A stretch of DNA of 64,000 nt from Candidatus Pacearchaeota archaeon (GCA_017609885.1 JAFCDB010000001.1:6732-70731); one strand, 5' to 3'; positions 1 to 64,000 are shown, numbered from the stretch's first letter. The notes: generated by a model not told the origin, from the letters alone. Translations and numbers: made by a program.

Positions 1-495
1 AGCGATTCCAAGCCCTGCTAACAGCGGCCCAATTTGAATCCCCCACAAACTCATGATATATAGTAAAGAAATAATAATTAAACCAATATTCAGAACGCTT
101 CTGAACAGAGAGATTAAGGAGTCGTCGACATTTGATTTTGTCTTTGAAGTTAATTTTTTCAGGGCGGTGATTAAAATTACATCAACTATAATATAAATCA
201 TAAAAGCAATTGTTAAAACAATTATGGAATAAATTAAATTATTTAAAATGTTGTTGAGTAATTCTGAGAAATTTAGTTCTGTGAGTGTGATTTTTAGACT
301 GATTAATAATGCGAGTAAAGTAAGAGGTTTTGAGGTTTTTTTAAGTAATTTATCGTCTAAATCTGTTTTTGTTTTGCTTGTCAATTTCAAAGCCACTTTT
401 CCAAAGATATAAATTATGATTCTTAAAATTAGGAATAGGGCTATGAAAATTGCGAGTGCTCTTAAATAATTGTTTGGGATGTATTGTTCTAACAT
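1..495 (-). CDS. MscS-family mechanosensitive channel, N-terminal part; CDS runs off the window start so it is absent from the ORF track
   Basis: My translation of the minus strand from ATG (complement of 493-495): MLEQYIPNNYLRALAIFIALF...SLWGIQIGPLLAGLGIA; TM helices plus the MscS-like GPLLAGLGI motif. Confidence 0.45.
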   Translation of the reverse strand, partial: MLEQYIPNNYLRALAIFIALFLILRIIIYIFGKVALKLTSKTKTDLDDKLLKKTSKPLTLLALLISLKITLTELNFSELLNNILNNLIYSIIVLTIAFMIYIIVDVILITALKKLTSKTKSNVDDSLISLFRSVLNIGLIIISLLYIMSLWGIQIGPLLAGLGIA

Positions 496-541
496 AATTT
501 TTAGAGGGAATTGGGGTTTTTATTTGTTTTGGAATTTGGTA

Positions 542-556
542 GAAAAATTTAAAAAG
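542..556 (+). promoter_or_regulatory. Archaeal BRE/TATA-like element (GAAAAATTTAAAAAG) about 26 nt upstream of the ATG at 577; implies a leaderless transcript
   Basis: Purine-rich BRE abutting TTTAAAAA; spacing to the start codon matches the archaeal TATA-to-TSS distance. Confidence 0.35.
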
Positions 557-576
557 TATACCTTCGTATACTTAAC

Positions 577-816
577 ATGGAAACAACAATTAAACTTCAG
601 CAAAACACAAAATCTGAATTAGATAATTTTAGACAATACAAAAATGAAAGCTATAATGATTTAGTTAGAAAAATTTTGTATTTATTAAATGTTTGCAGAA
701 CTCAGCCAAAAATGACTCAAAAAACTATCATGGATATTGAAGAAGCACGAAAGCAAATTAAGCGAGGAGAGTTTTATACTGAAGAAGAAGCGAAGAAGAT
801 TTTGAAGATAACTTAA
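577..816 (+). CDS. Putative antitoxin partner of the downstream RelE-like toxin
   Basis: 79-aa ORF ending 32 nt before the RelE-like gene, same strand; small acidic C-terminus. Confidence 0.4.
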   Translation: METTIKLQQNTKSELDNFRQYKNESYNDLVRKILYLLNVCRTQPKMTQKTIMDIEEARKQIKRGEFYTEEEAKKILKIT

Positions 817-847
817 AATCCTTAAACTATAGGTTCCTATAATTTTT

Positions 848-1099
848 ATGTATAAGTTGATTTTTAGCAAGCGTGCAATCTATGAATTTAATCAACTTGA
901 AAAATTAATTAAAAGTAGAATTTGGAATAAACTTCAATTATGTAAGGAAAATCCATTTAAATATTTTGAAAAATTGAGAGGGATTAATTCTTTTAAATTA
1001 AGGGTTGGAAATTATAGGGTTGTGGCAGATATTAGTAAGGGCAAATTAATAATTTTAGTTTTGAAGGTGGGACATCGGAAAAAAGTTTATTACAAATAA
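848..1099 (+). CDS. relE: RelE/ParE-family type II toxin (mRNA interferase)
   Basis: 83 aa; C-terminal ...KLRVGNYRVVADISKGKLIILVLKVGHRKKVY matches the RelE/StbE signature (R..YR..Y.i.....v.vl.i.HRk.vY). Confidence 0.7.
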   Translation: MYKLIFSKRAIYEFNQLEKLIKSRIWNKLQLCKENPFKYFEKLRGINSFKLRVGNYRVVADISKGKLIILVLKVGHRKKVYYK

Positions 1100-1248
1100 T
1101 TTCTTGTTTTAAACATTATAATATAAAATATAAATCTTTAAATATATTAAGATAATGCAGATATTATGAAAATCAGGAAATCTTTGAGATTAAAACTTCT
1201 CCACTATATGCTGATAATTTCTTAAGTGAAGACGAGTGAATATTTAAG

Positions 1249-1863
1249 TTACTTCCCCCTCCCCGCCACCCAAATTCCTACAAAAAGAATTCCTAATGCA
1301 ATTGCCAAAGCAGCACCCTGCCAAACAATTGAAATTCCTCCGGCATAAGAAAAAGCAATTGAAAACGGTGTAATTCCAATTATCGTCGCTAAAATATATG
1401 TTTTAAAAGAAATTCTGCTAAAAAGCCCAAATAAATAACTCAGTCCGTCAACAGGAACAGTCATTCTTAAAAAAACAATTGTTAGGAAGATATTTTTTTT
1501 AGGAATTCTTTTTTCAAATTCCTCAATTTCATTAAGGGAAACAATTTTTTTAATTAATTTTTTTCCATATTTTCGCGCAATTCCAAAGGCAATCGCAGCT
1601 CCAATTGTCCAGCCAACAATAGAAAGAAGCGCAGTTATCTGCCATCCCCAAAGCCCCGAGGCCAATGGCATCAAAGGCATCACTGCAACAGGTGCAAAAA
1701 CAATTGAAGCAATTACAATTAAAGTGTAAAGCAACATTCCCCAAATTCCAAAATCAATATTCTCCCTGACAAAATCAATATTCTCCTGCACAAGATACGA
1801 CATTAATACAAATAGAAAAATAACAATTATAATTCCGAGAATTGCTTTCGTTCTTTGGTTCAT
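1249..1863 (-). CDS. DedA/TVP38/TMEM64-family membrane protein
   Basis: 204 aa polytopic; motifs VFAPVAV..PLMPLASGL and GITPFSIAFSYAGG typical of the SNARE-associated/DedA family. Confidence 0.55.
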   Translation of the reverse strand: MNQRTKAILGIIIVIFLFVLMSYLVQENIDFVRENIDFGIWGMLLYTLIVIASIVFAPVAVMPLMPLASGLWGWQITALLSIVGWTIGAAIAFGIARKYGKKLIKKIVSLNEIEEFEKRIPKKNIFLTIVFLRMTVPVDGLSYLFGLFSRISFKTYILATIIGITPFSIAFSYAGGISIVWQGAALAIALGILFVGIWVAGRGK

Positions 1864-2086
1864 AGTAGTAAAAGAATAAGGGATTTTAAGTATTTTTGCT
1901 TATGTAAAGTAAACTCATTAACTTAACATCCTTACACTTATTTTTTGTTCATTAATCATAAAAATATCAAAAATTACATAAGGATAACAGATATGGCAAT
2001 CAATTATCGAAAGAAAATAATGTTAAGTTATGAAGTGGACTTAACAGCTTAGAAGGATTTTTATAGATTATTTCTTTAATTCAATT

Positions 2087-2980
2087 ATGGGATGGAATTC
2101 AATAGATGAAGAGACGAGAATATCTATAACAAAAAAAGCGCATGAATACATCAAGATTTGTAAAGGAAAAAATAAAATTAGTGAAGATGCTGACCTAAGA
2201 TCGTCCCGAGAAATTCAGTTAGTTAATGAAATCGTAGAAGCTGTTCAGCCATATCTAAGAGAAACAGCCTCAACTTATCTTAACGGGGCAGTTCGTGTAG
2301 AATTTGCAAACAGACGAACATTAGAATTATCAGGTATTAATGCCCGAAATTTTTTTACAGTCGATGATCTTGTCAATCAAGCATCTCTAACTCTAATTCA
2401 AAAATTACATCAATATAATCCAAAATTTTGTTTTTCAACTTTTCTTTGTAAAACTGTTCCCTCAAGAATGCATAAATATGTAAAAAGGTATTCTTCAGGA
2501 ATCTCATATTTGCCGCACAGGAAGATTGAAAGAGCAAGAAAACAATCAAATGGTTCAATAATAAAAACTTTGGTAAAAAATTCTGGACTGAACTATGAAC
2601 AAGCAGAACTAATCGCCTTAGCAATTCTTGAAGATCATTTTCAGATAAACCATCAGGCTCATAGCTATGAGAGAAAGGATAACAATAGAAAAAAAGTAAT
2701 CCTTGACTATTATTTAAGAAACAAACTCTCCAATTCAAGCATAAGAAGAACAGTTGATTTATTGATATTAGAAGAAGAAATGAAAAAGTTAATTAAAAAT
2801 TTAGAAAATGATGAACAAGAAGTTATTAATTGTCGGTTTTTTTGTGAAATGAGTTTAAAAGAAACAGGAAAGAGAATTGGAAAATGGAAATCAGGAGTCA
2901 TGAGAATTCAAAACAGAGCATTAAAAAAACTTCGACAAAATCTTGTTTTTGATCAAGGATTAGTTGATTTTATTTACTAA
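2087..2980 (+). CDS. Sigma-70-family-like protein (region 2 and region 4 HTH recognisable), bacterial-type, in an archaeal context
   Basis: DLVNQASLTLIQKLHQYNPKFCFSTFLCKTVPSRMHKYVKRY...ISYLPHRKIERARK parallels sigma70 region 2 (DLIQEGNIGLMKAVDKFD..GYKFSTYATWWIRQAI...IRIPVHMVE.INK); C-terminus EQEVINCRFFCEMSLKETGKRIGKWKSGVMRIQNRALKKLRQ parallels region 4.2. Confidence 0.55.
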   Translation: MGWNSIDEETRISITKKAHEYIKICKGKNKISEDADLRSSREIQLVNEIVEAVQPYLRETASTYLNGAVRVEFANRRTLELSGINARNFFTVDDLVNQASLTLIQKLHQYNPKFCFSTFLCKTVPSRMHKYVKRYSSGISYLPHRKIERARKQSNGSIIKTLVKNSGLNYEQAELIALAILEDHFQINHQAHSYERKDNNRKKVILDYYLRNKLSNSSIRRTVDLLILEEEMKKLIKNLENDEQEVINCRFFCEMSLKETGKRIGKWKSGVMRIQNRALKKLRQNLVFDQGLVDFIY

Positions 2981-3038
2981 TCCCATTTTCATAAGGCACA
3001 AATACAAAAAAAATTATTCCAACTATGATTTTCTATTT

Positions 3039-3623
3039 TCATTTTTTCAACCCTCTCCCATATCTCCACAACCCAATTAATAAAACAATTTCCAAAAACA
3101 GTGGAACAATTAAAAAAATTAATTTTGAATTTTTCTTTTCTGAAACATTTCCTACTAAAAGATTAAGTCCGAGCGAGCCTCCGGTTATTGGGCCTGGATT
3201 ATTGCTTATTGTAATTCCGCTGTTTCCATTATTGTTATTTCCATCCTCATTTCCATCATCTTTATTTCCTTCATCATCTTCATCTTCTGGATTATCAGGG
3301 TTATTAGTGTTATCTGGGGGTTCTTCAGGAGGGTTTTCTGGAGGATTATCTGGAATAGTCCCGGGCTCTTCATTCAAGTAAGTGCATGAAAAACCTTCAT
3401 CATTACATCTGTTAATATGCTGCGGGCAAAAAACTCCTGGAGAAGTTTCATCAACACAAAACTGGCATCCTGACGAACTTTCGCATTCGCGGTCAGGTAT
3501 AGACGGATTGCATAGGGAAAACTCTAAGATTCCTCCTTCATCTAAACAGACCAACTGCAGCTCTGCAAATACAAAAGGAAAACTAATCAAAATCAACAAC
3601 AAAATAATTATCATACTTTTCAT
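3039..3623 (-). CDS. Cys-rich secreted, membrane-anchored protein with acidic P/N/E/D low-complexity linker and C-terminal TM helix
   Basis: N-terminal signal MKSMIIILLLILISFPFVFA, more than 12 Cys in the first 90 aa, PPENPPEEPPDNTNNPDNPEDEDDEG linker, C-terminal hydrophobic helix. Confidence 0.5.
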   Translation of the reverse strand: MKSMIIILLLILISFPFVFAELQLVCLDEGGILEFSLCNPSIPDRECESSSGCQFCVDETSPGVFCPQHINRCNDEGFSCTYLNEEPGTIPDNPPENPPEEPPDNTNNPDNPEDEDDEGNKDDGNEDGNNNNGNSGITISNNPGPITGGSLGLNLLVGNVSEKKNSKLIFLIVPLFLEIVLLIGLWRYGRGLKK

Positions 3624-3773
3624 AGAAAATGTATTTAAAATGACTTTTTAAAAATTGTTGTGCTAAATTTATTTAACTCAAGATATAGTATGATTGAGAT
3701 GATAATTATTGGACACGCTTAGTTGATTATCAGTGCACAGAACTTTTATAAATCCTAAGAACTTGGTTTAATC

Positions 3774-4901
3774 ATGGTGAGTGTAAATCCTTGGAAAGTT
3801 AAAGGCGAAGTTGATTATAACAAACTGGTAAAGGAGTTTGGACTGACGCCGATGAAAAAACTTCCGGAGATTTTTAATAAAAATTTACTTTTTAGAAGAA
3901 AAATTGTTTTTGCAAATCGAGATATTGCCCGTATTTTAGATGCAGTAAAAAATAAAAAGAAATTTGTTGTTATGACTGGATTGATGCCGACAGGCAAATT
4001 GCATATTGGACATCTCTTATTAATTAATCAATTAATATTCTGGCAAAAGTTAGGAGCAAAACTTTACATTGCTGTTGCAGACCTTGAGGCGTACAATGCG
4101 CGCGGACAGAGCTTGGAAGAAAGCAGAAAAATTGCAATTGAACAATATCTTTTGAATTATATTGCGTTAGGACTTTCACCAAAAAACTGCGATTTTTATT
4201 TTCAGAGCGAAAGATCTAAAGATGCTGAAAAATCAAATGCTTACTATAGGCTTGCTTCAAATTTTTCGCGATATGCAACATTCAATGAGTTTAAAGCTGT
4301 TTACGGCGAAATTTCTCCAGGCAAAATGAATGCCTCACTTATTCAAGCTGCAGATATGTTCCACCCCCAGCTCCCAGAATTTGAAGGAAAACCCCTCCCT
4401 GTTTTAGTTCCTGTAGGAATTGACCAAGACCCGCACTTGAGAATTGCAAGAGACATAAGCCAAAGATACAAAGATTACAAATTCATTCAGCTAAGTTCAA
4501 CTTATCATCTTTTTTCTCCTGGTTTGAAAGGAGACAAAATGTCTGCTTCAGATTCTTCTTCATATATTTCTTTGACAGACACACCAGCAGAAATAAAAAG
4601 AAAAATAAATAAATATGCATTTTCAGGTGGGGGAGAAACAACAGAAGAGCATAGGAAAAAAGGGGGAAATCCAGATGTTGATGTTTCATTTCAGTATTTG
4701 AAAATGTTTTTTGAGGAAGATGATTTGAAATTGGCAGAGATTGAGAAAGATTATCGAAGTGGAAAGTTGTTAACTGGAGAATTAAAGAAAATCTTAATTG
4801 AGAAGATAAATTCTTTTTTGAAAGTGCATCAAGGAAAACGCGAGAAGGCGCGAAAGATGGTGGATAAATTTGTTTACAAAGATGTTACTACTTCTAAATA
4901 A
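3774..4901 (+). CDS. trpS: Tryptophanyl-tRNA synthetase (archaeal/eukaryotic type class I)
   Basis: HIGH motif in TGLMPTGKLHIGHLL; KMSAS motif (KMSASDSSS), which distinguishes TrpRS from TyrRS (KMSKS); 375 aa. Confidence 0.85.
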   Translation: MVSVNPWKVKGEVDYNKLVKEFGLTPMKKLPEIFNKNLLFRRKIVFANRDIARILDAVKNKKKFVVMTGLMPTGKLHIGHLLLINQLIFWQKLGAKLYIAVADLEAYNARGQSLEESRKIAIEQYLLNYIALGLSPKNCDFYFQSERSKDAEKSNAYYRLASNFSRYATFNEFKAVYGEISPGKMNASLIQAADMFHPQLPEFEGKPLPVLVPVGIDQDPHLRIARDISQRYKDYKFIQLSSTYHLFSPGLKGDKMSASDSSSYISLTDTPAEIKRKINKYAFSGGGETTEEHRKKGGNPDVDVSFQYLKMFFEEDDLKLAEIEKDYRSGKLLTGELKKILIEKINSFLKVHQGKREKARKMVDKFVYKDVTTSK

Positions 4902-4939
4902 CGCCAATAGAAAGGTTTATAAAAGGTGGATTCTATGAT

Positions 4940-5401
4940 GTGTTGATTAAAATGAGTAAATATCCAATAATGATTTATGGAGTGAATTTATTTGAAATTC
5001 CTAGAGAACGAAAGAATTTGCCAGATGAAATTGATAGAGCTATAGGAATTAATGTGGAAAAATTAGAAGAAAGAGTTGAAGATTGCAGATTAGTATTACA
5101 TATTAAAGATAATTATTTAGAAAATGACAATGTAGATGAAGAATCAGTCCATATTGGAGAGATGATTAATGATAATTATGCAACTTTTTATCAAGGCGAC
5201 ACTTTTGAAGATGATTTTAAAGATGATTTTTGTGAAACTAAGAGAGAACATAGAGGTTTTTTAGAATGCCCAAGCTACGATATTGAACAAATAATTCAAT
5301 TAAAAAATGATTCCTCTGAACTAATTAGAAAATTAAAACTATTGGGATTAAATGTTGAACCAGAAGATCTTAGACTTTATGGTTGTGTGGAGGATGATTA
5401 A
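4940..5401 (+). CDS. Hypothetical acidic protein
   Basis: 153-aa ORF, D/E-rich, no recognisable motif. Confidence 0.35.
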   Translation: MLIKMSKYPIMIYGVNLFEIPRERKNLPDEIDRAIGINVEKLEERVEDCRLVLHIKDNYLENDNVDEESVHIGEMINDNYATFYQGDTFEDDFKDDFCETKREHRGFLECPSYDIEQIIQLKNDSSELIRKLKLLGLNVEPEDLRLYGCVEDD

Positions 5402-5402
5402 A

Positions 5403-5744
5403 ATGTTACAAAGAATAAAAGATTTATTTTCAAAACAAGAAGAAGAAGATTACTCTTGTGTGGAGGGAGATGTATTTGCGATTGGAGATTGTATTGAACC
5501 AGAATTCAAAGTTATTGATGTTAATCGTGATGGTTGGACTTATTCATTTAAAGTTCCAAAATTAATGGATATTCATATGGAAGATAATGTAAAGATTTAT
5601 GGAGAAAATCTTAGAGAATATAGAAATCAAGAAGTTGTTAGATTTACTAATTATGGAAAATCAAATTTTGAAAAAATAAAATGGGATTTTAATCCAAAAG
5701 GATTATTTGAAAACAGGGAAGTTAGATTGGGCAATATTGCTTAA
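5403..5744 (+). CDS. Hypothetical protein; start placed at the ATG preceded by GGAGGA
   Basis: ORF-track ORF 5352..5744; internal ATG at 5403 sits 9 nt after a GGAGG Shine-Dalgarno-like motif and immediately after the stop of the upstream ORF. Confidence 0.35.
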   Translation: MLQRIKDLFSKQEEEDYSCVEGDVFAIGDCIEPEFKVIDVNRDGWTYSFKVPKLMDIHMEDNVKIYGENLREYRNQEVVRFTNYGKSNFEKIKWDFNPKGLFENREVRLGNIA

Positions 5745-5751
5745 GTTTTTC

Positions 5752-6036
5752 TTAAAGATTTACAAGTTGTCTGTCTATATGTCCAAGTGAAATTTGCCCA
5801 CCATTTAGTCTTTTTACGCTTTCTTTAATTAATTCTTCTGCTTCTTCTGAAACTTCAGTATACATTCTTAAAACATCATCAATTTTATTATAAAACAATG
5901 CCAGTTGTGAAGCATGTTCTTGATATTCAGAGGGATTAAGTAAAAGTACTTTATATTTATTATCTTTAATTCCTATAAAAACTTTGTGACCCCTTTAAAT
6001 TCTTCTTTTACAGCATCTTTAAATTCTCTTATCATG
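5752..6036 (-). pseudogene. Small gene interrupted by a frameshift (MIREFKDAVKEEFKGVTKFL* then IGIKDNKYKVLLLNPSEY...GHIDRQLVNL in another frame)
   Basis: My translation of the minus strand: 20-aa reading frame from the ATG at 6036 terminates, and an open 74-aa frame continues offset by +2; neither piece reaches the ORF-track threshold. Confidence 0.2.
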
Positions 6037-6125
6037 TCTTATTTCAAACTTCTCTATTTTTAAGTTTTATTGCACTTAAGTTTTTTTGTCTAAAGTTTTA
6101 AATATCCTGTTTCTTTGTCTTTGAT

Positions 6126-7421
6126 ATGAAAGAAGATGCAGAGCACAAAGAACTTTTGAAAAAAATGTCAAAGGTAAAAATGAGTGCGCCAAAAGGTAAA
6201 AATAATTTGAAAAGCAATGTTGAACTTGGTAGAGATTTGGATTTGTATATAGTTAGCGAGATTGTCGGCGGTGGTTTGCCGTTGTTTACTCCAAAAGGGG
6301 CTGTGATAAAAAGAGAGATTGAGAGATTTGCAACAGATGAAGAAATTAAAAGAGATTATCTTCATACTTCAACGCCTTTTATGGCTAAATCAGATTTATA
6401 CAAAGTTTCAGGACACTGGCAACATTATCAGAAAGATATGTTTTGTTTGAATGTGGGAAAAGAAATTTTTGCCTTGCGTCCGATGACTTGCCCTTTTCAT
6501 TTTGTTTTATACAAAAGGAAGCCAAGGAGTTACAAGGAACTTCCTTTGAAATATGCTGAAGTTTCTACAATGTTCCGAAATGAACAATCTGGGGAATTAA
6601 GAGGATTGACAAGAGTGAGGCAAATGACATTGACAGATGCGCATATTATCTGCACGCCTGAGCAATTAGAAAAAGAATTTGAGAAAGTTTTGGATTTATT
6701 AAAATATACAATGGACAAACTTGGAGTTAAAGATATTTGGTACAGATTTTCAAGGTGGGACCCTAAAAACAAGGGAAAATATATTGATAATCCTCGGGCT
6801 TGGAAAGATTCTGAAGAAAAAATGAAGAAAATTTTAAATAAATTAAAAGTAAAATACAAAGAAGCAAAAGATGAGGCAGCGTTTTACGGCCCTAAATTAG
6901 ATTTGCAATATGAAGATGTTTATGGAAAAGAAGATACATTGTTAACTGTTCAAATTGATTTTGCACTTCCTGAGAGATTTGACCTAACTTACAAAGACAA
7001 AAAAGATAAATTGCAACATCCGATTATTATTCATCATTCTTCAACAGGCACTACAGAAAGAATGATTGCATATCTTTTGGAAAAAAATCAGGGGACGCTT
7101 CCAATGTGGCTTTCCCCAATCCAAATTAGAGTGATAAATTTTACTGATAGGAATAATAAATATGCAGAGATGGTTGTTGAGAAGATTAAGGCAGGAATTC
7201 CTGATGTGAGAATTGATGTTGATTTTGATACTGTTCCTTTAAGAGGGAAAATTCGAAATGCAGGAATGCAAAAAATTCCTTATATTATTGTTGTTGGGGA
7301 TAAGGAGGAAAAAGCAAAAACAATTGCTGTTAGAAAAAGAGGGGATAAGAAAATTAATTCAGAAAGTGTAGAAAAGTTTATTAAAGAAATTAAATTAGAA
7401 ATTGAGGAGAGGAAATGTTAA
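6126..7421 (+). CDS. thrS: Threonyl-tRNA synthetase, catalytic plus anticodon-binding domains only (no N-terminal editing domain)
   Basis: Class II motif 2 region FALRPMTCPFHFVLYKRKPRSYKELPLKYAEVSTMFRNEQSGELRGLTRVRQMTLTDAHIIC matches ThrRS (RPMNCPGH...SYRELPLR...E.SG.L.GL.RVR.F.QDDAHIF); 431 aa. Confidence 0.8.
   Translation: MKEDAEHKELLKKMSKVKMSAPKGKNNLKSNVELGRDLDLYIVSEIVGGGLPLFTPKGAVIKREIERFATDEEIKRDYLHTSTPFMAKSDLYKVSGHWQHYQKDMFCLNVGKEIFALRPMTCPFHFVLYKRKPRSYKELPLKYAEVSTMFRNEQSGELRGLTRVRQMTLTDAHIICTPEQLEKEFEKVLDLLKYTMDKLGVKDIWYRFSRWDPKNKGKYIDNPRAWKDSEEKMKKILNKLKVKYKEAKDEAAFYGPKLDLQYEDVYGKEDTLLTVQIDFALPERFDLTYKDKKDKLQHPIIIHHSSTGTTERMIAYLLEKNQGTLPMWLSPIQIRVINFTDRNNKYAEMVVEKIKAGIPDVRIDVDFDTVPLRGKIRNAGMQKIPYIIVVGDKEEKAKTIAVRKRGDKKINSESVEKFIKEIKLEIEERKC
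7365..7417. repeat. 53-bp perfect direct repeat, copy 1 (last 53 nt of thrS including its stop region)
   Basis: AGTGTAGAAAAGTTTATTAAAGAAATTAAATTAGAAATTGAGGAGAGGAAATG is identical at 7365-7417 and 8006-8058. Confidence 0.9.
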
Positions 7422-7472
7422 TAGAAAAATATTTAAACTCTAATTCACTTACTTGTAAGTGATATAACTTAC

Positions 7473-7685
7473 ATGGAATTATTAATGAGCAAGCACGCAC
7501 ATGAACAAGCACGTGAGAGGGGCGTTAGCATTAATGAGATAAAAGAAGCTATCCAAAGAGGATCAAAATTTCTCCAAGGAAATAAAGTAGTTTCAAATTA
7601 TAGGCATATTAAAATAGTATTTAAAAAAATGAAAAATAAATTTTTTGTTGTAACAGTCATGATAAGGAAAGAAAATGAAAGATAA
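7473..7685 (+). CDS. DUF4258-family small protein (putative toxin of a two-gene module)
   Basis: 70 aa; N-terminus MSKHAHEQARERGVSINEIKEAIQRG fits the DUF4258 pattern (sKHA..rm.eRgIs..ei.eai..G); 11-nt overlap with the downstream gene. Confidence 0.5.
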   Translation: MELLMSKHAHEQARERGVSINEIKEAIQRGSKFLQGNKVVSNYRHIKIVFKKMKNKFFVVTVMIRKENER

Positions 7686-8007
7686 ATGTGTTTTATGCGG
7701 TGGAACTTTGAAAAAGAAGTTAGTCAACTATGAAATTTATGGAAAAAGTATAGGAAAATTTTCTGCATTAGTATGTGATTCTTGTGGAGAACAGTGGTTT
7801 GATGAGAAAACATCTAAAAAAATACAAGAAGTTGAAAAGAAAAAAGGACTTTTTGGACTTTCAGTAGAAACAAAAGTTAGTTATTCAGGCAATTCACTTA
7901 TAATTAGAGTTCCAAAAAATTTAGCAGAATTTATGAATATTAAAAAAGAAACAAGAGTAACTTTATATCCTGAAAATAAAGACAAGATTTGTGTGATGAT
8001 AAAATAG
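7675..8007 (+). CDS. YgiT/MqsA-type zinc-ribbon protein with C-terminal swapped-hairpin (AbrB/SpoVT-like) segment; putative antitoxin
   Basis: CVLCGG...18 aa...CDSCGEQWFD zinc-ribbon at the N-terminus; C-terminal IIRVPKNLAEFMNIKKETRV resembles an AbrB-type DNA-binding hairpin. Confidence 0.5.
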   Translation: MKDKCVLCGGTLKKKLVNYEIYGKSIGKFSALVCDSCGEQWFDEKTSKKIQEVEKKKGLFGLSVETKVSYSGNSLIIRVPKNLAEFMNIKKETRVTLYPENKDKICVMIK

Positions 8008-8058
8008 TGTAGAAAAGTTTATTAAAGAAATTAAATTAGAAATTGAGGAGAGGAAATG
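8006..8058. repeat. 53-bp perfect direct repeat, copy 2 (ATG at its end now starts ORF 8056..8550)
   Basis: Identical to 7365-7417. Confidence 0.9.
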
Positions 8059-8550
8059 AAAATACAACCATACTTTGAAAAATTAAATGAATCAAAAAAG
8101 TTTCAGAACTTTAAATCAAAAAATCCAAAAGCATTTTTTTCAGCAGGATTTTTTGTCCTGGATTTTGTAGAAAAGAAAAACCTTCATCAGTTGGATTATT
8201 ATCTTCCTGAAGAAAAAAAAATGACGACATTTATGCTTGATGGAAATGTTGAGATGAAAAAAAGCGAGATTTCTGGAAAAGGAACTCCAAAGGAAATTCA
8301 GGGAGATATTAAATTAGATTTAGATATTTTAAAAGGAATTGTCGAAGATGAAATGAAAAATCACACAATTACTCATAAACTTCATAAGATAGTTGCAATT
8401 ATTCAAAACCTCAACGGGAAATTAATTTGGAATTTAAACTGCATTACAAGCGACATGGGAATTATAAAAGTTCATATTGATGATGCAACTCATTCTGTTT
8501 TGAAATTTGAGCCGTTGAATTTGTTTGATATTGTAAAGAAGTTGAAGTGA
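8056..8550 (+). CDS. Hypothetical protein
   Basis: 164-aa ORF, no recognisable motifs. Confidence 0.4.
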   Translation: MKIQPYFEKLNESKKFQNFKSKNPKAFFSAGFFVLDFVEKKNLHQLDYYLPEEKKMTTFMLDGNVEMKKSEISGKGTPKEIQGDIKLDLDILKGIVEDEMKNHTITHKLHKIVAIIQNLNGKLIWNLNCITSDMGIIKVHIDDATHSVLKFEPLNLFDIVKKLK

Positions 8551-8564
8551 GAGTTACTCAAAAA

Positions 8565-8775
8565 AATTTGCTCCTGAATCGACTTTCAGCACGATTCTCC
8601 GCAGAAGAATTCCGCAAATCTTTGGAACAATATTTACTATGATTATAATTTCATTACTCAACTTTTAGAAAACCAAATCTGCAAATCGTTATTGAATTTT
8701 TAGCATTAACTTATTTCCCCAAAATTTTTCCCGAACTCTGAAGGAAAAATTCTTCCTCTTCCCCCAATTCCTACC
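8565..8775. repeat. Intergenic repeat element, copy A (about 75-80% identical to 43495-43775)
   Basis: Shared blocks AATTTGCTCC, TGGAACAATATTTA, AAATCTGCAAATC, TTACTTATTTCCC.AAAATTTTT, AAAAATTCTTCC in the same order in both copies. Confidence 0.5.
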
Positions 8776-8815
8776 AAGTAACAAAATTTATAAATCCTCT
8801 TCCAATCTTATTTTT

Positions 8816-9256
8816 ATGCAAGAAAAATACCGCAAAGCAGTTTTTTTAATTGTTTATCACATTGAAAACAACAAACCAAAATACCTCCTCTTAAAAAGAA
8901 ACCTGCACTGGAAAGGCTGGGAATTTCCAAAAGGCGGAATTGAAAAATCCGAAGATAAAAAACAGGCAATTGTCCGAGAGCTAAAAGAAGAAACTGGTTT
9001 AGTGCCAGTTAGAATTGAAAAACACAAAAAATCAGGAAAATACAAATATGATTTTAAAACAATGCAGGACAGAGATGGACTTGCAGGACAAACCTTCGAC
9101 CTTTATTCTGTTGAAGTAAAAAAAGGAAAAGTTCATATTAATTTAAAGGAGCATAGTGGTTTTCGGTGGGTTAATTTTAGCAAGGCAGTAAAAATGCTGA
9201 CATGGAAAAATCAAGAAAATTGTTTGAAGTTAGTTGATAGTAAATTAAGAAAATAA
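8816..9256 (+). CDS. NUDIX hydrolase
   Basis: Nudix box GGIEKSEDKKQAIVRELKEETGL (GX5EX7REUXEEXGU). Confidence 0.75.
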   Translation: MQEKYRKAVFLIVYHIENNKPKYLLLKRNLHWKGWEFPKGGIEKSEDKKQAIVRELKEETGLVPVRIEKHKKSGKYKYDFKTMQDRDGLAGQTFDLYSVEVKKGKVHINLKEHSGFRWVNFSKAVKMLTWKNQENCLKLVDSKLRK

Positions 9257-9850
9257 TCACTTCCCAACAACCACAATAATATTTGCTCTTGTTTCAATTC
9301 TCTTTAAAATTTTAAAACCTGTTTTTTCTAAAATATTTTTAAATTCTTCATAATCATATAAATAATAATCTCGATAAATTTTTTCATTGTTAATTGTCCA
9401 AGGAACCTTGATATTTTTTGATTTGTTTCTGAATCGTCTTGCTTCTTTGTCCCAAACAGAAATTAATGCCTGGGATTTTGGTTTCAAAACTCTGTATAAT
9501 TCTCTAATTGCTTTTTCTCTTTTTGATTTTTCTTTTATACAGTGGAATGTTGCTATTGAAATTGCAGCGTCGAAAAAATTGTCTTTAAAAGGTAGTTTTA
9601 TTGCATTTGCTTTTATTAGTTTAATATTTAATTTTTCTGCTTTTTCTTTTGCTTGGTCAAGCATTTTTTGTGAAAAATCAACTGCTATAATTTGTCCGTT
9701 TGTTTTTGTGAAATTTCTTCCTGAGCCACAGCCGTGGTCGAGGATTTTTCCAATTTTGTTTTTTAGAAATTTTTTTATGAATTCTGGAGATTGTGTTTTA
9801 TATTTCTGCCATTGTGGTGAAATTTCATCCCAAATTTTTTCTTGGTTCAT
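9257..9850 (-). CDS. Class I SAM-dependent methyltransferase
   Basis: Motif I ILDHGCGSGRNF followed by acidic motif II region (IIAVDFSQKML). Confidence 0.7.
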   Translation of the reverse strand: MNQEKIWDEISPQWQKYKTQSPEFIKKFLKNKIGKILDHGCGSGRNFTKTNGQIIAVDFSQKMLDQAKEKAEKLNIKLIKANAIKLPFKDNFFDAAISIATFHCIKEKSKREKAIRELYRVLKPKSQALISVWDKEARRFRNKSKNIKVPWTINNEKIYRDYYLYDYEEFKNILEKTGFKILKRIETRANIIVVVGK

Positions 9851-9942
9851 TTTTTTAAAAGAAATGGGAGATTAATAAATTGTTCTGTTTATACAATTAG
9901 TATATAGTCACTAAAAAAACTCGTTCATATTTTAGAATGGAT

Positions 9943-10446
9943 TTAATGTATCTCATCCCGAATTGGTCTTGCAACAAAATTTCTCCCATCCAATTCAATA
10001 TACGCTCTTTCTTTTACTTCCTCAGGTTCCAATTTCCATTCAATCAAATTCGCTCGATATAAAACATTTCCCCCTCCATTATTGTTATTTGTAATTGGAT
10101 AATTTTCTATTAATTGAGCTGAACATTCTTCTAAAGTTGTCGGGTAATGCAAGTATGCCTTTTGTGTAAACAAAAAACCATGTTTTTGCCATAATTCCTG
10201 GTAGAATCCTTGAAACCAAAATCTTTTATCAATATTAAACAACTTATTATTTTCTGTAAACATCCACTTTTTAGGAAAACTATTAATATGATTTATACAA
10301 TCAATTAGCTGAAATCTTTTCCCCAAAGGAATTAAGGAATTTTTAGGATGCAAACAAAGATTTCCTAAATCAGAAGTCTTGATTTCTAGTCTAAATTTTG
10401 GAACTCCATATTTTCCTACAAATTTCTTTAAATTAGTTCTTATCAT
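9943..10446 (-). CDS. Hypothetical protein
   Basis: 167-aa ORF; no motif recognised. Confidence 0.35.
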   Translation of the reverse strand: MIRTNLKKFVGKYGVPKFRLEIKTSDLGNLCLHPKNSLIPLGKRFQLIDCINHINSFPKKWMFTENNKLFNIDKRFWFQGFYQELWQKHGFLFTQKAYLHYPTTLEECSAQLIENYPITNNNNGGGNVLYRANLIEWKLEPEEVKERAYIELDGRNFVARPIRDEIH

Positions 10447-10506
10447 TTATTTTTTAGATTACATTAGTTTAAAAGAATTTTTATACTCTTATTTTCCTGT
10501 TTATTT

Positions 10507-11907
10507 ATGCTATTGCCAAAAAAACACGAAGTTCGGAAGCCGACAAAAACACTGTCAGGTGTGACTCCCATAGCTGTAATGGTTTATCCTCGGAAATGTC
10601 CTCATGGCGCCTGCACATACTGTCCAAGTTTAAATGTCCCACAATCCTACACTCCAAAGTCGCCTCCTGTTATCAGAGCAGAAATCTTAAAATACAATCC
10701 AGAAAAACAAGTTAAATCAAGATTAAAAGCTTTCAAATTAATGAATCACCCTACAGACAAAATTGAATTAATTATAATGGGAGGAACATTTCTTTCATAT
10801 CCATTAAAATATCAAAAGAATTTTGTGAAGAAATGTTATGATGCTTTAAATGGACAAGATTCTAGAAATTTAGAACAGGCGAAAAGATTAAATGAAAAAG
10901 CAAAGCATCGATGTGTTGCTCTCTGCATTGAAACCCGCCCGGATTTTGCAAGTGAAAAACATATTAAGAATTGTTTGGAATTTGGAGCAACCCGTGTAGA
11001 ATTAGGAGTGCAGGCAATTGATGATGAAATTTATAAGAAAGTAAATCGAGGGCATACTGTAAAAGATGTCATTGAAGCAACAAAGCGGCTGAAAAATGCA
11101 GGATTTAAAGTCGGCTACCATATGATGCCAGGACTTCCTGGAAGTAGCATGAAAAAAGATTTGGCAATGTTTAAAGAAATATTTTCAAATCTTGATTTTA
11201 AGCCAGACCAATTAAAAATTTATCCTTGCCAAGTTATTAAGGGTTCAAAATTAGAAAAAGATTTTAAGAAAAATAAATTCCATCCCTACACTCAGGAAAA
11301 AATCCTAAAACTACTCATTGAAATTTTTAAAATTATTCCAGAATATTGCAGGGTGATGAGAATTATGAGAGAGCTGCCTCCGGAATTTATAATTGCAGGA
11401 ACAACAAGAATAAGTTTAAGAAAAGATTTAGATGAATTTCTAAGAAAAAACAAATCCTCAATAAAAGAAATAAGATTCAGGGAAATTGGATTTGCATTGC
11501 AAAGAAGAAAAAAAATAAATCCAAAATATAAAATAAAAATTTTAAGATACAATGCATTAGGAGGAAAAGAATTTTTCATTCAGGCAGTTAACAAAGAAAA
11601 TATTTTATTTGGACTTTTGCGATTGAGAATTCCTGAAAAAACTTTTATTCCTGAGCTGAAAAACTGCGCTTTAATCAGAGAATTGCATGTTTATGGACAG
11701 GCTCTTGCGTTGGGTAAAAGAGGAAAAGGAATTGGACAGCATCGAGGAATTGGGAAGGAGTTAATGGAGGTTGCTGAGGAAATTATTGAAAAGGAAGACA
11801 GAGAAAAAATTGCTGTTATTTCTGGAGTAGGTGCAAGAAATTATTATAGAAAGTTGGGATATAAATTAAGTGGAAACTATATGATAAAAAAATTAAAGAA
11901 AAAGTAA
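10507..11907 (+). CDS. elp3: Elp3-like tRNA uridine(34) carboxymethyl/acetyltransferase (radical SAM plus GNAT)
   Basis: N-terminal SGVTPIAVMVYPRKCPHGACTYCPS radical-SAM cluster region; C-terminal LIRELHVYGQALALG...IAVISGVGARNYYRKLGYKLSGNYMIK matches the Elp3 KAT domain. Confidence 0.8.
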   Translation: MLLPKKHEVRKPTKTLSGVTPIAVMVYPRKCPHGACTYCPSLNVPQSYTPKSPPVIRAEILKYNPEKQVKSRLKAFKLMNHPTDKIELIIMGGTFLSYPLKYQKNFVKKCYDALNGQDSRNLEQAKRLNEKAKHRCVALCIETRPDFASEKHIKNCLEFGATRVELGVQAIDDEIYKKVNRGHTVKDVIEATKRLKNAGFKVGYHMMPGLPGSSMKKDLAMFKEIFSNLDFKPDQLKIYPCQVIKGSKLEKDFKKNKFHPYTQEKILKLLIEIFKIIPEYCRVMRIMRELPPEFIIAGTTRISLRKDLDEFLRKNKSSIKEIRFREIGFALQRRKKINPKYKIKILRYNALGGKEFFIQAVNKENILFGLLRLRIPEKTFIPELKNCALIRELHVYGQALALGKRGKGIGQHRGIGKELMEVAEEIIEKEDREKIAVISGVGARNYYRKLGYKLSGNYMIKKLKKK

Positions 11908-11916
11908 GGTAAAAAA

Positions 11917-12435
11917 TTAAGGTGTTATTTCTTCAATCATTGAGTCAGCTATTGGGCATTCGTTTCCATCAATTATAGGGTATATCTCTATTAAATATTG
12001 TCCTGTTTGGAAATTGATACAATTTCCAGTAGTGCAATCAGGGTCCTGAGTGTTGTCAGCATTTAAGTCTGTATTAAATCGGATTTTCTCCATTTTCTTT
12101 GTCTCTCCAACATTTGGGATATTTGAACTTTCTAATCTTGTTCCTATAATTGTTCCATCTGTATCTTTTGCTCTAAATAATATTGAATTTACTGTGGAAT
12201 CTCCTGATGTTTTCTTTAGACTAAATTCTAATCTATATGGGCCATTACTTTCAATTCCTTCAATAGTAAATCGATTATTAATACAAGCTAATGGATCTTC
12301 ATCTTCTGGAACACTGTTCTTGATATAATTAAGAACTATTCCTCCCAAGATTATAATTGCTGCAATGACTATAACAATCATAAGAACTGTAGCAATTATA
12401 CTTGACACTCCTCTTTTATCTTTTTTCATTTTCAC
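11917..12435 (-). CDS. Archaeal type IV pilin-like protein (class III signal peptide)
   Basis: N-terminus MKMKKDKRGVSSIIATVLMIVIVIAAIIIL is a canonical archaeal prepilin (KRG/VSS cleavage context followed by a hydrophobic helix). Confidence 0.6.
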   Translation of the reverse strand: MKMKKDKRGVSSIIATVLMIVIVIAAIIILGGIVLNYIKNSVPEDEDPLACINNRFTIEGIESNGPYRLEFSLKKTSGDSTVNSILFRAKDTDGTIIGTRLESSNIPNVGETKKMEKIRFNTDLNADNTQDPDCTTGNCINFQTGQYLIEIYPIIDGNECPIADSMIEEITP

Positions 12436-12505
12436 CCCCTTTCATTTGTATAATAGGAAATTTATTCCTTAACAACTATTAGATTTTTAATTATTTAAAT
12501 GTTTC

Positions 12506-14164
12506 TTACTCATGCGCAAACCAAAAAATATATTGGCCCTTGTTTTTTCCATCGAATTTGCAAAATCCAAATCTTTCAAATTGTATAATTTCTCCTTTCT
12601 TCAATTCTTTAATACTTTCCTCTGCAAATCCCTCGCTCCAGTTCCCATCAGGCATTAAAATTCTCGCATTTACTTTTTTAGATACCCAGTGAATTTTCTG
12701 TATTTTTGAATTAATTTCATGCGAAGTAAAAACTGAATTCTTATCTAATTTCAAATTATACAAATGCATCAATCGAATTTCTTTTCCCTTAAATTTATTG
12801 AAATCTTTCAAAGCAACAAAAATTTCTTTTCTTAATTTCAATTCCTTGAGTTCGTCACTTTCTGGCAAAACTCTGACAAATTTTTCTTTTATTTCTGGCG
12901 CATTTTCAATTTGTATTTCTACAGGATTTTCAACAAAGAAAAATCTTTTCGCAACTTTATCTAATTTTCTCCTGTTAATTGCATACAAATCATCAATTGG
13001 AATAGTTATATCTTTTTGAGTCAATCCAATTTTTTCAACAAATTTTCTAATTGAAGAAGTTAAAATCCCTCTTCTTGCTAAACTCTGCACACTCCAAGTC
13101 CGAGGGTCATCCCACCCCAAATATTTTCCGCTTTTCACTTCTTTCTGTGATTTGCTCTTTGCTAATTTCCCAACTCCTCCAACTTTCATCATTCCATTGT
13201 AAATAAACTGCGGCTTTTTCCATTTGAAAATATCCCAAATATATTCCTGCATTTTTCCTTCAATCATTAAATCCTTTCCCCTAATAATGTGCGTTACACC
13301 AAGTAGGTGATCATCAATTGCCCAGGAAAATTCCAACAACGGCCAAACACGGTATTTCCTTTTTTTTCTTGGGTGTGGACGGTCAGAAATTCTTAGTAAA
13401 ACTCTGTCTCTAAAAGCAGGGTCAGGGTCCTGCATTGAAGTTTTAATTCTTAAAGTGTAATCTCCAGGTTTTGCCTTGAACATCTTCTTCCATTTTTTCA
13501 ATTGCTCTTTAACATTAAACTGCCGGCAAGAACATTCTCGTCTTTTCAATCTGTTTTCTCTTATTTCTTTTTGACTGCAAGAACAAACATACGCTACATC
13601 TTTTTTTATTAGTTGCTTTGCATATTTGTAATAAATTTCTAATCTGTCAGATTTGTAAATGATGGGTTTTTTGTATTTTATGTCGAGATAATTAAATGCT
13701 TCGGGGATTAGTTTGTATGCTTCTTTAACAATTTGTTTTTCTTCACTGCCAATTGTATCATCGATAACAAGTAAAATTTTTCCCTTGTATTTTTCAGCAT
13801 AAAGGACATTTAGCAAAAACGTCCGCGCGTTTCCAATATGAATACTCCCTGAAGGAAAAGGCGACAGGCGAAAAACAGGTTTTCCACTTACTTTTGAGAG
13901 GTCTTTTAGTCCTAATTCTTCTTTTTTGTGCTCTTTTACAAATTTTTTATATTTTTCAAACATTTGCATTTTCTCTTCTTTAGAAAGTGAATTAACTTTT
14001 TCAACTATTTCATTTACCTTCGGCATAATTTCAGGAATACTTTCTTTTTCCAAATCGTGCTGAAAAAGTTTTGGCAAGACAACTGATGGTTTTGCCTCAC
14101 CAAATGTAATTGCATTTTCCAAAGAATATGCATAAATTTCATTTTCAAATAATTTTTTTGACAT
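12506..14164 (-). CDS. gltX: Glutamyl-tRNA synthetase (archaeal non-discriminating type)
   Basis: FRLSPFPSGSIHIGNARTFLLN (HIGH variant HIGN), 552 aa, class I Glx-RS architecture. Confidence 0.8.
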   Translation of the reverse strand: MSKKLFENEIYAYSLENAITFGEAKPSVVLPKLFQHDLEKESIPEIMPKVNEIVEKVNSLSKEEKMQMFEKYKKFVKEHKKEELGLKDLSKVSGKPVFRLSPFPSGSIHIGNARTFLLNVLYAEKYKGKILLVIDDTIGSEEKQIVKEAYKLIPEAFNYLDIKYKKPIIYKSDRLEIYYKYAKQLIKKDVAYVCSCSQKEIRENRLKRRECSCRQFNVKEQLKKWKKMFKAKPGDYTLRIKTSMQDPDPAFRDRVLLRISDRPHPRKKRKYRVWPLLEFSWAIDDHLLGVTHIIRGKDLMIEGKMQEYIWDIFKWKKPQFIYNGMMKVGGVGKLAKSKSQKEVKSGKYLGWDDPRTWSVQSLARRGILTSSIRKFVEKIGLTQKDITIPIDDLYAINRRKLDKVAKRFFFVENPVEIQIENAPEIKEKFVRVLPESDELKELKLRKEIFVALKDFNKFKGKEIRLMHLYNLKLDKNSVFTSHEINSKIQKIHWVSKKVNARILMPDGNWSEGFAEESIKELKKGEIIQFERFGFCKFDGKNKGQYIFWFAHE

Positions 14165-14319
14165 AATATTTACAAGAGAAGACTATTAATAAATGTTAGG
14201 ATTATTGTTTTCAACAACATCTAAATGCAAAATCATAAATTATCTGTCGCCACAAATCTTTTTTATAAATACTAATTAAAGACTCAAAATGATTTTTAGA
14301 ATATTTTCTTTTAATGTTT

Positions 14320-14514
14320 TTATTTCCCAAGTTTCACGCCAAGTTCTTCAAGTCTTTTTCCATGCGCTTGCATTATCTGTTCAACAAGCTGAATCATTTT
14401 AACTAACTCGTTTCTTTCATTTACCAGTGTATTAATTGCGCCCTTATGAAATCCAATTTCTTCTTCCTTTGGCATTTGAGGTTGTTCTGATTTTTTAGTT
14501 GCCATATTTTTCAT
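14320..14514 (-). CDS. Small hypothetical coiled-coil protein
   Basis: 64-aa ORF, helical heptad-like C-terminal half; co-directional with 14538..14933. Confidence 0.3.
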   Translation of the reverse strand: MKNMATKKSEQPQMPKEEEIGFHKGAINTLVNERNELVKMIQLVEQIMQAHGKRLEELGVKLGK

Positions 14515-14537
14515 AGAATAAGTAAGTTAATAAACTT

Positions 14538-14933
14538 TTATATCCCACGATTCTCGAATCTATCAATCTTCTTTTCCAAAAGCTCAATCCTTTGTATTAA
14601 TCTATAAATCTCATTTGCATTTTCCTCAATTTTGCCTGTAACTCCGCGCATTTTAGTTTTCAGCTCAGAAATTTCACTTACCTGTGTCACAACATTTGTT
14701 GATGGAGAAGTTGAAGTTGAGGGCTTTGAAAGAAAGTCAAGCATTCCATCTGAACTTGCAGGTTTTACAGATTGAAGATTTGCATTTGACAAATCTACTG
14801 TGTCACTTTGGGGCATTTTTTCACCCCGCAAATCAACAGCATCTCCTATCACTCTAAAATCTCTTTTTGGAATAACTGCATTCGGCATTTTCGTAAAATC
14901 AACTGTTCTCTGCCTCTTTTTGAATAATTTCAT
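14538..14933 (-). CDS. Hypothetical protein with S/T-rich linker and C-terminal coiled coil
   Basis: 131 aa; ...SEISELKTKMRGVTGKIEENANEIYRLIQRIELLEKKIDRFENRGI. Confidence 0.4.
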   Translation of the reverse strand: MKLFKKRQRTVDFTKMPNAVIPKRDFRVIGDAVDLRGEKMPQSDTVDLSNANLQSVKPASSDGMLDFLSKPSTSTSPSTNVVTQVSEISELKTKMRGVTGKIEENANEIYRLIQRIELLEKKIDRFENRGI

Positions 14934-14948
14934 GATTTAATCAAGTTA

Positions 14949-15251
14949 ATGGAACTTTTAAGTTTTTTGATGATAAAAAATAGCATAAAAATTTATAACT
15001 ATAAAAATCAATATAAGATTATGAGAAGAGTCAGAGTAGTCACAAGGAAAAACCCAATTAATAACGAAGAAGTTATTGGAACTCTTTATCATGGAAAACT
15101 ATTCCTGAAAGAAGTTGATAGAGGAGATTTAGAAGCAGGCAGAGTTAACAGCAATGTAATAAAATTAAGAGACCAAATCGCAGATTACCACCTCTTTATG
15201 TTTTGCAGAAACATTTCTTTAAGTGAAATCTCTACAACAACCAAATATTAA
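14949..15251 (+). CDS. Hypothetical small protein (true start possibly the internal MRRVRVV...)
   Basis: 100-aa ORF overlapping the start of 15223..16695 by 29 nt. Confidence 0.25.
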   Translation: MELLSFLMIKNSIKIYNYKNQYKIMRRVRVVTRKNPINNEEVIGTLYHGKLFLKEVDRGDLEAGRVNSNVIKLRDQIADYHLFMFCRNISLSEISTTTKY

Positions 15252-16695
15252 AAGCGAAACTTTAAATAATTCCCCAACCATCTATCTAAGTAAAATGGCA
15301 GAGGAAATTAAAACAATTATAGAAGATGTTCTGAAAAAGACAAATAAAGGGGATTGGCCTGCTCAAAGCCACGAGCTTGTCTACGACTCTTCTTCAGAAA
15401 CTCTTGAACCTGTGTATTTCTGGGTGTTGGATATGGCAAATAGTTTATTTGGTGGCAAGGTTGAAAAACTTGTTGATAATTTTACTTCAAGTCCTGGAAG
15501 CGGACATTTTGCAGAATTTGGGCAGAGAAAATCAATCATGCAAAAAAATGTCACAGAATCAATGGGGACGATAAACACTGTTTTGAAAAGTATTATCAAC
15601 TTAATTTATGACTTGAAAGATTTTGAAATTCGATTAGGACATTATGATGCTGTAAAATCTGAAAATAAGGAAGAAAAAGAAGCTGGGTTGTTGGCATTGA
15701 AACAAATTTGGATGGATAATGTTGATATTAAGCGAGGAAGAGGTTCTATAAACATGATGGCTCAGGATTTGAATTTTGTTACTCTCAGAGATGGATTTAT
15801 GTATGCTAATTCGATAAAAGATATTGATGAGATGGATTTGAATGACAGGGTGAAACGGGTTTTGAAGCCGCGGCTTGATGAATTTTTGTATTGGAAAGAT
15901 TCAAGTGAGGCAGAGTTGAGAAAAAGATTTGCAATTGAGAAAAATTATCTTCGTTCTCAGGTAAATTCTTTGCAATTATATTCACGGTGGGTAAAACCTT
16001 ACTTAAAATCAGCATCTGAACTTGAAATGGAAGAGCAGGGAAGAAATCCAGAACTTGTAAAAACATTTAATACGATTCTTTTGCAATTAACCTTAATTGG
16101 AAAAGATGAATTTGATGTTAAGGAAGCAACAAGAACAGCTGAACTTCCAACAGAGCTGAAAATTCCAAAAAGAAAATACTACTCAGTTGTTTTAATTGAT
16201 TTTAGATTTCGGGGAATTCCAATAAAACAAGGGCAGCACTTTCTTTTAGGAGGAAAAGCAACTGTTAATTTTAATGCTTATGCTTTAAATGAAGAAGAAC
16301 TAAAAATTCTTGAGCAGAATTTGAAAAAATCAGATGTCGAAGATGCGTTGAAATTAATTGAAGGTGCAACAACAGAAAGCTTGGATGAATTGAAAAAGGA
16401 TTTGGACCATTACTTAGAAGATGATAAGGAAGCAAATGAAGAGGAGAAAAAGAAAAAAAAGTCTGAGGACACAAATCCATTCAGCGCTTTGTTTGGTTCT
16501 TTATTTAAGAAAAAAGAAGAGAAAGATAAAAAAGAAGAGAAAGAAATTGAGCTGAAGAAAATTAAAAAAGATAATTATGCTGAGAGGCTTGTCAGGGCGC
16601 TTGCAGCTGCAGATGCTGCTAATAAATGCTTCACAATTTATGATGTTTACAAAAAAGCGCATGGCATGGCATCGCATGACAATCCTTTTGAATAA
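15223..16695 (+). CDS. Large hypothetical protein with K/E-rich C-terminal region
   Basis: 490-aa ORF; no recognisable catalytic motif; C-terminal EEKKKKKSEDTNPFSALFGSLFKKKEEKDKKEEKEIELKK. Confidence 0.45.
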   Translation: MKSLQQPNIKSETLNNSPTIYLSKMAEEIKTIIEDVLKKTNKGDWPAQSHELVYDSSSETLEPVYFWVLDMANSLFGGKVEKLVDNFTSSPGSGHFAEFGQRKSIMQKNVTESMGTINTVLKSIINLIYDLKDFEIRLGHYDAVKSENKEEKEAGLLALKQIWMDNVDIKRGRGSINMMAQDLNFVTLRDGFMYANSIKDIDEMDLNDRVKRVLKPRLDEFLYWKDSSEAELRKRFAIEKNYLRSQVNSLQLYSRWVKPYLKSASELEMEEQGRNPELVKTFNTILLQLTLIGKDEFDVKEATRTAELPTELKIPKRKYYSVVLIDFRFRGIPIKQGQHFLLGGKATVNFNAYALNEEELKILEQNLKKSDVEDALKLIEGATTESLDELKKDLDHYLEDDKEANEEEKKKKKSEDTNPFSALFGSLFKKKEEKDKKEEKEIELKKIKKDNYAERLVRALAAADAANKCFTIYDVYKKAHGMASHDNPFE

Positions 16696-16734
16696 TACAA
16701 AAACATTTTTATAACTAATTATCTTAAATGATTC

Positions 16735-17130
16735 ATGGAAGAGGCAATAGAACAATACCTTGGTTCTTTGAAGTGGACATTTTTCCTTATTGGAATTTTC
16801 GCAACAATAGCTTACAGAATAATCATCGTCCTTAACTTCTATAGTCCTCTCTGGGTGAAAATTGCTTGGTACACAGGAACAATCGGCTTTGTCCTTTACT
16901 TCGGCTACCTTTACACACTCCAATCTCGCAGATCAACTTTAGCAATAGAAAACAATCTTCTCGAAGCTGTCAAAAAAACAAAAGATATAAAAGGAAAACA
17001 AAAACATGCCCTTGAGTACATTATAAAATCAAACGCAACATCAAAAGCAAAATACAATTCTGCAGTAATCTTTGTCTTATCAGTACTTGCCTTATTAGTA
17101 GGGATTGTTTTAGATTTATTAGGAATTTAA
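16735..17130 (+). CDS. Hypothetical membrane protein (3-4 TM helices)
   Basis: 131 aa, hydrophobic segments FFLIGIFATIAY, IGFVLYFGYLY, VIFVLSVLALLVGIVL. Confidence 0.4.
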   Translation: MEEAIEQYLGSLKWTFFLIGIFATIAYRIIIVLNFYSPLWVKIAWYTGTIGFVLYFGYLYTLQSRRSTLAIENNLLEAVKKTKDIKGKQKHALEYIIKSNATSKAKYNSAVIFVLSVLALLVGIVLDLLGI

Positions 17131-17672
17131 TTGCAACACTCGCAGTTTTCATCAAAACACATGCACTCAGGTTCGTAATATTCCCTTGCATGTTTGCAAC
17201 TTGGACAAACTGCCGGAGGTTCAGTTCCCTCGTGAATATAACCGCACTTTGAACATTTCCATTTTATGGGCTTATCTCTTTTCCATACAGTTCTTTTTTC
17301 AACCATTTCCAAAAGTTTCTTATATCTTTCTTCATGGTTTTTTTCAACTTCTGCAATTTCTTTAAACAATTTCACAGCCTCATGATTTCCTTCTTCTTCT
17401 GCATCTTTTTGCATCTGTGGATACATTTCTGTGTTTTCATAATGCTCGCCTTCAATCGCCGCCTTTAAATTTTCTTTTGTGCCACCAATTCCTTTCAAAA
17501 ACTTGAACTCATCTTTTGCATGCTGCTTTTCATTTTCTGCTGTTTCTTCAAAAATTTTCGCAATGTAATGAAACCCCTGCTTTCGCGCAACTTTTGCAAA
17601 ATAATCATACTTATTCCTTGCCTGCGACTCTCCTGAAAACGCAGTTTTTAAATTTTCCTCTGTTTTTGTCAT
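17127..17672 (-). CDS. rbr: Rubrerythrin
   Basis: Ferritin-like E..H repeats (EKQHAKDE..., EVEKNHEERY) plus C-terminal rubredoxin-like CSKCGYIHEG...CPSCKH. Confidence 0.8.
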   Translation of the reverse strand: MTKTEENLKTAFSGESQARNKYDYFAKVARKQGFHYIAKIFEETAENEKQHAKDEFKFLKGIGGTKENLKAAIEGEHYENTEMYPQMQKDAEEEGNHEAVKLFKEIAEVEKNHEERYKKLLEMVEKRTVWKRDKPIKWKCSKCGYIHEGTEPPAVCPSCKHAREYYEPECMCFDENCECCN

Positions 17673-17698
17673 TTTATTTTTTTATTTAAAATTTCAGA

Positions 17699-17914
17699 TT
17701 ATTTTTCTTTTCCTTTAAATTCTGTATATCTACAGTTTCCGCAATATAATCTGTCCTTGATGTCCATTAAGAAAATTCCTGGGCCGCATCTTGGACAGGT
17801 TTTCCCTCGGATAATTTTATCTCCTTCAATTTGATATTTTGTATATTTCCTGCTGGTTGGTTTATTTTTGTGAGGTTTTTTTCCTTTTTTCTCAGTTTTC
17901 TTTTTCTTTACCAT
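17699..17914 (-). CDS. rps27ae: Ribosomal protein S27ae (eS31)
   Basis: 71 aa basic; C4 zinc knuckle CPRCGPGIFLMDIKDRLYCGNC; immediately downstream of S24e, as in the conserved archaeal operon. Confidence 0.75.
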   Translation of the reverse strand: MVKKKKTEKKGKKPHKNKPTSRKYTKYQIEGDKIIRGKTCPRCGPGIFLMDIKDRLYCGNCRYTEFKGKEK

Positions 17915-17915
17915 T

Positions 17916-18143
17916 TTATCTTTGTCCTAAGTAAATCGCAGCTTCTCGCAATGCATTAACCCTTTCATCACCTTGATAATATATTTCTTCAAATCTTGCT
18001 CTTTGTTCTTGCTGAACTTCTGCAGACGGGGCATCTCTATTTTCAAAAGCATTCCAACAATAGCAGCTTGAAATTCCGACTGCTAAAAATATTGTGATAA
18101 GTCCGGCAATTGACAAATAATCTTTAGAAATTCTTTCATTCAT
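17916..18143 (-). CDS. Small membrane protein; start taken at the ATG preceded by GGAGGT
   Basis: ORF-track ORF 17916..18236; internal start MNERISKDYLSIAGLITIFLAVGI has a GGAGGT SD 8 nt upstream and overlaps the S24e stop in ATGAATGA. Confidence 0.35.
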   Translation of the reverse strand: MNERISKDYLSIAGLITIFLAVGISSCYCWNAFENRDAPSAEVQQEQRARFEEIYYQGDERVNALREAAIYLGQR

Positions 18144-18579
18144 TTTTACTAACCTCCTCTGTTTTAGGTTCTTTATCAGGATTTGCTTTTTCTTCAATTT
18201 CTTTTTCAGGTTCTTTTGGTTCTTGGATATTTTCATCAGCAGTTTTTTTAGTTTCTTCAGCTTCTGATTTTTTTGCTTCAGATTTTGTTTTTGCTTTTTC
18301 TTCTGCTTCTTTCAAACGTTTCTTCCGTTCTTTTTTCGAAACAGTTTCATATTTTCTCAAACTCTCTGCATCATCATAAATTTTAGCTGAAATTTCAAAG
18401 ATTCTTGAGCCAAATTTTCCTTTAATTGTTTCTACAACAATTTGCTCCTCTGGTTTTTTAAATTTTTCTGTCAGCATTTCTCTAACTTTTTGTTCTGAAG
18501 GAGTTGATTCAGCTTCGAGAGTCGCGACTATTTCTTTTCTGTGCAAAAGTTTGTTGTCAAATTCTTTTGTGATGTTCAT
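18136..18579 (-). CDS. rps24e: Ribosomal protein S24e (eS24) with K/E-rich C-terminal extension
   Basis: MNITKEFDNKLLHRKEIVATLEAESTPSEQKVREMLTEKF...IVVETIKGKFGSRIFEISAKIYDDAESLRKYE matches the S24e family. Confidence 0.75.
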   Translation of the reverse strand: MNITKEFDNKLLHRKEIVATLEAESTPSEQKVREMLTEKFKKPEEQIVVETIKGKFGSRIFEISAKIYDDAESLRKYETVSKKERKKRLKEAEEKAKTKSEAKKSEAEETKKTADENIQEPKEPEKEIEEKANPDKEPKTEEVSKNE

Positions 18580-18833
18580 GTTTTCTCCTCAATAGGAATT
18601 TTTACAATTAGTGAATGATATTGATTATCAAAATTTAGAGTATTTGACCTTAAATCAAATTCAATTTTCTTTGCTTCCTGTTTTGTAAAAGTTCCTGCAT
18701 TTTCTAAATCTCCAAACCAAGGGACAATTGTATTATTACTTCCTTCTTCTGCAAAATCCTTGTAAAGGGGTTTAGATTGAGTAATTCTAATAACTTTATG
18801 AATTTTTCTTGCCATTTTATTTTTTCTTAACAT
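18576..18833 (-). CDS. Hypothetical protein in the rpoE-S24e operon
   Basis: 85-aa ORF, position conserved between RNAP subunit E-prime and S24e; no Zn-ribbon, so not Spt4. Confidence 0.3.
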   Translation of the reverse strand: MLRKNKMARKIHKVIRITQSKPLYKDFAEEGSNNTIVPWFGDLENAGTFTKQEAKKIEFDLRSNTLNFDNQYHSLIVKIPIEEKT

Positions 18834-19068
18834 AATTTGCTTTTTTATTTAGATTTAAATTTTTTGCAAATTCTGATTGTTCTGGATTTAATATAACCAC
18901 TCTACCTCTTAACTTCGCCATTTGAATTTTTTCAAGTTCTTCTAATTTTTTCTTTGGTTTTTTTTCAGGTTTTTCATCAACTTTTTCTTTAACATCTTTT
19001 TCCTTTAATTCTTGCTCTATTTTACTTTCTTCTTCCTGTTTTCCAGTTTCTTTTTCTTCTTTGTTCAT
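18817..19068 (-). CDS. Hypothetical K/E-rich small protein
   Basis: 83-aa ORF; low-complexity N-terminal half. Confidence 0.25.
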   Translation of the reverse strand: MNKEEKETGKQEEESKIEQELKEKDVKEKVDEKPEKKPKKKLEELEKIQMAKLRGRVVILNPEQSEFAKNLNLNKKANYVKKK

Positions 19069-19069
19069 T

Positions 19070-19678
19070 TTATTTTTTCTTCGCCTCCTTTTTACTTTCT
19101 TTCTTTGATTCTTCTTTTAATGTTTTTTCTGTTTCTTTTTTCTCTTTTATTTTGTCTTCTTCAATCCATTCTATTTTTCCAAGTCCTGGCTGTCTCATTG
19201 TTAAGCCGATTTTTGGCTCGCCCAGTTTGTAACTGACTGCTACAATTCTTGCAGCACAGGCGTCTCCTTTTTTCAGGCTTCGTTTTTTTGTTTTTCCTAT
19301 CAATGTATTTGTTTTTGAGAAGCTTACATAGTCATCCATTGTCTGGCTAATGTGAATCATTCCTTGTATTGCCCCCATGTCGATAAATGCCCCGAAATTT
19401 GTTATTTCGCTGATGATTCCGTGGACTAATTCCTGAATTTCAGGTTTCCAAACAACGAGTTCGAAGTTTGATTTGTAATATGCTGCGCCATCGCCGGGAA
19501 TGATGATTCCCTCTTCAATTCCTTTTACACCTGCAACAGCTATGACACTTCCAAGTTCCTTATCAAAATGCCCAATGTAGCTATTTTTCAACTGCTCTTC
19601 AACAGCCTCACTAGTAGGCAGACCAAAAAGCCTCGGTTCTACTCTTATAAAATCCTCCACGTCAATTAAATAGAACAT
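19070..19678 (-). CDS. rpoE: DNA-directed RNA polymerase subunit E-prime (Rpo7/RpoE)
   Basis: N-terminal RNP-like domain MFYLIDVEDFIRVEPRLFG...GSVIAVAGVKGIEEGIIIPGDGAAYYKSNFELVVWKPEIQELVHGII plus S1 domain GAFIDMGAIQGMIHISQ...GDACAARIVAVS; K/E-rich tail. Confidence 0.75.
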   Translation of the reverse strand: MFYLIDVEDFIRVEPRLFGLPTSEAVEEQLKNSYIGHFDKELGSVIAVAGVKGIEEGIIIPGDGAAYYKSNFELVVWKPEIQELVHGIISEITNFGAFIDMGAIQGMIHISQTMDDYVSFSKTNTLIGKTKKRSLKKGDACAARIVAVSYKLGEPKIGLTMRQPGLGKIEWIEEDKIKEKKETEKTLKEESKKESKKEAKKK

Positions 19679-19845
19679 TTTCTTATATTAAGTGGTAAAT
19701 GAAGGTTTATAAAATTTGCTACTTGTTTGTTTTTGCAGAAGCAACCTATATATCAGTTGTTAACTGAAATTAGTTTCAAGAAGTTTAGTATTTAAAATTT
19801 TGTGAGAAAAAAGGCGTTATTAGATTAAATAATTATTACACCAAA

Positions 19846-20397
19846 TTAGCTTATTGATAGCCCAAGATTTCCTGTTTCAGTACTTTGCAGTTCAACCATT
19901 GTTGGACAAATTGGACCTTGTGTTCGGCCGATGCAAACATCCTGGCAGCAAAATTCGAAAGTTGTTGTATTTAATGCATAATCTCCAATAGAATACGGAT
20001 AAATTAGTTCCCTTGTAGGGGAGTATTTATTGAGTTGGAATTTGTTTTCAAACGAAGATATAGCTGAGTTATCTATGTAAATTTTAGCTTCACAATCTAT
20101 ATAATCTTTTCCTGGAGGGAGTCTTGCGCTGACTTTGTAAGTAAGATCAAGGTCGCAATCTCCAGGATGTTTATTGCAATGTTCACAACCTAAACTCTGG
20201 CATTTTTCTTTTCCAAGATAACAATAACCATTACAACTGATATTGAGATCATCAATAGTTAAATCATAAGTGGATAGTTCTATTATAACTTCTGGATTCT
20301 TGAATTTATTTTTAAAAAGAACAAAGACTAATAAGACAAAAGCTATCATAATTAATATAGTAATTATCACCGCAGTTTTTTGAGCTTTCTTATTCAT
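19846..20397 (-). CDS. Cys-rich secreted protein with N-terminal signal anchor (start trimmed to internal MNKK to avoid overlap with taw1)
   Basis: MNKKAQKTAVIITILIMIAFVLLVFVLF anchor, then 14 Cys (CNGYCYLGKEKCQSLGCEHCNKHPGDCDLD...FCCQDVCIGRTQGPICP). Confidence 0.45.
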   Translation of the reverse strand: MNKKAQKTAVIITILIMIAFVLLVFVLFKNKFKNPEVIIELSTYDLTIDDLNISCNGYCYLGKEKCQSLGCEHCNKHPGDCDLDLTYKVSARLPPGKDYIDCEAKIYIDNSAISSFENKFQLNKYSPTRELIYPYSIGDYALNTTTFEFCCQDVCIGRTQGPICPTMVELQSTETGNLGLSIS

Positions 20398-20428
20398 AGA
20401 TATAGAAAGAATTTGAAATTTAAAAACT

Positions 20429-21445
20429 TCACTGTTTACCCGCATCTGCATCTTCTTTCCTGCGCAAGGAGAGTTCGGAAAAATCAATTTCCTCCTGTCC
20501 CTTTTTATTCTTCCTCACCAGTAACATCGTCCTCGACGGCACATGCTCATCAGCAATTTCATAATGTTCTAAAAATTTCAATAATTCTTTGCCAAAATTT
20601 CTAACATCATCCATTAGTGGCATATTCTCCACACTATAAAAATCCTGACTTGCTCCAACCCACATATAACTTTTCAGCTCAATAAACCACGGCATCCCGA
20701 TTTTTATCAGCTCGGCATAATTCTCAGGTTCAACCATATTTTCATTTTTAATCAAACTCAACCTTATTGCAGTCCTATATTTTCGCGTCTTTAGAATTTT
20801 CAAACTCTCCAACATCCGCTCCCAATAATCTTTAAACAACGGCCTGTCAATTTTCTTCATCAATTCTTTATTTGGCGCATCAATACTCAAATACAATTGT
20901 GTAACATTTTTAATTTTTTTAATTTCATTTGGATACTGCGCATTTGTCACAATAAAAGTTGAAATCTCCTGTTTATGAAATTCCTGTAAAAGTTCATTTA
21001 TCCTTGGATAAGTTATCGGTTCTCCTGTTAAAGACAAAGCAACGTGCTTTACATTTTTCATTTCATTTATTAATTTTTTATCAGCTCCTTTCAAACCCCC
21101 GAAACCTATCAACAATTTTGCATGTTGTTTTAAAGAATCGTTAATTATTTTTTTAGGACTGTCAACAACCCCATACCATTTTTCGCTTACAGGCGCTTTT
21201 TGCCCCCGCCAACAAAATTTGCATCGCGAAGCGCAAAACATCGAAGTTGTCATCTGCATGCATTGATGACTTTGAATCCCATAAAATTTATGTTTATAAC
21301 ATTTCCCTTTCCCACGCAGGCAATTCTTTGTCCATCCGCAAACTTTTACAGCTGAATGAGCTCCGACTACTCGATACTGCTGCTTTTTTAATTTTTTTTT
21401 GTAAGTTTCTGGAATTTGTTTTTTCATTATCTTAATACACAACAT
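20429..21445 (-). CDS. taw1: tRNA 4-demethylwyosine synthase Taw1/TYW1 (radical SAM)
   Basis: HSAVKVCGWTKNCLRGKGKCYKHKFYGIQSHQCMQMTTSMFCASRCKFCWR matches the TYW1 signature, including the auxiliary-cluster Cys and the CxxxCxxC site. Confidence 0.8.
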   Translation of the reverse strand: MLCIKIMKKQIPETYKKKLKKQQYRVVGAHSAVKVCGWTKNCLRGKGKCYKHKFYGIQSHQCMQMTTSMFCASRCKFCWRGQKAPVSEKWYGVVDSPKKIINDSLKQHAKLLIGFGGLKGADKKLINEMKNVKHVALSLTGEPITYPRINELLQEFHKQEISTFIVTNAQYPNEIKKIKNVTQLYLSIDAPNKELMKKIDRPLFKDYWERMLESLKILKTRKYRTAIRLSLIKNENMVEPENYAELIKIGMPWFIELKSYMWVGASQDFYSVENMPLMDDVRNFGKELLKFLEHYEIADEHVPSRTMLLVRKNKKGQEEIDFSELSLRRKEDADAGKQ

Positions 21446-21479
21446 TAATCTTTAAAAACTTGCTTTTCTAATTTCAGGC

Positions 21480-21749
21480 ATGGAAAAAGACATTGGCAAG
21501 ATAAAAAAGAATGAAACAACAGAAATTGTTGTGAGAATCGACGACTTTAGCGGAAAAACAGGTGTCACAATTCGGGAGTTTGTCACAAGCGACAGATACA
21601 CAGGATTTACAAAAGCAGGAACAAGAATTCCCGCAGATAAATTTTTAGAATTCAGGGAGCTCGTAAATACAATCAACATCGAAGACCTTAGCAATTTAAA
21701 GACAGAATCAAAAGAAGAAATCAAAGAAGAAAAAGAAACAGCGAATTAA
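21480..21749 (+). CDS. PC4/p15-like ssDNA-binding protein (YdbC-type)
   Basis: 89 aa; TTEIVVRIDDFSGKTGVTIREFVTSDRYTGFTKAGTRIP...FLEFRELVNTI fits the bacterial/archaeal PC4-like fold pattern. Confidence 0.45.
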   Translation: MEKDIGKIKKNETTEIVVRIDDFSGKTGVTIREFVTSDRYTGFTKAGTRIPADKFLEFRELVNTINIEDLSNLKTESKEEIKEEKETAN

Positions 21750-21794
21750 TTAATCTCTCAAAAAACTTATAAACCCCCCTCCCCTTCACAGATT

Positions 21795-22484
21795 ATGAAA
21801 AAGCAGGTGGCAAAATCAGATTCAATTGCAGGTTATTTTTCTAAACTTTGGAAACTTTATTTTTACCCAAAAGAATTTTTCAAAAGCGTTGAAAAAGAAG
21901 AAGATTATTTTCCAATACTAAAAATATTTATATTTTTTTATCTTCTCTCGTTCATTGTTTCAATCAGCGTCGCGTTTTTCTTTATTTCAAATGATTTTGG
22001 AATTTATGATTTTATCTTTGCATTTATCACAGCGATAATCTTTTCTTTTTTGTACCCATTTGCAATTTCAGGAATTTTTCATATAGGAACTAAAATTTTC
22101 AAAACTAAAAAAGAATTTTTCAAAACTTTCAAGCCAGTTACTTATGCTTTAATTGTAGGAGCTGTTTATACAATTTTAACTTCAATTTTAATTATATTTT
22201 TTCCAATTGATAATAGTATTTTATATTCGGCTCAGCAAACACAGGACATGGAAATACTTAAACAGACATATATAGAATATTTTTCTCAACCTGGAGCAAT
22301 TATTGATGTTGTACTAACTGCTGTTGCTTTAATCCATATTTTTGCACTCTCGATTTTTGGAATCTCAAAGTTTCATAAGATCACAAAATCCAAAGCTGCA
22401 GCTGCGATTGTTATTTCGTCCTTGTTGTTTTTCGTGGCAATTACTTTAATCTCTATGGTTTATTATCTTGCAAATGCTTCATAA
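21795..22484 (+). CDS. Polytopic membrane protein (Yip1-like topology)
   Basis: 229 aa, five predicted TM helices. Confidence 0.4.
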   Translation: MKKQVAKSDSIAGYFSKLWKLYFYPKEFFKSVEKEEDYFPILKIFIFFYLLSFIVSISVAFFFISNDFGIYDFIFAFITAIIFSFLYPFAISGIFHIGTKIFKTKKEFFKTFKPVTYALIVGAVYTILTSILIIFFPIDNSILYSAQQTQDMEILKQTYIEYFSQPGAIIDVVLTAVALIHIFALSIFGISKFHKITKSKAAAAIVISSLLFFVAITLISMVYYLANAS

Positions 22485-22521
22485 CCATAGATTTATTAAA
22501 TAATCATTTCCTTAATTTTAT

Positions 22522-22797
22522 ATGAAGAAAGCAGTGAAAATTACCATTAAAGGAACTGTTCAGGGTGTTTTTTTCAGAAATTTCGTCAAAGAAAACGCTG
22601 AAAAATTAAAGTTAAAAGGCTTTGTGAGAAATTTAGAAAACAGCAAAGTAGAAGTTTTTGCAGAGGGAGACATCGACAATGTTGACAAGCTTTTTGAAAT
22701 TTGCAAAAAAGGCCCAAAACATGCAGTGATAAAAGATATTCAGATTCAGGAACAGCCGTTTCAGGATTTCAAAGAATTTAAGGTTTTAAGAATCTAA
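22522..22797 (+). CDS. acyP: Acylphosphatase
   Basis: VQGVFFRNFVKENAEKLKLKGFVRNLENSKVEVFAEG matches the acylphosphatase signatures (V.G.VQGV.FR ... G.V.N...G.V). Confidence 0.8.
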   Translation: MKKAVKITIKGTVQGVFFRNFVKENAEKLKLKGFVRNLENSKVEVFAEGDIDNVDKLFEICKKGPKHAVIKDIQIQEQPFQDFKEFKVLRI

Positions 22798-22812
22798 AAA
22801 ATAAAAAAGAAA

Positions 22813-23604
22813 ATGACAGAGAAAAGCATGAAAAAAGAGAATAAGAAAAAAAATTATTGGACTTTTGCAGTTGTCATTGTCTTAGTTTTAGTAGGAGTTT
22901 TAATATATCAAAACCGGAATAGCGAGATTGTAGATTTAACTGACATCGGTCCTGAACCCTTTTTAATCTCCCCCCAATTAGCAGAAGTTGCTGCTGAAGA
23001 TTATCTCTTGAAATACTCTCCAGGAAATTATCAAAACCTTGGATACTTTCCAGCATATAATCTTGACGGAGAAATAGAGGCATATTATTTTATATTCGTT
23101 TCAGAAGAATTTGAATTTGACAGTTTTGAAAAAATTGAGGAAATGGTTAGAACTATTGAAAATGAAGAAGACAGATATTATTATGACGATGTTCGAACAA
23201 TTATAGCAGGTGCTTGGACTACCCAGCGCCCAGTTGACAGGATTTTTGTTGGCCTTCCGCCTTTTATTGTTAAAAAATTCGACCTGCAAGAAACTTTAGA
23301 AGAGAATTTTATATTCGGAAGATTAATTCATTTAAATGTTATAGATGCCCGCTATGAAGTTGCAAGAGAGCCAGACATTATACTTGGAGAACCTCTTTTA
23401 GATGAATCTTATTTAATGGATGTTAAAAATGAGGAGTTGTCTGAAACTGCAGGAGAAGCCAGAGAAAGAATTAAAGAAGAAATAAAAGCAAGCAATAAAG
23501 AAATAATGGAAATGACTCCTGAAACCAGAGAGAATCATCTTGAGGGAATTATCAATCTAAAAGAAATGCATGTCGCAGAATGGAGAATGTATCAAACTTT
23601 ATAA
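22813..23604 (+). CDS. Hypothetical membrane-anchored protein
   Basis: 263 aa; N-terminal TM WTFAVVIVLVLVGVLIY; acidic ectodomain. Confidence 0.4.
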   Translation: MTEKSMKKENKKKNYWTFAVVIVLVLVGVLIYQNRNSEIVDLTDIGPEPFLISPQLAEVAAEDYLLKYSPGNYQNLGYFPAYNLDGEIEAYYFIFVSEEFEFDSFEKIEEMVRTIENEEDRYYYDDVRTIIAGAWTTQRPVDRIFVGLPPFIVKKFDLQETLEENFIFGRLIHLNVIDARYEVAREPDIILGEPLLDESYLMDVKNEELSETAGEARERIKEEIKASNKEIMEMTPETRENHLEGIINLKEMHVAEWRMYQTL

Positions 23605-23626
23605 ATCATAGTTGTCTTGATTTAGA

Positions 23627-25099
23627 ATGAGCCGAGAAAAACAAATTATCGAAAACAGATTAAGAAAAATAAAAGAGTTGAGAGAGCAGGGCATAAATCC
23701 CTATCCTCATAAGTATAACAAAAAATTCAAAATTGAGGAGTGCTTGAAATTCAAACTTGGAACAAAAGTAAAAACTGCTGGACGGATTATGACAAAGAGA
23801 AATCTCGGAAAAATATTTTTTGCAACCCTGCAAGATGGGTCAGGAAAAATACAGCTTGTTTTACAAAAAGATAAAACTCCTCAAAAACAATTTGAATTTT
23901 TTAAAAAATATATTGACAACGGAGATTTTATTGGGGTTGAAGGAAAAATAATAAAAACAAAGACAAAACAAATTTCAATCCTCGTCGACAAAGTAGAACT
24001 TTTATCAAAGGCAGTTTTGCCTCTGCCTGAAAAATTCCACGGATTAAAAGAAAAGGAAGACAGATATAGAAAAAGATACTTGGATTTGATTATGAATCCG
24101 GAAGTTAAAGATGTTTTTTTGAAAAGGGAAATAATCATTGATAGCATTCGAGAATTTCTAAAGGAAGAAGGATTTGTAGAGGTTGAAACTCCTACTTTGC
24201 AAACTATTTACGGGGGTGCTTCATCAAAACCATTCAAAACTCATTTAAATGCTTTAGATATTGAGTTGTTTTTATCTATTTCTCCTGAATTGTATTTGAA
24301 AAGATTAATTGTTGGAGGATTTGAAAGAGTTTTTACTGTATGTAAAAATTTTAGAAATGAAGGAATTGATGCATTCCATAACCCAGAATTTACTATGATG
24401 GAATATTATGTCGCCTATAAAAATTATGAATATCATATTAAGATGGCAGAAAAATTCTTTGACAAAATCAGGAAAAAATTAAAACTTGGAGATAAGATTG
24501 AATATCAAGGAAAACAAATTAATTTAAAAACCCCTTTCAAGAGAATTAAATTTAGAGATTTAATTTTTAAGGAAACTAAGATAGATATTGATAAAGCAGA
24601 TAACTTTGAAAAACTTGAAAAGGAAATTAAATTTAAAAAAATTAAAAATGTCGATATAAAAAATTGCCATCATTATGGATCTTTACTTGATGAGTTATAT
24701 AAAAAAGTTGCAAGACCAAAAATAATTCAACCAACTTTTCTAACTCATTATCCTGTTGAAATGATTGCTTTGGCAAAAAGAAATGAAGAAGATAAAAGAA
24801 AAATAAATTCTGTTCAGCTAATAATTGACGGAGCAGAAATTGTAAAAGCATATGACGAATTAAACGATCCCATTGACCAAGATAATAGATTAAAAGAACA
24901 GGCAAAACTTTTGAAAAAAGGAGACAATGAAGCTATGCCTATGGACGAAGACTTTGTAAATGCATTAAAGGTAGGAATGCCTCCAACTGCTGGATATGGA
25001 ATGGGAATCGATAGATTAGTAATGCTACTCACAAATCAACCTTCAATCCGCGATGTTATTTTATTTCCATTTATGAAACCAAAGGAGGAAATAAAATGA
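23627..25099 (+). CDS. lysS: Lysyl-tRNA synthetase, class II
   Basis: OB-fold N-terminus then class II motifs FRNEG (motif 2) and GMGIDRLVMLLTN (motif 3); 490 aa. Confidence 0.85.
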   Translation: MSREKQIIENRLRKIKELREQGINPYPHKYNKKFKIEECLKFKLGTKVKTAGRIMTKRNLGKIFFATLQDGSGKIQLVLQKDKTPQKQFEFFKKYIDNGDFIGVEGKIIKTKTKQISILVDKVELLSKAVLPLPEKFHGLKEKEDRYRKRYLDLIMNPEVKDVFLKREIIIDSIREFLKEEGFVEVETPTLQTIYGGASSKPFKTHLNALDIELFLSISPELYLKRLIVGGFERVFTVCKNFRNEGIDAFHNPEFTMMEYYVAYKNYEYHIKMAEKFFDKIRKKLKLGDKIEYQGKQINLKTPFKRIKFRDLIFKETKIDIDKADNFEKLEKEIKFKKIKNVDIKNCHHYGSLLDELYKKVARPKIIQPTFLTHYPVEMIALAKRNEEDKRKINSVQLIIDGAEIVKAYDELNDPIDQDNRLKEQAKLLKKGDNEAMPMDEDFVNALKVGMPPTAGYGMGIDRLVMLLTNQPSIRDVILFPFMKPKEEIK

Positions 25100-25198
25100 A
25101 CAAAAAAATCCTTAGAATCCTAGATTGGATTACCGTCAGCGTTGGAATAATCGCAGCAGTTGCTTTGTTGTATGGGATAGTTATATTAATCAAATAAA

Positions 25199-25387
25199 AT
25201 GCCAAACCTAATAAAACAAAATAACATTAAGAAAATTGTAAAAGAAATTGACAAGGAAAACAAAGTCAGGAATATTGCCGGCGATGTATCTTTGGAGCTT
25301 GAGAAAAAAACAATTGAAGTTTTAGAAAAAGCAATTAAGCGCGCAAAAGAAAATAACCGAAGAACATTATTTGGAAGGGATTTATGA
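25199..25387 (+). CDS. Archaeal histone-fold protein (HMf-like), tentative
   Basis: 62 aa; IKKIVKEIDKENKVRNIAGDVSLELEKKTIEVLEKAIKRAKENNRRTLFGRDL aligns to HMfB [52 protein letters not shown]. Confidence 0.45.
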   Translation: MPNLIKQNNIKKIVKEIDKENKVRNIAGDVSLELEKKTIEVLEKAIKRAKENNRRTLFGRDL

Positions 25388-25992
25388 TGAAATTAAAAAA
25401 TGGTGAATGGGTGCTTGTAATTTTTAATTTGATTTACATAGCAGCGTTCTCAATTTATTATCTCTCTATAGGAAATTTAGAATTTTTAATTTATGTTGGA
25501 GTTATGATTTTCTTTTTTACCTTGATTTTTTCAACTCTAAGAAAAACAAATTTTGATTATCTTATTTTGTGGGGACTTTCAATATGGGGCTTTTTGCATA
25601 TGGCAGGTGGTGGAATAAGAATCGGCGACGGCGTTTTATACAGTGTAATTTTAATCCCTTTAATTAATTCCGGAGAATTTGTTTTATTTAAATTCGACCA
25701 ATTTGTTCATGCATTTGGATTTGGAGTTGCGACTCTTGTGGGCTGGCACTTGTTAAAACCCTATCTAAAAAAAGACATAAATTGCAAAGTTATTTATTTC
25801 CTGATTATCCTCATTGGAATGGGATTCGGAGCTTTAAATGAAATTGTTGAATTTATTGCAGTAATTGTACTCCCAGAAACCGGCGTAGGAGGATATTATA
25901 ACACTTCTTTGGATTTAGTTTTCAACACTTTGGGTGCGACTATCGCAGTGGGAATAATTCATTTAAGGAGGAAAATTATTGAAAAAAATTAA
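25384..25992 (+). CDS. Polytopic membrane protein
   Basis: 202 aa, about 6 TM helices. Confidence 0.4.
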   Translation: MMKLKNGEWVLVIFNLIYIAAFSIYYLSIGNLEFLIYVGVMIFFFTLIFSTLRKTNFDYLILWGLSIWGFLHMAGGGIRIGDGVLYSVILIPLINSGEFVLFKFDQFVHAFGFGVATLVGWHLLKPYLKKDINCKVIYFLIILIGMGFGALNEIVEFIAVIVLPETGVGGYYNTSLDLVFNTLGATIAVGIIHLRRKIIEKN

Positions 25993-26311
25993 AATGGAAG
26001 AAGTGCCTATAGAGATTTTGGCAATGTCGAGAGTCAAACATAAAAAATGGATGAAAGGGGGAAAGGCAGATGTAGTAGTGTGCTCAAATTTTGATTCTGG
26101 TTTCTCAAAAAAAATAAAATGTGATGAATGTGGAGAAGTTTGCTTCTATACTGAAGGCGAAAATTTAGACATGAAAAAAGAAAACATTAAAAAAATATGC
26201 AACAAATGTTGTTTATCTAAATATAAAGAGCACATGCATCCGGAGCAAATTGCTTTGATTGAATTGGCAATGAAAGTTGATGAGGAGGAAAAATATGGAG
26301 AAAATTCCTGA
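25979..26311 (+). CDS. Small Cys-rich protein (putative zinc ribbons)
   Basis: 110 aa; CSNFDSGFSKKIKCDECGEVC and CNKCC pairs. Confidence 0.35.
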   Translation: MKKIKMEEVPIEILAMSRVKHKKWMKGGKADVVVCSNFDSGFSKKIKCDECGEVCFYTEGENLDMKKENIKKICNKCCLSKYKEHMHPEQIALIELAMKVDEEEKYGENS

Positions 26312-26780
26312 ACATAAAGCAACATTTAATGAAAAAGGCAAAGTAGTTTTAAAAAAAAGATCTGAAATAAAAAAAGGAAAATTATCAAGGGCAAGAGGTG
26401 CAAGATTTGAGTTAAAAGCAAGAGAATATTGGGAGAGCAGGGGATGGGCTGTTGATAAATGGACAAACAATGTTGATTTAGTTGGAAGCAAATTAATTAA
26501 AGCAAAAAGAAAATACAATCCGTTTAAGAAACTGCTTGTTGTTGGAACAGGATTCCCTGATTTTATTGTTATGAAACATCTTCATGAAGAAAAACATACT
26601 GTTGTTGGAATGGAGGTTAAAATAAATGGATTGCTTAGCAAAGAAGAAAAACAAAAATGCCAGTGGTTACTTGAGAATAATATTTTTAGTCAAATATTAA
26701 TAGCAAAAAAAGGAAATAAGCGCGGACAAATTGAGTTTATAGATTTTAAAGAAAAATGGGGAAAGAACATTCACGAATAA
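26295..26780 (+). CDS. hjc: Hjc-like Holliday-junction resolvase / PD-(D/E)xK nuclease; start at the ATG preceded by GAGGAGG
   Basis: RARGARFELKAREYWESRGWAV parallels Hjc KGSAVERNIVSRLRDKGFAV; GFPDFIVMK...VVGMEVK parallels PIPDIIAL...ILIEMKSRK (D...E.K catalytic core); SD GGAGG 7 nt upstream of the ATG at 26295. Confidence 0.5.
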   Translation: MEKIPEHKATFNEKGKVVLKKRSEIKKGKLSRARGARFELKAREYWESRGWAVDKWTNNVDLVGSKLIKAKRKYNPFKKLLVVGTGFPDFIVMKHLHEEKHTVVGMEVKINGLLSKEEKQKCQWLLENNIFSQILIAKKGNKRGQIEFIDFKEKWGKNIHE

Positions 26781-26782
26781 AT

Positions 26783-27907
26783 TCACTTAATTCCTCTCTC
26801 AATTTCCATCAATCTTTTTAATTTTTCTTTTCTTCCTTTTCCTAAAATTCCTGTTTTAATAAAATCCCCCTGAAATCCAAAACATAAATCTGCTAAGATA
26901 TTGTCGGAAGTTTCACCACTTCTATGCGAAAAAATCATCACTATTCTTTTCTTCTTGCAAAACTCAACAATTTTTTCAACTTCAATAAGTGAACCATTTT
27001 GGTTGGGTTTTATAATAATTGCATTAATTGCTTTTTTCTTAATAGCCAATTTTATCCTCGACAAATTCGTAACAGTTAAGTCATCTCCAACAATCAGCCC
27101 TTTTGATTTAATTTTCGAAAAACCCTGAAAATCATTTTCCTCCAATGGATCTTCAAGATAATAAAATTTCTCTTTAATTTTTTTCATAAATTTTATCTGC
27201 TGTTCTTTTGTTAATTTTCTTTTGTAATTTTTATAATGATATTTTTTATTTTTATAAAATTCCGACGCTGCAATATCAATTCCAACTCTTGCATTAAATT
27301 TTTTTCCAATATTTTGCATAATTTTCATAATCTCTTCATTTGAAAAATCTGTCTGCCATGCATTTTCATCATTTGTTTTTTTTGATTTCAAAATCTTTTT
27401 GCAACTTTTCCAGGATTTTTTATTTATTTTTATTGCTTCTCTGAATTTTTTTGTTTTAGGGATAAAAAGAAATTCCTGAAAATCTGGACGCTTGCCAGAA
27501 CTGTGACTTCCTCCTCCAATTGCATTTCCTGCAGGAATTGGGATTTTTTTTGCATTTGAATTAATTAACTGCCATACTTGCTTCTTTTGTTCTTTTGCCA
27601 AAGCTTTGAGAAAAACATACTCTAAAGCAACCATTGTATTAGCTCCAATTTTTTTCCTGAAGATTTTCTCTAATTTTTTTAAGTCATCAAATTTCTCAAA
27701 TTTGATTTCTTTTAATTTAAAACTATTTATAACTGAAATATCTCTTGATAGACTCTTCTTCCACGGCTTTGCTTCAAACTTCCCCCGTGATTTTCCATTT
27801 GGTGCACTTGCTTTAAATTTTCCAAAGTGATTGTTTAGTTCTACTTGGATTGTTGGATCACCACGCGTATCTCTAATTTTTCTTGCAATTAACCTCTTTA
27901 TTTTCAT
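26783..27907 (-). CDS. eno: Enolase (divergent, short)
   Basis: N-terminal IRDTRGDPTIQVEL...GKFKASAPNGKSRGKFEA; C-terminal SHRSGETSDNILADLCFGFQGDFIKTGILGKGRKEKLKRLMEIE matches the enolase signature SHRSGETED..IADLAV...IKTG...R.ER.AKYNQLLRIEE. Confidence 0.7.
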   Translation of the reverse strand: MKIKRLIARKIRDTRGDPTIQVELNNHFGKFKASAPNGKSRGKFEAKPWKKSLSRDISVINSFKLKEIKFEKFDDLKKLEKIFRKKIGANTMVALEYVFLKALAKEQKKQVWQLINSNAKKIPIPAGNAIGGGSHSSGKRPDFQEFLFIPKTKKFREAIKINKKSWKSCKKILKSKKTNDENAWQTDFSNEEIMKIMQNIGKKFNARVGIDIAASEFYKNKKYHYKNYKRKLTKEQQIKFMKKIKEKFYYLEDPLEENDFQGFSKIKSKGLIVGDDLTVTNLSRIKLAIKKKAINAIIIKPNQNGSLIEVEKIVEFCKKKRIVMIFSHRSGETSDNILADLCFGFQGDFIKTGILGKGRKEKLKRLMEIERGIK

Positions 27908-27939
27908 AAAATAAAAAAGAAATTAAGGTTTATTAAAGT

Positions 27940-28326
27940 TTAGAATTCCCAAGTTTCTAACAAAGTTCGCAAACACTCTCCATCTTTTCTTTGATCTCCT
28001 TTTGAGCCATAATTATCAAAATAATCAATTGTCCTTTTTGTAAATACTTTAACAATCCCTTCGCGAACTTGTCCCTTATTCAACCCTATCTTACGCGCCA
28101 TACTAATTCTCTTATTTGTCTCATGATCCAAATACCTTTCAAAAGCATACATCCTCGGTTCCTTACCATATCTGGGTGTATCATCCTGCATCCACTCTAT
28201 ATTAATTCTTTTTATAATCCATCCTAAAAAATCATCAAAATCACATTTAAGTTTGTCAAAATTCTCTTGCTCAAAAGTTTCCTTCATTAAATCCAAATCA
28301 TTCCTATAGACGTGCATTACAATCAT
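27940..28326 (-). CDS. Hypothetical protein
   Basis: 128-aa ORF. Confidence 0.35.
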   Translation of the reverse strand: MIVMHVYRNDLDLMKETFEQENFDKLKCDFDDFLGWIIKRINIEWMQDDTPRYGKEPRMYAFERYLDHETNKRISMARKIGLNKGQVREGIVKVFTKRTIDYFDNYGSKGDQRKDGECLRTLLETWEF

Positions 28327-28381
28327 TAAAAAATTATAAACTTAAACTATAAAAATATTTGTATAATAAGAAACAACACAA

Positions 28382-28768
28382 CTATTCAATTTCTCCCTTT
28401 CCACTCTCTGTCCCCTCCCCTTCCTCATCCCGAGGATTAGCAAGCTCCATAATTTCTCCTTCCTCTGCAATTTCCTTTTCCTCCTCAATTTCTTTTTCAA
28501 TTATTTCTTTGTCTTTATTTTTAGGTTCTGCAGTTTTCTTAATCTTCACACTTTTCTTAGCAGGCATTGGCTGTTTAACTGTAATTGGCAAAACATCATT
28601 TTCAAATTCAACTTTAGCAATTTCCATAGGATCATAATTCAATTTTTCTAATTTGCTTTTTTCAATTTTTTTCAAAAGCGGAGCATCCATTGCAATCTGT
28701 AAAGCCCTGGCTCCTAAAACCCGCGTCTTCTCATACTTTGTTAACTCATGTGCTTTTGGTTCTGCCAT
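28382..28768 (-). CDS. rpoK: DNA-directed RNA polymerase subunit K (Rpo6/RpoK) with acidic C-terminal extension
   Basis: LTKYEKTRVLGARALQIAMDAPLL...DPMEIAKVEFENDVLPITVKQ matches the RPB6/omega-like core. Confidence 0.7.
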   Translation of the reverse strand: MAEPKAHELTKYEKTRVLGARALQIAMDAPLLKKIEKSKLEKLNYDPMEIAKVEFENDVLPITVKQPMPAKKSVKIKKTAEPKNKDKEIIEKEIEEEKEIAEEGEIMELANPRDEEGEGTESGKGEIE

Positions 28769-28819
28769 TATGTAAATTCCCCCAGGAATTTATATCTTGA
28801 AAATTTCCTTATTTTCATT

Positions 28820-29236
28820 TTAATATGCTGCAAATTTTCCTTCTTCATCTTTTGCAATATGATAACCAAATAATTCTTCAACAAATTCTCCATTTTCATC
28901 AACTTGTTCTGCAACTACATATAAATTTGTTCCACCAAAATAATCTGAAAATTCGGTTATAATTTCAATAAGATTTTTAATAGGTGCTCCTAACTGAAGA
29001 GCATGTCTTTCTTTGTGCACTTCAAAATTTAAATTTCCTTCGCCAACAAGATTCCAAAAATCATTTGTTTTATAACCTTTAAATTCTCCTTCACCTACAT
29101 ATACTGCAAATCTAATAGGAATTTTTCCATTATTAATAATTAGTTTTGTTGAATTTTTCAAAATCATTGAACTCATTTGATTATGAAGTCTTTCTTTTTT
29201 AATCTTCCCCTCTTCAAATACAATTAAACTTTCCAT
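28820..29236 (-). CDS. Hypothetical protein downstream of rrp42
   Basis: 138-aa ORF in the exosome operon; no assignment. Confidence 0.35.
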   Translation of the reverse strand: MESLIVFEEGKIKKERLHNQMSSMILKNSTKLIINNGKIPIRFAVYVGEGEFKGYKTNDFWNLVGEGNLNFEVHKERHALQLGAPIKNLIEIITEFSDYFGGTNLYVVAEQVDENGEFVEELFGYHIAKDEEGKFAAY

Positions 29237-30067
29237 TTACTTCAACTCCTTGATTGCTTTATCTATCTTATTATTTATTTCACCTATAAAAGTTTTATGC
29301 TTTTTTTCAATCAAATCAAGCATCTCGCCGAATTTCTCAGGGCTAATTTCCATTGTATCTCCTTTCTGCATACTACAAATCCTGATTGGCTTTTCAGGAA
29401 TAATCCCTACAGTTAACTTCCCCTCACTAGCTGTTTCTTCTTCAATGCTTGGATCTAAAAAAATTACCTCTCCTGCTTTGTAAACATTAAAATTAATTGG
29501 CAAATTCTTAGTCAGCGGAATTGGTTTAGTTCCTTTCTTGTCATAATTTATTTTTTCTTCCTTTGCATCATAAACTGGCATCTTAGCACTTTTCAAAGCT
29601 GCAAGCGCCCCAATAAAAGACGCATCAAGCAAATTGCCGTCGTCATTTATAGAATAAACATCAATAAAAACCCCCCAGACTTTTTCCCCTGCTTTAATGC
29701 AAAGTTTGTCAAAATCAATATATCCTGATTCTCTTATTCCTCTGTCAACCAATCTTCCAAGCTCAATTGCAAGAAATTTTGGGGGTCCAAGTTCATATTT
29801 TGGGTGACTCATTGGAGTTACCTCTGCAGTTACCATCAAATTACCTTTGTCAGGTGAATCGTCGTAAGGTTCTACAACCAGCATTTTCACGCCCACTAAA
29901 ACTTTTGTTTTTCCGATTTGGACTTCTGCACTTCCTTCTGCTTTTTTTGAAATTCCACACTCAATTTTAATTTCTCTGAACTCATCAAGTTTTCTTCCAT
30001 CAAACCTTTTTCCTTTTGCAAGGTATTCTTTAATTCTTTTGCTTGTTAAGTTTGATATGTTAATCAT
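29237..30067 (-). CDS. rrp42: Exosome complex component Rrp42 (RNase PH-like, inactive subunit)
   Basis: RFDGRKLDEFREIKIECGISKKAEGSAEVQIGKTKVLVGVK... RNase PH-domain pattern; directly downstream of rrp41 with 4-nt overlap. Confidence 0.75.
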   Translation of the reverse strand: MINISNLTSKRIKEYLAKGKRFDGRKLDEFREIKIECGISKKAEGSAEVQIGKTKVLVGVKMLVVEPYDDSPDKGNLMVTAEVTPMSHPKYELGPPKFLAIELGRLVDRGIRESGYIDFDKLCIKAGEKVWGVFIDVYSINDDGNLLDASFIGALAALKSAKMPVYDAKEEKINYDKKGTKPIPLTKNLPINFNVYKAGEVIFLDPSIEEETASEGKLTVGIIPEKPIRICSMQKGDTMEISPEKFGEMLDLIEKKHKTFIGEINNKIDKAIKELK

Positions 30068-30771
30068 CTGCTTCCCTCCACTGCTTGTTTCAAAGCTTTT
30101 TTTTGAATTTCATAGATTTTCTTTGTAGCTTCTCGTCCTAACTTAACTGCTTCTTTTAATTCTTTAGTTGAAATCTTTCCGTCTAACTGAATATGTGAAA
30201 TCTCATCGATACTATTCAAGAATGTCAAAGCAATATCTGTAGGGCCTTCGCCTCCTTCATAATCCTCCTCTGCCTTGTCAACATCAACAACTAATGTTTT
30301 GTCTATCTTTCCTATTGAAACGCTGGTTGCAATATCCCTCATTGGAATTCCTGCGTGAGCAAGTGCCATTGAAGCTGCGTTAATTCCTGCGCAACGAGTT
30401 GAAGCATCTGCCTGCGGAATCATAATATGAACATCAATAACAGTATTAGGAAATTCGTCAATCATAACACTTTTATTCAAAGCCCATTCAGTAATCTTTG
30501 AAATTTCAGTAGACCTTTTTGACGGTCCAGGACGAATTCTATCACTAACAGAAAAACTCATCATATTATAATTGCATCTTAATATCCCTTTTTCAGGATT
30601 TTGTAGGTGTTGTGGGTGAAGTTGATGAGGGCCGTAAACAGCAGCAATTGCAACTGTATCTCCAAATGAAAACATCGCACTTCCGTCTGCATTTGGAACT
30701 ACGCCGACTTTTGCTTTTATTTCACGCGCCTGTTCAAATTTCCGTCCGTCGCTTCGTTTTGTGTATGCCAT
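30064..30771 (-). CDS. rrp41: Exosome complex exonuclease Rrp41 (RNase PH)
   Basis: RSDGRKFEQAREIKAKVGVVPNADGSAMFSFGDTVAIAAVYGP... and C-terminal PH domain. Confidence 0.8.
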   Translation of the reverse strand: MAYTKRSDGRKFEQAREIKAKVGVVPNADGSAMFSFGDTVAIAAVYGPHQLHPQHLQNPEKGILRCNYNMMSFSVSDRIRPGPSKRSTEISKITEWALNKSVMIDEFPNTVIDVHIMIPQADASTRCAGINAASMALAHAGIPMRDIATSVSIGKIDKTLVVDVDKAEEDYEGGEGPTDIALTFLNSIDEISHIQLDGKISTKELKEAVKLGREATKKIYEIQKKALKQAVEGSR

Positions 30772-30822
30772 TATGTAAATTGTTCCTGGAATTTATATCT
30801 TAAAAAGTTTCTTTTTTTCATT

Positions 30823-31005
30823 TTAATGTTTTGTTTCTCCTCCATATTCATATCTATCCCTTTCTTTATCATTTAAACTTTTCCACCAATTATTGGCATT
30901 TTTTTCTCCCTGCTCTTTTTTTATTCTTTCATATTTTGCTAATATTCCTTCATTTATTTTTCTAGGTGTTCTGCTAAATTTTTCTAATAAACCTTCTAAT
31001 ATCAT
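30823..31005 (-). CDS. Small hypothetical ORF between rrp4 and rrp41
   Basis: 60-aa ORF overlapping the rrp4 stop by 4 nt. Confidence 0.2.
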   Translation of the reverse strand: MILEGLLEKFSRTPRKINEGILAKYERIKKEQGEKNANNWWKSLNDKERDRYEYGGETKH

Positions 31006-31676
31006 CCCCCCACCCCCCTCAAAAATTCCTGAACTTTATTTGTCAAACCATTAATTAAAGTTTTCTTAGTCACAAATTCAATAGCTTTTCTTGCCTTAAT
31101 TTCATTTTCAATTTTATCTCCTTTAATCCACACAAGTCCATTTTGTCCTACAGTAATTCTGCAATCTGTCTCATCTTTTATAATTTTAATCATGCTTCCT
31201 TCCTTGCCAATTACTCTTGGAACTTTATTAGGATTAATTATAAAAGTCATTCCCCCATCTAATCTTCCAAGTCCTCTGCCTTCTAAAGTTAAATCAATTC
31301 CTTTTGACTTCACACTTTTTATTTTGGCAGTAAAAAAATCGCCAATATCTAAAAACTCTGCTAAATTGTTTTTGTCTAAATATTTTGGAACATCTGCAAC
31401 AGGCAAAAACGAATTGTTTGCTATTCCAATGTCTGCGAGCCATCCGTTGAAAGTTATATCAGAAACTTGCGCAATAATTACATTTCCCCTTCTCGGGGCA
31501 AAGATTCCTGAAAGTGGAATTATTTTAACTAACTTGCCGGATTTTTCAACAATACCATATCTCTGCGCAAGGATATTATCTTTTTGTCTAATAGTATTGT
31601 CTCCAGGAAGATGCTCACTGCCAGTCGCAACTACTTCACCTGGAATTACTATCTCGCGCTTTTCTTTGTCTGTCAT
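31002..31676 (-). CDS. rrp4: Exosome RNA-binding subunit Rrp4 (S1 plus KH)
   Basis: S1 region GNVIIAQVSDITFNGWLADIG and KH region IGKEGSMIKIIKDETDCRITVGQNGLVWIKG. Confidence 0.75.
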   Translation of the reverse strand: MTDKEKREIVIPGEVVATGSEHLPGDNTIRQKDNILAQRYGIVEKSGKLVKIIPLSGIFAPRRGNVIIAQVSDITFNGWLADIGIANNSFLPVADVPKYLDKNNLAEFLDIGDFFTAKIKSVKSKGIDLTLEGRGLGRLDGGMTFIINPNKVPRVIGKEGSMIKIIKDETDCRITVGQNGLVWIKGDKIENEIKARKAIEFVTKKTLINGLTNKVQEFLRGVGG

Positions 31677-31997
31677 TTAATTTTTTGCTCCTTCTATTAA
31701 TTTTTTACATTCACTCCATTCTGGTTCTATTCCTGATAAATATCTAATACTTTTCCCTTTTTCATCTACCTTAATTAATCCTTTATCTTTCCTTAACTTA
31801 TCTCTCTCTATTTCTCTAACAGCAATAACTTGTTCACCAAAAGTAGAATTCTCAGTTCCAGGACATATATAAGCAAATTTAGCTTTTCCTTCTGATTCTC
31901 CTGCATAAGTTGCTGGTCCTGTCCCCTCTAATCTGCAATCTTCTCCAATTTTTAATAATAATTCTCCTTGATTTATCATTTTCCTATATCTCCACAT
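31677..31997 (-). CDS. Hypothetical protein upstream of rrp4
   Basis: 106-aa ORF abutting the rrp4 start. Confidence 0.35.
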   Translation of the reverse strand: MWRYRKMINQGELLLKIGEDCRLEGTGPATYAGESEGKAKFAYICPGTENSTFGEQVIAVREIERDKLRKDKGLIKVDEKGKSIRYLSGIEPEWSECKKLIEGAKN

Positions 31998-32023
31998 TTA
32001 ACTTGGTTTAAAAAACCTTCGGA

Positions 32024-32181
32024 TTTCATTTTTCTTCCTCACTATATCTTCGAACTAATTCTTCAGCTTTTTTTTCCATTGCTCTTTTAATTACAAGATA
32101 ATCTTCTATTTTCATTACAGGAGCAAAACCACTATTAATTTCTCCTTTTTTATTAAAATATCTTAAATTATTAAGCTCCAT
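32024..32181 (-). CDS. Small ORF (52 aa) overlapping the SBDS stop by 11 nt; not in the ORF track (below 60 aa)
   Basis: My translation: MELNNLRYFNKKGEINSGFAPVMKIEDYLVIKRAMEKKAEELVRRYSEEEK. Confidence 0.2.
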
Positions 32182-32866
32182 CTTCTTTCTCCGCAACTTC
32201 TTCACTTACAGCACTTCCATGAGTTAGAGAATTTAATTTATCATAAAATTCCATTTGAAAGCCAATAGGAACATTCAACACAACTTTCAAATCCCCATTT
32301 CCCAACCACTCCTCGGATTCCTTGTAAATCTGAACAAGTCCATAAGCAACCCCTGTGTATTGAGCAGGAATTGTTATTATGAGTTTTTTTGTTTCAATTT
32401 TTATAGGGATAATTAATGAGAGTTTTTCGACAATTTCTTTGATCTGCGCTTCAATTGGCTTGTTTGTAATATTAACTCCAGCTTCCTTTAAAGCAGTTTC
32501 AATTCTATCACTTGTATATGGTCTATCAGATTGAGGGTCAACTGCATTTTTAACAAGAAAATCAACAACTTGTTTTCCTTTTTCACCTAATTCTATTTTT
32601 TTATATTCCACAGGAATTTGCACCTCGCCTTTTTTCACAATTGTTTCTGCGATGTGATTTACATTTGTTGTTTGAAATGCTACTTGGAGGTCTGCTGTTG
32701 CTGCATGCTCGCCTTTTTTTGAATCTGAAAATATTGCGTCTATTGCAAGAAATTCTGAAACACTTCCCTTGCCTGTTTTTTTAAAAGCCAACGCCTTGTC
32801 TATGTCATCAATCATAATTTCAAAATGCTTGCCATTAATTTTAATTCGTGCTATTGTGTTTGTCAT
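32171..32866 (-). CDS. sdo1: SBDS/Sdo1 ribosome-maturation protein homolog
   Basis: ARIKINGKHFEIMIDDIDKALAFKKTGKG...LAIDAIFSDSKKGEHAATADL matches the SBDS N-terminal domain; position in the superoperon. Confidence 0.75.
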   Translation of the reverse strand: MTNTIARIKINGKHFEIMIDDIDKALAFKKTGKGSVSEFLAIDAIFSDSKKGEHAATADLQVAFQTTNVNHIAETIVKKGEVQIPVEYKKIELGEKGKQVVDFLVKNAVDPQSDRPYTSDRIETALKEAGVNITNKPIEAQIKEIVEKLSLIIPIKIETKKLIITIPAQYTGVAYGLVQIYKESEEWLGNGDLKVVLNVPIGFQMEFYDKLNSLTHGSAVSEEVAEKEDGA

Positions 32867-33202
32867 TTAATTATTTTCTCCAATTTTATTTCTCTCATGA
32901 TACTCTCCAAAAGGTAATTTTTCAAATCTTTCAACTTCTAAATTAAATAAGGGAATGTCAGTCGCTCGTTTTACACTATCTGCATTTAAAATCCAATTTG
33001 GCATCCCTATTTTTAAAAAACTTTCCCGGGAATTTTTCATTTCTAATCTAAGCTCTTTAGCTTTTTGAGGGAATTTACTGCTATTTTTTAATTTTTTAAG
33101 TCTCATAATTCCCCTGTGGAAATATTCTATAAATTCTCTTTGATGATATTCTATAATCCTTTGATGATGCTCAATTATTTTCTCAAAATTATCATATAAC
33201 AT
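32867..33202 (-). CDS. Hypothetical His-rich small protein
   Basis: 111-aa ORF between psmA and SBDS. Confidence 0.3.
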   Translation of the reverse strand: MLYDNFEKIIEHHQRIIEYHQREFIEYFHRGIMRLKKLKNSSKFPQKAKELRLEMKNSRESFLKIGMPNWILNADSVKRATDIPLFNLEVERFEKLPFGEYHERNKIGENN

Positions 33203-33203
33203 T

Positions 33204-33926
33204 TTATGTAAATTTCTTCAAAGAATTCTCATCTAATCTTTCAACTTTGCCTTTGCTCTTCTTAACACAGGCAATATCAAATCGCTTTAACTCAAAGTTT
33301 TTTCCAAGGATTCCCTTAAAGATTTCTAATGCAAGTTTAATCCCTCCATCTATATTTAATTTTTCGTTGTATTTTAATCTCAGCATCTCTTTTATTTTTT
33401 CATCATTCTCACCAATGACAATTGCCTTGTATGAAAAGTAATTCCCCGTAATATCAGATGAAAAAACACAAGGCTCTCCCTGATCAATTCCAGCAACAAT
33501 AATTGCAACTCCGAACGGCCTGGCACCTCCGTATTGAGTGAACATCTGCTTTGTGTTTGCAATTTCTCTGATAATTGTTTCAACTTCAATAGGAGAATCA
33601 TATGTAACTCTATTCTGCTGTGCAATCACCCTCGCCTTGTCAATCAAAATCCGCGCATCACTTAAAATTCCTGCAGCTCCTGCAATTATATGTTCGTCAA
33701 TTTCATGCACTTTGTTTGCTGAGCCAGCAATAATTAAATTATCATTAACTCTTTTGTCAGAAATTATCACAACACCGTCGCTGCATTTAATTCCAATAAT
33801 TGTGCTCCCTAATCGAACAGTCTTCTCAGCATATTCAACCTGCAAAAGATGCCCGTCTGGCGAAAACATAGTTGCAGTCCTATCATAACCCATTGCTTGA
33901 TGTTGAATTTCTGTTGGCATATCCAT
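33204..33926 (-). CDS. psmA: Proteasome subunit alpha
   Basis: N-terminal YDRTATMFSPDGHLLQVEYA alpha-subunit signature; 240 aa. Confidence 0.85.
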   Translation of the reverse strand: MDMPTEIQHQAMGYDRTATMFSPDGHLLQVEYAEKTVRLGSTIIGIKCSDGVVIISDKRVNDNLIIAGSANKVHEIDEHIIAGAAGILSDARILIDKARVIAQQNRVTYDSPIEVETIIREIANTKQMFTQYGGARPFGVAIIVAGIDQGEPCVFSSDITGNYFSYKAIVIGENDEKIKEMLRLKYNEKLNIDGGIKLALEIFKGILGKNFELKRFDIACVKKSKGKVERLDENSLKKFT

Positions 33927-34000
33927 TTTATCTGAAGAATATCATATAATTCAAATTTATCTATTTCTTCTCCTTCTCTTTTCCAAAGTATAAAGAGTTT

Positions 34001-34276
34001 TTAAATTTTTCTCCTATGCCCTCTTAGCCCTTTCAAAGTTCCGCTCACCTTTTCCACCTGAACATTATTTGTTAAAACAAAACTTGCCCTCACTTTGTTA
34101 AGTTCTTTTCGATTCACAGCTAAAATCTTCGGTGAAATCCAAATCATTCCTGCCTTTGAAAATCCTAAAATTCCAATATATTTTAAAATCATATCCTCAA
34201 CTTGCTTTTTTGTAAATTTGCCTTTAAGCAAAATATACCTTTTTTTGTCGCGCATGCTCGGTTTTAAAATTTTCAT
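34001..34276 (-). CDS. RNase P protein subunit Pop5-like (tentative, short)
   Basis: N-terminus MKILKPSMRDKKRYILLKG resembles the Pop5 start (lrpk.RYilfei); adjacent to psmA as in the archaeal superoperon. Confidence 0.35.
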   Translation of the reverse strand: MKILKPSMRDKKRYILLKGKFTKKQVEDMILKYIGILGFSKAGMIWISPKILAVNRKELNKVRASFVLTNNVQVEKVSGTLKGLRGHRRKI

Positions 34277-34279
34277 TTT

Positions 34280-34627
34280 CTAATAACGAAACCTCCTTTC
34301 ATAATCTTTGTGGTTGAACCATTCAATTAAAATATTAAGTATGGAAATCTCGTCTTCTTTAATTGTGTAAATTAATCTCCATGAATTAGGAAGATTGTAT
34401 TTCCAGAGATTTTTTATAGAATATTTTTTGATATACTCTTTTGGCCATAATTTTTTTGAAATAAGAACTCCGCAAAACGGGTTCTTTTTTATATCTTCAA
34501 TCGCCCTGCTGATAAACTCTCTTAATTGTTCATCTTCAAATTTTCCCTTTTCTAATTTTTCAAAGTTTTTTTTGAGATTTTCATCTACAAAACTGACATA
34601 TCTTTTTTTAGCAGATCTTGGCATCAT
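34280..34627 (-). CDS. RelE/ParE-family type II toxin
   Basis: 115 aa; C-terminal NLWKYNLPNSWRLIYTIKEDEISILNILIEWFNHKDYERRF fits the ParE/RelE fold signature. Confidence 0.5.
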   Translation of the reverse strand: MMPRSAKKRYVSFVDENLKKNFEKLEKGKFEDEQLREFISRAIEDIKKNPFCGVLISKKLWPKEYIKKYSIKNLWKYNLPNSWRLIYTIKEDEISILNILIEWFNHKDYERRFRY

Positions 34628-34911
34628 TTTATAATCAATCCTTTCTTTAAATATTTCTTAATTCCTTTTGGATCCCATGTCCAAATAATTGTTCCATTTC
34701 CATTAACATAAATTTTCCCCATTTCCTCAAGATAATTAATTATTAAACAAAAAGTTTGATACATTACCTTTTTTGGCAGTTTTTTCCAGAGCTCTGTTTT
34801 TGTAGGATAAAAATTTAATTTTTGTATAGTTTCCTCTACCATAATCATTGTGTCAAGCCTTGGATAATGCAAAATTTGGTTTTTTTTCATTATATAAATA
34901 TATATAACCAT
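34624..34911 (-). CDS. Putative antitoxin (small protein upstream of and overlapping the toxin by 4 nt)
   Basis: 95-aa ORF; ATGA overlap with the downstream toxin gene. Confidence 0.3.
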   Translation of the reverse strand: MVIYIYIMKKNQILHYPRLDTMIMVEETIQKLNFYPTKTELWKKLPKKVMYQTFCLIINYLEEMGKIYVNGNGTIIWTWDPKGIKKYLKKGLIIK

Positions 34912-34967
34912 ATTATTTAAACCTTTCGAACAACAAATCTTATTAACACTAATTTCATTTAATTTTC

Positions 34968-35690
34968 ATGGAAAATCTTAAAGTTCCAACAGGGAGTGAA
35001 GATTTAAACCGCTGGTTGTCTGGAGGCTATGACAAAGATATAATCACCACTATCTACGGCCCTGCAGGAAGCGGCAAAACAAACATTTGCATGATGGCTG
35101 CAGTTTCACAAGCAAAAAATTCAAAAGTAATTTTTATAGATACAGAAGGAGGATTTTCAATTGATAGATTCAAACAGCTTGCTGGAGAAAATTACAAAGA
35201 ACTTTTGAAAAATGTCTTGCTGTTAAAACCAACTTCTTTTGACGAACAAAAAAAAGATTTTCAAACTTTGTTAAATCAAATTAAATTAAACTCAAAAATT
35301 TCTCTGATTGTTGTTGATGGAATGACAATGCTCTATAGATTAGAATTTGCTGATTCTATAAAAGATGAATCAAAAACTTTTCTTACGAACAAAGAACTCG
35401 CGCGACAGCTTCGAATCCTTGCTGAAATCGCGCGCAAAAAAAACATCCCAGTGATAATGACAAATCAAGTCTATTATGATTTTATAAAAAACCAGGATTT
35501 TTCTCAAAAAGAAAAAAACGCCAACATGGTCGGCGGAGATCTGCTAAAATACTGGAGCAAATGTCTTGTAGAACTCAAATTTTTTGGACAAAAGCGAGTG
35601 GCAATTTTAAAAAAACACCGGAGTCTGCCTGAAAAAGAATTCGCATTTACTTTAGTAGATTCTGGAATAAGAAAAAAAGGATTGTTTTAG
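34968..35690 (+). CDS. radB: RadB (archaeal RecA/Rad51 paralog without N-terminal HhH domain)
   Basis: Walker A IYGPAGSGKTNICMMAA; Walker B LIVVDGMT; 240 aa. Confidence 0.7.
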   Translation: MENLKVPTGSEDLNRWLSGGYDKDIITTIYGPAGSGKTNICMMAAVSQAKNSKVIFIDTEGGFSIDRFKQLAGENYKELLKNVLLLKPTSFDEQKKDFQTLLNQIKLNSKISLIVVDGMTMLYRLEFADSIKDESKTFLTNKELARQLRILAEIARKKNIPVIMTNQVYYDFIKNQDFSQKEKNANMVGGDLLKYWSKCLVELKFFGQKRVAILKKHRSLPEKEFAFTLVDSGIRKKGLF

Positions 35691-35725
35691 GAAACATTTA
35701 TAAAATACTTTAACTATGATTATAT

Positions 35726-36340
35726 ATGAATAAAAAAAGAGTCGCAGCAATAACTATAGGATTAGTAGCTGTCTTATTAGTGACTTTATTTCTTAATTCT
35801 TATTCGCCGCTTACTGGAAATGCAGTTGAAGGAGGTGAATGCTTTGTTCAAGGAGAAGATGACTGCCAGGGCGAGGATGTTTTAATTTGTATTAATGAAA
35901 AATGGGAAAATTTCGGAAAAGTTCCAGGGCAATGCGGATATCAGGACGACTCAGGATCAATGTCTGAATGTATGAGTAATGATGACTGCTATGGAGACGA
36001 GACCTGCAGAAACGGATTCTGCGTCGCTGATGATGGAAACTCATCAACACTAATGTGGTCAATTGTCATAATTCTTGTTATATTAATCCTTGGAGTGATA
36101 GGTTTTATAATCTATCTCATAATAAAAAAAGACAACTCAAAAAGAAATAATACTCCTGGAAAAATGTTTACAAAAAAACCTCCAATAAAACCTATGGGTA
36201 AACCTTCTGTTAAACCTTTGATGAAACCTACTAATCCAATTTCTAAACCTGCTCCTATAAAACCAAGCATAACAAAAACCCTTCCAATAAACCCTGTTGT
36301 CTCGCCTGCGATTAAACCTTCAATAAAACTCAAGAGATGA
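35726..36340 (+). CDS. Cys-rich type-I-like membrane protein with K/P-rich tail (KPxxKP repeats)
   Basis: Signal anchor, 12 Cys (ECFVQGEDDCQGEDVLICINEKW...CGYQDD...ECMSNDDCYGDETCRNGFC), TM WSIVIILVILILGVIGFIIYLII, tail KPPIKPMGKPSVKPLMKPTNPISKPAPIKPSITK. Confidence 0.45.
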   Translation: MNKKRVAAITIGLVAVLLVTLFLNSYSPLTGNAVEGGECFVQGEDDCQGEDVLICINEKWENFGKVPGQCGYQDDSGSMSECMSNDDCYGDETCRNGFCVADDGNSSTLMWSIVIILVILILGVIGFIIYLIIKKDNSKRNNTPGKMFTKKPPIKPMGKPSVKPLMKPTNPISKPAPIKPSITKTLPINPVVSPAIKPSIKLKR

Positions 36341-38632
36341 TTAATTTTCTTTTTTAATTTTGCACTCAGGATTAAAACAAAAAATCCAAGGTTTCTTTCT
36401 TTTTTTCAAAGACATCACCATTGGAAATTCGCATTCGCAGATTTTATCTGTTTTTTTAATAAAACAATTTGGCGGCAAACTATAAGTTGTTTTGCAATCA
36501 GGATAAGCATCACATGCAACAAAATACCTTTTAGATAATTTATTATATTTAATTACCAACTTTCCTTTTTTGCATTTAGGACAAATACAAAGTTCATTGT
36601 CTTTTTTTTCCTCTTCATACAATTTTTCTGTTGCTTTAACTAAATCATTTCCTATTTTTTCTCTGTTTTTATCAAAATGCTCGCCAACTTTATACAAAAC
36701 TTTTTTTGTATCATCCAAAATTTTTTCTTCTTCTTTAATATAATCTTTTGAATTTCTAATATTCTCCAGTTTCTGCTCGATTTCTTTTGTTAGATTCTCA
36801 TCAACAATAACTGGGCAATTTTCTTTTAAACTATCTATCAATGAAGTTCCTAAACTCGTCGCCTTAATGTTTTGTTCTTTAATATATCCTCGGTTATACA
36901 GAGTTTCTAAAATTGAAGACCTTGTTGCTTTTGTCCCAAGATTTTTTTTCTCAAGCAAAGAAATTATCGATGCAGGAGAGTATCTTTTAGGTGGCTGCGT
37001 CATTTTTTCTTCAGTTTTAACATCTTTAATCTCCACTTCTCCCTCCATATCTGGAATTTCCACCTCGTCAATTTTATGAGGATAAACTTTTATCCATCCT
37101 TTCTCATTGATAGAAGTTCCTTTTGCAGTAAATTTCAAACCCTCAACTAAAACATTGATTTTCTTATTGTCTAAAACAGCTTGGTCGCAAAAACAGCTTA
37201 CAAATCGTTTAACAATCAAATCGTAAATCTTTTCATCTTCCTCTTTCAAGTCATGAAATTCTCCAGTTGGATAAATTGATGGGTGTGCAGAATCTTTTTT
37301 CTTCCCTTCAATAGGCTCTTTCCTTGAAATATATTTTGCAAAACCAAATTTCTCACTTATTCGTTTTAATATTTTATCATAGCCAATTTCTTTTGGGATT
37401 TTCTGGCTGCTGGTTCGCGGATATGAAATTACCCCTGCCAAATACAGCCTCTGTGCAATTTGCAATGTTTTAGAAGGAATTATTTTATATAACTTATATG
37501 CCTCTGTCTGCAAATTTGTTAAGTTAAATGGAGCAGGAGGAGAAATTTTCCTCTGCGACTTTTCAGTTTTCGCTTCTCCTTTTTCTCCTTTTAGTTTTTT
37601 AAATTTCTCCAGTTCTTTTTTAGTTACAATATTTTTCACATGCTGAACTTTGATTAAATTTATCTCGTCACTGATATCTAAAAAAATTTGCCAGTATTTT
37701 TCTGATTTAAAATTTTCTATTTCGTGCTCTTTTTTAACAATTATATCTAATGTGGGCCCTTGTACTCTTCCAATTGACATCAGTTTGAATTTTCCGACGG
37801 AACTTATTGCATTCATCAAGGCTCTTGATAAATTTATCCCATAAATCCAATCTAAAAAATGTCTTGTTTCTCCGGCAATTCCCTGTTTCCAATCCAGATT
37901 TTTTGAACGATTTTCATAAGCGTCTTGAATTTCCTTAGCTGTCAGCGTCGAAAACTTCATTCTCTCAGCATCTTTTTGATTGCAAATATATCTAACAACA
38001 TTCACCCCAATAACTTCCCCTTCAATATCATAGTCAGTTGCAACAATAATTTCGGAAGCATTTTTGCAAAGTTTTACGATTACATCATAATACTTTTTTG
38101 TGAAGTCATTTTTTCTCACAAGATAATTCGGAGCCCATGCAATATCAAATGTCGGCCACTTATTTTTCGGGCGGATTTGTGCAACACTAAATAAATGCCC
38201 AACAGCACAAACTACTTGGATAAATTTTTTATCTCTTGTTAATTCATAATATGGAACTTTCTCCGAAGATCTTTTAACAGATTTTCCATCTGCAAGAGCA
38301 TCGGCAATTTTTTGCGCTGCCTGCGGTTTTTCAGTTATAATCAAAACAGGCCCGTCTTTTTTTAATTTTGCAGGACCAGGAATCTTGAAATTTTCATACC
38401 AGTTATTTTTTGTGATTTTTTTCTTAGTTATTTTTCTCTTTTTCTTAACAGTCTTTTTCTCAACTTTTTTCCCAACTTTCTCGATTTCTTCAATCTTTGG
38501 ACTTTCTTTAACAGGTACATTTACAGCTCTTTCAGCATCTTTCTCATCGATAGGAACGAAATTTTCTTTAATCTCTTTCTCACTATATCTTTTAACTAAA
38601 TCCTCGTTTTCCTTTTTCTTCATAATTGCCAT
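36341..38632 (-). CDS. topA: DNA topoisomerase I (type IA) with K-rich N-terminal extension and C-terminal zinc ribbons
   Basis: Toprim start VLIITEKPQAAQKIADAL; active-site region LAGVISYPRTSSQKIP (GxISYPRT-S); C4 ribbons CICPKCKKG...CDAYPDC and CECEF...CFNPEC; no helicase domain. Confidence 0.85.
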   Translation of the reverse strand: MAIMKKKENEDLVKRYSEKEIKENFVPIDEKDAERAVNVPVKESPKIEEIEKVGKKVEKKTVKKKRKITKKKITKNNWYENFKIPGPAKLKKDGPVLIITEKPQAAQKIADALADGKSVKRSSEKVPYYELTRDKKFIQVVCAVGHLFSVAQIRPKNKWPTFDIAWAPNYLVRKNDFTKKYYDVIVKLCKNASEIIVATDYDIEGEVIGVNVVRYICNQKDAERMKFSTLTAKEIQDAYENRSKNLDWKQGIAGETRHFLDWIYGINLSRALMNAISSVGKFKLMSIGRVQGPTLDIIVKKEHEIENFKSEKYWQIFLDISDEINLIKVQHVKNIVTKKELEKFKKLKGEKGEAKTEKSQRKISPPAPFNLTNLQTEAYKLYKIIPSKTLQIAQRLYLAGVISYPRTSSQKIPKEIGYDKILKRISEKFGFAKYISRKEPIEGKKKDSAHPSIYPTGEFHDLKEEDEKIYDLIVKRFVSCFCDQAVLDNKKINVLVEGLKFTAKGTSINEKGWIKVYPHKIDEVEIPDMEGEVEIKDVKTEEKMTQPPKRYSPASIISLLEKKNLGTKATRSSILETLYNRGYIKEQNIKATSLGTSLIDSLKENCPVIVDENLTKEIEQKLENIRNSKDYIKEEEKILDDTKKVLYKVGEHFDKNREKIGNDLVKATEKLYEEEKKDNELCICPKCKKGKLVIKYNKLSKRYFVACDAYPDCKTTYSLPPNCFIKKTDKICECEFPMVMSLKKRKKPWIFCFNPECKIKKEN

Positions 38633-38705
38633 TTTATTTTAGTAATTACAGATTATAAAAAGTTTTGGATGAAGAGGGTGCTGCCAAAAAATGATATAAG
38701 TTAAT

Positions 38706-39107
38706 TTAATTAAACAAATTACCGCAAACTATTTTTTTTCCTCGAATTTCCAAGAAGTTTACTTTAAATTTTTTTTCTTTGATTTTTTTCTTTAATTCTC
38801 TGTCCAAAGTTGCAACAAATAGATTTTCTTTATTTTTTAGATATGTTAGGATTCCTGCGTCAACGAGTTTTTTGTCGAATTTGACTTTTTCTATTTTGCT
38901 TCTCTTCAGAATTCCCAGGGAAATATCAGCTGCCTGCCTTTCTTTGATTTTAAGTTTCTTATTTTTTGCAAGTTTTTTTAATTCCTCAATTACTTGCTCT
39001 CCGACAAGCAGTTTGTAAGCTCCAAAAATTCTTTTTAAATTTCCAAATAAGTCAATCTTTTCTTTTACGCAAGTCACAATAAAATTCGTGTCAATTATTA
39101 TTTTCAT
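38706..39107 (-). CDS. PIN-domain protein
   Basis: MKIIIDTNFIV (first acidic residue), ...ATLDREL; 133 aa. Confidence 0.55.
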   Translation of the reverse strand: MKIIIDTNFIVTCVKEKIDLFGNLKRIFGAYKLLVGEQVIEELKKLAKNKKLKIKERQAADISLGILKRSKIEKVKFDKKLVDAGILTYLKNKENLFVATLDRELKKKIKEKKFKVNFLEIRGKKIVCGNLFN

Positions 39108-39157
39108 AAAAAGATTAGTATGCCAATGTTTAAATATCCTTTCTTCCTCAAAGTTTT

Positions 39158-39715
39158 ATGAAAGAGTGTGAACATATTATCCAAATTCTTGAGCAGGCGA
39201 AAGTTGCTGCGAAAAAAGAGGATTCCATCAAGCTGAAAGAGTTAAGTGATGAATCAATTCACTCAACAACTATTTATAATGACGAAGATAATGCGCTTGT
39301 CGCAGTAATAATTTATACTTTAAGTAAAATAGTTGAAAGAGGGAAAAGATACTACAAGGAAAATTATAAAAATTATTTAAATAAATATATAGAGATAATT
39401 GATGACGCGTTGAGGCACTTAAAAAAAGGCGACAACAAAAAATTTAGAAAGAATATAATTTCTATGATAAAAGCAAAAGGAATTTCAAATGACATAAAAA
39501 AACATTTGGAGGATCTCTTTAGAAAAGCAAAAATCAATAAAGCATCAAGAGTTTATGAACACGGAGTTTCAATGGAAAAAACTGCAAAGCTCCTTGGAAT
39601 TTCTCAGTGGGAGCTTGCAGAGTATACAGGACAAACAAGAATCTCTGAAATGAAGCAGGGAAAAACAATTGATGTAAAAGAAAGAATTAAATTAGCAATG
39701 GAGATATTTGGATGA
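39158..39715 (+). CDS. Hypothetical protein with C-terminal HTH
   Basis: 185 aa; MEKTAKLLGISQWELAEYTGQT helix-turn-helix-like. Confidence 0.35.
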   Translation: MKECEHIIQILEQAKVAAKKEDSIKLKELSDESIHSTTIYNDEDNALVAVIIYTLSKIVERGKRYYKENYKNYLNKYIEIIDDALRHLKKGDNKKFRKNIISMIKAKGISNDIKKHLEDLFRKAKINKASRVYEHGVSMEKTAKLLGISQWELAEYTGQTRISEMKQGKTIDVKERIKLAMEIFG

Positions 39716-39921
39716 AAGTAACAAAAAGCGAAAAAAGAAAATATGTTCTTAAAGAAAAGAAAGATTTTTTAATCCTATCTAAAATAAAAGAATTGGAAAA
39801 ATGTAAATTAAATAAGCAAGATGAAAAGATTGTTAAATTAATTAGAACACAATTAGAGGAGAATTGGAGGACTCCCTTAATTAAATTTCTTAATAAATTA
39901 TTGGTAAAATATGAAAAATGA
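39712..39921 (+). CDS. Small hypothetical protein, 4-nt overlap with the upstream gene
   Basis: 69-aa ORF. Confidence 0.25.
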   Translation: MKVTKSEKRKYVLKEKKDFLILSKIKELEKCKLNKQDEKIVKLIRTQLEENWRTPLIKFLNKLLVKYEK

Positions 39922-40018
39922 AAAAAAGTCACCTAATGGTATGGCATAAGGTCGTCGCAAATCTTAATATTTATAATAGCTTGAACTATTTAAATGTTTT
40001 TGATTTGGAGGTCCAAAA

Positions 40019-40699
40019 ATGAAAACCCAAAAAGCGATTGTCTTTGACACAGGAACTTTGATAACTTTTTCAATGAACTGTCTGCTGGATATTCTAAGAG
40101 ATTTGAAAAAACAATTTAATGGGAAATTTATAATTACGGATAATGTAAAATATGAAATGATAACTCGGCCGATGAATATAAAAAAGTATAAACTTGGTGC
40201 CTTGAGATTAAAAGCTTTGTATGATGAAAAAATTGTAGAAGGTCCGACTTGTTTTGGAATAAATCAGGATGAAATAAATAAACAAACAAAAGATTTTTTG
40301 AAATTGGCGAATTCTGTTTTTTACAAAGATAAAAATCCAATTCATCTCATTGATCAAGGAGAAGCGCAGTGTCTCGCACTTAGTTCAATCTTATCAGAAA
40401 AAGGAATTAAAAATGTTATTGCAATTGACGAGAGAACAACAAGAATGCTTTGCGAGAGACCTGAAAATTTGAGAAAATTAATGGAAAAAAAACTTCACAC
40501 AAAAATAATCTCAAAATCTATAGATAAAAAATTGAAAAAATTCAAATTTATTCGTTCAAGCGAACTTGTTTTTGTTGCCTATAAAAAAGGCCTTGTTAAA
40601 AAAGATGCAGAAATTTTAGATGCGATGTTGTATGGGGTGAAGTTCAAAGGGTGCGCGATTTCAGGAGATGAAATAAAAATCATGGAAAAGATTATGTAA
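40019..40699 (+). CDS. Hypothetical protein, PIN-like N-terminus
   Basis: 226 aa; IVFDTGTLI ... DQGEAQCLAL ... IAIDERTTRML spaced acidic residues. Confidence 0.3.
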   Translation: MKTQKAIVFDTGTLITFSMNCLLDILRDLKKQFNGKFIITDNVKYEMITRPMNIKKYKLGALRLKALYDEKIVEGPTCFGINQDEINKQTKDFLKLANSVFYKDKNPIHLIDQGEAQCLALSSILSEKGIKNVIAIDERTTRMLCERPENLRKLMEKKLHTKIISKSIDKKLKKFKFIRSSELVFVAYKKGLVKKDAEILDAMLYGVKFKGCAISGDEIKIMEKIM

Positions 40700-40734
40700 G
40701 AAATATTTATAAATACAAGATTCCATTAAATAAC

Positions 40735-41565
40735 ATGAGAGGAAAGATAATAATCTCAATTTTTGTGCTGACAATGGCTTTGTCATTAGTGGTTGCGCAG
40801 GATTTGAAAGTGCATGTAAAAACTATGCCGACCCATGATGTTTATACATCTATTTTAACTCCAAGCGAGGGATTTAATTCAGTTCAAACATTAAAACAAT
40901 ATTCTGGATATGAGGGAATTGCAAATTTTGATTTCTCTTTTGAAAACACTTTGAATAAATTTGATGTTTATGTTGTTGTGAAGGAAGATGATTTAAGGGT
41001 AGCAATAAAGAGATTTGAAGACCAGCCAGCAGGAAAAGAACTTTATGTTGAAATCATGGACGAAGACACAGCTTTGATTAGCACAGAGGCGTTCGGGGGA
41101 ATGGGAGAAGAAATTGAAATGCTTGAAGGAAATGAAACAGTAGGGAATTTAACAGGCAATGAAACTGAACTTTTAAGTGATGAAGAAACTGAGGAGGCTG
41201 AAGAAGAGAGAGAAGGGCAGCCAATAACTGGATTGATAGTTTCAAACTTGAAAAATGCATTTTCTAAATTTAAGTATTATCTTTTGGGAATTATTGTTAT
41301 TGCAGGAATTCTTTTATTAGTTGTGTTTGGAAGAAATAAACTGACAAAGACAATTTCTTTTGAAAACAGTAAGCCACCAATAATTTTTGAGGGAAATAAA
41401 CTTAGAGATGCAGAAAGAAAATTAAAGGAAGCTCGTGCAGAATTAAAAGAAATGGAAGATGAAATTAACAAAGTGAAAAACAAAAAAGGACGAGTTGCTG
41501 AACTAAAAAGAAAGATGGCAGAAGAAGCAGAGGAGTTAAAAAGATTGGGCGGGGACAAGGATTGA
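40735..41565 (+). CDS. Secreted/membrane-anchored acidic protein with C-terminal TM and coiled-coil tail
   Basis: Signal peptide IISIFVLTMALSLVVA, E-rich region, TM YYLLGIIVIAGILLLVVF. Confidence 0.4.
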   Translation: MRGKIIISIFVLTMALSLVVAQDLKVHVKTMPTHDVYTSILTPSEGFNSVQTLKQYSGYEGIANFDFSFENTLNKFDVYVVVKEDDLRVAIKRFEDQPAGKELYVEIMDEDTALISTEAFGGMGEEIEMLEGNETVGNLTGNETELLSDEETEEAEEEREGQPITGLIVSNLKNAFSKFKYYLLGIIVIAGILLLVVFGRNKLTKTISFENSKPPIIFEGNKLRDAERKLKEARAELKEMEDEINKVKNKKGRVAELKRKMAEEAEELKRLGGDKD

Positions 41566-41609
41566 TTCTATAGTTATACTTATAAATACTGATATTTTAG
41601 AATTTTTAA

Positions 41610-41680
41610 GGGTCCATAGTTTAGTGGTAAAATGGCCGGCTCCAGCCCGGCAGCTGGGGGTTCGATTCCTCCTGGGCCCA
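41610..41680 (+). tRNA. tRNA-Trp (anticodon CCA)
   Basis: Hand-folded: acceptor GGGTCCA/TGGGCCC, anticodon stem GCCGG/CCGGC with loop CTCCAGC, T-arm GGGGG-TTCGATT-CCTCC, discriminator A. Confidence 0.7.
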
Positions 41681-41703
41681 TCAAACAATAAATTTTATAA
41701 AAA

Positions 41704-42270
41704 ATGCCACGAAACCAATTCCAATTTAGAAAACAAAATCAGCTAAAAAAATCAGATAAATCTCTCAAACAAAACTGGGATAAAAAAATAGTAGAACTCT
41801 GCAAAAAAATTAACAAGAGTGAAAATTATTATACAACTTCTTCATGTAGTGGAAGAGTTTTACTTTTGGTGAATTCGAGGGAGAAGCGCGACAATCTTTT
41901 TATAAAAGTTTGGCATGATAAAATTTCATTTGAGAAATTGAAAAAAAGTTTGGAAGAAATTAATTCAGAAGAATTAATTTATTTTAAGCAAGAACCGTGT
42001 ATTATGCATGTTGCTACTGAGAGTTTGGAAGATGCGCAGGAGATTCATGATTTAGGAAAGGAAGCAGGATGGAAGCGGTGCGGGATAATAGCGTCGAGAA
42101 ATAGGTTTGTTGTTGAATTAAATGCAACTGGAAAATTAGAATTTCCAATATTTTATAAAAAAATCTTAGTTAATGACAAATTTTTGAAAATTGTTGTTGA
42201 AGAAGCGAATAAAAAGTTGGAAGATTCGTGGAGTTGTATTGAGAAATTAACTAACACTCTTACCACTTAA
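41704..42270 (+). CDS. taw3: tRNA wybutosine/wyosine biosynthesis methyltransferase Taw3/TYW3
   Basis: TYW3 signature YYTTSSCSGRV; 188 aa. Confidence 0.7.
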   Translation: MPRNQFQFRKQNQLKKSDKSLKQNWDKKIVELCKKINKSENYYTTSSCSGRVLLLVNSREKRDNLFIKVWHDKISFEKLKKSLEEINSEELIYFKQEPCIMHVATESLEDAQEIHDLGKEAGWKRCGIIASRNRFVVELNATGKLEFPIFYKKILVNDKFLKIVVEEANKKLEDSWSCIEKLTNTLTT

Positions 42271-43287
42271 AATCTGGTCCCGCAAATAATGAATCTCCTC
42301 CCGAACTGATTCAGCATCTTCTTTCAACAAATTCTTAAATTCCTCAGGAGTTGCCTTAAACAGCCTCTCAAGATTTTTAAATTTCTTTACAATCTGCGAA
42401 ATAATTGCTTCATCTAAATTTAAATTTGACAAAAACCGATAACCCCGCGTAGAAATATTTTCTTCAACTGGTCCTCCAATCATTAATTTTGCCATTATTT
42501 CTCTATCAACTAAACTATCAAAATTAAATGTTTCAAGAAGAGCCCTGGATTTTTTCAACGGCAAACGGCTGTAGTCTCTCATCACCTCGTCCTGAGTTTT
42601 TTCAACGCCACGTATCAACTCTTTGTATCTAATATTCATAATTGTTCCAATATTTCCCAGCTCGGTAAAATATCTTTTTATCATCTCTGCGATTCGCAAA
42701 ATCATTTCAGATCTTTGCATAAGATTGCAAACATCGCTGATTGTCACAAGATTTGACATTTCTAAAATATCAAGTTTTTCTTTATATTCATTAAATAGTT
42801 CCCTTTGTTTTTCCAAAAGTTGCAAATTACTACTGACTTCTCCGAGAAGTTTTGTTGTATTTTTGAGAAAATATTTTGCGCTTCCAAGATAAAGAGTTGT
42901 TTTTATTTTTCTTTCTGAAACTGCAATGACAAAAGTGTTTGCTTGCTTTGCGATTCTTTCAGCTGCTCTGTGTCTTGTTCCTGTTTCAATTGAATCGATT
43001 GTATGGTCTGGATTAAGCACAATATTCGCATAGACGATTTTTTTTAAATCAGGTGAAACAACAACAGCGCCATCCATTTTGCAAAGTTCAAATAATTTGT
43101 TGGAGGTAAATTTGCAGTTAACTTTAAATCCTCCTTCGATTAAACTTTGAAGTTCGACACTATCAAAAACTATCAGCGCCCCCATGTTCGCATTCATCAA
43201 ATCATCTACCACAGTTCTCAGCGAATTTCCAGGCGAAACTTTCTTTAAATATTCTGTAAATTTTGATTCTTTTTCTGTCATGAGCAA
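42247..43287 (-). CDS. disA: DisA-like diadenylate cyclase (DAC domain N-terminal, helical linker, HhH-like C-terminus)
   Basis: DAC motifs GALIVFD, DGAVVVSPD, GTRHRAAERIAKQANTFVIAVSE; 346 aa. Confidence 0.7.
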   Translation of the reverse strand: MLMTEKESKFTEYLKKVSPGNSLRTVVDDLMNANMGALIVFDSVELQSLIEGGFKVNCKFTSNKLFELCKMDGAVVVSPDLKKIVYANIVLNPDHTIDSIETGTRHRAAERIAKQANTFVIAVSERKIKTTLYLGSAKYFLKNTTKLLGEVSSNLQLLEKQRELFNEYKEKLDILEMSNLVTISDVCNLMQRSEMILRIAEMIKRYFTELGNIGTIMNIRYKELIRGVEKTQDEVMRDYSRLPLKKSRALLETFNFDSLVDREIMAKLMIGGPVEENISTRGYRFLSNLNLDEAIISQIVKKFKNLERLFKATPEEFKNLLKEDAESVREEIHYLRDQILSGKSVS

Positions 43288-43494
43288 CTAAGAAATGCTT
43301 GGAGTTTAAATGTTTTTGGGTTGATGCTGGATATAATTTTATAAATCCCCTTCTTCACACATTTATATAAAACTAATCCAATTTAAATATTTGCTAGTTG
43401 AATAAAATGGTGGAAGAGATTAGAGAAGTTTTGGTGGAGAAGGGAATTGGAGATGAGAAAATTATTTATGAGAAGTATGGTTAGGGGAGGGGGA

Positions 43495-43775
43495 ATTTGC
43501 TCCCGAATTGGGCTTCGCCACAATTCTCTACGGGAAATACTGCTAATCTCTGGAACAATATTTATTACGATTTAGATTAACTTATTCAGATATATTTTAG
43601 AAAATCAAATCTGCAAATCTTTGAAGAATTTTATGAATTTACTTATTTCCCTAAAATTTTTTTCCTCCTAATCTCGCTCGCCTTGTTTCATCCTCTTTTC
43701 TCTCCTACTAGCGAAATTGCTCGCGAACCCCGAGACAAAAATTCTTCCCCTTCCCTCAAAAATTCATAGTGTTCT
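43495..43775. repeat. Intergenic repeat element, copy B (carries a ~60-nt insertion relative to copy A)
   Basis: See copy A; extra segment CCTCCTAATCTCGCTCGCC...ACTAGCGAAATTGCTCGCGAA is shared with the partial copy at 63902-64000. Confidence 0.5.
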
Positions 43776-43790
43776 AGAAACTCCTGTTAC

Positions 43791-45848
43791 CTAAACACGA
43801 AACTCATCCAGCTTTTTATATTCTTGATTCCTCTTCAAAAATCCATCAATAAATTTCTTATTATTACTTCTGTCAAGAAGTTTTTTAACTGAAAAAGTTT
43901 TTAATCCAAATTTCGCAACATAAGGTGCTAATTTTGCTTTCGATGTAACTTCCTTAGATGTAGATTCTCCAAGCAAAACACAGTTGTCAGCAATTTCTGA
44001 AATTTTCTTTGCATCTGAAAGTCCATTTCCAAGAGAAGTGAAAAGTAATTTGTTATTTTGTTTTTTTGCAACAATATCTCCCGAATTAATTCCGATTCCA
44101 AAATTTATTTTTTGGGTAAACCTTGAATTATGTTCTCTTAATTTGCCTGAAATCTCTTCTGCTAATTTTAATGTATTAAATGAGTTGTTGAAAGTTTTTG
44201 TTATGCTCGGCGTGAAAATTCCAACTATGTAGTTTTCTGTTTTATAGATTTTTCCGTTGTTTTCTGAAATTAAATTCACTGCGTTTTGCAAATCTTCTCC
44301 AGCATTTGATTTTGATTTTTTTATGTCGTCCATGTTTTTTATTTTCAGTGCGAGAATTGAAGATTTTTGCTTTTCACCGTCGATTACAAGAGAGTGGCTT
44401 GCATCTGTGTTTCCTAAAATTTCAGGTTTTGAAGTTTTAGTGTGAGGAGTTATTTTTACAACACCTCCCTCATAAGGCGACTTTTTTTTGAAATTAATTT
44501 TATTTTTTATTCTATTTTTAAAGTTTAATTTTTTTGAAAGTTTTTCAGGTAATATTGATTTTTTGTCTATAACCCTTTTTGATGCAACAAAAACAAAAAT
44601 TCCCAAAATTAAGATTACAAAAAGCCAGGCGAAAAATCCCTTGCTCATCATTTCTAAAGTTGATTTTTTTCCCTTGATTGAAATTGCGCTTCCGGTTAAT
44701 AATGCGCTTCCTTCAATTTCCTGGGTGTCGTCTTTGACTTTTATGTTATATTCTCCGTCAGGAGCTTTGAGTTCGAATTCTAATGATTTTCCAACAGATA
44801 TGTTGATGTCCTTTATTTCAGTGTGGTTTCCAATTGAAATTTCCACAAATTTATCATAGGGCACGTTTCCAATGTTTTTTATTGCGAGAGTGTCATTTAT
44901 CAATTCGAAGATTGCCTCTTTGTTTGACCCGACATAAATTTGCATTTGTTCTGTAATTTCTTTTGATTCTGCACTAAGATTTATATATCCCAAAGGGTTA
45001 TTTTTTTTAACTTTATAAATAGTTGACTCACCTGTTGTTGTTAAGATGTTGAATATTTCTTCTCCTTGAGAATTTGTTAAGATAAATAAAACCTGCTCGC
45101 CTTCGATAGTGTGTTCTGCCTGGTCATAAAGAATTGCTTTGATTTCCAAATCGCCCCCTGCTTTTACTTCCTCTAAACATGAAAGTTCTAAGCTCCTTGG
45201 CTTTTGCAAGATTGTAATTGTGAAATTTCTCAAGCCATTATTTGTTATTTCCTCTTCTTCTTTTTCATATGCAAAAACATTTAATGTATAAACTCCTGAT
45301 GCAAGATTTTCCGGCAGGATTAATTCTCCATTGAATTTGTTTTTTTCAATTGGTGTTATAATTTCTAATTCTGTTTTATCTAATGAAACTTCTGCAAATC
45401 CGGTTACAGTTTCTCTGTTTGGTTTGTTTGTCGTTCCTTCAAATTTAATTGTTGTGTTTGGCTCGAATTCCATTGTATTAAAAGTCATGTCAATGCCAAT
45501 ATCGTCTGCAATTTTAAAGTCCATGCTTTTTTTTGAGATTTCATTAAAAGTTAAAAGCAGATGGCAGTTGCCGCTCATTCCTCTTAAGAAATTCAGTGTT
45601 AGCGGAAAGACAAGTTCTTTTTTTGTGTCTTTTTCTCCAAAGTGGTTGAAAAACAAAAGTTTTGTTTGGTTGTTGCAGACTAAATCGAGATTTGCCCATC
45701 CTACTTCTCTGTCAGTTCCTATGGTTACTTTAAGTTCTTCGCCGAGAGTGTAAAGGTCGTTTGGCTGCTTTGACAAAAAAACTTCTGCGCTTGCCACAGA
45801 AATTAAAAAAATTGCAATTAGTCCAAATGTCACCAATCTTTTCATCAT
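43791..45848 (-). CDS. Large membrane protein: signal peptide, beta-rich extracellular region, single TM, cytoplasmic domain resembling a degenerate class-III nucleotidyl-cyclase fold
   Basis: 685 aa; TM GFFAWLFVILILGIFVFVA; cytoplasmic SILALKIKNMDD...KIYKTENYIVGIFTP...INFGIGINSGDIVAK...FTSLGNGLSDAKKI follows the CHD beta-alpha pattern (VLFADI..., IGDA.MAVFG, LRIGIHTGPVVAG, IGD.VN.ASRLE) but lacks the metal-binding Asp pair. Confidence 0.4.
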   Translation of the reverse strand: MMKRLVTFGLIAIFLISVASAEVFLSKQPNDLYTLGEELKVTIGTDREVGWANLDLVCNNQTKLLFFNHFGEKDTKKELVFPLTLNFLRGMSGNCHLLLTFNEISKKSMDFKIADDIGIDMTFNTMEFEPNTTIKFEGTTNKPNRETVTGFAEVSLDKTELEIITPIEKNKFNGELILPENLASGVYTLNVFAYEKEEEEITNNGLRNFTITILQKPRSLELSCLEEVKAGGDLEIKAILYDQAEHTIEGEQVLFILTNSQGEEIFNILTTTGESTIYKVKKNNPLGYINLSAESKEITEQMQIYVGSNKEAIFELINDTLAIKNIGNVPYDKFVEISIGNHTEIKDINISVGKSLEFELKAPDGEYNIKVKDDTQEIEGSALLTGSAISIKGKKSTLEMMSKGFFAWLFVILILGIFVFVASKRVIDKKSILPEKLSKKLNFKNRIKNKINFKKKSPYEGGVVKITPHTKTSKPEILGNTDASHSLVIDGEKQKSSILALKIKNMDDIKKSKSNAGEDLQNAVNLISENNGKIYKTENYIVGIFTPSITKTFNNSFNTLKLAEEISGKLREHNSRFTQKINFGIGINSGDIVAKKQNNKLLFTSLGNGLSDAKKISEIADNCVLLGESTSKEVTSKAKLAPYVAKFGLKTFSVKKLLDRSNNKKFIDGFLKRNQEYKKLDEFRV

Positions 45849-45893
45849 ATTATATAGAAAATATAGGGATATTTAAATCTTGTTGCAGGGCAG

Positions 45894-46619
45894 TTAAAGC
45901 CAGCCCATAACCATTGCCAGCCCAAGGGCAAGTAAAATAATTCCTGCGACCAAGTGCATTATCCTAATGTGCCGGTCTTTCCATTGCTGTGCGTTTTCAA
46001 CAGTTGTGTATCCAAAATAAATTAGGAAAGTAATTGCAAGCATTGGCAGGATAAAAATTAAATTGTAGATAAATAAGAAAGGGAAAACATCAAGGATGAT
46101 TTCAAGTTTTTGACTGATATTAAATGCCTGGCTGATTAAACTTCCAAAGATTAAATAAGGGCCTATTGTGCATGGAAGCAGGAAGAGCGTGACAAAAATT
46201 CCTGTTGTGAAAGCACCTTTTACCGAAGTAACTTTCGAAATTATTCTTTTGACTTTTGGACGCAGCATCAGAGGCATTTCAGTTCCGAAAGTTCCTGGGC
46301 TGTATATCAAATAATCTTTAATTCCAAGAAGTCCAAAGAAAATTGCCAAGAATCCAAATCCTTTGTAAAGGTAAGTTGAAATGCTTGTCAAGAGATTATT
46401 TAACCCGCTAAAAATAGTGATGATAATTGTGCCGTAAATTAGATACATGATGAAAACTGCTGAAACAAACGCCAGTCCTGCTTTGAAAACTTTGGATTTT
46501 TTATTGGGATTATAAATCATAATTGAAATTAAAATCATAAATAAAACCGCAAGTGCACATGGATTTACTGAATCTGCAATTGCAAGTCCAATAACTGCAG
46601 GCCAAGTTAGTTCTGTCAT
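45894..46619 (-). CDS. ccdA: Cytochrome-c-biogenesis/DsbD-type transmembrane thiol-disulfide electron transporter (CcdA family)
   Basis: AIADSVNPCALAVLFMIL first conserved Cys helix and later LLPCTIGPYL second Cys; 6+ TM. Confidence 0.7.
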   Translation of the reverse strand: MTELTWPAVIGLAIADSVNPCALAVLFMILISIMIYNPNKKSKVFKAGLAFVSAVFIMYLIYGTIIITIFSGLNNLLTSISTYLYKGFGFLAIFFGLLGIKDYLIYSPGTFGTEMPLMLRPKVKRIISKVTSVKGAFTTGIFVTLFLLPCTIGPYLIFGSLISQAFNISQKLEIILDVFPFLFIYNLIFILPMLAITFLIYFGYTTVENAQQWKDRHIRIMHLVAGIILLALGLAMVMGWL

Positions 46620-46620
46620 T

Positions 46621-46965
46621 TTAGCATCCTGTTAATTCTTTTAATTTATTAATTGTTTGAACGCCGGCGTATTTTTCTCCTTTAATAATCCAAGATGGCG
46701 TGTGAGTTATTTCGTCTTCTAAGCATTTTTGTCCTTCAAATGTGCAGTCAACAATTGTTAAATAATTTATGTTTTCTCCAAACATTTCCTTCTGCCGTTC
46801 ACATGCTGTGCATCCCAACTGCATATACAAAACAGAGTTTTCTCCAATGCAAATTGCGTCTTGCTCGTTTATAGTTCCTTTATCATAGATGAAAACAAAA
46901 TATGCAATTGAAATTAAAATTAATAATATTGCAATGTTAATTATTACTCCTTTTTTTAATTCCAT
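46621..46965 (-). CDS. Membrane-anchored thioredoxin-like protein (CxxC)
   Basis: N-terminal TM, then LGCTACERQKEMF with CxxC; operonic with ccdA (2-nt gap). Confidence 0.55.
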   Translation of the reverse strand: MELKKGVIINIAILLILISIAYFVFIYDKGTINEQDAICIGENSVLYMQLGCTACERQKEMFGENINYLTIVDCTFEGQKCLEDEITHTPSWIIKGEKYAGVQTINKLKELTGC

Positions 46966-47126
46966 GATTTAGCATAGAAAATTTAATTTTTAAATCTTTA
47001 GGCAAGGTGGGTTGCGATTCAATAAATTTAAAAACACAAATCGTCTTTTCTTGTTATCAATGATAGCTGTTAAGACTCCTGTACTAACCCCTCAAATGTG
47101 ATGATGCGTACAGATAGTTAACTGAT

Positions 47127-47201
47127 GGCTCCGTAGCTCAGTCTGGTTAGAGCACTGGCCTTTTAAGCCAGGTGTCGGGGGTTCAAATCCCTCCGGGGCC
47201 A
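47127..47201 (+). tRNA. tRNA-Lys (anticodon TTT)
   Basis: Hand-folded: acceptor GGCTCCG/CGGGGCC, D-arm GCTC-AGTCTGGTTA-GAGC, anticodon stem CTGGC/GCCAG with loop CTTTTAA, T-arm GGGGG-TTCAAAT-CCCTC. Confidence 0.8.
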
Positions 47202-47320
47202 TTTTTTTGCAATATGTATGTTCTTGAATTTCAACTCGCATGTATTATGGGGGGGTCGAGTGATTTCGCGAGAGGTGTTAGAGATTAGTGAGGTGAGAAA
47301 GGTAAGTCAGGTCATGAGCA

Positions 47321-47335
47321 AAATCCCTCCGGGGC
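47321..47335 (+). repeat. 15-nt exact duplicate of the tRNA-Lys 3' end (AAATCCCTCCGGGGC); att-like scar
   Basis: Identical to 47185-47199, same orientation, 120 bp downstream of the tRNA. Confidence 0.6.
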
Positions 47336-47541
47336 TATGATAACTTTCATTTCGGTGTATGTAATAAAAAAATTAAACAAAGGTTTTTGAAATGATAATT
47401 TATTAAAAATAAAATGGGGGGGAAAGAATTTTTAAAACCAGATAGGCATAAAATTATATTAGCATTATTGTTTCCAATTTCCTTTTTCACTTTTGAGTTT
47501 CTTGATGATTTTTTTATAAATATTTATTTGACATTCATGGA

Positions 47542-47760
47542 TTGGTGGGCGGTGTTTTCATGTTATTATATGCTCCTGTCATAATATTTTATGTATTATT
47601 TGTTTACCTAAACATCTTTTCTATGGGCCCTCTTTTTTTTGGAAATAGTAGAAGTAAGGGATTTCTGGGAAATATGACTACATCAATAATAACCTACATA
47701 ATTATGATATTATACACTTATATTTTATCTTGTTTTATTGTTGGATTATTAGAAAAATAA
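47542..47760 (+). CDS. Small hydrophobic ORF (doubtful)
   Basis: 72-aa ORF, two hydrophobic stretches; very AT-rich region. Confidence 0.2.
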   Translation: MVGGVFMLLYAPVIIFYVLFVYLNIFSMGPLFFGNSRSKGFLGNMTTSIITYIIMILYTYILSCFIVGLLEK

Positions 47761-47882
47761 AAAATAGAAAAATGAATAATATTCAACAATCAGACGTTTA
47801 AAATTAGCCTCTATAGTATAACTCAAACCACCACAATTTCCCAACCTCAAAATATATTTCCCAGAATATATTAATTTTTAAA

Positions 47883-48932
47883 GTGATGAGTTTTGGAAAT
47901 GAGATGGAAGTTAAACAAAAAGAGTTGAGAGGTAATGGGAAACTTCGTTCTATTAATATTGAAGCTGAAAATCTTGCCGAAGCAACTCATAAAACTATCA
48001 TCGCTTGTTATGATGCGGGTGCAAGAGTTGAAACCCCTAAACAAAGACCAGACATGACTTTGGGATATGATTCTCCAATTGAAATTACAATTTTAAATCC
48101 AAATAGTGAGCCAAAAATTTACAATCCTGCAAATTTAGATTTTCCCAAAGGAAACTTAGAATACTGTTACGCTGTAACTCACGGAATTCACAATCACAGA
48201 AAAAAATGTGAAGAACATCCAGAATGGTGGGGTTATACTTACAATGAAAGATTTGTTGACCAGATGCCTTTTGTTTTTCAGAGAATAAAAGCAGATTGGG
48301 ATGAAAAAGGAAGAATGACTGGAAGAGATTATTTTTTTACAATCTGGCGTGCAGGCGATGATATTGTCTTGGAACAACCAGATCCGCCTTGCTGGCAATC
48401 AGGACAAATCAGATTTTTACATAATGAGGAAGGAAATATTGTTATGAATTATCTCACTCATTGGAGAAGTAGAGATTTATTTAAAGCATGGAATCAAAAC
48501 ATTTTAGCTCAAATTGAATTAATGAAATTAATAAGAGACAAAACTTCAAACTTAATTGGAGAACAAATTGAACTTGGAAGTTACATTGACCATTCAAGTT
48601 CATTACATCTTTATGGATTATATGTTGACAGAGATGGATTAGATAATACAATAAAATTAATGAAAAAAATTCCATATGAACAAATGTCTTGGAGTTTTGA
48701 AGATTCTCTTGAACAAATGAGTGAGATGGGAAGCAAAGATGCTACATTAAGATTAATTGCAGCTCAACTTGATGCAGAACATAAAGGACATGGACTTCAA
48801 CAATCAAGAGAAACCTTAAAGAATTTAGAATATGATGTAGAAAATTTCGATTATCCTAAAGAATGGGATACATGGCCAGAATCATGGGATGCTGAACCTG
48901 ATGTTAGTAAATTGGCGAGAGTTGTAAAATGA
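47883..48932 (+). CDS. thyA: Thymidylate synthase ThyA-like (divergent; could be a pyrimidine hydroxymethylase of the same fold)
   Basis: Catalytic Cys context PDPPCWQSGQIRF (cf. PPCH.F.QF) followed by HWRSRD (cf. YQRSxD) and later SSSLHLYG (cf. NIASY/HIY). Confidence 0.6.
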   Translation: MMSFGNEMEVKQKELRGNGKLRSINIEAENLAEATHKTIIACYDAGARVETPKQRPDMTLGYDSPIEITILNPNSEPKIYNPANLDFPKGNLEYCYAVTHGIHNHRKKCEEHPEWWGYTYNERFVDQMPFVFQRIKADWDEKGRMTGRDYFFTIWRAGDDIVLEQPDPPCWQSGQIRFLHNEEGNIVMNYLTHWRSRDLFKAWNQNILAQIELMKLIRDKTSNLIGEQIELGSYIDHSSSLHLYGLYVDRDGLDNTIKLMKKIPYEQMSWSFEDSLEQMSEMGSKDATLRLIAAQLDAEHKGHGLQQSRETLKNLEYDVENFDYPKEWDTWPESWDAEPDVSKLARVVK

Positions 48933-49402
48933 CACTAAGAATCCCTTTAATCTATGAACCATCAATAACAAAAATTGAAACTGAACAAGATATTGTTGAG
49001 TTATTAAAAGATGTTAGAAAGGATATTAGAACTTCAAATTCTAAACTTGTGCTGCGCAGATTAAGAGAGGTTCTTATTCATGTTGAGGAGGGCAAGTATA
49101 TTCACAATGGAGAATCAAGGATAGAAACTGAAATTGATTTATCAAAAGCAACTTTCTTAGTTAATGAATATAAACAGAAATCTGCGCGGAATTGCATAGT
49201 GTGCAATAATAGAGAAATTAAATCAACAGAAGATATAGGAGATTATAATGTTTGGTGTTCTTTAACTGAAATAGAATCTGATGTTGACAGTAGACAAGGG
49301 CATTCGCCGAGAATAAAAGAATATTATGAAAAGGGTTGCGATGATTATCATTCTAATTTTAGGTCTTTAGAACAAGTTTTAGCAGAAGCAGAATTAACCT
49401 GA
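48929..49402 (+). CDS. Hypothetical protein, 4-nt overlap with thyA-like
   Basis: 157-aa ORF. Confidence 0.35.
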   Translation: MTLRIPLIYEPSITKIETEQDIVELLKDVRKDIRTSNSKLVLRRLREVLIHVEEGKYIHNGESRIETEIDLSKATFLVNEYKQKSARNCIVCNNREIKSTEDIGDYNVWCSLTEIESDVDSRQGHSPRIKEYYEKGCDDYHSNFRSLEQVLAEAELT

Positions 49403-49861
49403 ACTCCCAAATCCCCCTTCTCCCCTTTCACTCTCTACCAATTCCTTAACTTCTTCAATCTCTACATTTTCAATCTTATTAATAACTGCCTGTGCAATTT
49501 TGTCTCCTTGCTTTATTTCAAAATTTTCATCTCCGTGATTAATTAAAATTACCCCTACTTCTCCCCGATAACCCGAGTCAATTGTTCCAGGAGAATTTAC
49601 AAGTGAAATTCCTTTTTTTATTGCAAGTCCGCTTCTTGGACGAATTTGCATTTCATATCCAGGAGGAATTTCAAAAATTAAACCGCTTTTTACAAGGCAT
49701 CTTTCACCAGGTTTTAGGAAATGTTCACTTGTTGAAAATAAATCCATTCCTGCATCGCCAGGATTTGCATAAATTGGGGTTTGCGCTTTTTCATGTATTT
49801 TTTTTATTTTTAGTTTCATTATCCGCATCCGCCTCCTTGAATTTCTCCGCAATCTGTACAT
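49394..49861 (-). CDS. dut: dUTP diphosphatase (trimeric dUTPase)
   Basis: ANPGDAGMDLFS (motif I), RSGLAIKKGISLVNSPGTIDSGYRGEV (motifs II-III). Confidence 0.75.
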   Translation of the reverse strand: MYRLRRNSRRRMRIMKLKIKKIHEKAQTPIYANPGDAGMDLFSTSEHFLKPGERCLVKSGLIFEIPPGYEMQIRPRSGLAIKKGISLVNSPGTIDSGYRGEVGVILINHGDENFEIKQGDKIAQAVINKIENVEIEEVKELVESERGEGGFGSSG

Positions 49862-52584
49862 TTAGGATGATTGCATCCTGCCTCGAAAGTATATTCTTCA
49901 TTTCCGCATGCCTCACACACAAACGCCTTATCTAATTTTCCATGATTTCCACTAACCAACAACTCTTCATCAGAACTTGTAACCCTAACTTGCGACAATA
50001 AAGACATATACTCGTCAGTTCCTTCCTCAACCTTGCGTAGCTCAGACTTATGCACAAGATTAATCAGCCTCCCATTATCATCATTTCCAACAATTCCATT
50101 TTTTAATAAACAATCTTCTAATACAACCCCTGCTGCATGTTCAATTGATTTAATCTTTCTTGGTCCCAACCCTTCTTCTTCATTTGAAGAAGCAGACTGC
50201 AATCTCCCAATAAGTTCAGCATAATTTGGATTAGGTTGCCTCAATATCTCAGTCCTATCCATTCCTGATTGAGCAAAGCTCACACTTGTTGCATGTCCTA
50301 AAGGAGCCCGAGTCTGAAAAATTTCATCGGGAATAAAATACGCTTTCCCTCCCTCATCATCAACATAAATATTACTTGTAATAGTTATATGTAAACTATC
50401 TCCATTATTTGGCCTTTTAACTTTGTACTTCAATGCCTGAGCTTTAAGATTAACAATCTCATGCGGAGAAACATTATTCTGCACAAGAAGAGTTCTTTTT
50501 TCTAACCCACTTAAAACCCCCTTCTTGGAATTATCTCTAAAAATCGTAATTCCCACACAACCTTCATCATAAGCCATTTTGTAAGTATTTAATACATCTT
50601 CAACTGTTGCATCTTCTGGCAAGTTAACTGTTTTAGAAACTGCATTATCTACTCCAACTCCATTACCAACCTGAAAAGCTGCCTGCATTCGAACATGCCA
50701 TTCTGGAGCAATATCATGAGAAGTAGCATAAATTCTTTGAATTTCCTCAGGGATCACATCCATTTCTCTGACACTGCCAATTTTCTCAATTGTTTTAATA
50801 ATTCCTTCTAATTTAACCTTATCAAATTGCTCATATAAATCTCCCTCAAGTAAAGGATTCCTGTAAATTAATTCCTTGCCATCCATGCAAGTTTTTTTAA
50901 ATGCAAGTCTAAAAAAAGGTTCTACTCCACCAGAAACATTGCATATCATTCCTGTTGTCCCATTTGGAGCAATTGTGGTAACAGTTGCGTTTCTAACTCT
51001 CAGCCCCTCCTTCTCCCATACACTCCCTTCCCAATATGGAAAGACTCCCCTCTCCTCAGCAATTTCCACAGACTTTTTTCTTGCTGTTTCAGTAACATAA
51101 TCACTTACACCTTTCGCAAGTTCAACAGCTTCCTCACTATCATATGCCATGCCTAATTGCGCAAGCATTTCAGCCCATCCCATCATTCCAAGTCCAATCT
51201 TTCTCGTACCATGAACTTTCCCATAAATTTTTTGAAAGGGAAACTTGCTCATATCAATCACATTATCTAAAAAATGAACAGCAGTTCCAATTCTATTCTC
51301 AAGTTCAGAATAATCTACTGAAGAATCATTTACACAGTTCGCTAAATTTATCCCACCCAAATTACATGCTTCAAATGGAAGAAGAGGTTGCTCTCCACAA
51401 GGATTTGTTGATTCAATTCTTCCAACATGTGGAACAGTATTTCTTTGTTCTAATCTATCTAAAAAAACAATTCCAGGACAACCTGTTTTCCACGCACATT
51501 CAGATATATAATCAAATAGAGAATGTGCGTTAATCAAAAGAGTTTCATCATCAGCAACTTTCCCAATTTCTTCTCCACTATAAATATTAATTACTTTCCC
51601 CTCATCAACAATCAATGACGGATTTAACTCTCCAAATAATTCATCATATTTTCTAGTTCCTTTTTCCAAAACATTCTCCTTTTTCCATACTCTTTCCTCT
51701 AAAGGGACATCAGATTCTCTTTTTGGATTTACTAACCTAAAATAACCTTCATCTTTTACTAATTGCATAAACTTATCATCAATTCCCACTGACAAATTAA
51801 AATTAACCAAAGTTCCATTTGTTTTTTCATTAATAAATTCTAGAATATCTGGGTGAGTATAATTTAATATCGCCATGTTTGCCCCTCTTCTAAATCCTCC
51901 TTGATTAACTGCATCAGTTGAAGAATCAAAAACCTTGATAAATGGAACTGGACCGCTTGATGAACCAAATGTAGTTGAAATCATATCTGAGCGAGGCCTT
52001 AAATGTGAAAAATTGAATCCTGTACCTCCACCGCTTTTGTGAATCATTGCCATATATCTTAAAACATCATAAATTCCATTTCCTTGTTTTTCAGCATCTT
52101 CGCCAATATCATCTGTAGCCATATAATCTTCAACAGGTAAAACAAAACAAGCAGAAAGTTGTTGCAAGGCCCGTCCAGCATTGCATAAAGTTGGAGTATT
52201 TGGCATGAATCTTTGGTACAACATTGACTCTAAGAATTCATCAGCAACAGATTTAATATCCTTATCTGAATTATATTTCAAATCAGCTTCTGCAATATTA
52301 ACTGCAACTCTTGCAAATAAATCTAAAGCGTTTTCAATAACTTCTTTATTCTCATTTTTTTCAAGATACCTTGTCTCAAGAGTTAATCTTGCGTTTGGGA
52401 CAAAATAAATATCTTCCTCTCTCTCATTATCATGAATTTTATATCCTGTTCCTTCTTCTCTAACATAGTCTGTTATTGCATATCTCTCTTTAACTAGTGA
52501 TTCAAGAGCTCTTCTCTCACTTTCTGTTTGTCCGACAAATGGTCTGCTCTTCTCAAGATCTCTAACTAAATCCTCTTCCATCAC
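49819..52584 (-). CDS. nrdJ: Ribonucleotide reductase class II (adenosylcobalamin-dependent, NrdJ) with C-terminal zinc ribbon
   Basis: 921 aa; active-site region STNPCGEQPL, TAPNGTTG; C-terminal CEACGNEEYTFEAGCNHPKCTDCGEIQGGGCG. Confidence 0.85.
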   Translation of the reverse strand: MMEEDLVRDLEKSRPFVGQTESERRALESLVKERYAITDYVREEGTGYKIHDNEREEDIYFVPNARLTLETRYLEKNENKEVIENALDLFARVAVNIAEADLKYNSDKDIKSVADEFLESMLYQRFMPNTPTLCNAGRALQQLSACFVLPVEDYMATDDIGEDAEKQGNGIYDVLRYMAMIHKSGGGTGFNFSHLRPRSDMISTTFGSSSGPVPFIKVFDSSTDAVNQGGFRRGANMAILNYTHPDILEFINEKTNGTLVNFNLSVGIDDKFMQLVKDEGYFRLVNPKRESDVPLEERVWKKENVLEKGTRKYDELFGELNPSLIVDEGKVINIYSGEEIGKVADDETLLINAHSLFDYISECAWKTGCPGIVFLDRLEQRNTVPHVGRIESTNPCGEQPLLPFEACNLGGINLANCVNDSSVDYSELENRIGTAVHFLDNVIDMSKFPFQKIYGKVHGTRKIGLGMMGWAEMLAQLGMAYDSEEAVELAKGVSDYVTETARKKSVEIAEERGVFPYWEGSVWEKEGLRVRNATVTTIAPNGTTGMICNVSGGVEPFFRLAFKKTCMDGKELIYRNPLLEGDLYEQFDKVKLEGIIKTIEKIGSVREMDVIPEEIQRIYATSHDIAPEWHVRMQAAFQVGNGVGVDNAVSKTVNLPEDATVEDVLNTYKMAYDEGCVGITIFRDNSKKGVLSGLEKRTLLVQNNVSPHEIVNLKAQALKYKVKRPNNGDSLHITITSNIYVDDEGGKAYFIPDEIFQTRAPLGHATSVSFAQSGMDRTEILRQPNPNYAELIGRLQSASSNEEEGLGPRKIKSIEHAAGVVLEDCLLKNGIVGNDDNGRLINLVHKSELRKVEEGTDEYMSLLSQVRVTSSDEELLVSGNHGKLDKAFVCEACGNEEYTFEAGCNHPKCTDCGEIQGGGCG

Positions 52585-53030
52585 AACCCCCTCAACTCTT
52601 TTTTAAAATCTTTAACATCCCCAAAATCCAGATATACCGACGCAAATCTAATATACGCAACTTTGTCCAGTTTTTTTAATTTTTTCATTATATCTTCTCC
52701 TATTTTTTTTGTTGGGATTTCTTTATTTTTCAGCAGAATTTTTTCTTCAATTTCATTGACAATTTTTTCTGCTTGTTCATGGGAGATATTTCGTTTTTCA
52801 CATGCTTTGATTATTCCAAGGAAAATTTTATCTCTATCAAATCTTTCTCGCCTGCTGTCCTTTTTCACAACATACCTTTCAATTGGCTCTGTTTTTTCAT
52901 AGGTTGTAAATCTTTTCCCACATTTCAAGCATTCACGCCTCCTCCGAGTTAATTCATGCGAATCCCGTTTATTTGTAACTTTTGTTTCAGAGTGTTTGCA
53001 AAATGGACATATCATTTTAATTATATACAA
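52581..53030 (-). CDS. nrdR: NrdR transcriptional repressor (zinc ribbon plus ATP-cone)
   Basis: MICPFCKHSETKVTNKRDSHELTRRRRECLKCGKRFTTYEKTE then ATP-cone; overlaps the nrdJ start by 4 nt. Confidence 0.8.
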   Translation of the reverse strand: MYIIKMICPFCKHSETKVTNKRDSHELTRRRRECLKCGKRFTTYEKTEPIERYVVKKDSRRERFDRDKIFLGIIKACEKRNISHEQAEKIVNEIEEKILLKNKEIPTKKIGEDIMKKLKKLDKVAYIRFASVYLDFGDVKDFKKELRGL

Positions 53031-53124
53031 TATGTTGTATCTAACTCTTTTTTATTCACCACTTATTGTATGTTGCATTATGATTAAGATTAATGTCTAT
53101 ATAAATATTTCTGTGCTTAAGTTG

Positions 53125-53733
53125 TTATTTTTCGCTGAAAAATTTGTTTAACGAAAAATTTGTCAAAAAAATCATTGAAAAGTAAATTCCAAACCAAATT
53201 AGCGGATACAACATCTGCACCTGATAATCGCCGCAGAATTCAAAGACACAGTTGAGATTTCTCTCTATTGGCGTGAAAAAATAAATTAGGAAGTAAAAAA
53301 TTGTGGCTTGGAGAAAGCTGATTTGCCATGAATTTTTTGTTTTTAATTTTATTAAATGAAGTGCTACTAATGACAAAGGAATTGTGTAGAGGTGCTGGGT
53401 TGTTACGAGCTTTGAAATGATAGGACCTTGTTCGAAAAAATAATTTGAAATTCCCCAAAGAATTCCGCCTGTTAGAAAAACATAAATAAAATCAATTGTC
53501 CAAATTAGCATTGGAATTGCAAGAATGTTTAATTGACTTACAATGAGCCAATCTTTTCTTAACAAAATTCCTAGTCCGATTAGCAAAAGGCCGAGATAGC
53601 AAAACCAGATAATGCTAAAAATATCATATTCGTAAAGGGCGTTGATTACAGCAATTGTTCCGAGGATTAGGAAAAAGATTCCAAGTAGGTTTAGGAAAAT
53701 ATTTTTTTTATTCATTGATTGTTTTTTCTTCAT
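53125..53733 (-). CDS. Polytopic membrane protein
   Basis: 202 aa, about 6 TM. Confidence 0.4.
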   Translation of the reverse strand: MKKKQSMNKKNIFLNLLGIFFLILGTIAVINALYEYDIFSIIWFCYLGLLLIGLGILLRKDWLIVSQLNILAIPMLIWTIDFIYVFLTGGILWGISNYFFEQGPIISKLVTTQHLYTIPLSLVALHLIKLKTKNSWQISFLQATIFYFLIYFFTPIERNLNCVFEFCGDYQVQMLYPLIWFGIYFSMIFLTNFSLNKFFSEK

Positions 53734-53778
53734 GTGTATAGTAAGAGTTTTTAAATTTAAAAATCATTGGGTTTTTAT

Positions 53779-53869
53779 GTCCCTGTAGTTCAGTCAGGAT
53801 AGAACATGACCTTGCGGTGAGTTTGCTCGCGAATAGGTCAAGACCGCGGTTCAAATCCGTGCAGGGGCG
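53779..53869 (+). tRNA. tRNA-Arg (anticodon GCG) with a ~17-nt intron in the anticodon loop
   Basis: Hand-folded: acceptor GTCCCTG/CAGGGGC, D-arm GTTC...GAAC, anticodon stem TGACC...GGTCA separated by TTGCGG plus TGAGTTTGCTCGCGAAT(A); T-arm CGCGG-TTCAAAT-CCGTG. Confidence 0.55.
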
Positions 53870-53887
53870 TTTTTGCGGGAGCAAACA

Positions 53888-53996
53888 GGCTTTGGTGAAA
53901 TCATAGGATATATAACATTTTTCTCAATTTAAAATCTACATTGCGAGACAAATCACGTCGAGCAATGCTGGGCGGGCGGGTAGGGAATTGAGAAAA
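53888..53996. repeat. 109-bp perfect direct repeat, copy 1 (contains internal inverted repeat TTTTCTCAATT...AATTGAGAAAA)
   Basis: Identical to 57189-57297. Confidence 0.9.
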
Positions 53997-54058
53997 TTGA
54001 AATTTATTAATTATTATAACTTAGGTGCAGATAAGTTTTGTTTGTTCTTAAGTTATTT

Positions 54059-54274
54059 CCCCTCATAGCTCAGTGGTTAGAGCGCTTGGCTGTAGAAATA
54101 AAGGGGACCTAAGGTTCACCTTTATCAAACCCTCCTAAAAGAGGACAACCTTCGGTTGTCTTATAAGGAGAGTTGCGATTAGGGCGGACGTTCCATTGGA
54201 TTAGAATGAAACCTGATTAGCCGAAAGTTCGTGCAGAACCCGAGAGATCCCCGGTTCGAATCCGGGTGGGGGGA
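54059..54274 (+). tRNA. tRNA-Tyr-like (anticodon GTA) with an unusually long (~144 nt) intron
   Basis: 5' exon CCCCTCA-TA-GCTCAGTGGTTAGAGC-G-CTTGG-CTGTAG...; 3' exon C-CCGAG-AGATC-CCCGG-TTCGAAT-CCGGG-TGGGGGG-A pairs with it (acceptor, anticodon and T stems all consistent). Confidence 0.5.
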
Positions 54275-54282
54275 TTTATCTT

Positions 54283-54298
54283 CCAAAAAATTTAAAAA
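54283..54298 (+). promoter_or_regulatory. BRE/TATA motif CCAAAAAATTTAAAAA, 26 nt upstream of the ATG at 54320 (leaderless)
   Basis: Same 16-mer (one mismatch) recurs at 54846 and 55631. Confidence 0.4.
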
Positions 54299-54319
54299 TC
54301 TTCTTTTTCATGTAAGAAT

Positions 54320-54517
54320 ATGGAAATTCAAACAAAGGACATAATGGATGAACTTAGGCAGATAAGAATTGATATTGAAATAATCAAGGATAATATGCCT
54401 GATAAAGAAATGTTCTTGACAGCAGATGAAGAAGTCTTATTTGAAAGAAGTTTTGAAAATGAGAAAAATGATGAGCTTATTTCTTCTGAAGAATTAAAAA
54501 AAGAGTTGGAGATATGA
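54320..54517 (+). CDS. Putative antitoxin of the RelE-like module
   Basis: 65-aa acidic ORF overlapping the toxin start by 4 nt. Confidence 0.4.
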   Translation: MEIQTKDIMDELRQIRIDIEIIKDNMPDKEMFLTADEEVLFERSFENEKNDELISSEELKKELEI

Positions 54518-54771
54518 AATTTTCCATTGATTATGATAAACAACCAATTAAGTTTCTTAAAAATCAAAATAAATTTATAACAAAAAGGATTATTGAAAAA
54601 ATAGATTCATTATTAGTAAATCCAGTTCTCAGCAATGCAAAACCGATTGTTGAGAAACACAATTGTTTTAGAATAAGAATAGGAAATTATCGCGCTTTGT
54701 ATAGGATTAATTATAAAACTAAAATCATTATAGTATTCAAATTAGATAAGAGGGAGAAAGTTTATAATTAA
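54514..54771 (+). CDS. relE: RelE/ParE-family type II toxin
   Basis: KHNCFRIRIGNYRALYRINYKTKIIIVFKLDKREKVY matches the RelE C-terminal signature. Confidence 0.65.
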   Translation: MKFSIDYDKQPIKFLKNQNKFITKRIIEKIDSLLVNPVLSNAKPIVEKHNCFRIRIGNYRALYRINYKTKIIIVFKLDKREKVYN

Positions 54772-54845
54772 TAAATGATTTACTAATAATAAATCCCTAT
54801 AAGAAACAAACTAATAATTCTGTTATGGGCAGAGGATTGAATGTT

Positions 54846-54861
54846 CCAAAAAACTTAAAAA
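54846..54861 (+). promoter_or_regulatory. BRE/TATA motif CCAAAAAACTTAAAAA, 26 nt upstream of the ATG at 54883 (leaderless)
   Basis: Motif recurrence and spacing. Confidence 0.4.
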
Positions 54862-54882
54862 CACCCAACCACTGAATTAATC

Positions 54883-55227
54883 ATGGCGAAAGAATGCGAA
54901 TTTATGTACGATGATTTTTCAGACAGACTTTTTATTTCTTGTAAAAAAGATTCTGATATGATTGCTGGAAGCGTAAGGTTGCTGAATTTAGTTGTGGACT
55001 TTACAACAGATAATAAGGTTGTTAATGTTGAAATTATTGGGGCTTCTGATTATTTAGAATCAATCGGGTTTGATTCTTCTATTTTAAATAAGTTAATTTC
55101 TGTTGATTTGGTTTTTCAGCAAAAAAGAAATGGATATATGATTTATTTTATTCTTCATAGTGAATCTCAAACTCAGAGAATTCCTTATAATTTAATAACT
55201 GAAAATCCTTCGATGATTAACGCTTAA
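54883..55227 (+). CDS. Hypothetical protein
   Basis: 114-aa ORF. Confidence 0.35.
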   Translation: MAKECEFMYDDFSDRLFISCKKDSDMIAGSVRLLNLVVDFTTDNKVVNVEIIGASDYLESIGFDSSILNKLISVDLVFQQKRNGYMIYFILHSESQTQRIPYNLITENPSMINA

Positions 55228-55549
55228 ATCTTTTTTCTAAACTTCTTTTATATTCTATTGCATGTATGATTAAAACTTTGTTGTTTTTTGGACAGGTCGC
55301 TATTGAAAAATAAATGTTGTTACTTAATTTGTAAAATAATTCGTATCCTAAATCTCCATATTTTAATCTTTCTTTTTCTATTTCATATACTTTTTCAAAT
55401 TGCGGGAAAATTTCCAAAACTTTCTGATGTTCTATTCCTTTTTTAAGAATTCCAAATTTATAATATTCTGTAAATATCAATCTTTTCCCTTTAATTTTTT
55501 CAGTTATTATTTTATCAATTTCTTTTTTGTCTGTGATTAATTCAACCAT
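55217..55549 (-). CDS. Hypothetical protein
   Basis: 110-aa ORF, convergent with 54883..55227. Confidence 0.35.
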   Translation of the reverse strand: MVELITDKKEIDKIITEKIKGKRLIFTEYYKFGILKKGIEHQKVLEIFPQFEKVYEIEKERLKYGDLGYELFYKLSNNIYFSIATCPKNNKVLIIHAIEYKRSLEKRFKR

Positions 55550-55630
55550 AATTGTTTTAATATTTTAATATATTTAATTGTTTTTGATTCGGGAATTTAG
55601 GAGATTTAATTATGGGGAATGAGGAATTTT

Positions 55631-55646
55631 CCAAAAAACTTAAAAA
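55631..55646 (+). promoter_or_regulatory. Third copy of the CCAAAAAACTTAAAAA motif, with no ORF at the predicted TSS
   Basis: Identical to the 54846 copy; predicted TSS near 55668 lies in non-coding sequence. Confidence 0.3.
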
Positions 55647-55832
55647 TATTATTAATTCAACCTCAAAATAAAAAACATTAAAATAATTTCAAAACGCGAT
55701 ATTATTTTAAAGAATTTTTTAGTTTAAATATTTTTCTACAGATTTTTTATTTTAATCGGCTATAAAAAAGTTTAAAAAGGGAATATATTTATGAAAGATA
55801 TTAATCAAATAGATTAAACAAAGAGGTTTACA

Positions 55833-55943
55833 ATGTCAGAAATTGAATTAGAACAATTTAATGAGGAAATGGACGATGAAGAACTTTTAAAAGGTGGTAC
55901 AGAAGAGGTTGAGGATTTTCTTGATTTTGATGATGACGAATAA
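55833..55943 (+). CDS. Small (36 aa) extremely acidic ORF, doubtful
   Basis: My translation: MSEIELEQFNEEMDDEELLKGGTEEVEDFLDFDDDE. Confidence 0.2.
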   Translation: MSEIELEQFNEEMDDEELLKGGTEEVEDFLDFDDDE

Positions 55944-56008
55944 TTTTTTCTTTTTCTTTGTTTTTTTATTTACATTAATTATATAAATAATCTTTTTTTT
56001 GAAAAGAT

Positions 56009-57184
56009 ATGTTAATTGGATTAATTGGAAGGCCGAATGCAGGGAAGTCAACGTTTTTCAAGGCTGTAACTATGGCAGATGTTTTGATTGCGAATTATCC
56101 TTTTGCGACGATTAAGCCGAACACCGGAGTTGCTTATGTTAAAATTCCTGATTTGGCTGCGGAGTTTGGGAAAGTATCTGAACCTCGGGAAGGTTATGTA
56201 AAAAATAAGTGGAGGTTTGTTGGTTTTGAATTGATGGATGTTGCAGGATTAGTGGAAGGAGCTAGTGAGGGCAAAGGATTAGGAAATGAATTTCTAAATG
56301 ATTTGGCAAATGCAAATGCATTTATTCACGTTGTTGATATGTCTGGGGAAAGTGACGGGGAAGGCAAACCTACAGAAAATTATGATCCTTGTTTGGATAT
56401 TAAAATTATTGAAAGAGAATTGGATTTATGGTATCTTGGAATTTTTAAAAAAGTGTGGAGAACTTTTTCGCGGACAGTTGAAGCTAAGAAAAAAAATTTT
56501 GCCGAGGCTGTTGCGCGGCAATTTTCTGGATTAAAAGTTAGTGAAGGAGATGTAAAGGAAGTTGTTTTGAAAAGTGGGTTAGATGTTGAGCATCCAGCGA
56601 AGTGGAGAGAAGATGAAATACTGAAGTTTGCGTCTATGTTAAGGAAAATTTCAAAGCCAATGATAATTGCGGCGAACAAAGTTGATCGTCCTAATGGAAA
56701 GGAAAATTTTGAAAAGGTGAAAGAAGAATTTGATTACCCTATTGTTGCGTGTTTTGCAGAGGGGGAATTGGCTTTGAAAGAGGCTGATAAGCATGGGTTG
56801 ATAAATTATGTTCCTGGAGAAAAAGATTTTAAAGTTTTGAAAAAGGGGAGTGAAAAACAGTCGGAGGGGTTGAAAGTGATTAAAAAAGTTATGAGGGAGT
56901 TTAAGGGAACCGGGGTGCAATCAGTTCTTGATAAAGTTGTATTTGATGTTTTAAATTATATTACTGTTTATCCTGCTGGTTCTAAACTTGTTGATTCGCA
57001 GGGACGGGTTTTGCCTGATTGTTTTTTAATGCCTTCTGGTTCGACTGCGTTAGATTTTGCTTTTAGATTGCATAGTGACATTGGGAATGGTTTTGTTAAA
57101 GCAATTGATATTAAGACGAAAAGAGCTGTGGGCAAGGATTATGTTTTGAAGCAAGGGGATGGTTTAGAGATTATGGTGAGATGA
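56009..57184 (+). CDS. ychF: YchF/Ola1-type Obg-family GTPase/ATPase with C-terminal TGS domain
   Basis: G1 GLIGRPNAGKSTFF, then ANYPFATIKPNTGVAYV (YchF-specific), DVAGLVEGASEGKGLGNEFL (G3), helical insertion, C-terminal TGS. Confidence 0.7.
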   Translation: MLIGLIGRPNAGKSTFFKAVTMADVLIANYPFATIKPNTGVAYVKIPDLAAEFGKVSEPREGYVKNKWRFVGFELMDVAGLVEGASEGKGLGNEFLNDLANANAFIHVVDMSGESDGEGKPTENYDPCLDIKIIERELDLWYLGIFKKVWRTFSRTVEAKKKNFAEAVARQFSGLKVSEGDVKEVVLKSGLDVEHPAKWREDEILKFASMLRKISKPMIIAANKVDRPNGKENFEKVKEEFDYPIVACFAEGELALKEADKHGLINYVPGEKDFKVLKKGSEKQSEGLKVIKKVMREFKGTGVQSVLDKVVFDVLNYITVYPAGSKLVDSQGRVLPDCFLMPSGSTALDFAFRLHSDIGNGFVKAIDIKTKRAVGKDYVLKQGDGLEIMVR

Positions 57185-57188
57185 AAAG

Positions 57189-57297
57189 GGCTTTGGTGAA
57201 ATCATAGGATATATAACATTTTTCTCAATTTAAAATCTACATTGCGAGACAAATCACGTCGAGCAATGCTGGGCGGGCGGGTAGGGAATTGAGAAAA
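57189..57297. repeat. 109-bp perfect direct repeat, copy 2 (starts 4 nt after the ychF stop)
   Basis: Identical to 53888-53996. Confidence 0.9.
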
Positions 57298-57356
57298 ATG
57301 TCCAAAGCCATGAAAAGAAGCATATAAATATTTAAAAAAGTTCTTTTAGTAGATTT

Positions 57357-57788
57357 TTGATGTTAAGGAAACGGATTGGTGAGAAAGAAACTGCTGAAGA
57401 TTTAGATTTGATTAAGAGACTTTATGATGCTATTGTAAGAGAAGGTCTTAATCCTTGTTCGGAAGTTTCGGAGATAGTTGATAGTTTGAAGGAAAAGCGA
57501 TGTTTTCATGAGAAATGTAAGACTCTGCATTTGCCAATGGGTGATGGAATGGCAGCTATTAAGCTTTCGAGATATGTATATTATGATCTTGGGGGAAATG
57601 CAGAGAATTTAAATGAAAAAATTCATATGTCGCTTTCAGGTATGACTTTTGGAGAGAGGCAAAGAATGGAGAAAGTGGTGGGAAAAGGGAAATTTTATTT
57701 ACCTGATACAAGAAAGGCTAATTGGGAGTGCGCGGTTATTGATATGGTAGATAAAGTGAACTATCATTATGGAAACTCTTTGGAATAA
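57357..57788 (+). CDS. Hypothetical protein
   Basis: 143-aa ORF. Confidence 0.35.
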   Translation: MMLRKRIGEKETAEDLDLIKRLYDAIVREGLNPCSEVSEIVDSLKEKRCFHEKCKTLHLPMGDGMAAIKLSRYVYYDLGGNAENLNEKIHMSLSGMTFGERQRMEKVVGKGKFYLPDTRKANWECAVIDMVDKVNYHYGNSLE

Positions 57789-57822
57789 TTATGTTTAAAT
57801 AATCTTAATTTTTTAATTTGTA

Positions 57823-58224
57823 ATGCCAATAAAATATCAACATGCCCCAGATTTAAATGAAAAAGCACGCGAGATTTGCAAAGTTCTTTTTCCACATGTT
57901 CGCGTTGATTCAATTTCGTGCATTCGAAGTTTTGGGAGTAAGTCGAGGAGAACAATTGCGCGGTGCCATGCGCTTGGGAAGGTGATGCAACTTGGAATGG
58001 GAACAAAGGCGTTTTATACAATTGAGTTTTTGTCTGAAAGATTTGATAAAATGTCTGAAGAGGAACAATTGAAGGTGATTATTCATGAGCTGATGCATAT
58101 TCCGAAAAGTTTTGGAGGTGGGTTTAAGCATCATGATTTTGTGAATGATAAAAATATTGAAGCGCATTATAAAACTTATTTGAGGTTGAAGGATGGAAAT
58201 AAAAATTGGTTTGAAAAAAATTGA
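57823..58224 (+). CDS. SprT/WLM-like zinc metallopeptidase (HExxH)
   Basis: QLKVIIHELMHIP HExxH motif in a ~130-aa protein. Confidence 0.45.
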   Translation: MPIKYQHAPDLNEKAREICKVLFPHVRVDSISCIRSFGSKSRRTIARCHALGKVMQLGMGTKAFYTIEFLSERFDKMSEEEQLKVIIHELMHIPKSFGGGFKHHDFVNDKNIEAHYKTYLRLKDGNKNWFEKN

Positions 58225-58501
58225 ATTTAATGTAAAAAAATCCCGCGGGATAAAAGGACTGATGTTTTGTCAAAGGGAAAATGCTGATGCTTTAGTTTTT
58301 AAAAGTCAAGGAGCTATTCATTCTTGTTTTGTTTTTTTTGATTTTTTGGTTTTGTGGTTGGACTCGGAGAATCGGGTTGTGGATTATAAGATTGTTAAGC
58401 CATGGAATCTGTGTGAGAAGAGTGGGAAAAAATTTGATAAAATTTTAGAGATTCCCATTAATCAACGGTATGAAGAGGTTATTGGGGAAATTTTGTCGTA
58501 G
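58193..58501 (+). CDS. DUF192-family protein
   Basis: RGIKGLMFCQRENADALVF...FFDFLVLWLDSENRVVDYKIVKPW fits DUF192 (GLMgR ... flD..fld.dg.Vv). Confidence 0.45.
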   Translation: MEIKIGLKKIEFNVKKSRGIKGLMFCQRENADALVFKSQGAIHSCFVFFDFLVLWLDSENRVVDYKIVKPWNLCEKSGKKFDKILEIPINQRYEEVIGEILS

Positions 58502-58579
58502 AAAGGACGTTTACCGACGGGAGAAAAGTTTAAAAAGAAAGATGCCGTCGATATTGGATAATTAAAAGGAGGTAAGCAA

Positions 58580-58768
58580 ATGGGAAAAATTGTAAAGAAA
58601 AATGTTGTGAAGAGAAAGCCTGGTCACCTTTACTATGTCGACGGTAAGGGAAATGTTTGCGAGGCTAAGATGGCTCGCGGCGGACGAAAGAAAAAGAAAG
58701 CGGCAAAGAAAAAGCCAGCAAAGAAAAAGCCAGCAAAGAAAAAGCCAGCAAAGAAAAAGAAAAGATAA
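58580..58768 (+). CDS. Small basic protein with (AKKKP)x3 tail; possible nucleoid/RNA-binding protein
   Basis: 62 aa; GGAGG SD 6 nt upstream; tail encoded by a 15-nt tandem DNA repeat (AAAGAAAAAGCCAGC ×3, 58705-58749). Confidence 0.4.
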   Translation: MGKIVKKNVVKRKPGHLYYVDGKGNVCEAKMARGGRKKKKAAKKKPAKKKPAKKKPAKKKKR

Positions 58769-58805
58769 TTTTTTATTTTTAATTTAGTTTTTCTTTTTTC
58801 TTTTT

Positions 58806-59168
58806 TTATTCCCATTCTCCCCTATTTCTTTCGTTGAATAATCTTCCGCAAACAAGTTCGTTTTCAAGGTCGCGAAGTTTCAGTCTTAATTGAATTCTTT
58901 TTTTGATTTTAAGGTCGCTGTAAACTTGAAACCAAGTTTTTAGTTCAGTGTAGAAAATTGTTCGAGAATTTTGCATGTTAATAAGTTGACTTAAGTCTCC
59001 GAAAACATAGGCGCGACTTTTATTTCCATCAGGGATGGGTTCCCCCCATCGAATGTATGTCCTTTTATGACTTGTAATAATTTTGAATGAATATTTTAAA
59101 ATCTTCTGTTCTTTGTCTGATGCTGTTTGAATGATAGGAGTCTTTAACAGTATCTGCTGCTTTTTCAA
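58806..59168 (-). CDS. Hypothetical protein (third gene of a three-ORF overlapping mini-operon)
   Basis: 120-aa ORF overlapping the upstream 80-aa ORF by 104 nt; true start uncertain. Confidence 0.3.
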   Translation of the reverse strand: MKKQQILLKTPIIQTASDKEQKILKYSFKIITSHKRTYIRWGEPIPDGNKSRAYVFGDLSQLINMQNSRTIFYTELKTWFQVYSDLKIKKRIQLRLKLRDLENELVCGRLFNERNRGEWE

Positions 59169-59307
59169 AGTCCTGTGCTAATTGTTCAAGTTGTTCTCGA
59201 GTAAATGATTCTGGTAGTGATTTGTTTTCTAGATTGAGTTTTCGCATTTCTCTTAATAATAGAGTGGTCGTTACATCGTCACTAAGATAAAAAGAATGAT
59301 TATCCAT
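59065..59307 (-). CDS. Hypothetical small protein
   Basis: 80-aa ORF; its ATG overlaps the stop of a 49-aa upstream ORF in TAATG. Confidence 0.3.
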   Translation of the reverse strand: MDNHSFYLSDDVTTTLLLREMRKLNLENKSLPESFTREQLEQLAQDFEKAADTVKDSYHSNSIRQRTEDFKIFIQNYYKS

Positions 59308-59453
59308 TAAATCTCTCCTGAATTTTTGTCTAATTTTTCAAAGTCTTCGTAAAATCTTTTAATATGAACTTTAGCTGTAGATTCATATTTTGAAATTTTT
59401 TCTGTATTTGATTGAGCGTAGGTTCTTTGTTTTTTTCTTAATAATCCTATCAT
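59308..59453 (-). CDS. Small ORF (49 aa), translationally coupled to the 80-aa ORF; below the ORF-track threshold
   Basis: My translation: MIGLLRKKQRTYAQSNTEKISKYESTAKVHIKRFYEDFEKLDKNSGEI. Confidence 0.2.
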
Positions 59454-59480
59454 TATTTTTTTAATGAAAACTTATTTATA

Positions 59481-60482
59481 ATGTTTATTGTAGTATATTT
59501 TATGGCAACAATATTAGGAATTGAAAGCACAGCTCATACTTTTGGAGTTGGTGTTGTGAAAAATGGAAAAGTCTTGTCGAATGTTCGAGATAGTTTTACA
59601 ACTAAAAAAGGCGGTTTGATTCCAATTGAAGTTGCGAAACATCATCATGAAGTTTGTGATTCTGTATTAGATAATGCTTTGAAAGAGGCAGGGATTTCTT
59701 TGGAGGAAATTGAGGGAGTTGCATTTTCGCAGGGGCCTGGACTTGCGCCTTGTTTGAAAGAAGGAATGAAATTTGCAAAAAAATTAGCTGGGAAATTGAA
59801 AGTTCCTTTAATTTCTGTGAATCATTGTGTTGCGCATTTGGAAATTGGGAAAATTGTTGGGGCGCAGGATCCTGTTATGCTTTATGCGTCTGGGGCAAAT
59901 ACACAAGTAATTGCTTATGCTGCTGGGAAGTATCGGGTTTTTGGGGAAACTTTGGATTTGGGGGTTGGGAATTTTATTGATACTTTTGCGCGGTTTGCAA
60001 GATTGGGTTTTCCTGGGGGACCAAAGATTGCAGAGTTGGCTGAGAAGTCAAAGAATTATATTGAATTACCTTATTCTATTAAGGGAATGGATATTAGTTT
60101 TTCTGGAATGCAAACAAAGCTTCGGCAGCTTTTGGATAAGGGAGAGAAATTAGAAGATTTGAGTTTTAGTTTGCAGGAGACAACTTTTGCAATGCTGGTG
60201 GAGGCAGTTGAGCGGGCTATGGCGCATACTGAGAAAAAAGAATTGTTAATAGGGGGTGGTGTAAGTTGCAATACGCGGTTGAAGGAAATGTGCGAGATAA
60301 TGTGTAGGGAAAGAGGGGCAAAGTTTTTTTGTCCTGAAAATTCGTTGCTTGTGGATAATGGGGCAATGATTGCTTATCTTGGAGAAATAATGTTTGAAAA
60401 AAAGATTTTTGAAAAAGATTTTGAGAAAGTTGATTTTTTGCCGAGGCAGAGAACTGATGATGTTGAAGTTAGGTGGAAATAA
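59481..60482 (+). CDS. kae1: Kae1 (tRNA N6-adenosine threonylcarbamoyltransferase, KEOPS catalytic subunit), not fused to Bud32
   Basis: ILGIESTAHTFGVGVV N-terminus, HH..VC metal-site (HHHEVCD), 333 aa. Confidence 0.85.
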   Translation: MFIVVYFMATILGIESTAHTFGVGVVKNGKVLSNVRDSFTTKKGGLIPIEVAKHHHEVCDSVLDNALKEAGISLEEIEGVAFSQGPGLAPCLKEGMKFAKKLAGKLKVPLISVNHCVAHLEIGKIVGAQDPVMLYASGANTQVIAYAAGKYRVFGETLDLGVGNFIDTFARFARLGFPGGPKIAELAEKSKNYIELPYSIKGMDISFSGMQTKLRQLLDKGEKLEDLSFSLQETTFAMLVEAVERAMAHTEKKELLIGGGVSCNTRLKEMCEIMCRERGAKFFCPENSLLVDNGAMIAYLGEIMFEKKIFEKDFEKVDFLPRQRTDDVEVRWK

Positions 60483-60485
60483 ATA

Positions 60486-61040
60486 TTAAAATTCAACATC
60501 CGGCATCTTTCTTTCTGCCTCTTTTATTTCCAAATAAGGACGGGTCTTTATTCCATACAAGCTCGCAAACAATTTCCCAGGGAAAACTTTTCTTGAATTA
60601 TTATACGACAAAATACTATCATTGTAAAATTGTCTTGAATATGCAACTTTGTCTTCGATTGCTGAAAGTTCCTGTTGTAAATGCAGAAAGTTTTGATTCG
60701 CTTTTAAATCAGGATAATTTTCCGCAAGTGCAAAAATTGATTTCAAGGCATTTTGTAACTGGTCTCCTGCCTTCACCTTTGCAGAAAGATTTTTCGCAGA
60801 AAGCATTTCCTTTCTTGCCTTTGTAACATCTGCAATAATTTCCTTCTCGTGTTTTGCATATGCTTTAACTGTTTTTACCAAATTCGGCACAAGGTCTGCC
60901 CGCTTTTTCAACTGAACATCAATCTGCGCCAGGGAATTGTCAATCCGGTTCCCCAAAACAATAAATTTGTTGTAATAAAAAATAAACGCAATCCCAATTA
61001 CCGCTACAATTACTATCGCCAAAACTATCAGCCACATCAT
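60486..61040 (-). CDS. lemA: LemA-family membrane protein
   Basis: N-terminal TM then YNKFIVLGNRIDNSLAQIDVQLKKRADLVPNLV LemA signature. Confidence 0.75.
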   Translation of the reverse strand: MMWLIVLAIVIVAVIGIAFIFYYNKFIVLGNRIDNSLAQIDVQLKKRADLVPNLVKTVKAYAKHEKEIIADVTKARKEMLSAKNLSAKVKAGDQLQNALKSIFALAENYPDLKANQNFLHLQQELSAIEDKVAYSRQFYNDSILSYNNSRKVFPGKLFASLYGIKTRPYLEIKEAERKMPDVEF

Positions 61041-61079
61041 GAATTTCTTAGGATAATTGGTTTTTTAAATTTATTGATT

Positions 61080-62492
61080 TTAAAAATCCTCTTCAATTTT
61101 TCTCTTCCTCTCCTCAGGTTCATTAATGAAAAAAACTTTGTTTGATTTTGCCTTATTAATTTTTCCCTGAATTTCATAAATCCCTGTTGCAGAAGGAAGC
61201 TCAAATTTTCCAATCACCTTTAGTTTTGAATAAAAAAGATAATTCAGAATTCTTTCTTCTCCCTGAGCCAGATGCGGAAAGTCCCATCTTAATCTTCCTG
61301 TATTTTCCTCAATTTCCGTCGGCTCCTGCCCATACTGCTTGTAAAGTTTTGCCATTGCAGGAAGCCTATCATAAACACTTACTTTTTCCATAAATTTTTT
61401 CGCTCTAATTTTTATTCTAACTTTCAGGGCAAAATCTCCTGATTTCGTTTTCATAAAAGAAACGCTTTTCTTCACAACAAGATGTTGTGTGTAGTATTTA
61501 TTAATTAAAAAAACAATTACAACAATTGCCAAAACCAAAAGAAAAGGAAAAATCCAATTTGTTGTTGCTGTCACCTCAAGGGATTGGCTTGGACTCAGCT
61601 CTCTTTGCCAGGAATATGTTACAAAAATTCCATTTCTCTCGATTTTCTGTGGCTCAACTGAAAAAGTTGTAAACAATCTTGAGATAATATTTTTCTTCAA
61701 GCTTATGTCTGCAACCATCGGCACATTTCCCTGGTTTATTTTTTCCAAAATTGTTTTTCTAATGAATATTCCTTTTTTATCTTCTATAAATGACAATCCT
61801 GTTTTCTCAACAATTCGGACAATCCCTTTAATTGTAATTTCTTTTTCATTTAATCTAAGTTTCGCAGAAATTTCATAATCTCCGAAGACAAGTTCCTTTA
61901 ATTTGTCATTCAGAGGAATTTCAAAACTTTTCTTTTCATACGGCTCCAAAGCAAACTCTCTTTGATAATCATCGAAAAAACTTGATGAAAAAATTACTTC
62001 AATATTTTCATATTCAATATTTTCAAGATTATAGAAATTTACTTTCGCAAATTCAGAATTTAGAGTTACGCTTTCTGCCCCAACACTAAACGCACTTTCA
62101 AAACTAATCACCTCAACATCAATTTCAGCTTCCTGAGTTTCTGCACTATCTTTAACCCTAAAAAACACCGGGACAAATACATGCCCATCATTTTCCCTCA
62201 TTGAATCAATTGGCAAAAACTCTATTCTAAAAGTTTCTGTTTCTCCCTTAGATAAACTAAATTCCTCAACTGAAATTTCAAATCTCTCAAAAATATAAAT
62301 CTCAAAATCCCCTGAATCTTGGTTGTTTGTCACAGTAAATTCAAAAATCGCAGGAATATCATGATTGTTAATAATTGTATCAACAATTGGCTGAGGGGTT
62401 ATTGTAAGATTTATAGCAGAGCTAAATTGAATTAAAAATACAATTAAGAAAAACAAAACTCCAGGGAATAGTCCTCTTTTCAAATTCATCAA
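61080..62492 (-). CDS. Secreted, C-terminally TM-anchored hypothetical protein (co-directional with lemA)
   Basis: 470 aa; signal peptide LFPGVLFFLIVFLIQFSSA; TM WIFPFLLVLAIVVIVFLI near residue 330. Confidence 0.45.
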   Translation of the reverse strand: MMNLKRGLFPGVLFFLIVFLIQFSSAINLTITPQPIVDTIINNHDIPAIFEFTVTNNQDSGDFEIYIFERFEISVEEFSLSKGETETFRIEFLPIDSMRENDGHVFVPVFFRVKDSAETQEAEIDVEVISFESAFSVGAESVTLNSEFAKVNFYNLENIEYENIEVIFSSSFFDDYQREFALEPYEKKSFEIPLNDKLKELVFGDYEISAKLRLNEKEITIKGIVRIVEKTGLSFIEDKKGIFIRKTILEKINQGNVPMVADISLKKNIISRLFTTFSVEPQKIERNGIFVTYSWQRELSPSQSLEVTATTNWIFPFLLVLAIVVIVFLINKYYTQHLVVKKSVSFMKTKSGDFALKVRIKIRAKKFMEKVSVYDRLPAMAKLYKQYGQEPTEIEENTGRLRWDFPHLAQGEERILNYLFYSKLKVIGKFELPSATGIYEIQGKINKAKSNKVFFINEPEERKRKIEEDF

Positions 62493-62534
62493 AAAGTAAA
62501 ACCCGTTGCATATATAAAGATTTTGATGATTAAG

Positions 62535-63056
62535 TTATTTCATCCCCTCAATTGTTAAAAAAGCTTTGATTTGTTCAGCCAAATCCTCCATATCTCCAAA
62601 AAGTTTCGTTTCATAACCTTCCCAAGTCCCTTTAATTATATACCTGTCATAAACTCCCCTTAAAAATTTCATCATTGGACTCTTATCCCACTTCCCTTGA
62701 TAATCTCGAATAAGACTCCCATCAATTTTAACCTCAAAACTTCCATCATTCATTTTTTCCCGCTTACCATTTTTCTCAACCTCAACATTCTTCAGACCAA
62801 GAATCCTCCAACCCAATTTCATCTCATTCTTAAAATAATCAGAAACTTCCTTCGTCGCCTTCCACTTAATTTCAATATCTTTAGATTCTCCCTTAACTGT
62901 CTCAATATACTTTAACTCCTCAACATCATAATTTTCCTCTGTTAACCAACGGTAAATAAATTGATAAGTATCTTTGAAGTTAAAAATTCCCGATCTCTTT
63001 ACTTTTTCAGTTGTGATTTTATCCTTTTCAGCCATGATATAATCAAATAACAACAA
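62535..63056 (-). CDS. Hypothetical protein
   Basis: 173-aa ORF. Confidence 0.4.
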   Translation of the reverse strand: MLLFDYIMAEKDKITTEKVKRSGIFNFKDTYQFIYRWLTEENYDVEELKYIETVKGESKDIEIKWKATKEVSDYFKNEMKLGWRILGLKNVEVEKNGKREKMNDGSFEVKIDGSLIRDYQGKWDKSPMMKFLRGVYDRYIIKGTWEGYETKLFGDMEDLAEQIKAFLTIEGMK

Positions 63057-63143
63057 TATTTAAATATTACTAAAACTTCAAAAATCAAATACTCCTCAAG
63101 AGTTAATAGAAGTATATTTAAATAATTCGAACCTAAAAATAAA

Positions 63144-63707
63144 ATGACAGAAAAGATAAGAGTCGGGGATGTGATGACGCGGAATTTTATTAATTTGAAA
63201 TCTGATTGTTCGATAATTGATTGCGCAAGGACGATGATAAAAAAAAGAGTTGGAAGTATTGTTATTAAAGAGGGCGACGAAATAAAAGGAATTCTTACTG
63301 AAAAAGATATTGTTTGGGCTTTGTCAAAGAAAAAAGGCAGGGACCTAAATGAAATACAAGCAAAAGACATTGCAACAAAAAAAATAATATCAATCCGCCC
63401 AGAAGCAAGTCTTGATGAAGCATTCCAAAAAATGAAAAAGAAAAAAGTGAGAAGACTGCCTGTAATGTCAAATAAGAAAATAATTGGCTATATTACCCAA
63501 AAAGATATGCTGAGATTTAGGCCTGCATTGCTTGAATCAATTAAAGAATCTGGAAGAATTAGAGAGGAATGGGGAAAGATAAAAAGGAGCAAGTCGGCGA
63601 TAAAAGGAGAATTTATAGAAGCGCCTTGCGAAGACTGTGGTAATTTTGATATTCTTGAGGAAATTGACGGGCAAATGCTTTGTGAGCCTTGCAAGGAGGC
63701 AATGTAA
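63144..63707 (+). CDS. CBS-domain pair protein with C-terminal zinc ribbon
   Basis: Two CBS repeats (VGDVMTRNFINL..., PVMSNKKIIGYITQKDML) and CEDCGNFDILEEIDGQMLCEPC. Confidence 0.7.
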   Translation: MTEKIRVGDVMTRNFINLKSDCSIIDCARTMIKKRVGSIVIKEGDEIKGILTEKDIVWALSKKKGRDLNEIQAKDIATKKIISIRPEASLDEAFQKMKKKKVRRLPVMSNKKIIGYITQKDMLRFRPALLESIKESGRIREEWGKIKRSKSAIKGEFIEAPCEDCGNFDILEEIDGQMLCEPCKEAM

Positions 63708-63901
63708 TGGCAATCAAAATAATCATTGCAACAATTGCAGTGCTTGCATTACTTGAGGGGTTATTTGCAATAGTTGCTCCTAACCAAATAAAAATTATGT
63801 TAAAATTTTTTACAAAAAAGAAAATATCTTATTTTAGGAAAGTTGGTTTAATTGAGCTGATTATTGCAGCTGTTGTTTTAGTTATTGTTTATTTTGTTTA
63901 G
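63689..63901 (+). CDS. Small two-TM membrane protein
   Basis: 70-aa hydrophobic ORF overlapping the upstream gene by 19 nt. Confidence 0.3.
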   Translation: MQGGNVMAIKIIIATIAVLALLEGLFAIVAPNQIKIMLKFFTKKKISYFRKVGLIELIIAAVVLVIVYFV

Positions 63902-64000
63902 ATGCGCGGGCCGGTGCTCCCAATTCCGCTCGCCTCTTTAAACCATTGTGACTCCCACTCGCGAAATTGCTCATCGTTGGTCACTTTGTTCTCCGTCGTC
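63902..64000. repeat. Partial third copy (C) of the intergenic repeat family, running off the window
   Basis: TGCTCCCAATTCCGCTCGCC and ACTCGCGAAATTGCTC blocks match copy B; noticeably GC-richer than the flanks. Confidence 0.4.

What the first reader, a model, noticed from the sequence alone, without database searches (positions are those of the whole stretch)
53888..57297. 109-bp perfect direct repeats bracketing a 3.3-kb segment next to tRNA-Arg
Copies at 53888-53996 and 57189-57297 are identical over 109 bp. Each contains a nested palindrome (TTTTCTCAATT ... CATTGC-GAGA...TCGA-GCAATG ... AATTGAGAAAA) and a G-rich tract (GGGCGGGCGGGTAGGG). Copy 1 starts 18 nt after tRNA-Arg. Copy 2 starts 4 nt after the ychF stop. 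The enclosed segment holds an intron-bearing tRNA-Tyr-like gene, a RelE-type TA pair, two small hypothetical genes, a 36-aa acidic ORF and the YchF GTPase. It also holds three copies of one 16-nt promoter motif. Perfect long direct repeats adjacent to a tRNA are the classic footprint of attL/attR from site-specific integration. Alternatively the 109-mer is itself a structured small RNA or recombination hotspot present in multiple copies.
Basis: seen in the sequence. Interest (0 to 1): 0.65.

Follow-up and report, generated by a model that had tools for sequence, protein, structure and literature searches.

The report
Small transposon-like repeat, not integration scars
The two identical 109-base repeats are most likely copies of a tiny non-coding mobile element in a small-genome archaeon: one intact 121-base copy sits at the end of the ychF gene and one is a truncated copy, so they are not the scars of an integrated virus or plasmid, and the finding is fairly ordinary.

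Summary
The repeat is real: 53888-53996 and 57189-57297 are 109/109 identical, and there are no other copies in the window. The attL/attR reading fails.

- **Copy 2 is a complete element.** It spans 121 nt (57189-57309). It has perfect 8-bp terminal inverted repeats (GGCTTTGG/CCAAAGCC) and a 15-bp inner palindrome. It is flanked by an 8-bp direct duplication, ATGAAAAG; the left copy contains the ychF stop codon. This is the signature of a simple transposition.
- **Copy 1 is truncated.** It starts at the same left terminus but lacks the last 12 nt. It therefore has no right terminal repeat and no flanking duplication.
- **The bracketed 3.3 kb is native chromosome.** Three Pacearchaeota-like relatives keep the order tRNA-Tyr(intron) ... 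small ORF-ychF ... metallopeptidase-DUF192-Lys-rich protein-Kae1. That order runs straight across copy 2, and none of the relatives has the element.
- **No recombinase nearby.** No integrase or transposase lies within 47.9-63.7 kb. The repeat does not overlap the tRNA.
- **No known family.** There is no Rfam match and no homologue in any collection scanned.

Best reading: a MITE-like non-autonomous insertion element, a new member of a known kind. It is strongly structured and carries a canonical G-quadruplex motif. Genome-wide copy number and the partner transposase could not be tested.

The parts
57189..57309 (+). Complete 121-nt MITE-like element (copy 2), inserted at the ychF stop codon
   Evidence: Sequence read. 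Terminal repeats and flanks computed. As RNA, 57185-57312 folds at -44 kcal/mol with z = -6.0; 0 of 200 shuffles fold as well.
57189..57196 (+). Left terminal inverted repeat GGCTTTGG
   Evidence: GGCTTTGG occurs only at 53888 and 57189 in the window.
57302..57309 (+). Right terminal inverted repeat CCAAAGCC, perfect complement of the left terminus; absent from copy 1
57181..57188 (+). Left copy of the 8-bp target-site duplication ATGAAAAG; contains the ychF TGA stop (57182-57184)
57310..57317 (+). Right copy of the 8-bp target-site duplication ATGAAAAG
   Evidence: An 8-nt flank duplication occurs around arbitrary 121-nt segments at 15 of 63863 positions.
57216..57230 (+). Inner palindrome, left arm ACATTTTTCTCAATT
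   Evidence: blastn self-match of element positions 28-42 to 57301-57287. Fold.
57287..57301 (+). Inner palindrome, right arm AATTGAGAAAAATGT. Its last 4 nt lie outside the 109-nt repeat and are missing from copy 1.
57240..57268 (+). Central hairpin CATTGC-GA-GAC-AAATCAC-GTC-GA-GCAATG
   Evidence: Sequence. Minus-strand fold. Fold with G-quadruplex allowed.
57271..57286 (+). Canonical G-quadruplex motif GGGCGGGCGGGTAGGG
   Evidence: these are the only plus-strand G4 motifs in the 64-kb window (32% GC). The ViennaRNA fold with gquad allowed gives -63.8 kcal/mol.
53888..53996 (+). Copy 1: identical to positions 1-109 of the element. It lacks the last 12 nt (right terminal repeat) and has no target duplication.
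   Evidence: Folds less stably: -27 kcal/mol, z = -2.6. Sits between tRNA-Arg and the tRNA-Tyr promoter/leader.
53970..53985 (+). G-quadruplex motif in copy 1
53778..53870 (+). tRNA-Arg(GCG) with a 17-nt intron; left neighbour of copy 1, not overlapped by the repeat
54059..54274 (+). tRNA-Tyr(GUA) with a 143-nt intron (54096-54238); native gene, syntenic with ychF in relatives
56009..57184 (+). ychF. Its stop codon is preserved inside the left target duplication, and the protein ends at the same position as in relatives.

Best explanation
The repeat is a small, non-coding, non-autonomous DNA transposon of the MITE type, in the genome of a DPANN archaeon related to Pacearchaeota/Woesearchaeota.

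**Structure.** The full unit is 121 bp. It has 8-bp perfect terminal inverted repeats (GGCTTTGG), a 15-bp subterminal palindrome, a central hairpin and a G-quadruplex motif.

**Copy 2 (57189-57309).** It is an intact simple insertion made by a staggered 8-bp cut at ATGAAAAG, right on the ychF stop codon. It leaves the YchF protein unchanged and sits upstream of the next gene's promoter.

**Copy 1 (53888-53996).** It is the same element starting at the same left terminus. It has lost its last 12 bp, which include the right terminal repeat, so it can no longer transpose. It lies at a synteny breakpoint between the tRNA-Arg/RNR block and the tRNA-Tyr...ychF...Kae1 block.

**What is shown and what is inferred.**
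- Shown: the terminal repeats, the target duplication, the shared left boundary, the absence of the element from relatives, and the native synteny of the bracketed genes.
- Inferred: mobilisation in trans by a DDE-type transposase encoded elsewhere in the genome. The termini weakly resemble the IS903 / IS5-family ends.
- Inferred: both copies are probably transcribed only by read-through from ychF or tRNA-Arg, where the long hairpin and a T5 run could act as a 3'-end element.
For: - **Identity.** The two copies are 109/109 identical, with no other copies in 64 kb.
- **Copy 2 completes a palindrome.** The 12 nt beyond the repeat pair with the repeat's own 5' end, giving an 8/8 terminal repeat plus 4 extra bp on the inner stem. 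The 121-nt unit is flanked by ATGAAAAG / ATGAAAAG.
- **Chance estimate.** Background rates are 15/63863 for an 8-nt flank duplication and 5/63879 for an 8-nt terminal repeat. With the left boundary fixed by the repeat itself and about 50 lengths allowed, this gives about 1e-6 (my arithmetic).
- **Shared left boundary.** Identity between the copies begins exactly at the first base of the left terminal repeat in both copies.
- **Stop codon preserved.** The YchF C-terminus ends at the same residue position as in L001 and L022.
- **Relatives lack the element.** L001, L022, L031 and L032 go directly from the ychF stop into the next gene or promoter.
- **Not conserved, not a known RNA.** There is no Rfam family. 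There is no homologue in genome contigs, metagenome contigs (one chance 22-mer hit), four viral-contig scans, or the ychF/RNR loci fetched from relatives (L001-L021, L025-L032).
- **Precedent.** MITEs are documented in DPANN genomes, including a Woesearchaea genome with one of the highest densities (PMC11602168).
- **Terminus resemblance.** The left terminus GGCTTTGGTGAA matches the IS903 inverted repeat GGCTTTGTTGAA at 11 of 12 positions.
Against: - Only two copies are seen. Genome-wide copy number is unknown because the 73-kb source contig and the rest of the MAG are not retrievable.
- No autonomous IS with GGCTTTGG termini is present in the window. No transposase was found among the ORFs scanned at 47.9-63.7 kb.
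- The perfect terminal repeat is only 8 bp, shorter than the 10-15 bp in the definition quoted in PMC11602168.
- Copy 1 has neither a right terminus nor a target duplication, so its origin by transposition is inferred, not shown.
- A blind scan for any 50-800-bp segment with an 8-bp terminal repeat plus an 8-bp flank duplication finds 0.25 per simulated AT-rich 64-kb window. The signature is convincing only because it is anchored on the repeat's own boundary.
- The scans of public collections found no further copies, so this is not a high-copy family in the data available.
Confidence: 0.7

Rival explanations
1. attL/attR: the 3.3-kb segment is an integrated mobile element that entered by site-specific recombination next to tRNA-Arg, with the 109-mers as the duplicated attachment core.
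For: Perfect 109-nt direct repeats lie 3.3 kb apart, one of them 17-18 nt from a tRNA gene. The middle of the segment (54.3-55.8 kb: the toxin-antitoxin pair, DUF2283 and a 110-aa ORF) has low GC, 0.20-0.29, and varies among relatives. In relative L025 the 3' end of tRNA-Arg(GCG) is duplicated 107 nt downstream, so this tRNA can be a target.
Against: - No integrase or recombinase lies in or near the segment.
- The repeat does not include any tRNA sequence, and no second copy of the tRNA 3' end exists in the window.
- The segment's two end genes, tRNA-Tyr and ychF, are native. The order tRNA-Tyr...small ORF-ychF...metallopeptidase-DUF192-Lys-rich protein-Kae1 is kept in L001, L031 and L032 and runs across copy 2.
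- Copy 2 extends 12 nt beyond the repeat to complete its own terminal repeats, and it carries a matching 8-bp duplication on both flanks. That is impossible if its two flanks came from different molecules.
- No viral contig carries the sequence.
Confidence: 0.03
2. A structured small-RNA gene, or a cis-acting 3'-end RNA element, kept in two copies by selection or gene conversion, and not mobile.
For: The 121-nt unit folds very stably: -44 kcal/mol, z = -6.0, and -63.8 kcal/mol with a G-quadruplex allowed. It has a central hairpin with tandem GA/GA mismatches and the only plus-strand G4 motifs in the window. Both copies lie on the same strand as, and immediately 3' of, a transcribed gene: tRNA-Arg and ychF. 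The perfect identity could reflect concerted evolution.
Against: - No Rfam family matches, even at E <= 10.
- Nothing comparable lies at the syntenic position or elsewhere in the relatives' loci fetched.
- The 8-bp flank duplication has no role in an RNA gene.
- Neither copy has room for an upstream archaeal promoter: there are 4 nt after the ychF stop, and 17-18 GC-rich nt after the tRNA.
- Copy 1 lacks the 12 nt needed for the closing stems and folds much more weakly (z = -2.6). The two copies therefore cannot be equivalent RNAs.
- With identical copies there is no covariation to test.
Confidence: 0.12
3. A scar of a chromosomal rearrangement or partial duplication. In this reading the 109 nt next to tRNA-Arg were copied from the ychF 3' flank, or the reverse, by recombination or template switching during the event that joined the RNR/tRNA-Arg block to the tRNA-Tyr block, without transposition of copy 1.
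For: Copy 1 sits exactly at the synteny breakpoint. L025 has the RNR-NrdR-membrane-DAC-tRNA-Arg block, while L001, L031 and L032 have a 470-aa protein gene in front of tRNA-Tyr. Copy 1 is truncated and has no target duplication. Only two copies are known.
Against: The left end of copy 1 coincides to the base with the element's left terminal repeat. That is expected for a transposon end and not for a random duplication boundary. This reading also still needs copy 2 to be an insertion with terminal repeats and a target duplication, so it modifies the history of copy 1 rather than replacing the mobile-element explanation.
Confidence: 0.1
4. Assembly artefact: a metagenome assembler threaded a repeat node twice and created a false A-R-X-R-B path.
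For: The source is a metagenome-assembled contig of 73,406 bp. The exact 109-nt identity is what a collapsed repeat node would give.
Against: The ychF / copy 2 / downstream junction is validated internally by the matching 8-bp flank duplication and by conserved gene order in relatives. That leaves tRNA-Arg / copy 1 / tRNA-Tyr as the only other path. The repeat lengths of 109 and 121 nt match no k-mer size in the usual assembler series, as far as I recall. The two copies also differ in extent.
Confidence: 0.03

Closest known systems
Prokaryotic MITEs (miniature inverted-repeat transposable elements), including those catalogued in archaeal and DPANN genomes (PMC11602168); Sulfolobus SM1-SM4 (from my own knowledge)
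   Same: Size of 121 bp with no coding capacity, intergenic location, terminal inverted repeats, an 8-bp target-site duplication, a hairpin-forming sequence, a lineage-specific sequence, and the existence of a defective copy.
   Different: The perfect terminal repeat is only 8 bp; the inverted repeat reaches 23 bp only if a 19-nt insertion in the left arm is skipped. Only two copies are seen. No partner IS is identified. It carries a canonical G-quadruplex motif in a 32% GC genome.
Correia (Neisseria), ERIC, RUP and BOX-type small palindromic repeats (from my own knowledge)
   Same: Palindromic intergenic units of about 100-150 bp, inserted at gene ends and co-transcribed with neighbours. Their long hairpins can alter mRNA 3' ends and stability.
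   Different: Those are bacterial, occur in tens to hundreds of copies, and have different termini and target duplications (TA for Correia). No transcript data exist here, and the copy number seen is 2.
IS903 / IS5-family insertion sequences
   Same: The element's left terminus GGCTTTGGTGAA matches the IS903 18-bp inverted repeat GGCTTTGTTGAA at 11 of 12 positions. Both element termini share the first seven bases, GGCTTTG. A target duplication of 8-9 bp is typical of parts of this family: IS903 makes 9 bp and the ISH1 group 8 bp (from my own knowledge).
   Different: There is no transposase here. The similarity is limited to 7-12 terminal bases and could be chance. IS903 itself makes 9-bp, not 8-bp, duplications. 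IS903 is enterobacterial.
tRNA-linked integrative elements with attL/attR (archaeal SSV-type or pNOB8-type integrases; bacterial genomic islands)
   Same: Direct repeats bracketing a few kb near a tRNA gene. A toxin-antitoxin pair and low-GC genes lie in the interval.
   Different: There is no integrase. The repeat does not overlap the tRNA. The interval holds native tRNA-Tyr and ychF in conserved synteny. One repeat has its own terminal repeats and target duplication.
IS200/IS605-derived palindrome-associated elements (PATEs)
   Same: Small, non-coding, hairpin-rich repeats that are common in archaea.
   Different: Those elements have asymmetric ends and make no target duplication (from my own knowledge). 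This element has symmetric termini and an 8-bp duplication.

Membership tests
MITE (non-autonomous class II element) | Small size (about 50-800 bp) and no transposase or other ORF | tested here: met
   The element is 121 bp. No ORF of at least 30 aa is contained in it. Size range quoted from PMC11602168.
MITE (non-autonomous class II element) | Terminal inverted repeats (at least 10-15 bp in the definition quoted by PMC11602168) | tested here: inconclusive
   The termini GGCTTTGG/CCAAAGCC are a perfect 8-bp repeat. A further 15-bp inverted repeat follows, but only after a 19-nt insertion in the left arm.
MITE (non-autonomous class II element) | Target-site duplication of 2-10 bp flanking the element | tested here: met
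   Copy 2 is flanked by ATGAAAAG at 57181-57188 and 57310-57317. Copy 1 has none because its right end is missing.
MITE (non-autonomous class II element) | Several dispersed copies in one genome, at unrelated sites | tested here: inconclusive
   There are two copies in 64 kb, at two different intergenic sites. The rest of the genome is not available. Exact-pattern scans of genome, metagenome and viral collections found no other copy.
MITE (non-autonomous class II element) | A related autonomous IS with the same termini that supplies the transposase | not testable with these tools
   There is none in the window: GGCTTTGG/CCAAAGCC occur only at the two copies, plus one unrelated site inside an ORF at 1648. 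No transposase domain was found among the 20 ORFs scanned at 47.9-63.7 kb. The rest of the genome is withheld.
MITE (non-autonomous class II element) | Presence/absence polymorphism (an empty site in relatives or strains) | tested here: inconclusive
   Relatives at 70-77% YchF identity lack the element after ychF. They are too distant for a base-by-base comparison of the empty site, and no close strain was found.
attL/attR of a site-specifically integrated element | An integrase (tyrosine or serine recombinase) encoded at one end of the bracketed segment | tested here: not met
   Pfam on all ORFs between and around the copies gives ParE toxin, DUF2283, NrdR, PhageMetallopep, DUF192 and others, but no recombinase.
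attL/attR of a site-specifically integrated element | The repeat includes the 3' part of the target tRNA gene, so that the tRNA is restored after integration | tested here: not met
   The repeat starts 17-18 nt after the tRNA end. The tRNA 3' 22-mer occurs once, allowing up to 3 mismatches.
attL/attR of a site-specifically integrated element | The bracketed DNA is foreign and absent from, or not syntenic in, relatives | tested here: not met
   tRNA-Tyr and ychF are linked to each other, and to the genes beyond copy 2, in L001, L031 and L032. Only the central 1.5 kb is variable.
attL/attR of a site-specifically integrated element | The two repeats are equivalent, each being a hybrid of two parental sites | tested here: not met
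   Copy 2 continues for 12 nt to complete its own palindrome and has identical 8-bp flanks, so it is a single intact insertion site. Copy 1 is a truncated version.
Known structured RNA family (Rfam 15) | A covariance-model match at or near the gathering score | tested here: not met
   No hit on either copy at the gathering threshold or at E <= 10.

The most novel reading that the evidence does not exclude
The 121-nt unit is more than junk. In this reading it is a mobile, highly structured module whose long hairpin and canonical G-quadruplex act, after insertion, as a 3'-end, terminator or stability element for the upstream transcript (ychF mRNA, tRNA-Arg precursor), or as a G4-dependent regulatory or recombination signal. 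These G4 motifs are the only ones on that strand in 64 kb of 32% GC DNA. That would make it a domesticated G4-bearing MITE in a reduced DPANN genome, and a sequence family not yet in any database.
Probability: 0.12. Interest if true: 0.45.

Novelty: new member of a known kind. Interest (0 to 1): 0.25.

Why it matters
The main value is as a correction. Perfect direct repeats next to a tRNA are easily annotated as a genomic island, and here that would wrongly label native tRNA-Tyr and ychF as mobile cargo.

It also gives a clean single-locus example of recent transposon activity in a streamlined DPANN archaeal genome, with terminal repeats, a target duplication and a stop codon preserved within the duplication.

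The two direct copies are a potential substrate for deleting a 3.3-kb block that carries a tRNA gene and a universal GTPase.

The embedded G-quadruplex motif and the very stable fold are modestly unusual. They could be tested for an effect on 3'-end formation.

Tried and rejected
- **Rfam.** Searched at the gathering score over the window and at E <= 10 over 53.7-57.4 kb. Nothing was found on the repeat.
- **H/ACA, C/D-box and 5S rRNA, by inspection.** There is no ACA/ANA box conserved after the stem, and no C/D boxes. The arm lengths do not fit the 5S three-way junction, and the Rfam 5S model is silent.
- **Replication-origin (ORB) reading.** GC skew only follows gene orientation. The copies are direct rather than inverted. 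No Orc1/Cdc6 was seen among the ORFs scanned.
- **Exact-pattern scans of public collections.**
  - The right-half 24-mer gave 0 hits in genome contigs, metagenome contigs and viral contigs.
  - The central hairpin 29-mer gave 0 hits in viral contigs.
  - The left-end 22-mer gave one hit in metagenome contigs, L023. This is a GC-rich bacterial contig matching only those 22 nt, so it is a chance hit.
  - Left-end and right-end patterns gave 0 hits in viral contigs.
- **blastn-short or nhmmer of the element.** The two window copies were the only significant matches. Run against the window (both programs) and against the ychF and RNR loci fetched from relatives (L001-L021, L025-L032), excluding L022-L024; L001-L021 were searched with the 109-nt repeat, and the later loci with the first 120 nt of the element by blastn-short only.
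- **Supplementary MITE catalogue of PMC11602168.** It is not held as text.
- **Search for the missing right end of copy 1.** CCAAAGCC and the putative duplication AGCAAACA were searched elsewhere in the window and not found in a meaningful context.
- **Covariation analysis.** It was not attempted because the copies are identical and no homologues exist.

Full report
**1. The observation**

The two stretches 53888-53996 and 57189-57297 are identical over 109 nt. A 78-nt core allowing up to three mismatches occurs only there, and none of 100 shuffles produced a match.

The nested palindrome and the tract GGGCGGGCGGGTAGGG are present.

The upstream tRNA is tRNA-Arg(GCG) with a 17-nt intron, at 53778-53870. 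The second tRNA is tRNA-Tyr(GUA), at 54059-54274, with a 143-nt intron at position 37/38. Removing the intron in silico gives a clean 73-nt tRNA-Tyr.

Between the copies lie:
- a ParE/RelE-type toxin with a small upstream ORF;
- a DUF2283 protein and a 110-aa ORF with no family match;
- a 36-aa acidic ORF;
- ychF.

The motif TTCCAAAAAAYTTAAAAA occurs three times (family D6).

**2.

In copy 2, the 12 nt that follow the repeat (ATGTCCAAAGCC) are not arbitrary.
- CCAAAGCC is the exact complement of the repeat's first eight bases, GGCTTTGG.
- ATGT extends the inner stem by pairing with ACAT.

The real unit is therefore 121 nt (57189-57309), with perfect 8-bp terminal inverted repeats and a 15-bp inner palindrome: ACATTTTTCTCAATT / AATTGAGAAAAATGT.

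This unit is flanked on both sides by ATGAAAAG, at 57181-57188 and 57310-57317. The left copy contains the ychF TGA stop.

In this window an 8-nt flank duplication occurs around arbitrary 121-nt segments at 15 of 63863 positions. A perfect 8-nt terminal inverted repeat occurs at 5 of 63879 positions. With the left boundary fixed in advance by the repeat, and about 50 possible lengths, the joint chance is about 1e-6 (my arithmetic).

One caveat applies. A blind scan for any 50-800-bp segment with both features finds only this one in the real window, but it also finds 0.25 per simulated AT-rich window. The signature is convincing because it is anchored on the repeat's boundary, not because such configurations never arise.

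Identity between the two copies starts exactly at the first base of the left terminal repeat. The preceding base is A in copy 1 and G in copy 2.

Copy 1 stops after position 109. It has no right terminal repeat and no flank duplication, and no detached right end exists elsewhere in the window.

As RNA, copy 2 folds at -44 kcal/mol with z = -6.0. Copy 1 reaches only -27 kcal/mol with z = -2.6.

**3. Organism and synteny**

The best YchF relatives (70-77% identity) are MAGs labelled Pacearchaeota, Woesearchaeota or Nanoarchaeota.

Three relatives with long contigs (L001, L031, L032) share this gene order: 470-aa protein, tRNA-Tyr(GUA, with intron), 2-3 kb of variable genes, small ORF, ychF, two DUF167 genes, PhageMetallopep-family protein, DUF192-like protein, Lys-rich small protein, Kae1/TsaD.

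The window has the same block from tRNA-Tyr to Kae1. Even a palindromic leader motif upstream of tRNA-Tyr (ACTTAGGTGCAGRTAAGT) and part of the intron align with L001.

The genes at both ends of the bracketed 3.3 kb are therefore native, and their linkage to the genes beyond copy 2 is ancestral.

None of the relatives has the element:
- In L022 the ychF stop is followed by 70 nt containing a promoter-like box.
- In L031 and L032 the next gene starts within about 10 nt of the ychF stop.
- In L001 a small ORF begins about 12 nt after the ychF stop.

YchF ends at the same residue position in the window as in L001 and L022. This fits an insertion that duplicated the stop codon region without changing the protein.

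On the other side, the block RNR-NrdR-membrane protein is followed by tRNA-Arg(GCG) in L025 and L026 as well, but there a DAC gene intervenes and tRNA-Tyr does not follow. Copy 1 therefore sits exactly at a synteny breakpoint.

**4. Tests of the att reading**

- No integrase, recombinase or transposase domain was found in the 20 ORFs scanned between 47.9 and 63.7 kb.
- The repeat contains no tRNA sequence, and the tRNA-Arg 3' 22-mer is unique in the window.
- The bracketed genes are native (section 3).
- Copy 2 has matching 8-bp flanks. Its left flank (the ychF end) and its right flank (the promoter of the next gene) were therefore contiguous before insertion. That cannot be so if they had been joined by recombination between a circular element and the chromosome.
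- Four viral-contig scans found nothing.

The attL/attR interpretation is rejected.

**5. Tests of the RNA-gene reading**

Rfam gives nothing at the gathering score or at E <= 10. By inspection the unit is not an H/ACA RNA, a C/D-box RNA or a 5S rRNA.

No related sequence was found in the relatives' ychF and RNR loci that were searched (L001-L021, L025-L032). None was found in the genome, metagenome or viral collections with exact patterns from both halves of the element. The single metagenome hit, L023, is a 22-nt chance match in a GC-rich bacterial contig.

Neither copy has room for its own upstream archaeal promoter. Copy 1 lacks the bases needed for the two closing stems.

The fold is nevertheless strong. 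With G-quadruplexes allowed, ViennaRNA predicts a long stem enclosing the central hairpin next to a three-layer G4, at -63.8 kcal/mol. The G4 motifs of the two copies are the only ones on the plus strand of the 64-kb, 32% GC window.

A function of the inserted element at the RNA level, such as a 3'-end hairpin for read-through transcripts, remains possible. It is not shown.

**6. Most likely mechanism**

*Shown.* A 121-bp non-coding unit with terminal inverted repeats lies in an 8-bp duplicated target at the ychF stop. A second, identical but 3'-truncated copy begins at the same terminus 3.3 kb upstream.

*Inferred.*
- The unit is a MITE-like non-autonomous transposon, moved in trans by a DDE-type transposase that makes 8-bp staggered cuts and is encoded elsewhere in the genome.
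- Copy 1 arose by a separate insertion. It then lost its right end, either in the rearrangement that joined the tRNA-Arg block to the tRNA-Tyr block or in a later deletion that restored the tRNA-Tyr promoter context.
- The perfect identity implies that both events are recent, or that the copies have been homogenised.

*A weak lead to the transposase family.* The left terminus GGCTTTGGTGAA matches the IS903 inverted repeat GGCTTTGTTGAA at 11 of 12 positions. Both termini share GGCTTTG. I verified the IS903 ends on a Klebsiella plasmid copy: 1057 bp with an 18-bp inverted repeat. IS903 makes 9-bp duplications (from my own knowledge), so this is a resemblance, not membership.

**7. Comparison with what is known, and verdict**

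MITEs are described as 50-800 bp in prokaryotes, with terminal repeats and 2-10-bp target duplications. They are reported in 20% of archaeal genomes, and DPANN genomes, including a Woesearchaea genome, are among the densest (PMC11602168).

This element meets the size, non-coding and target-duplication criteria. Three criteria are not satisfied:
- The terminal repeat is short (8 bp perfect).
- Copy number could not be established (two copies seen).
- The partner IS could not be tested.

I file it as a probable new member of a known kind, with confidence 0.7.

It is an ordinary finding with two small curiosities: the embedded G-quadruplex motif, and the truncated copy at a rearrangement breakpoint. 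Its practical value is to prevent native tRNA-Tyr and ychF from being mis-annotated as cargo of a genomic island.

Noticed in passing
window 54059-54274 (intron 54096-54238); L001 7416-7575; L031 3060-3215; L032 3203-3358: tRNA-Tyr(GUA) carries an unusually long 143-nt intron at 37/38; the orthologues have introns of 60-85 nt. The intron core TTCCAT.GGATTA.AATGAAAC.TGATTAGCC is conserved between the window and L001, which suggests the intron may encode something, such as a guide-like RNA. The default tRNA scan and Rfam both missed this gene.
   Followed up: partly
window 54021-54038; L001 about 7364-7381: A palindromic motif, ACTTAGGTGCAG(A/G)TAAGT, lies upstream of tRNA-Tyr (about 20 nt in the window, about 35 nt in L001). 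It is conserved between the window and a relative with only 70% YchF identity, so it is a likely leader or promoter-proximal element.
   Followed up: partly
window 53778-53870 versus L025 7258-7331: tRNA-Arg(GCG) has a 17-nt intron in the window, but its orthologue next to the same NrdR/RNR operon in L025 and L026 has none.
   Followed up: partly
L025 6400-7281: In the relative L025, a 27-nt copy (93% identical) of the tRNA-Arg 3' end lies 107 nt downstream of the gene, which is an att-like footprint. It is followed by about 1 kb of repeat-rich non-coding DNA: families of 4 x 70 nt, 3 x 66 nt and 2 x 56 nt, the last with perfect hairpin-plus-T-run units. The 3' flank of this tRNA seems to be an insertion hotspot in the lineage.
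   Followed up: partly
window 55833-55943; L001 9810-9917; L022 218-310: A very acidic micro-ORF (30-36 aa, 34-50% Asp+Glu) sits directly upstream of ychF, with its own Shine-Dalgarno-like AAAGAGGTTTA. It is present in the window and in two relatives, and small ORFs are also called at this position in L031 and L032. It may be a conserved microprotein co-expressed with YchF.
   Followed up: partly
window 53733-53778 versus L025 7384-8004, L027 7429-8019: The diadenylate-cyclase (DAC) domain gene that precedes the membrane protein-NrdR-RNR operon in three relatives is absent from the whole window (no tblastn hit). The two DUF167 genes that follow ychF in L001, L031 and L032 are also missing.
   Followed up: partly
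window 58580-58768 (tandem repeat 58691-58765): A 62-aa Lys-rich protein has a 15-nt tandem repeat encoding (PAKKK)n. Its N-terminal 31-36 residues are conserved in relatives at 74-84% identity and are always found just upstream of Kae1.
   Followed up: no
window 54276-54298, 54839-54861, 55624-55646; also 57326-57347 and 59089-59110: The motifs TTCCAAAAAAYTTAAAAA and AAATATTTAAAAA recur about 25-40 nt upstream of start codons. They are probably the lineage's BRE/TATA promoter consensus. They are unrelated to the repeat element.
   Followed up: no
window 49819-52584 versus L025 9147-11258 and L027 9151-11889: The NrdR-linked ribonucleotide reductase differs among relatives. The window and L027 have a 912-921-aa enzyme with RNR large-subunit domains, only 33% identical to each other. 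L025 has an anaerobic NrdD plus its activase at the same position.
   Followed up: no
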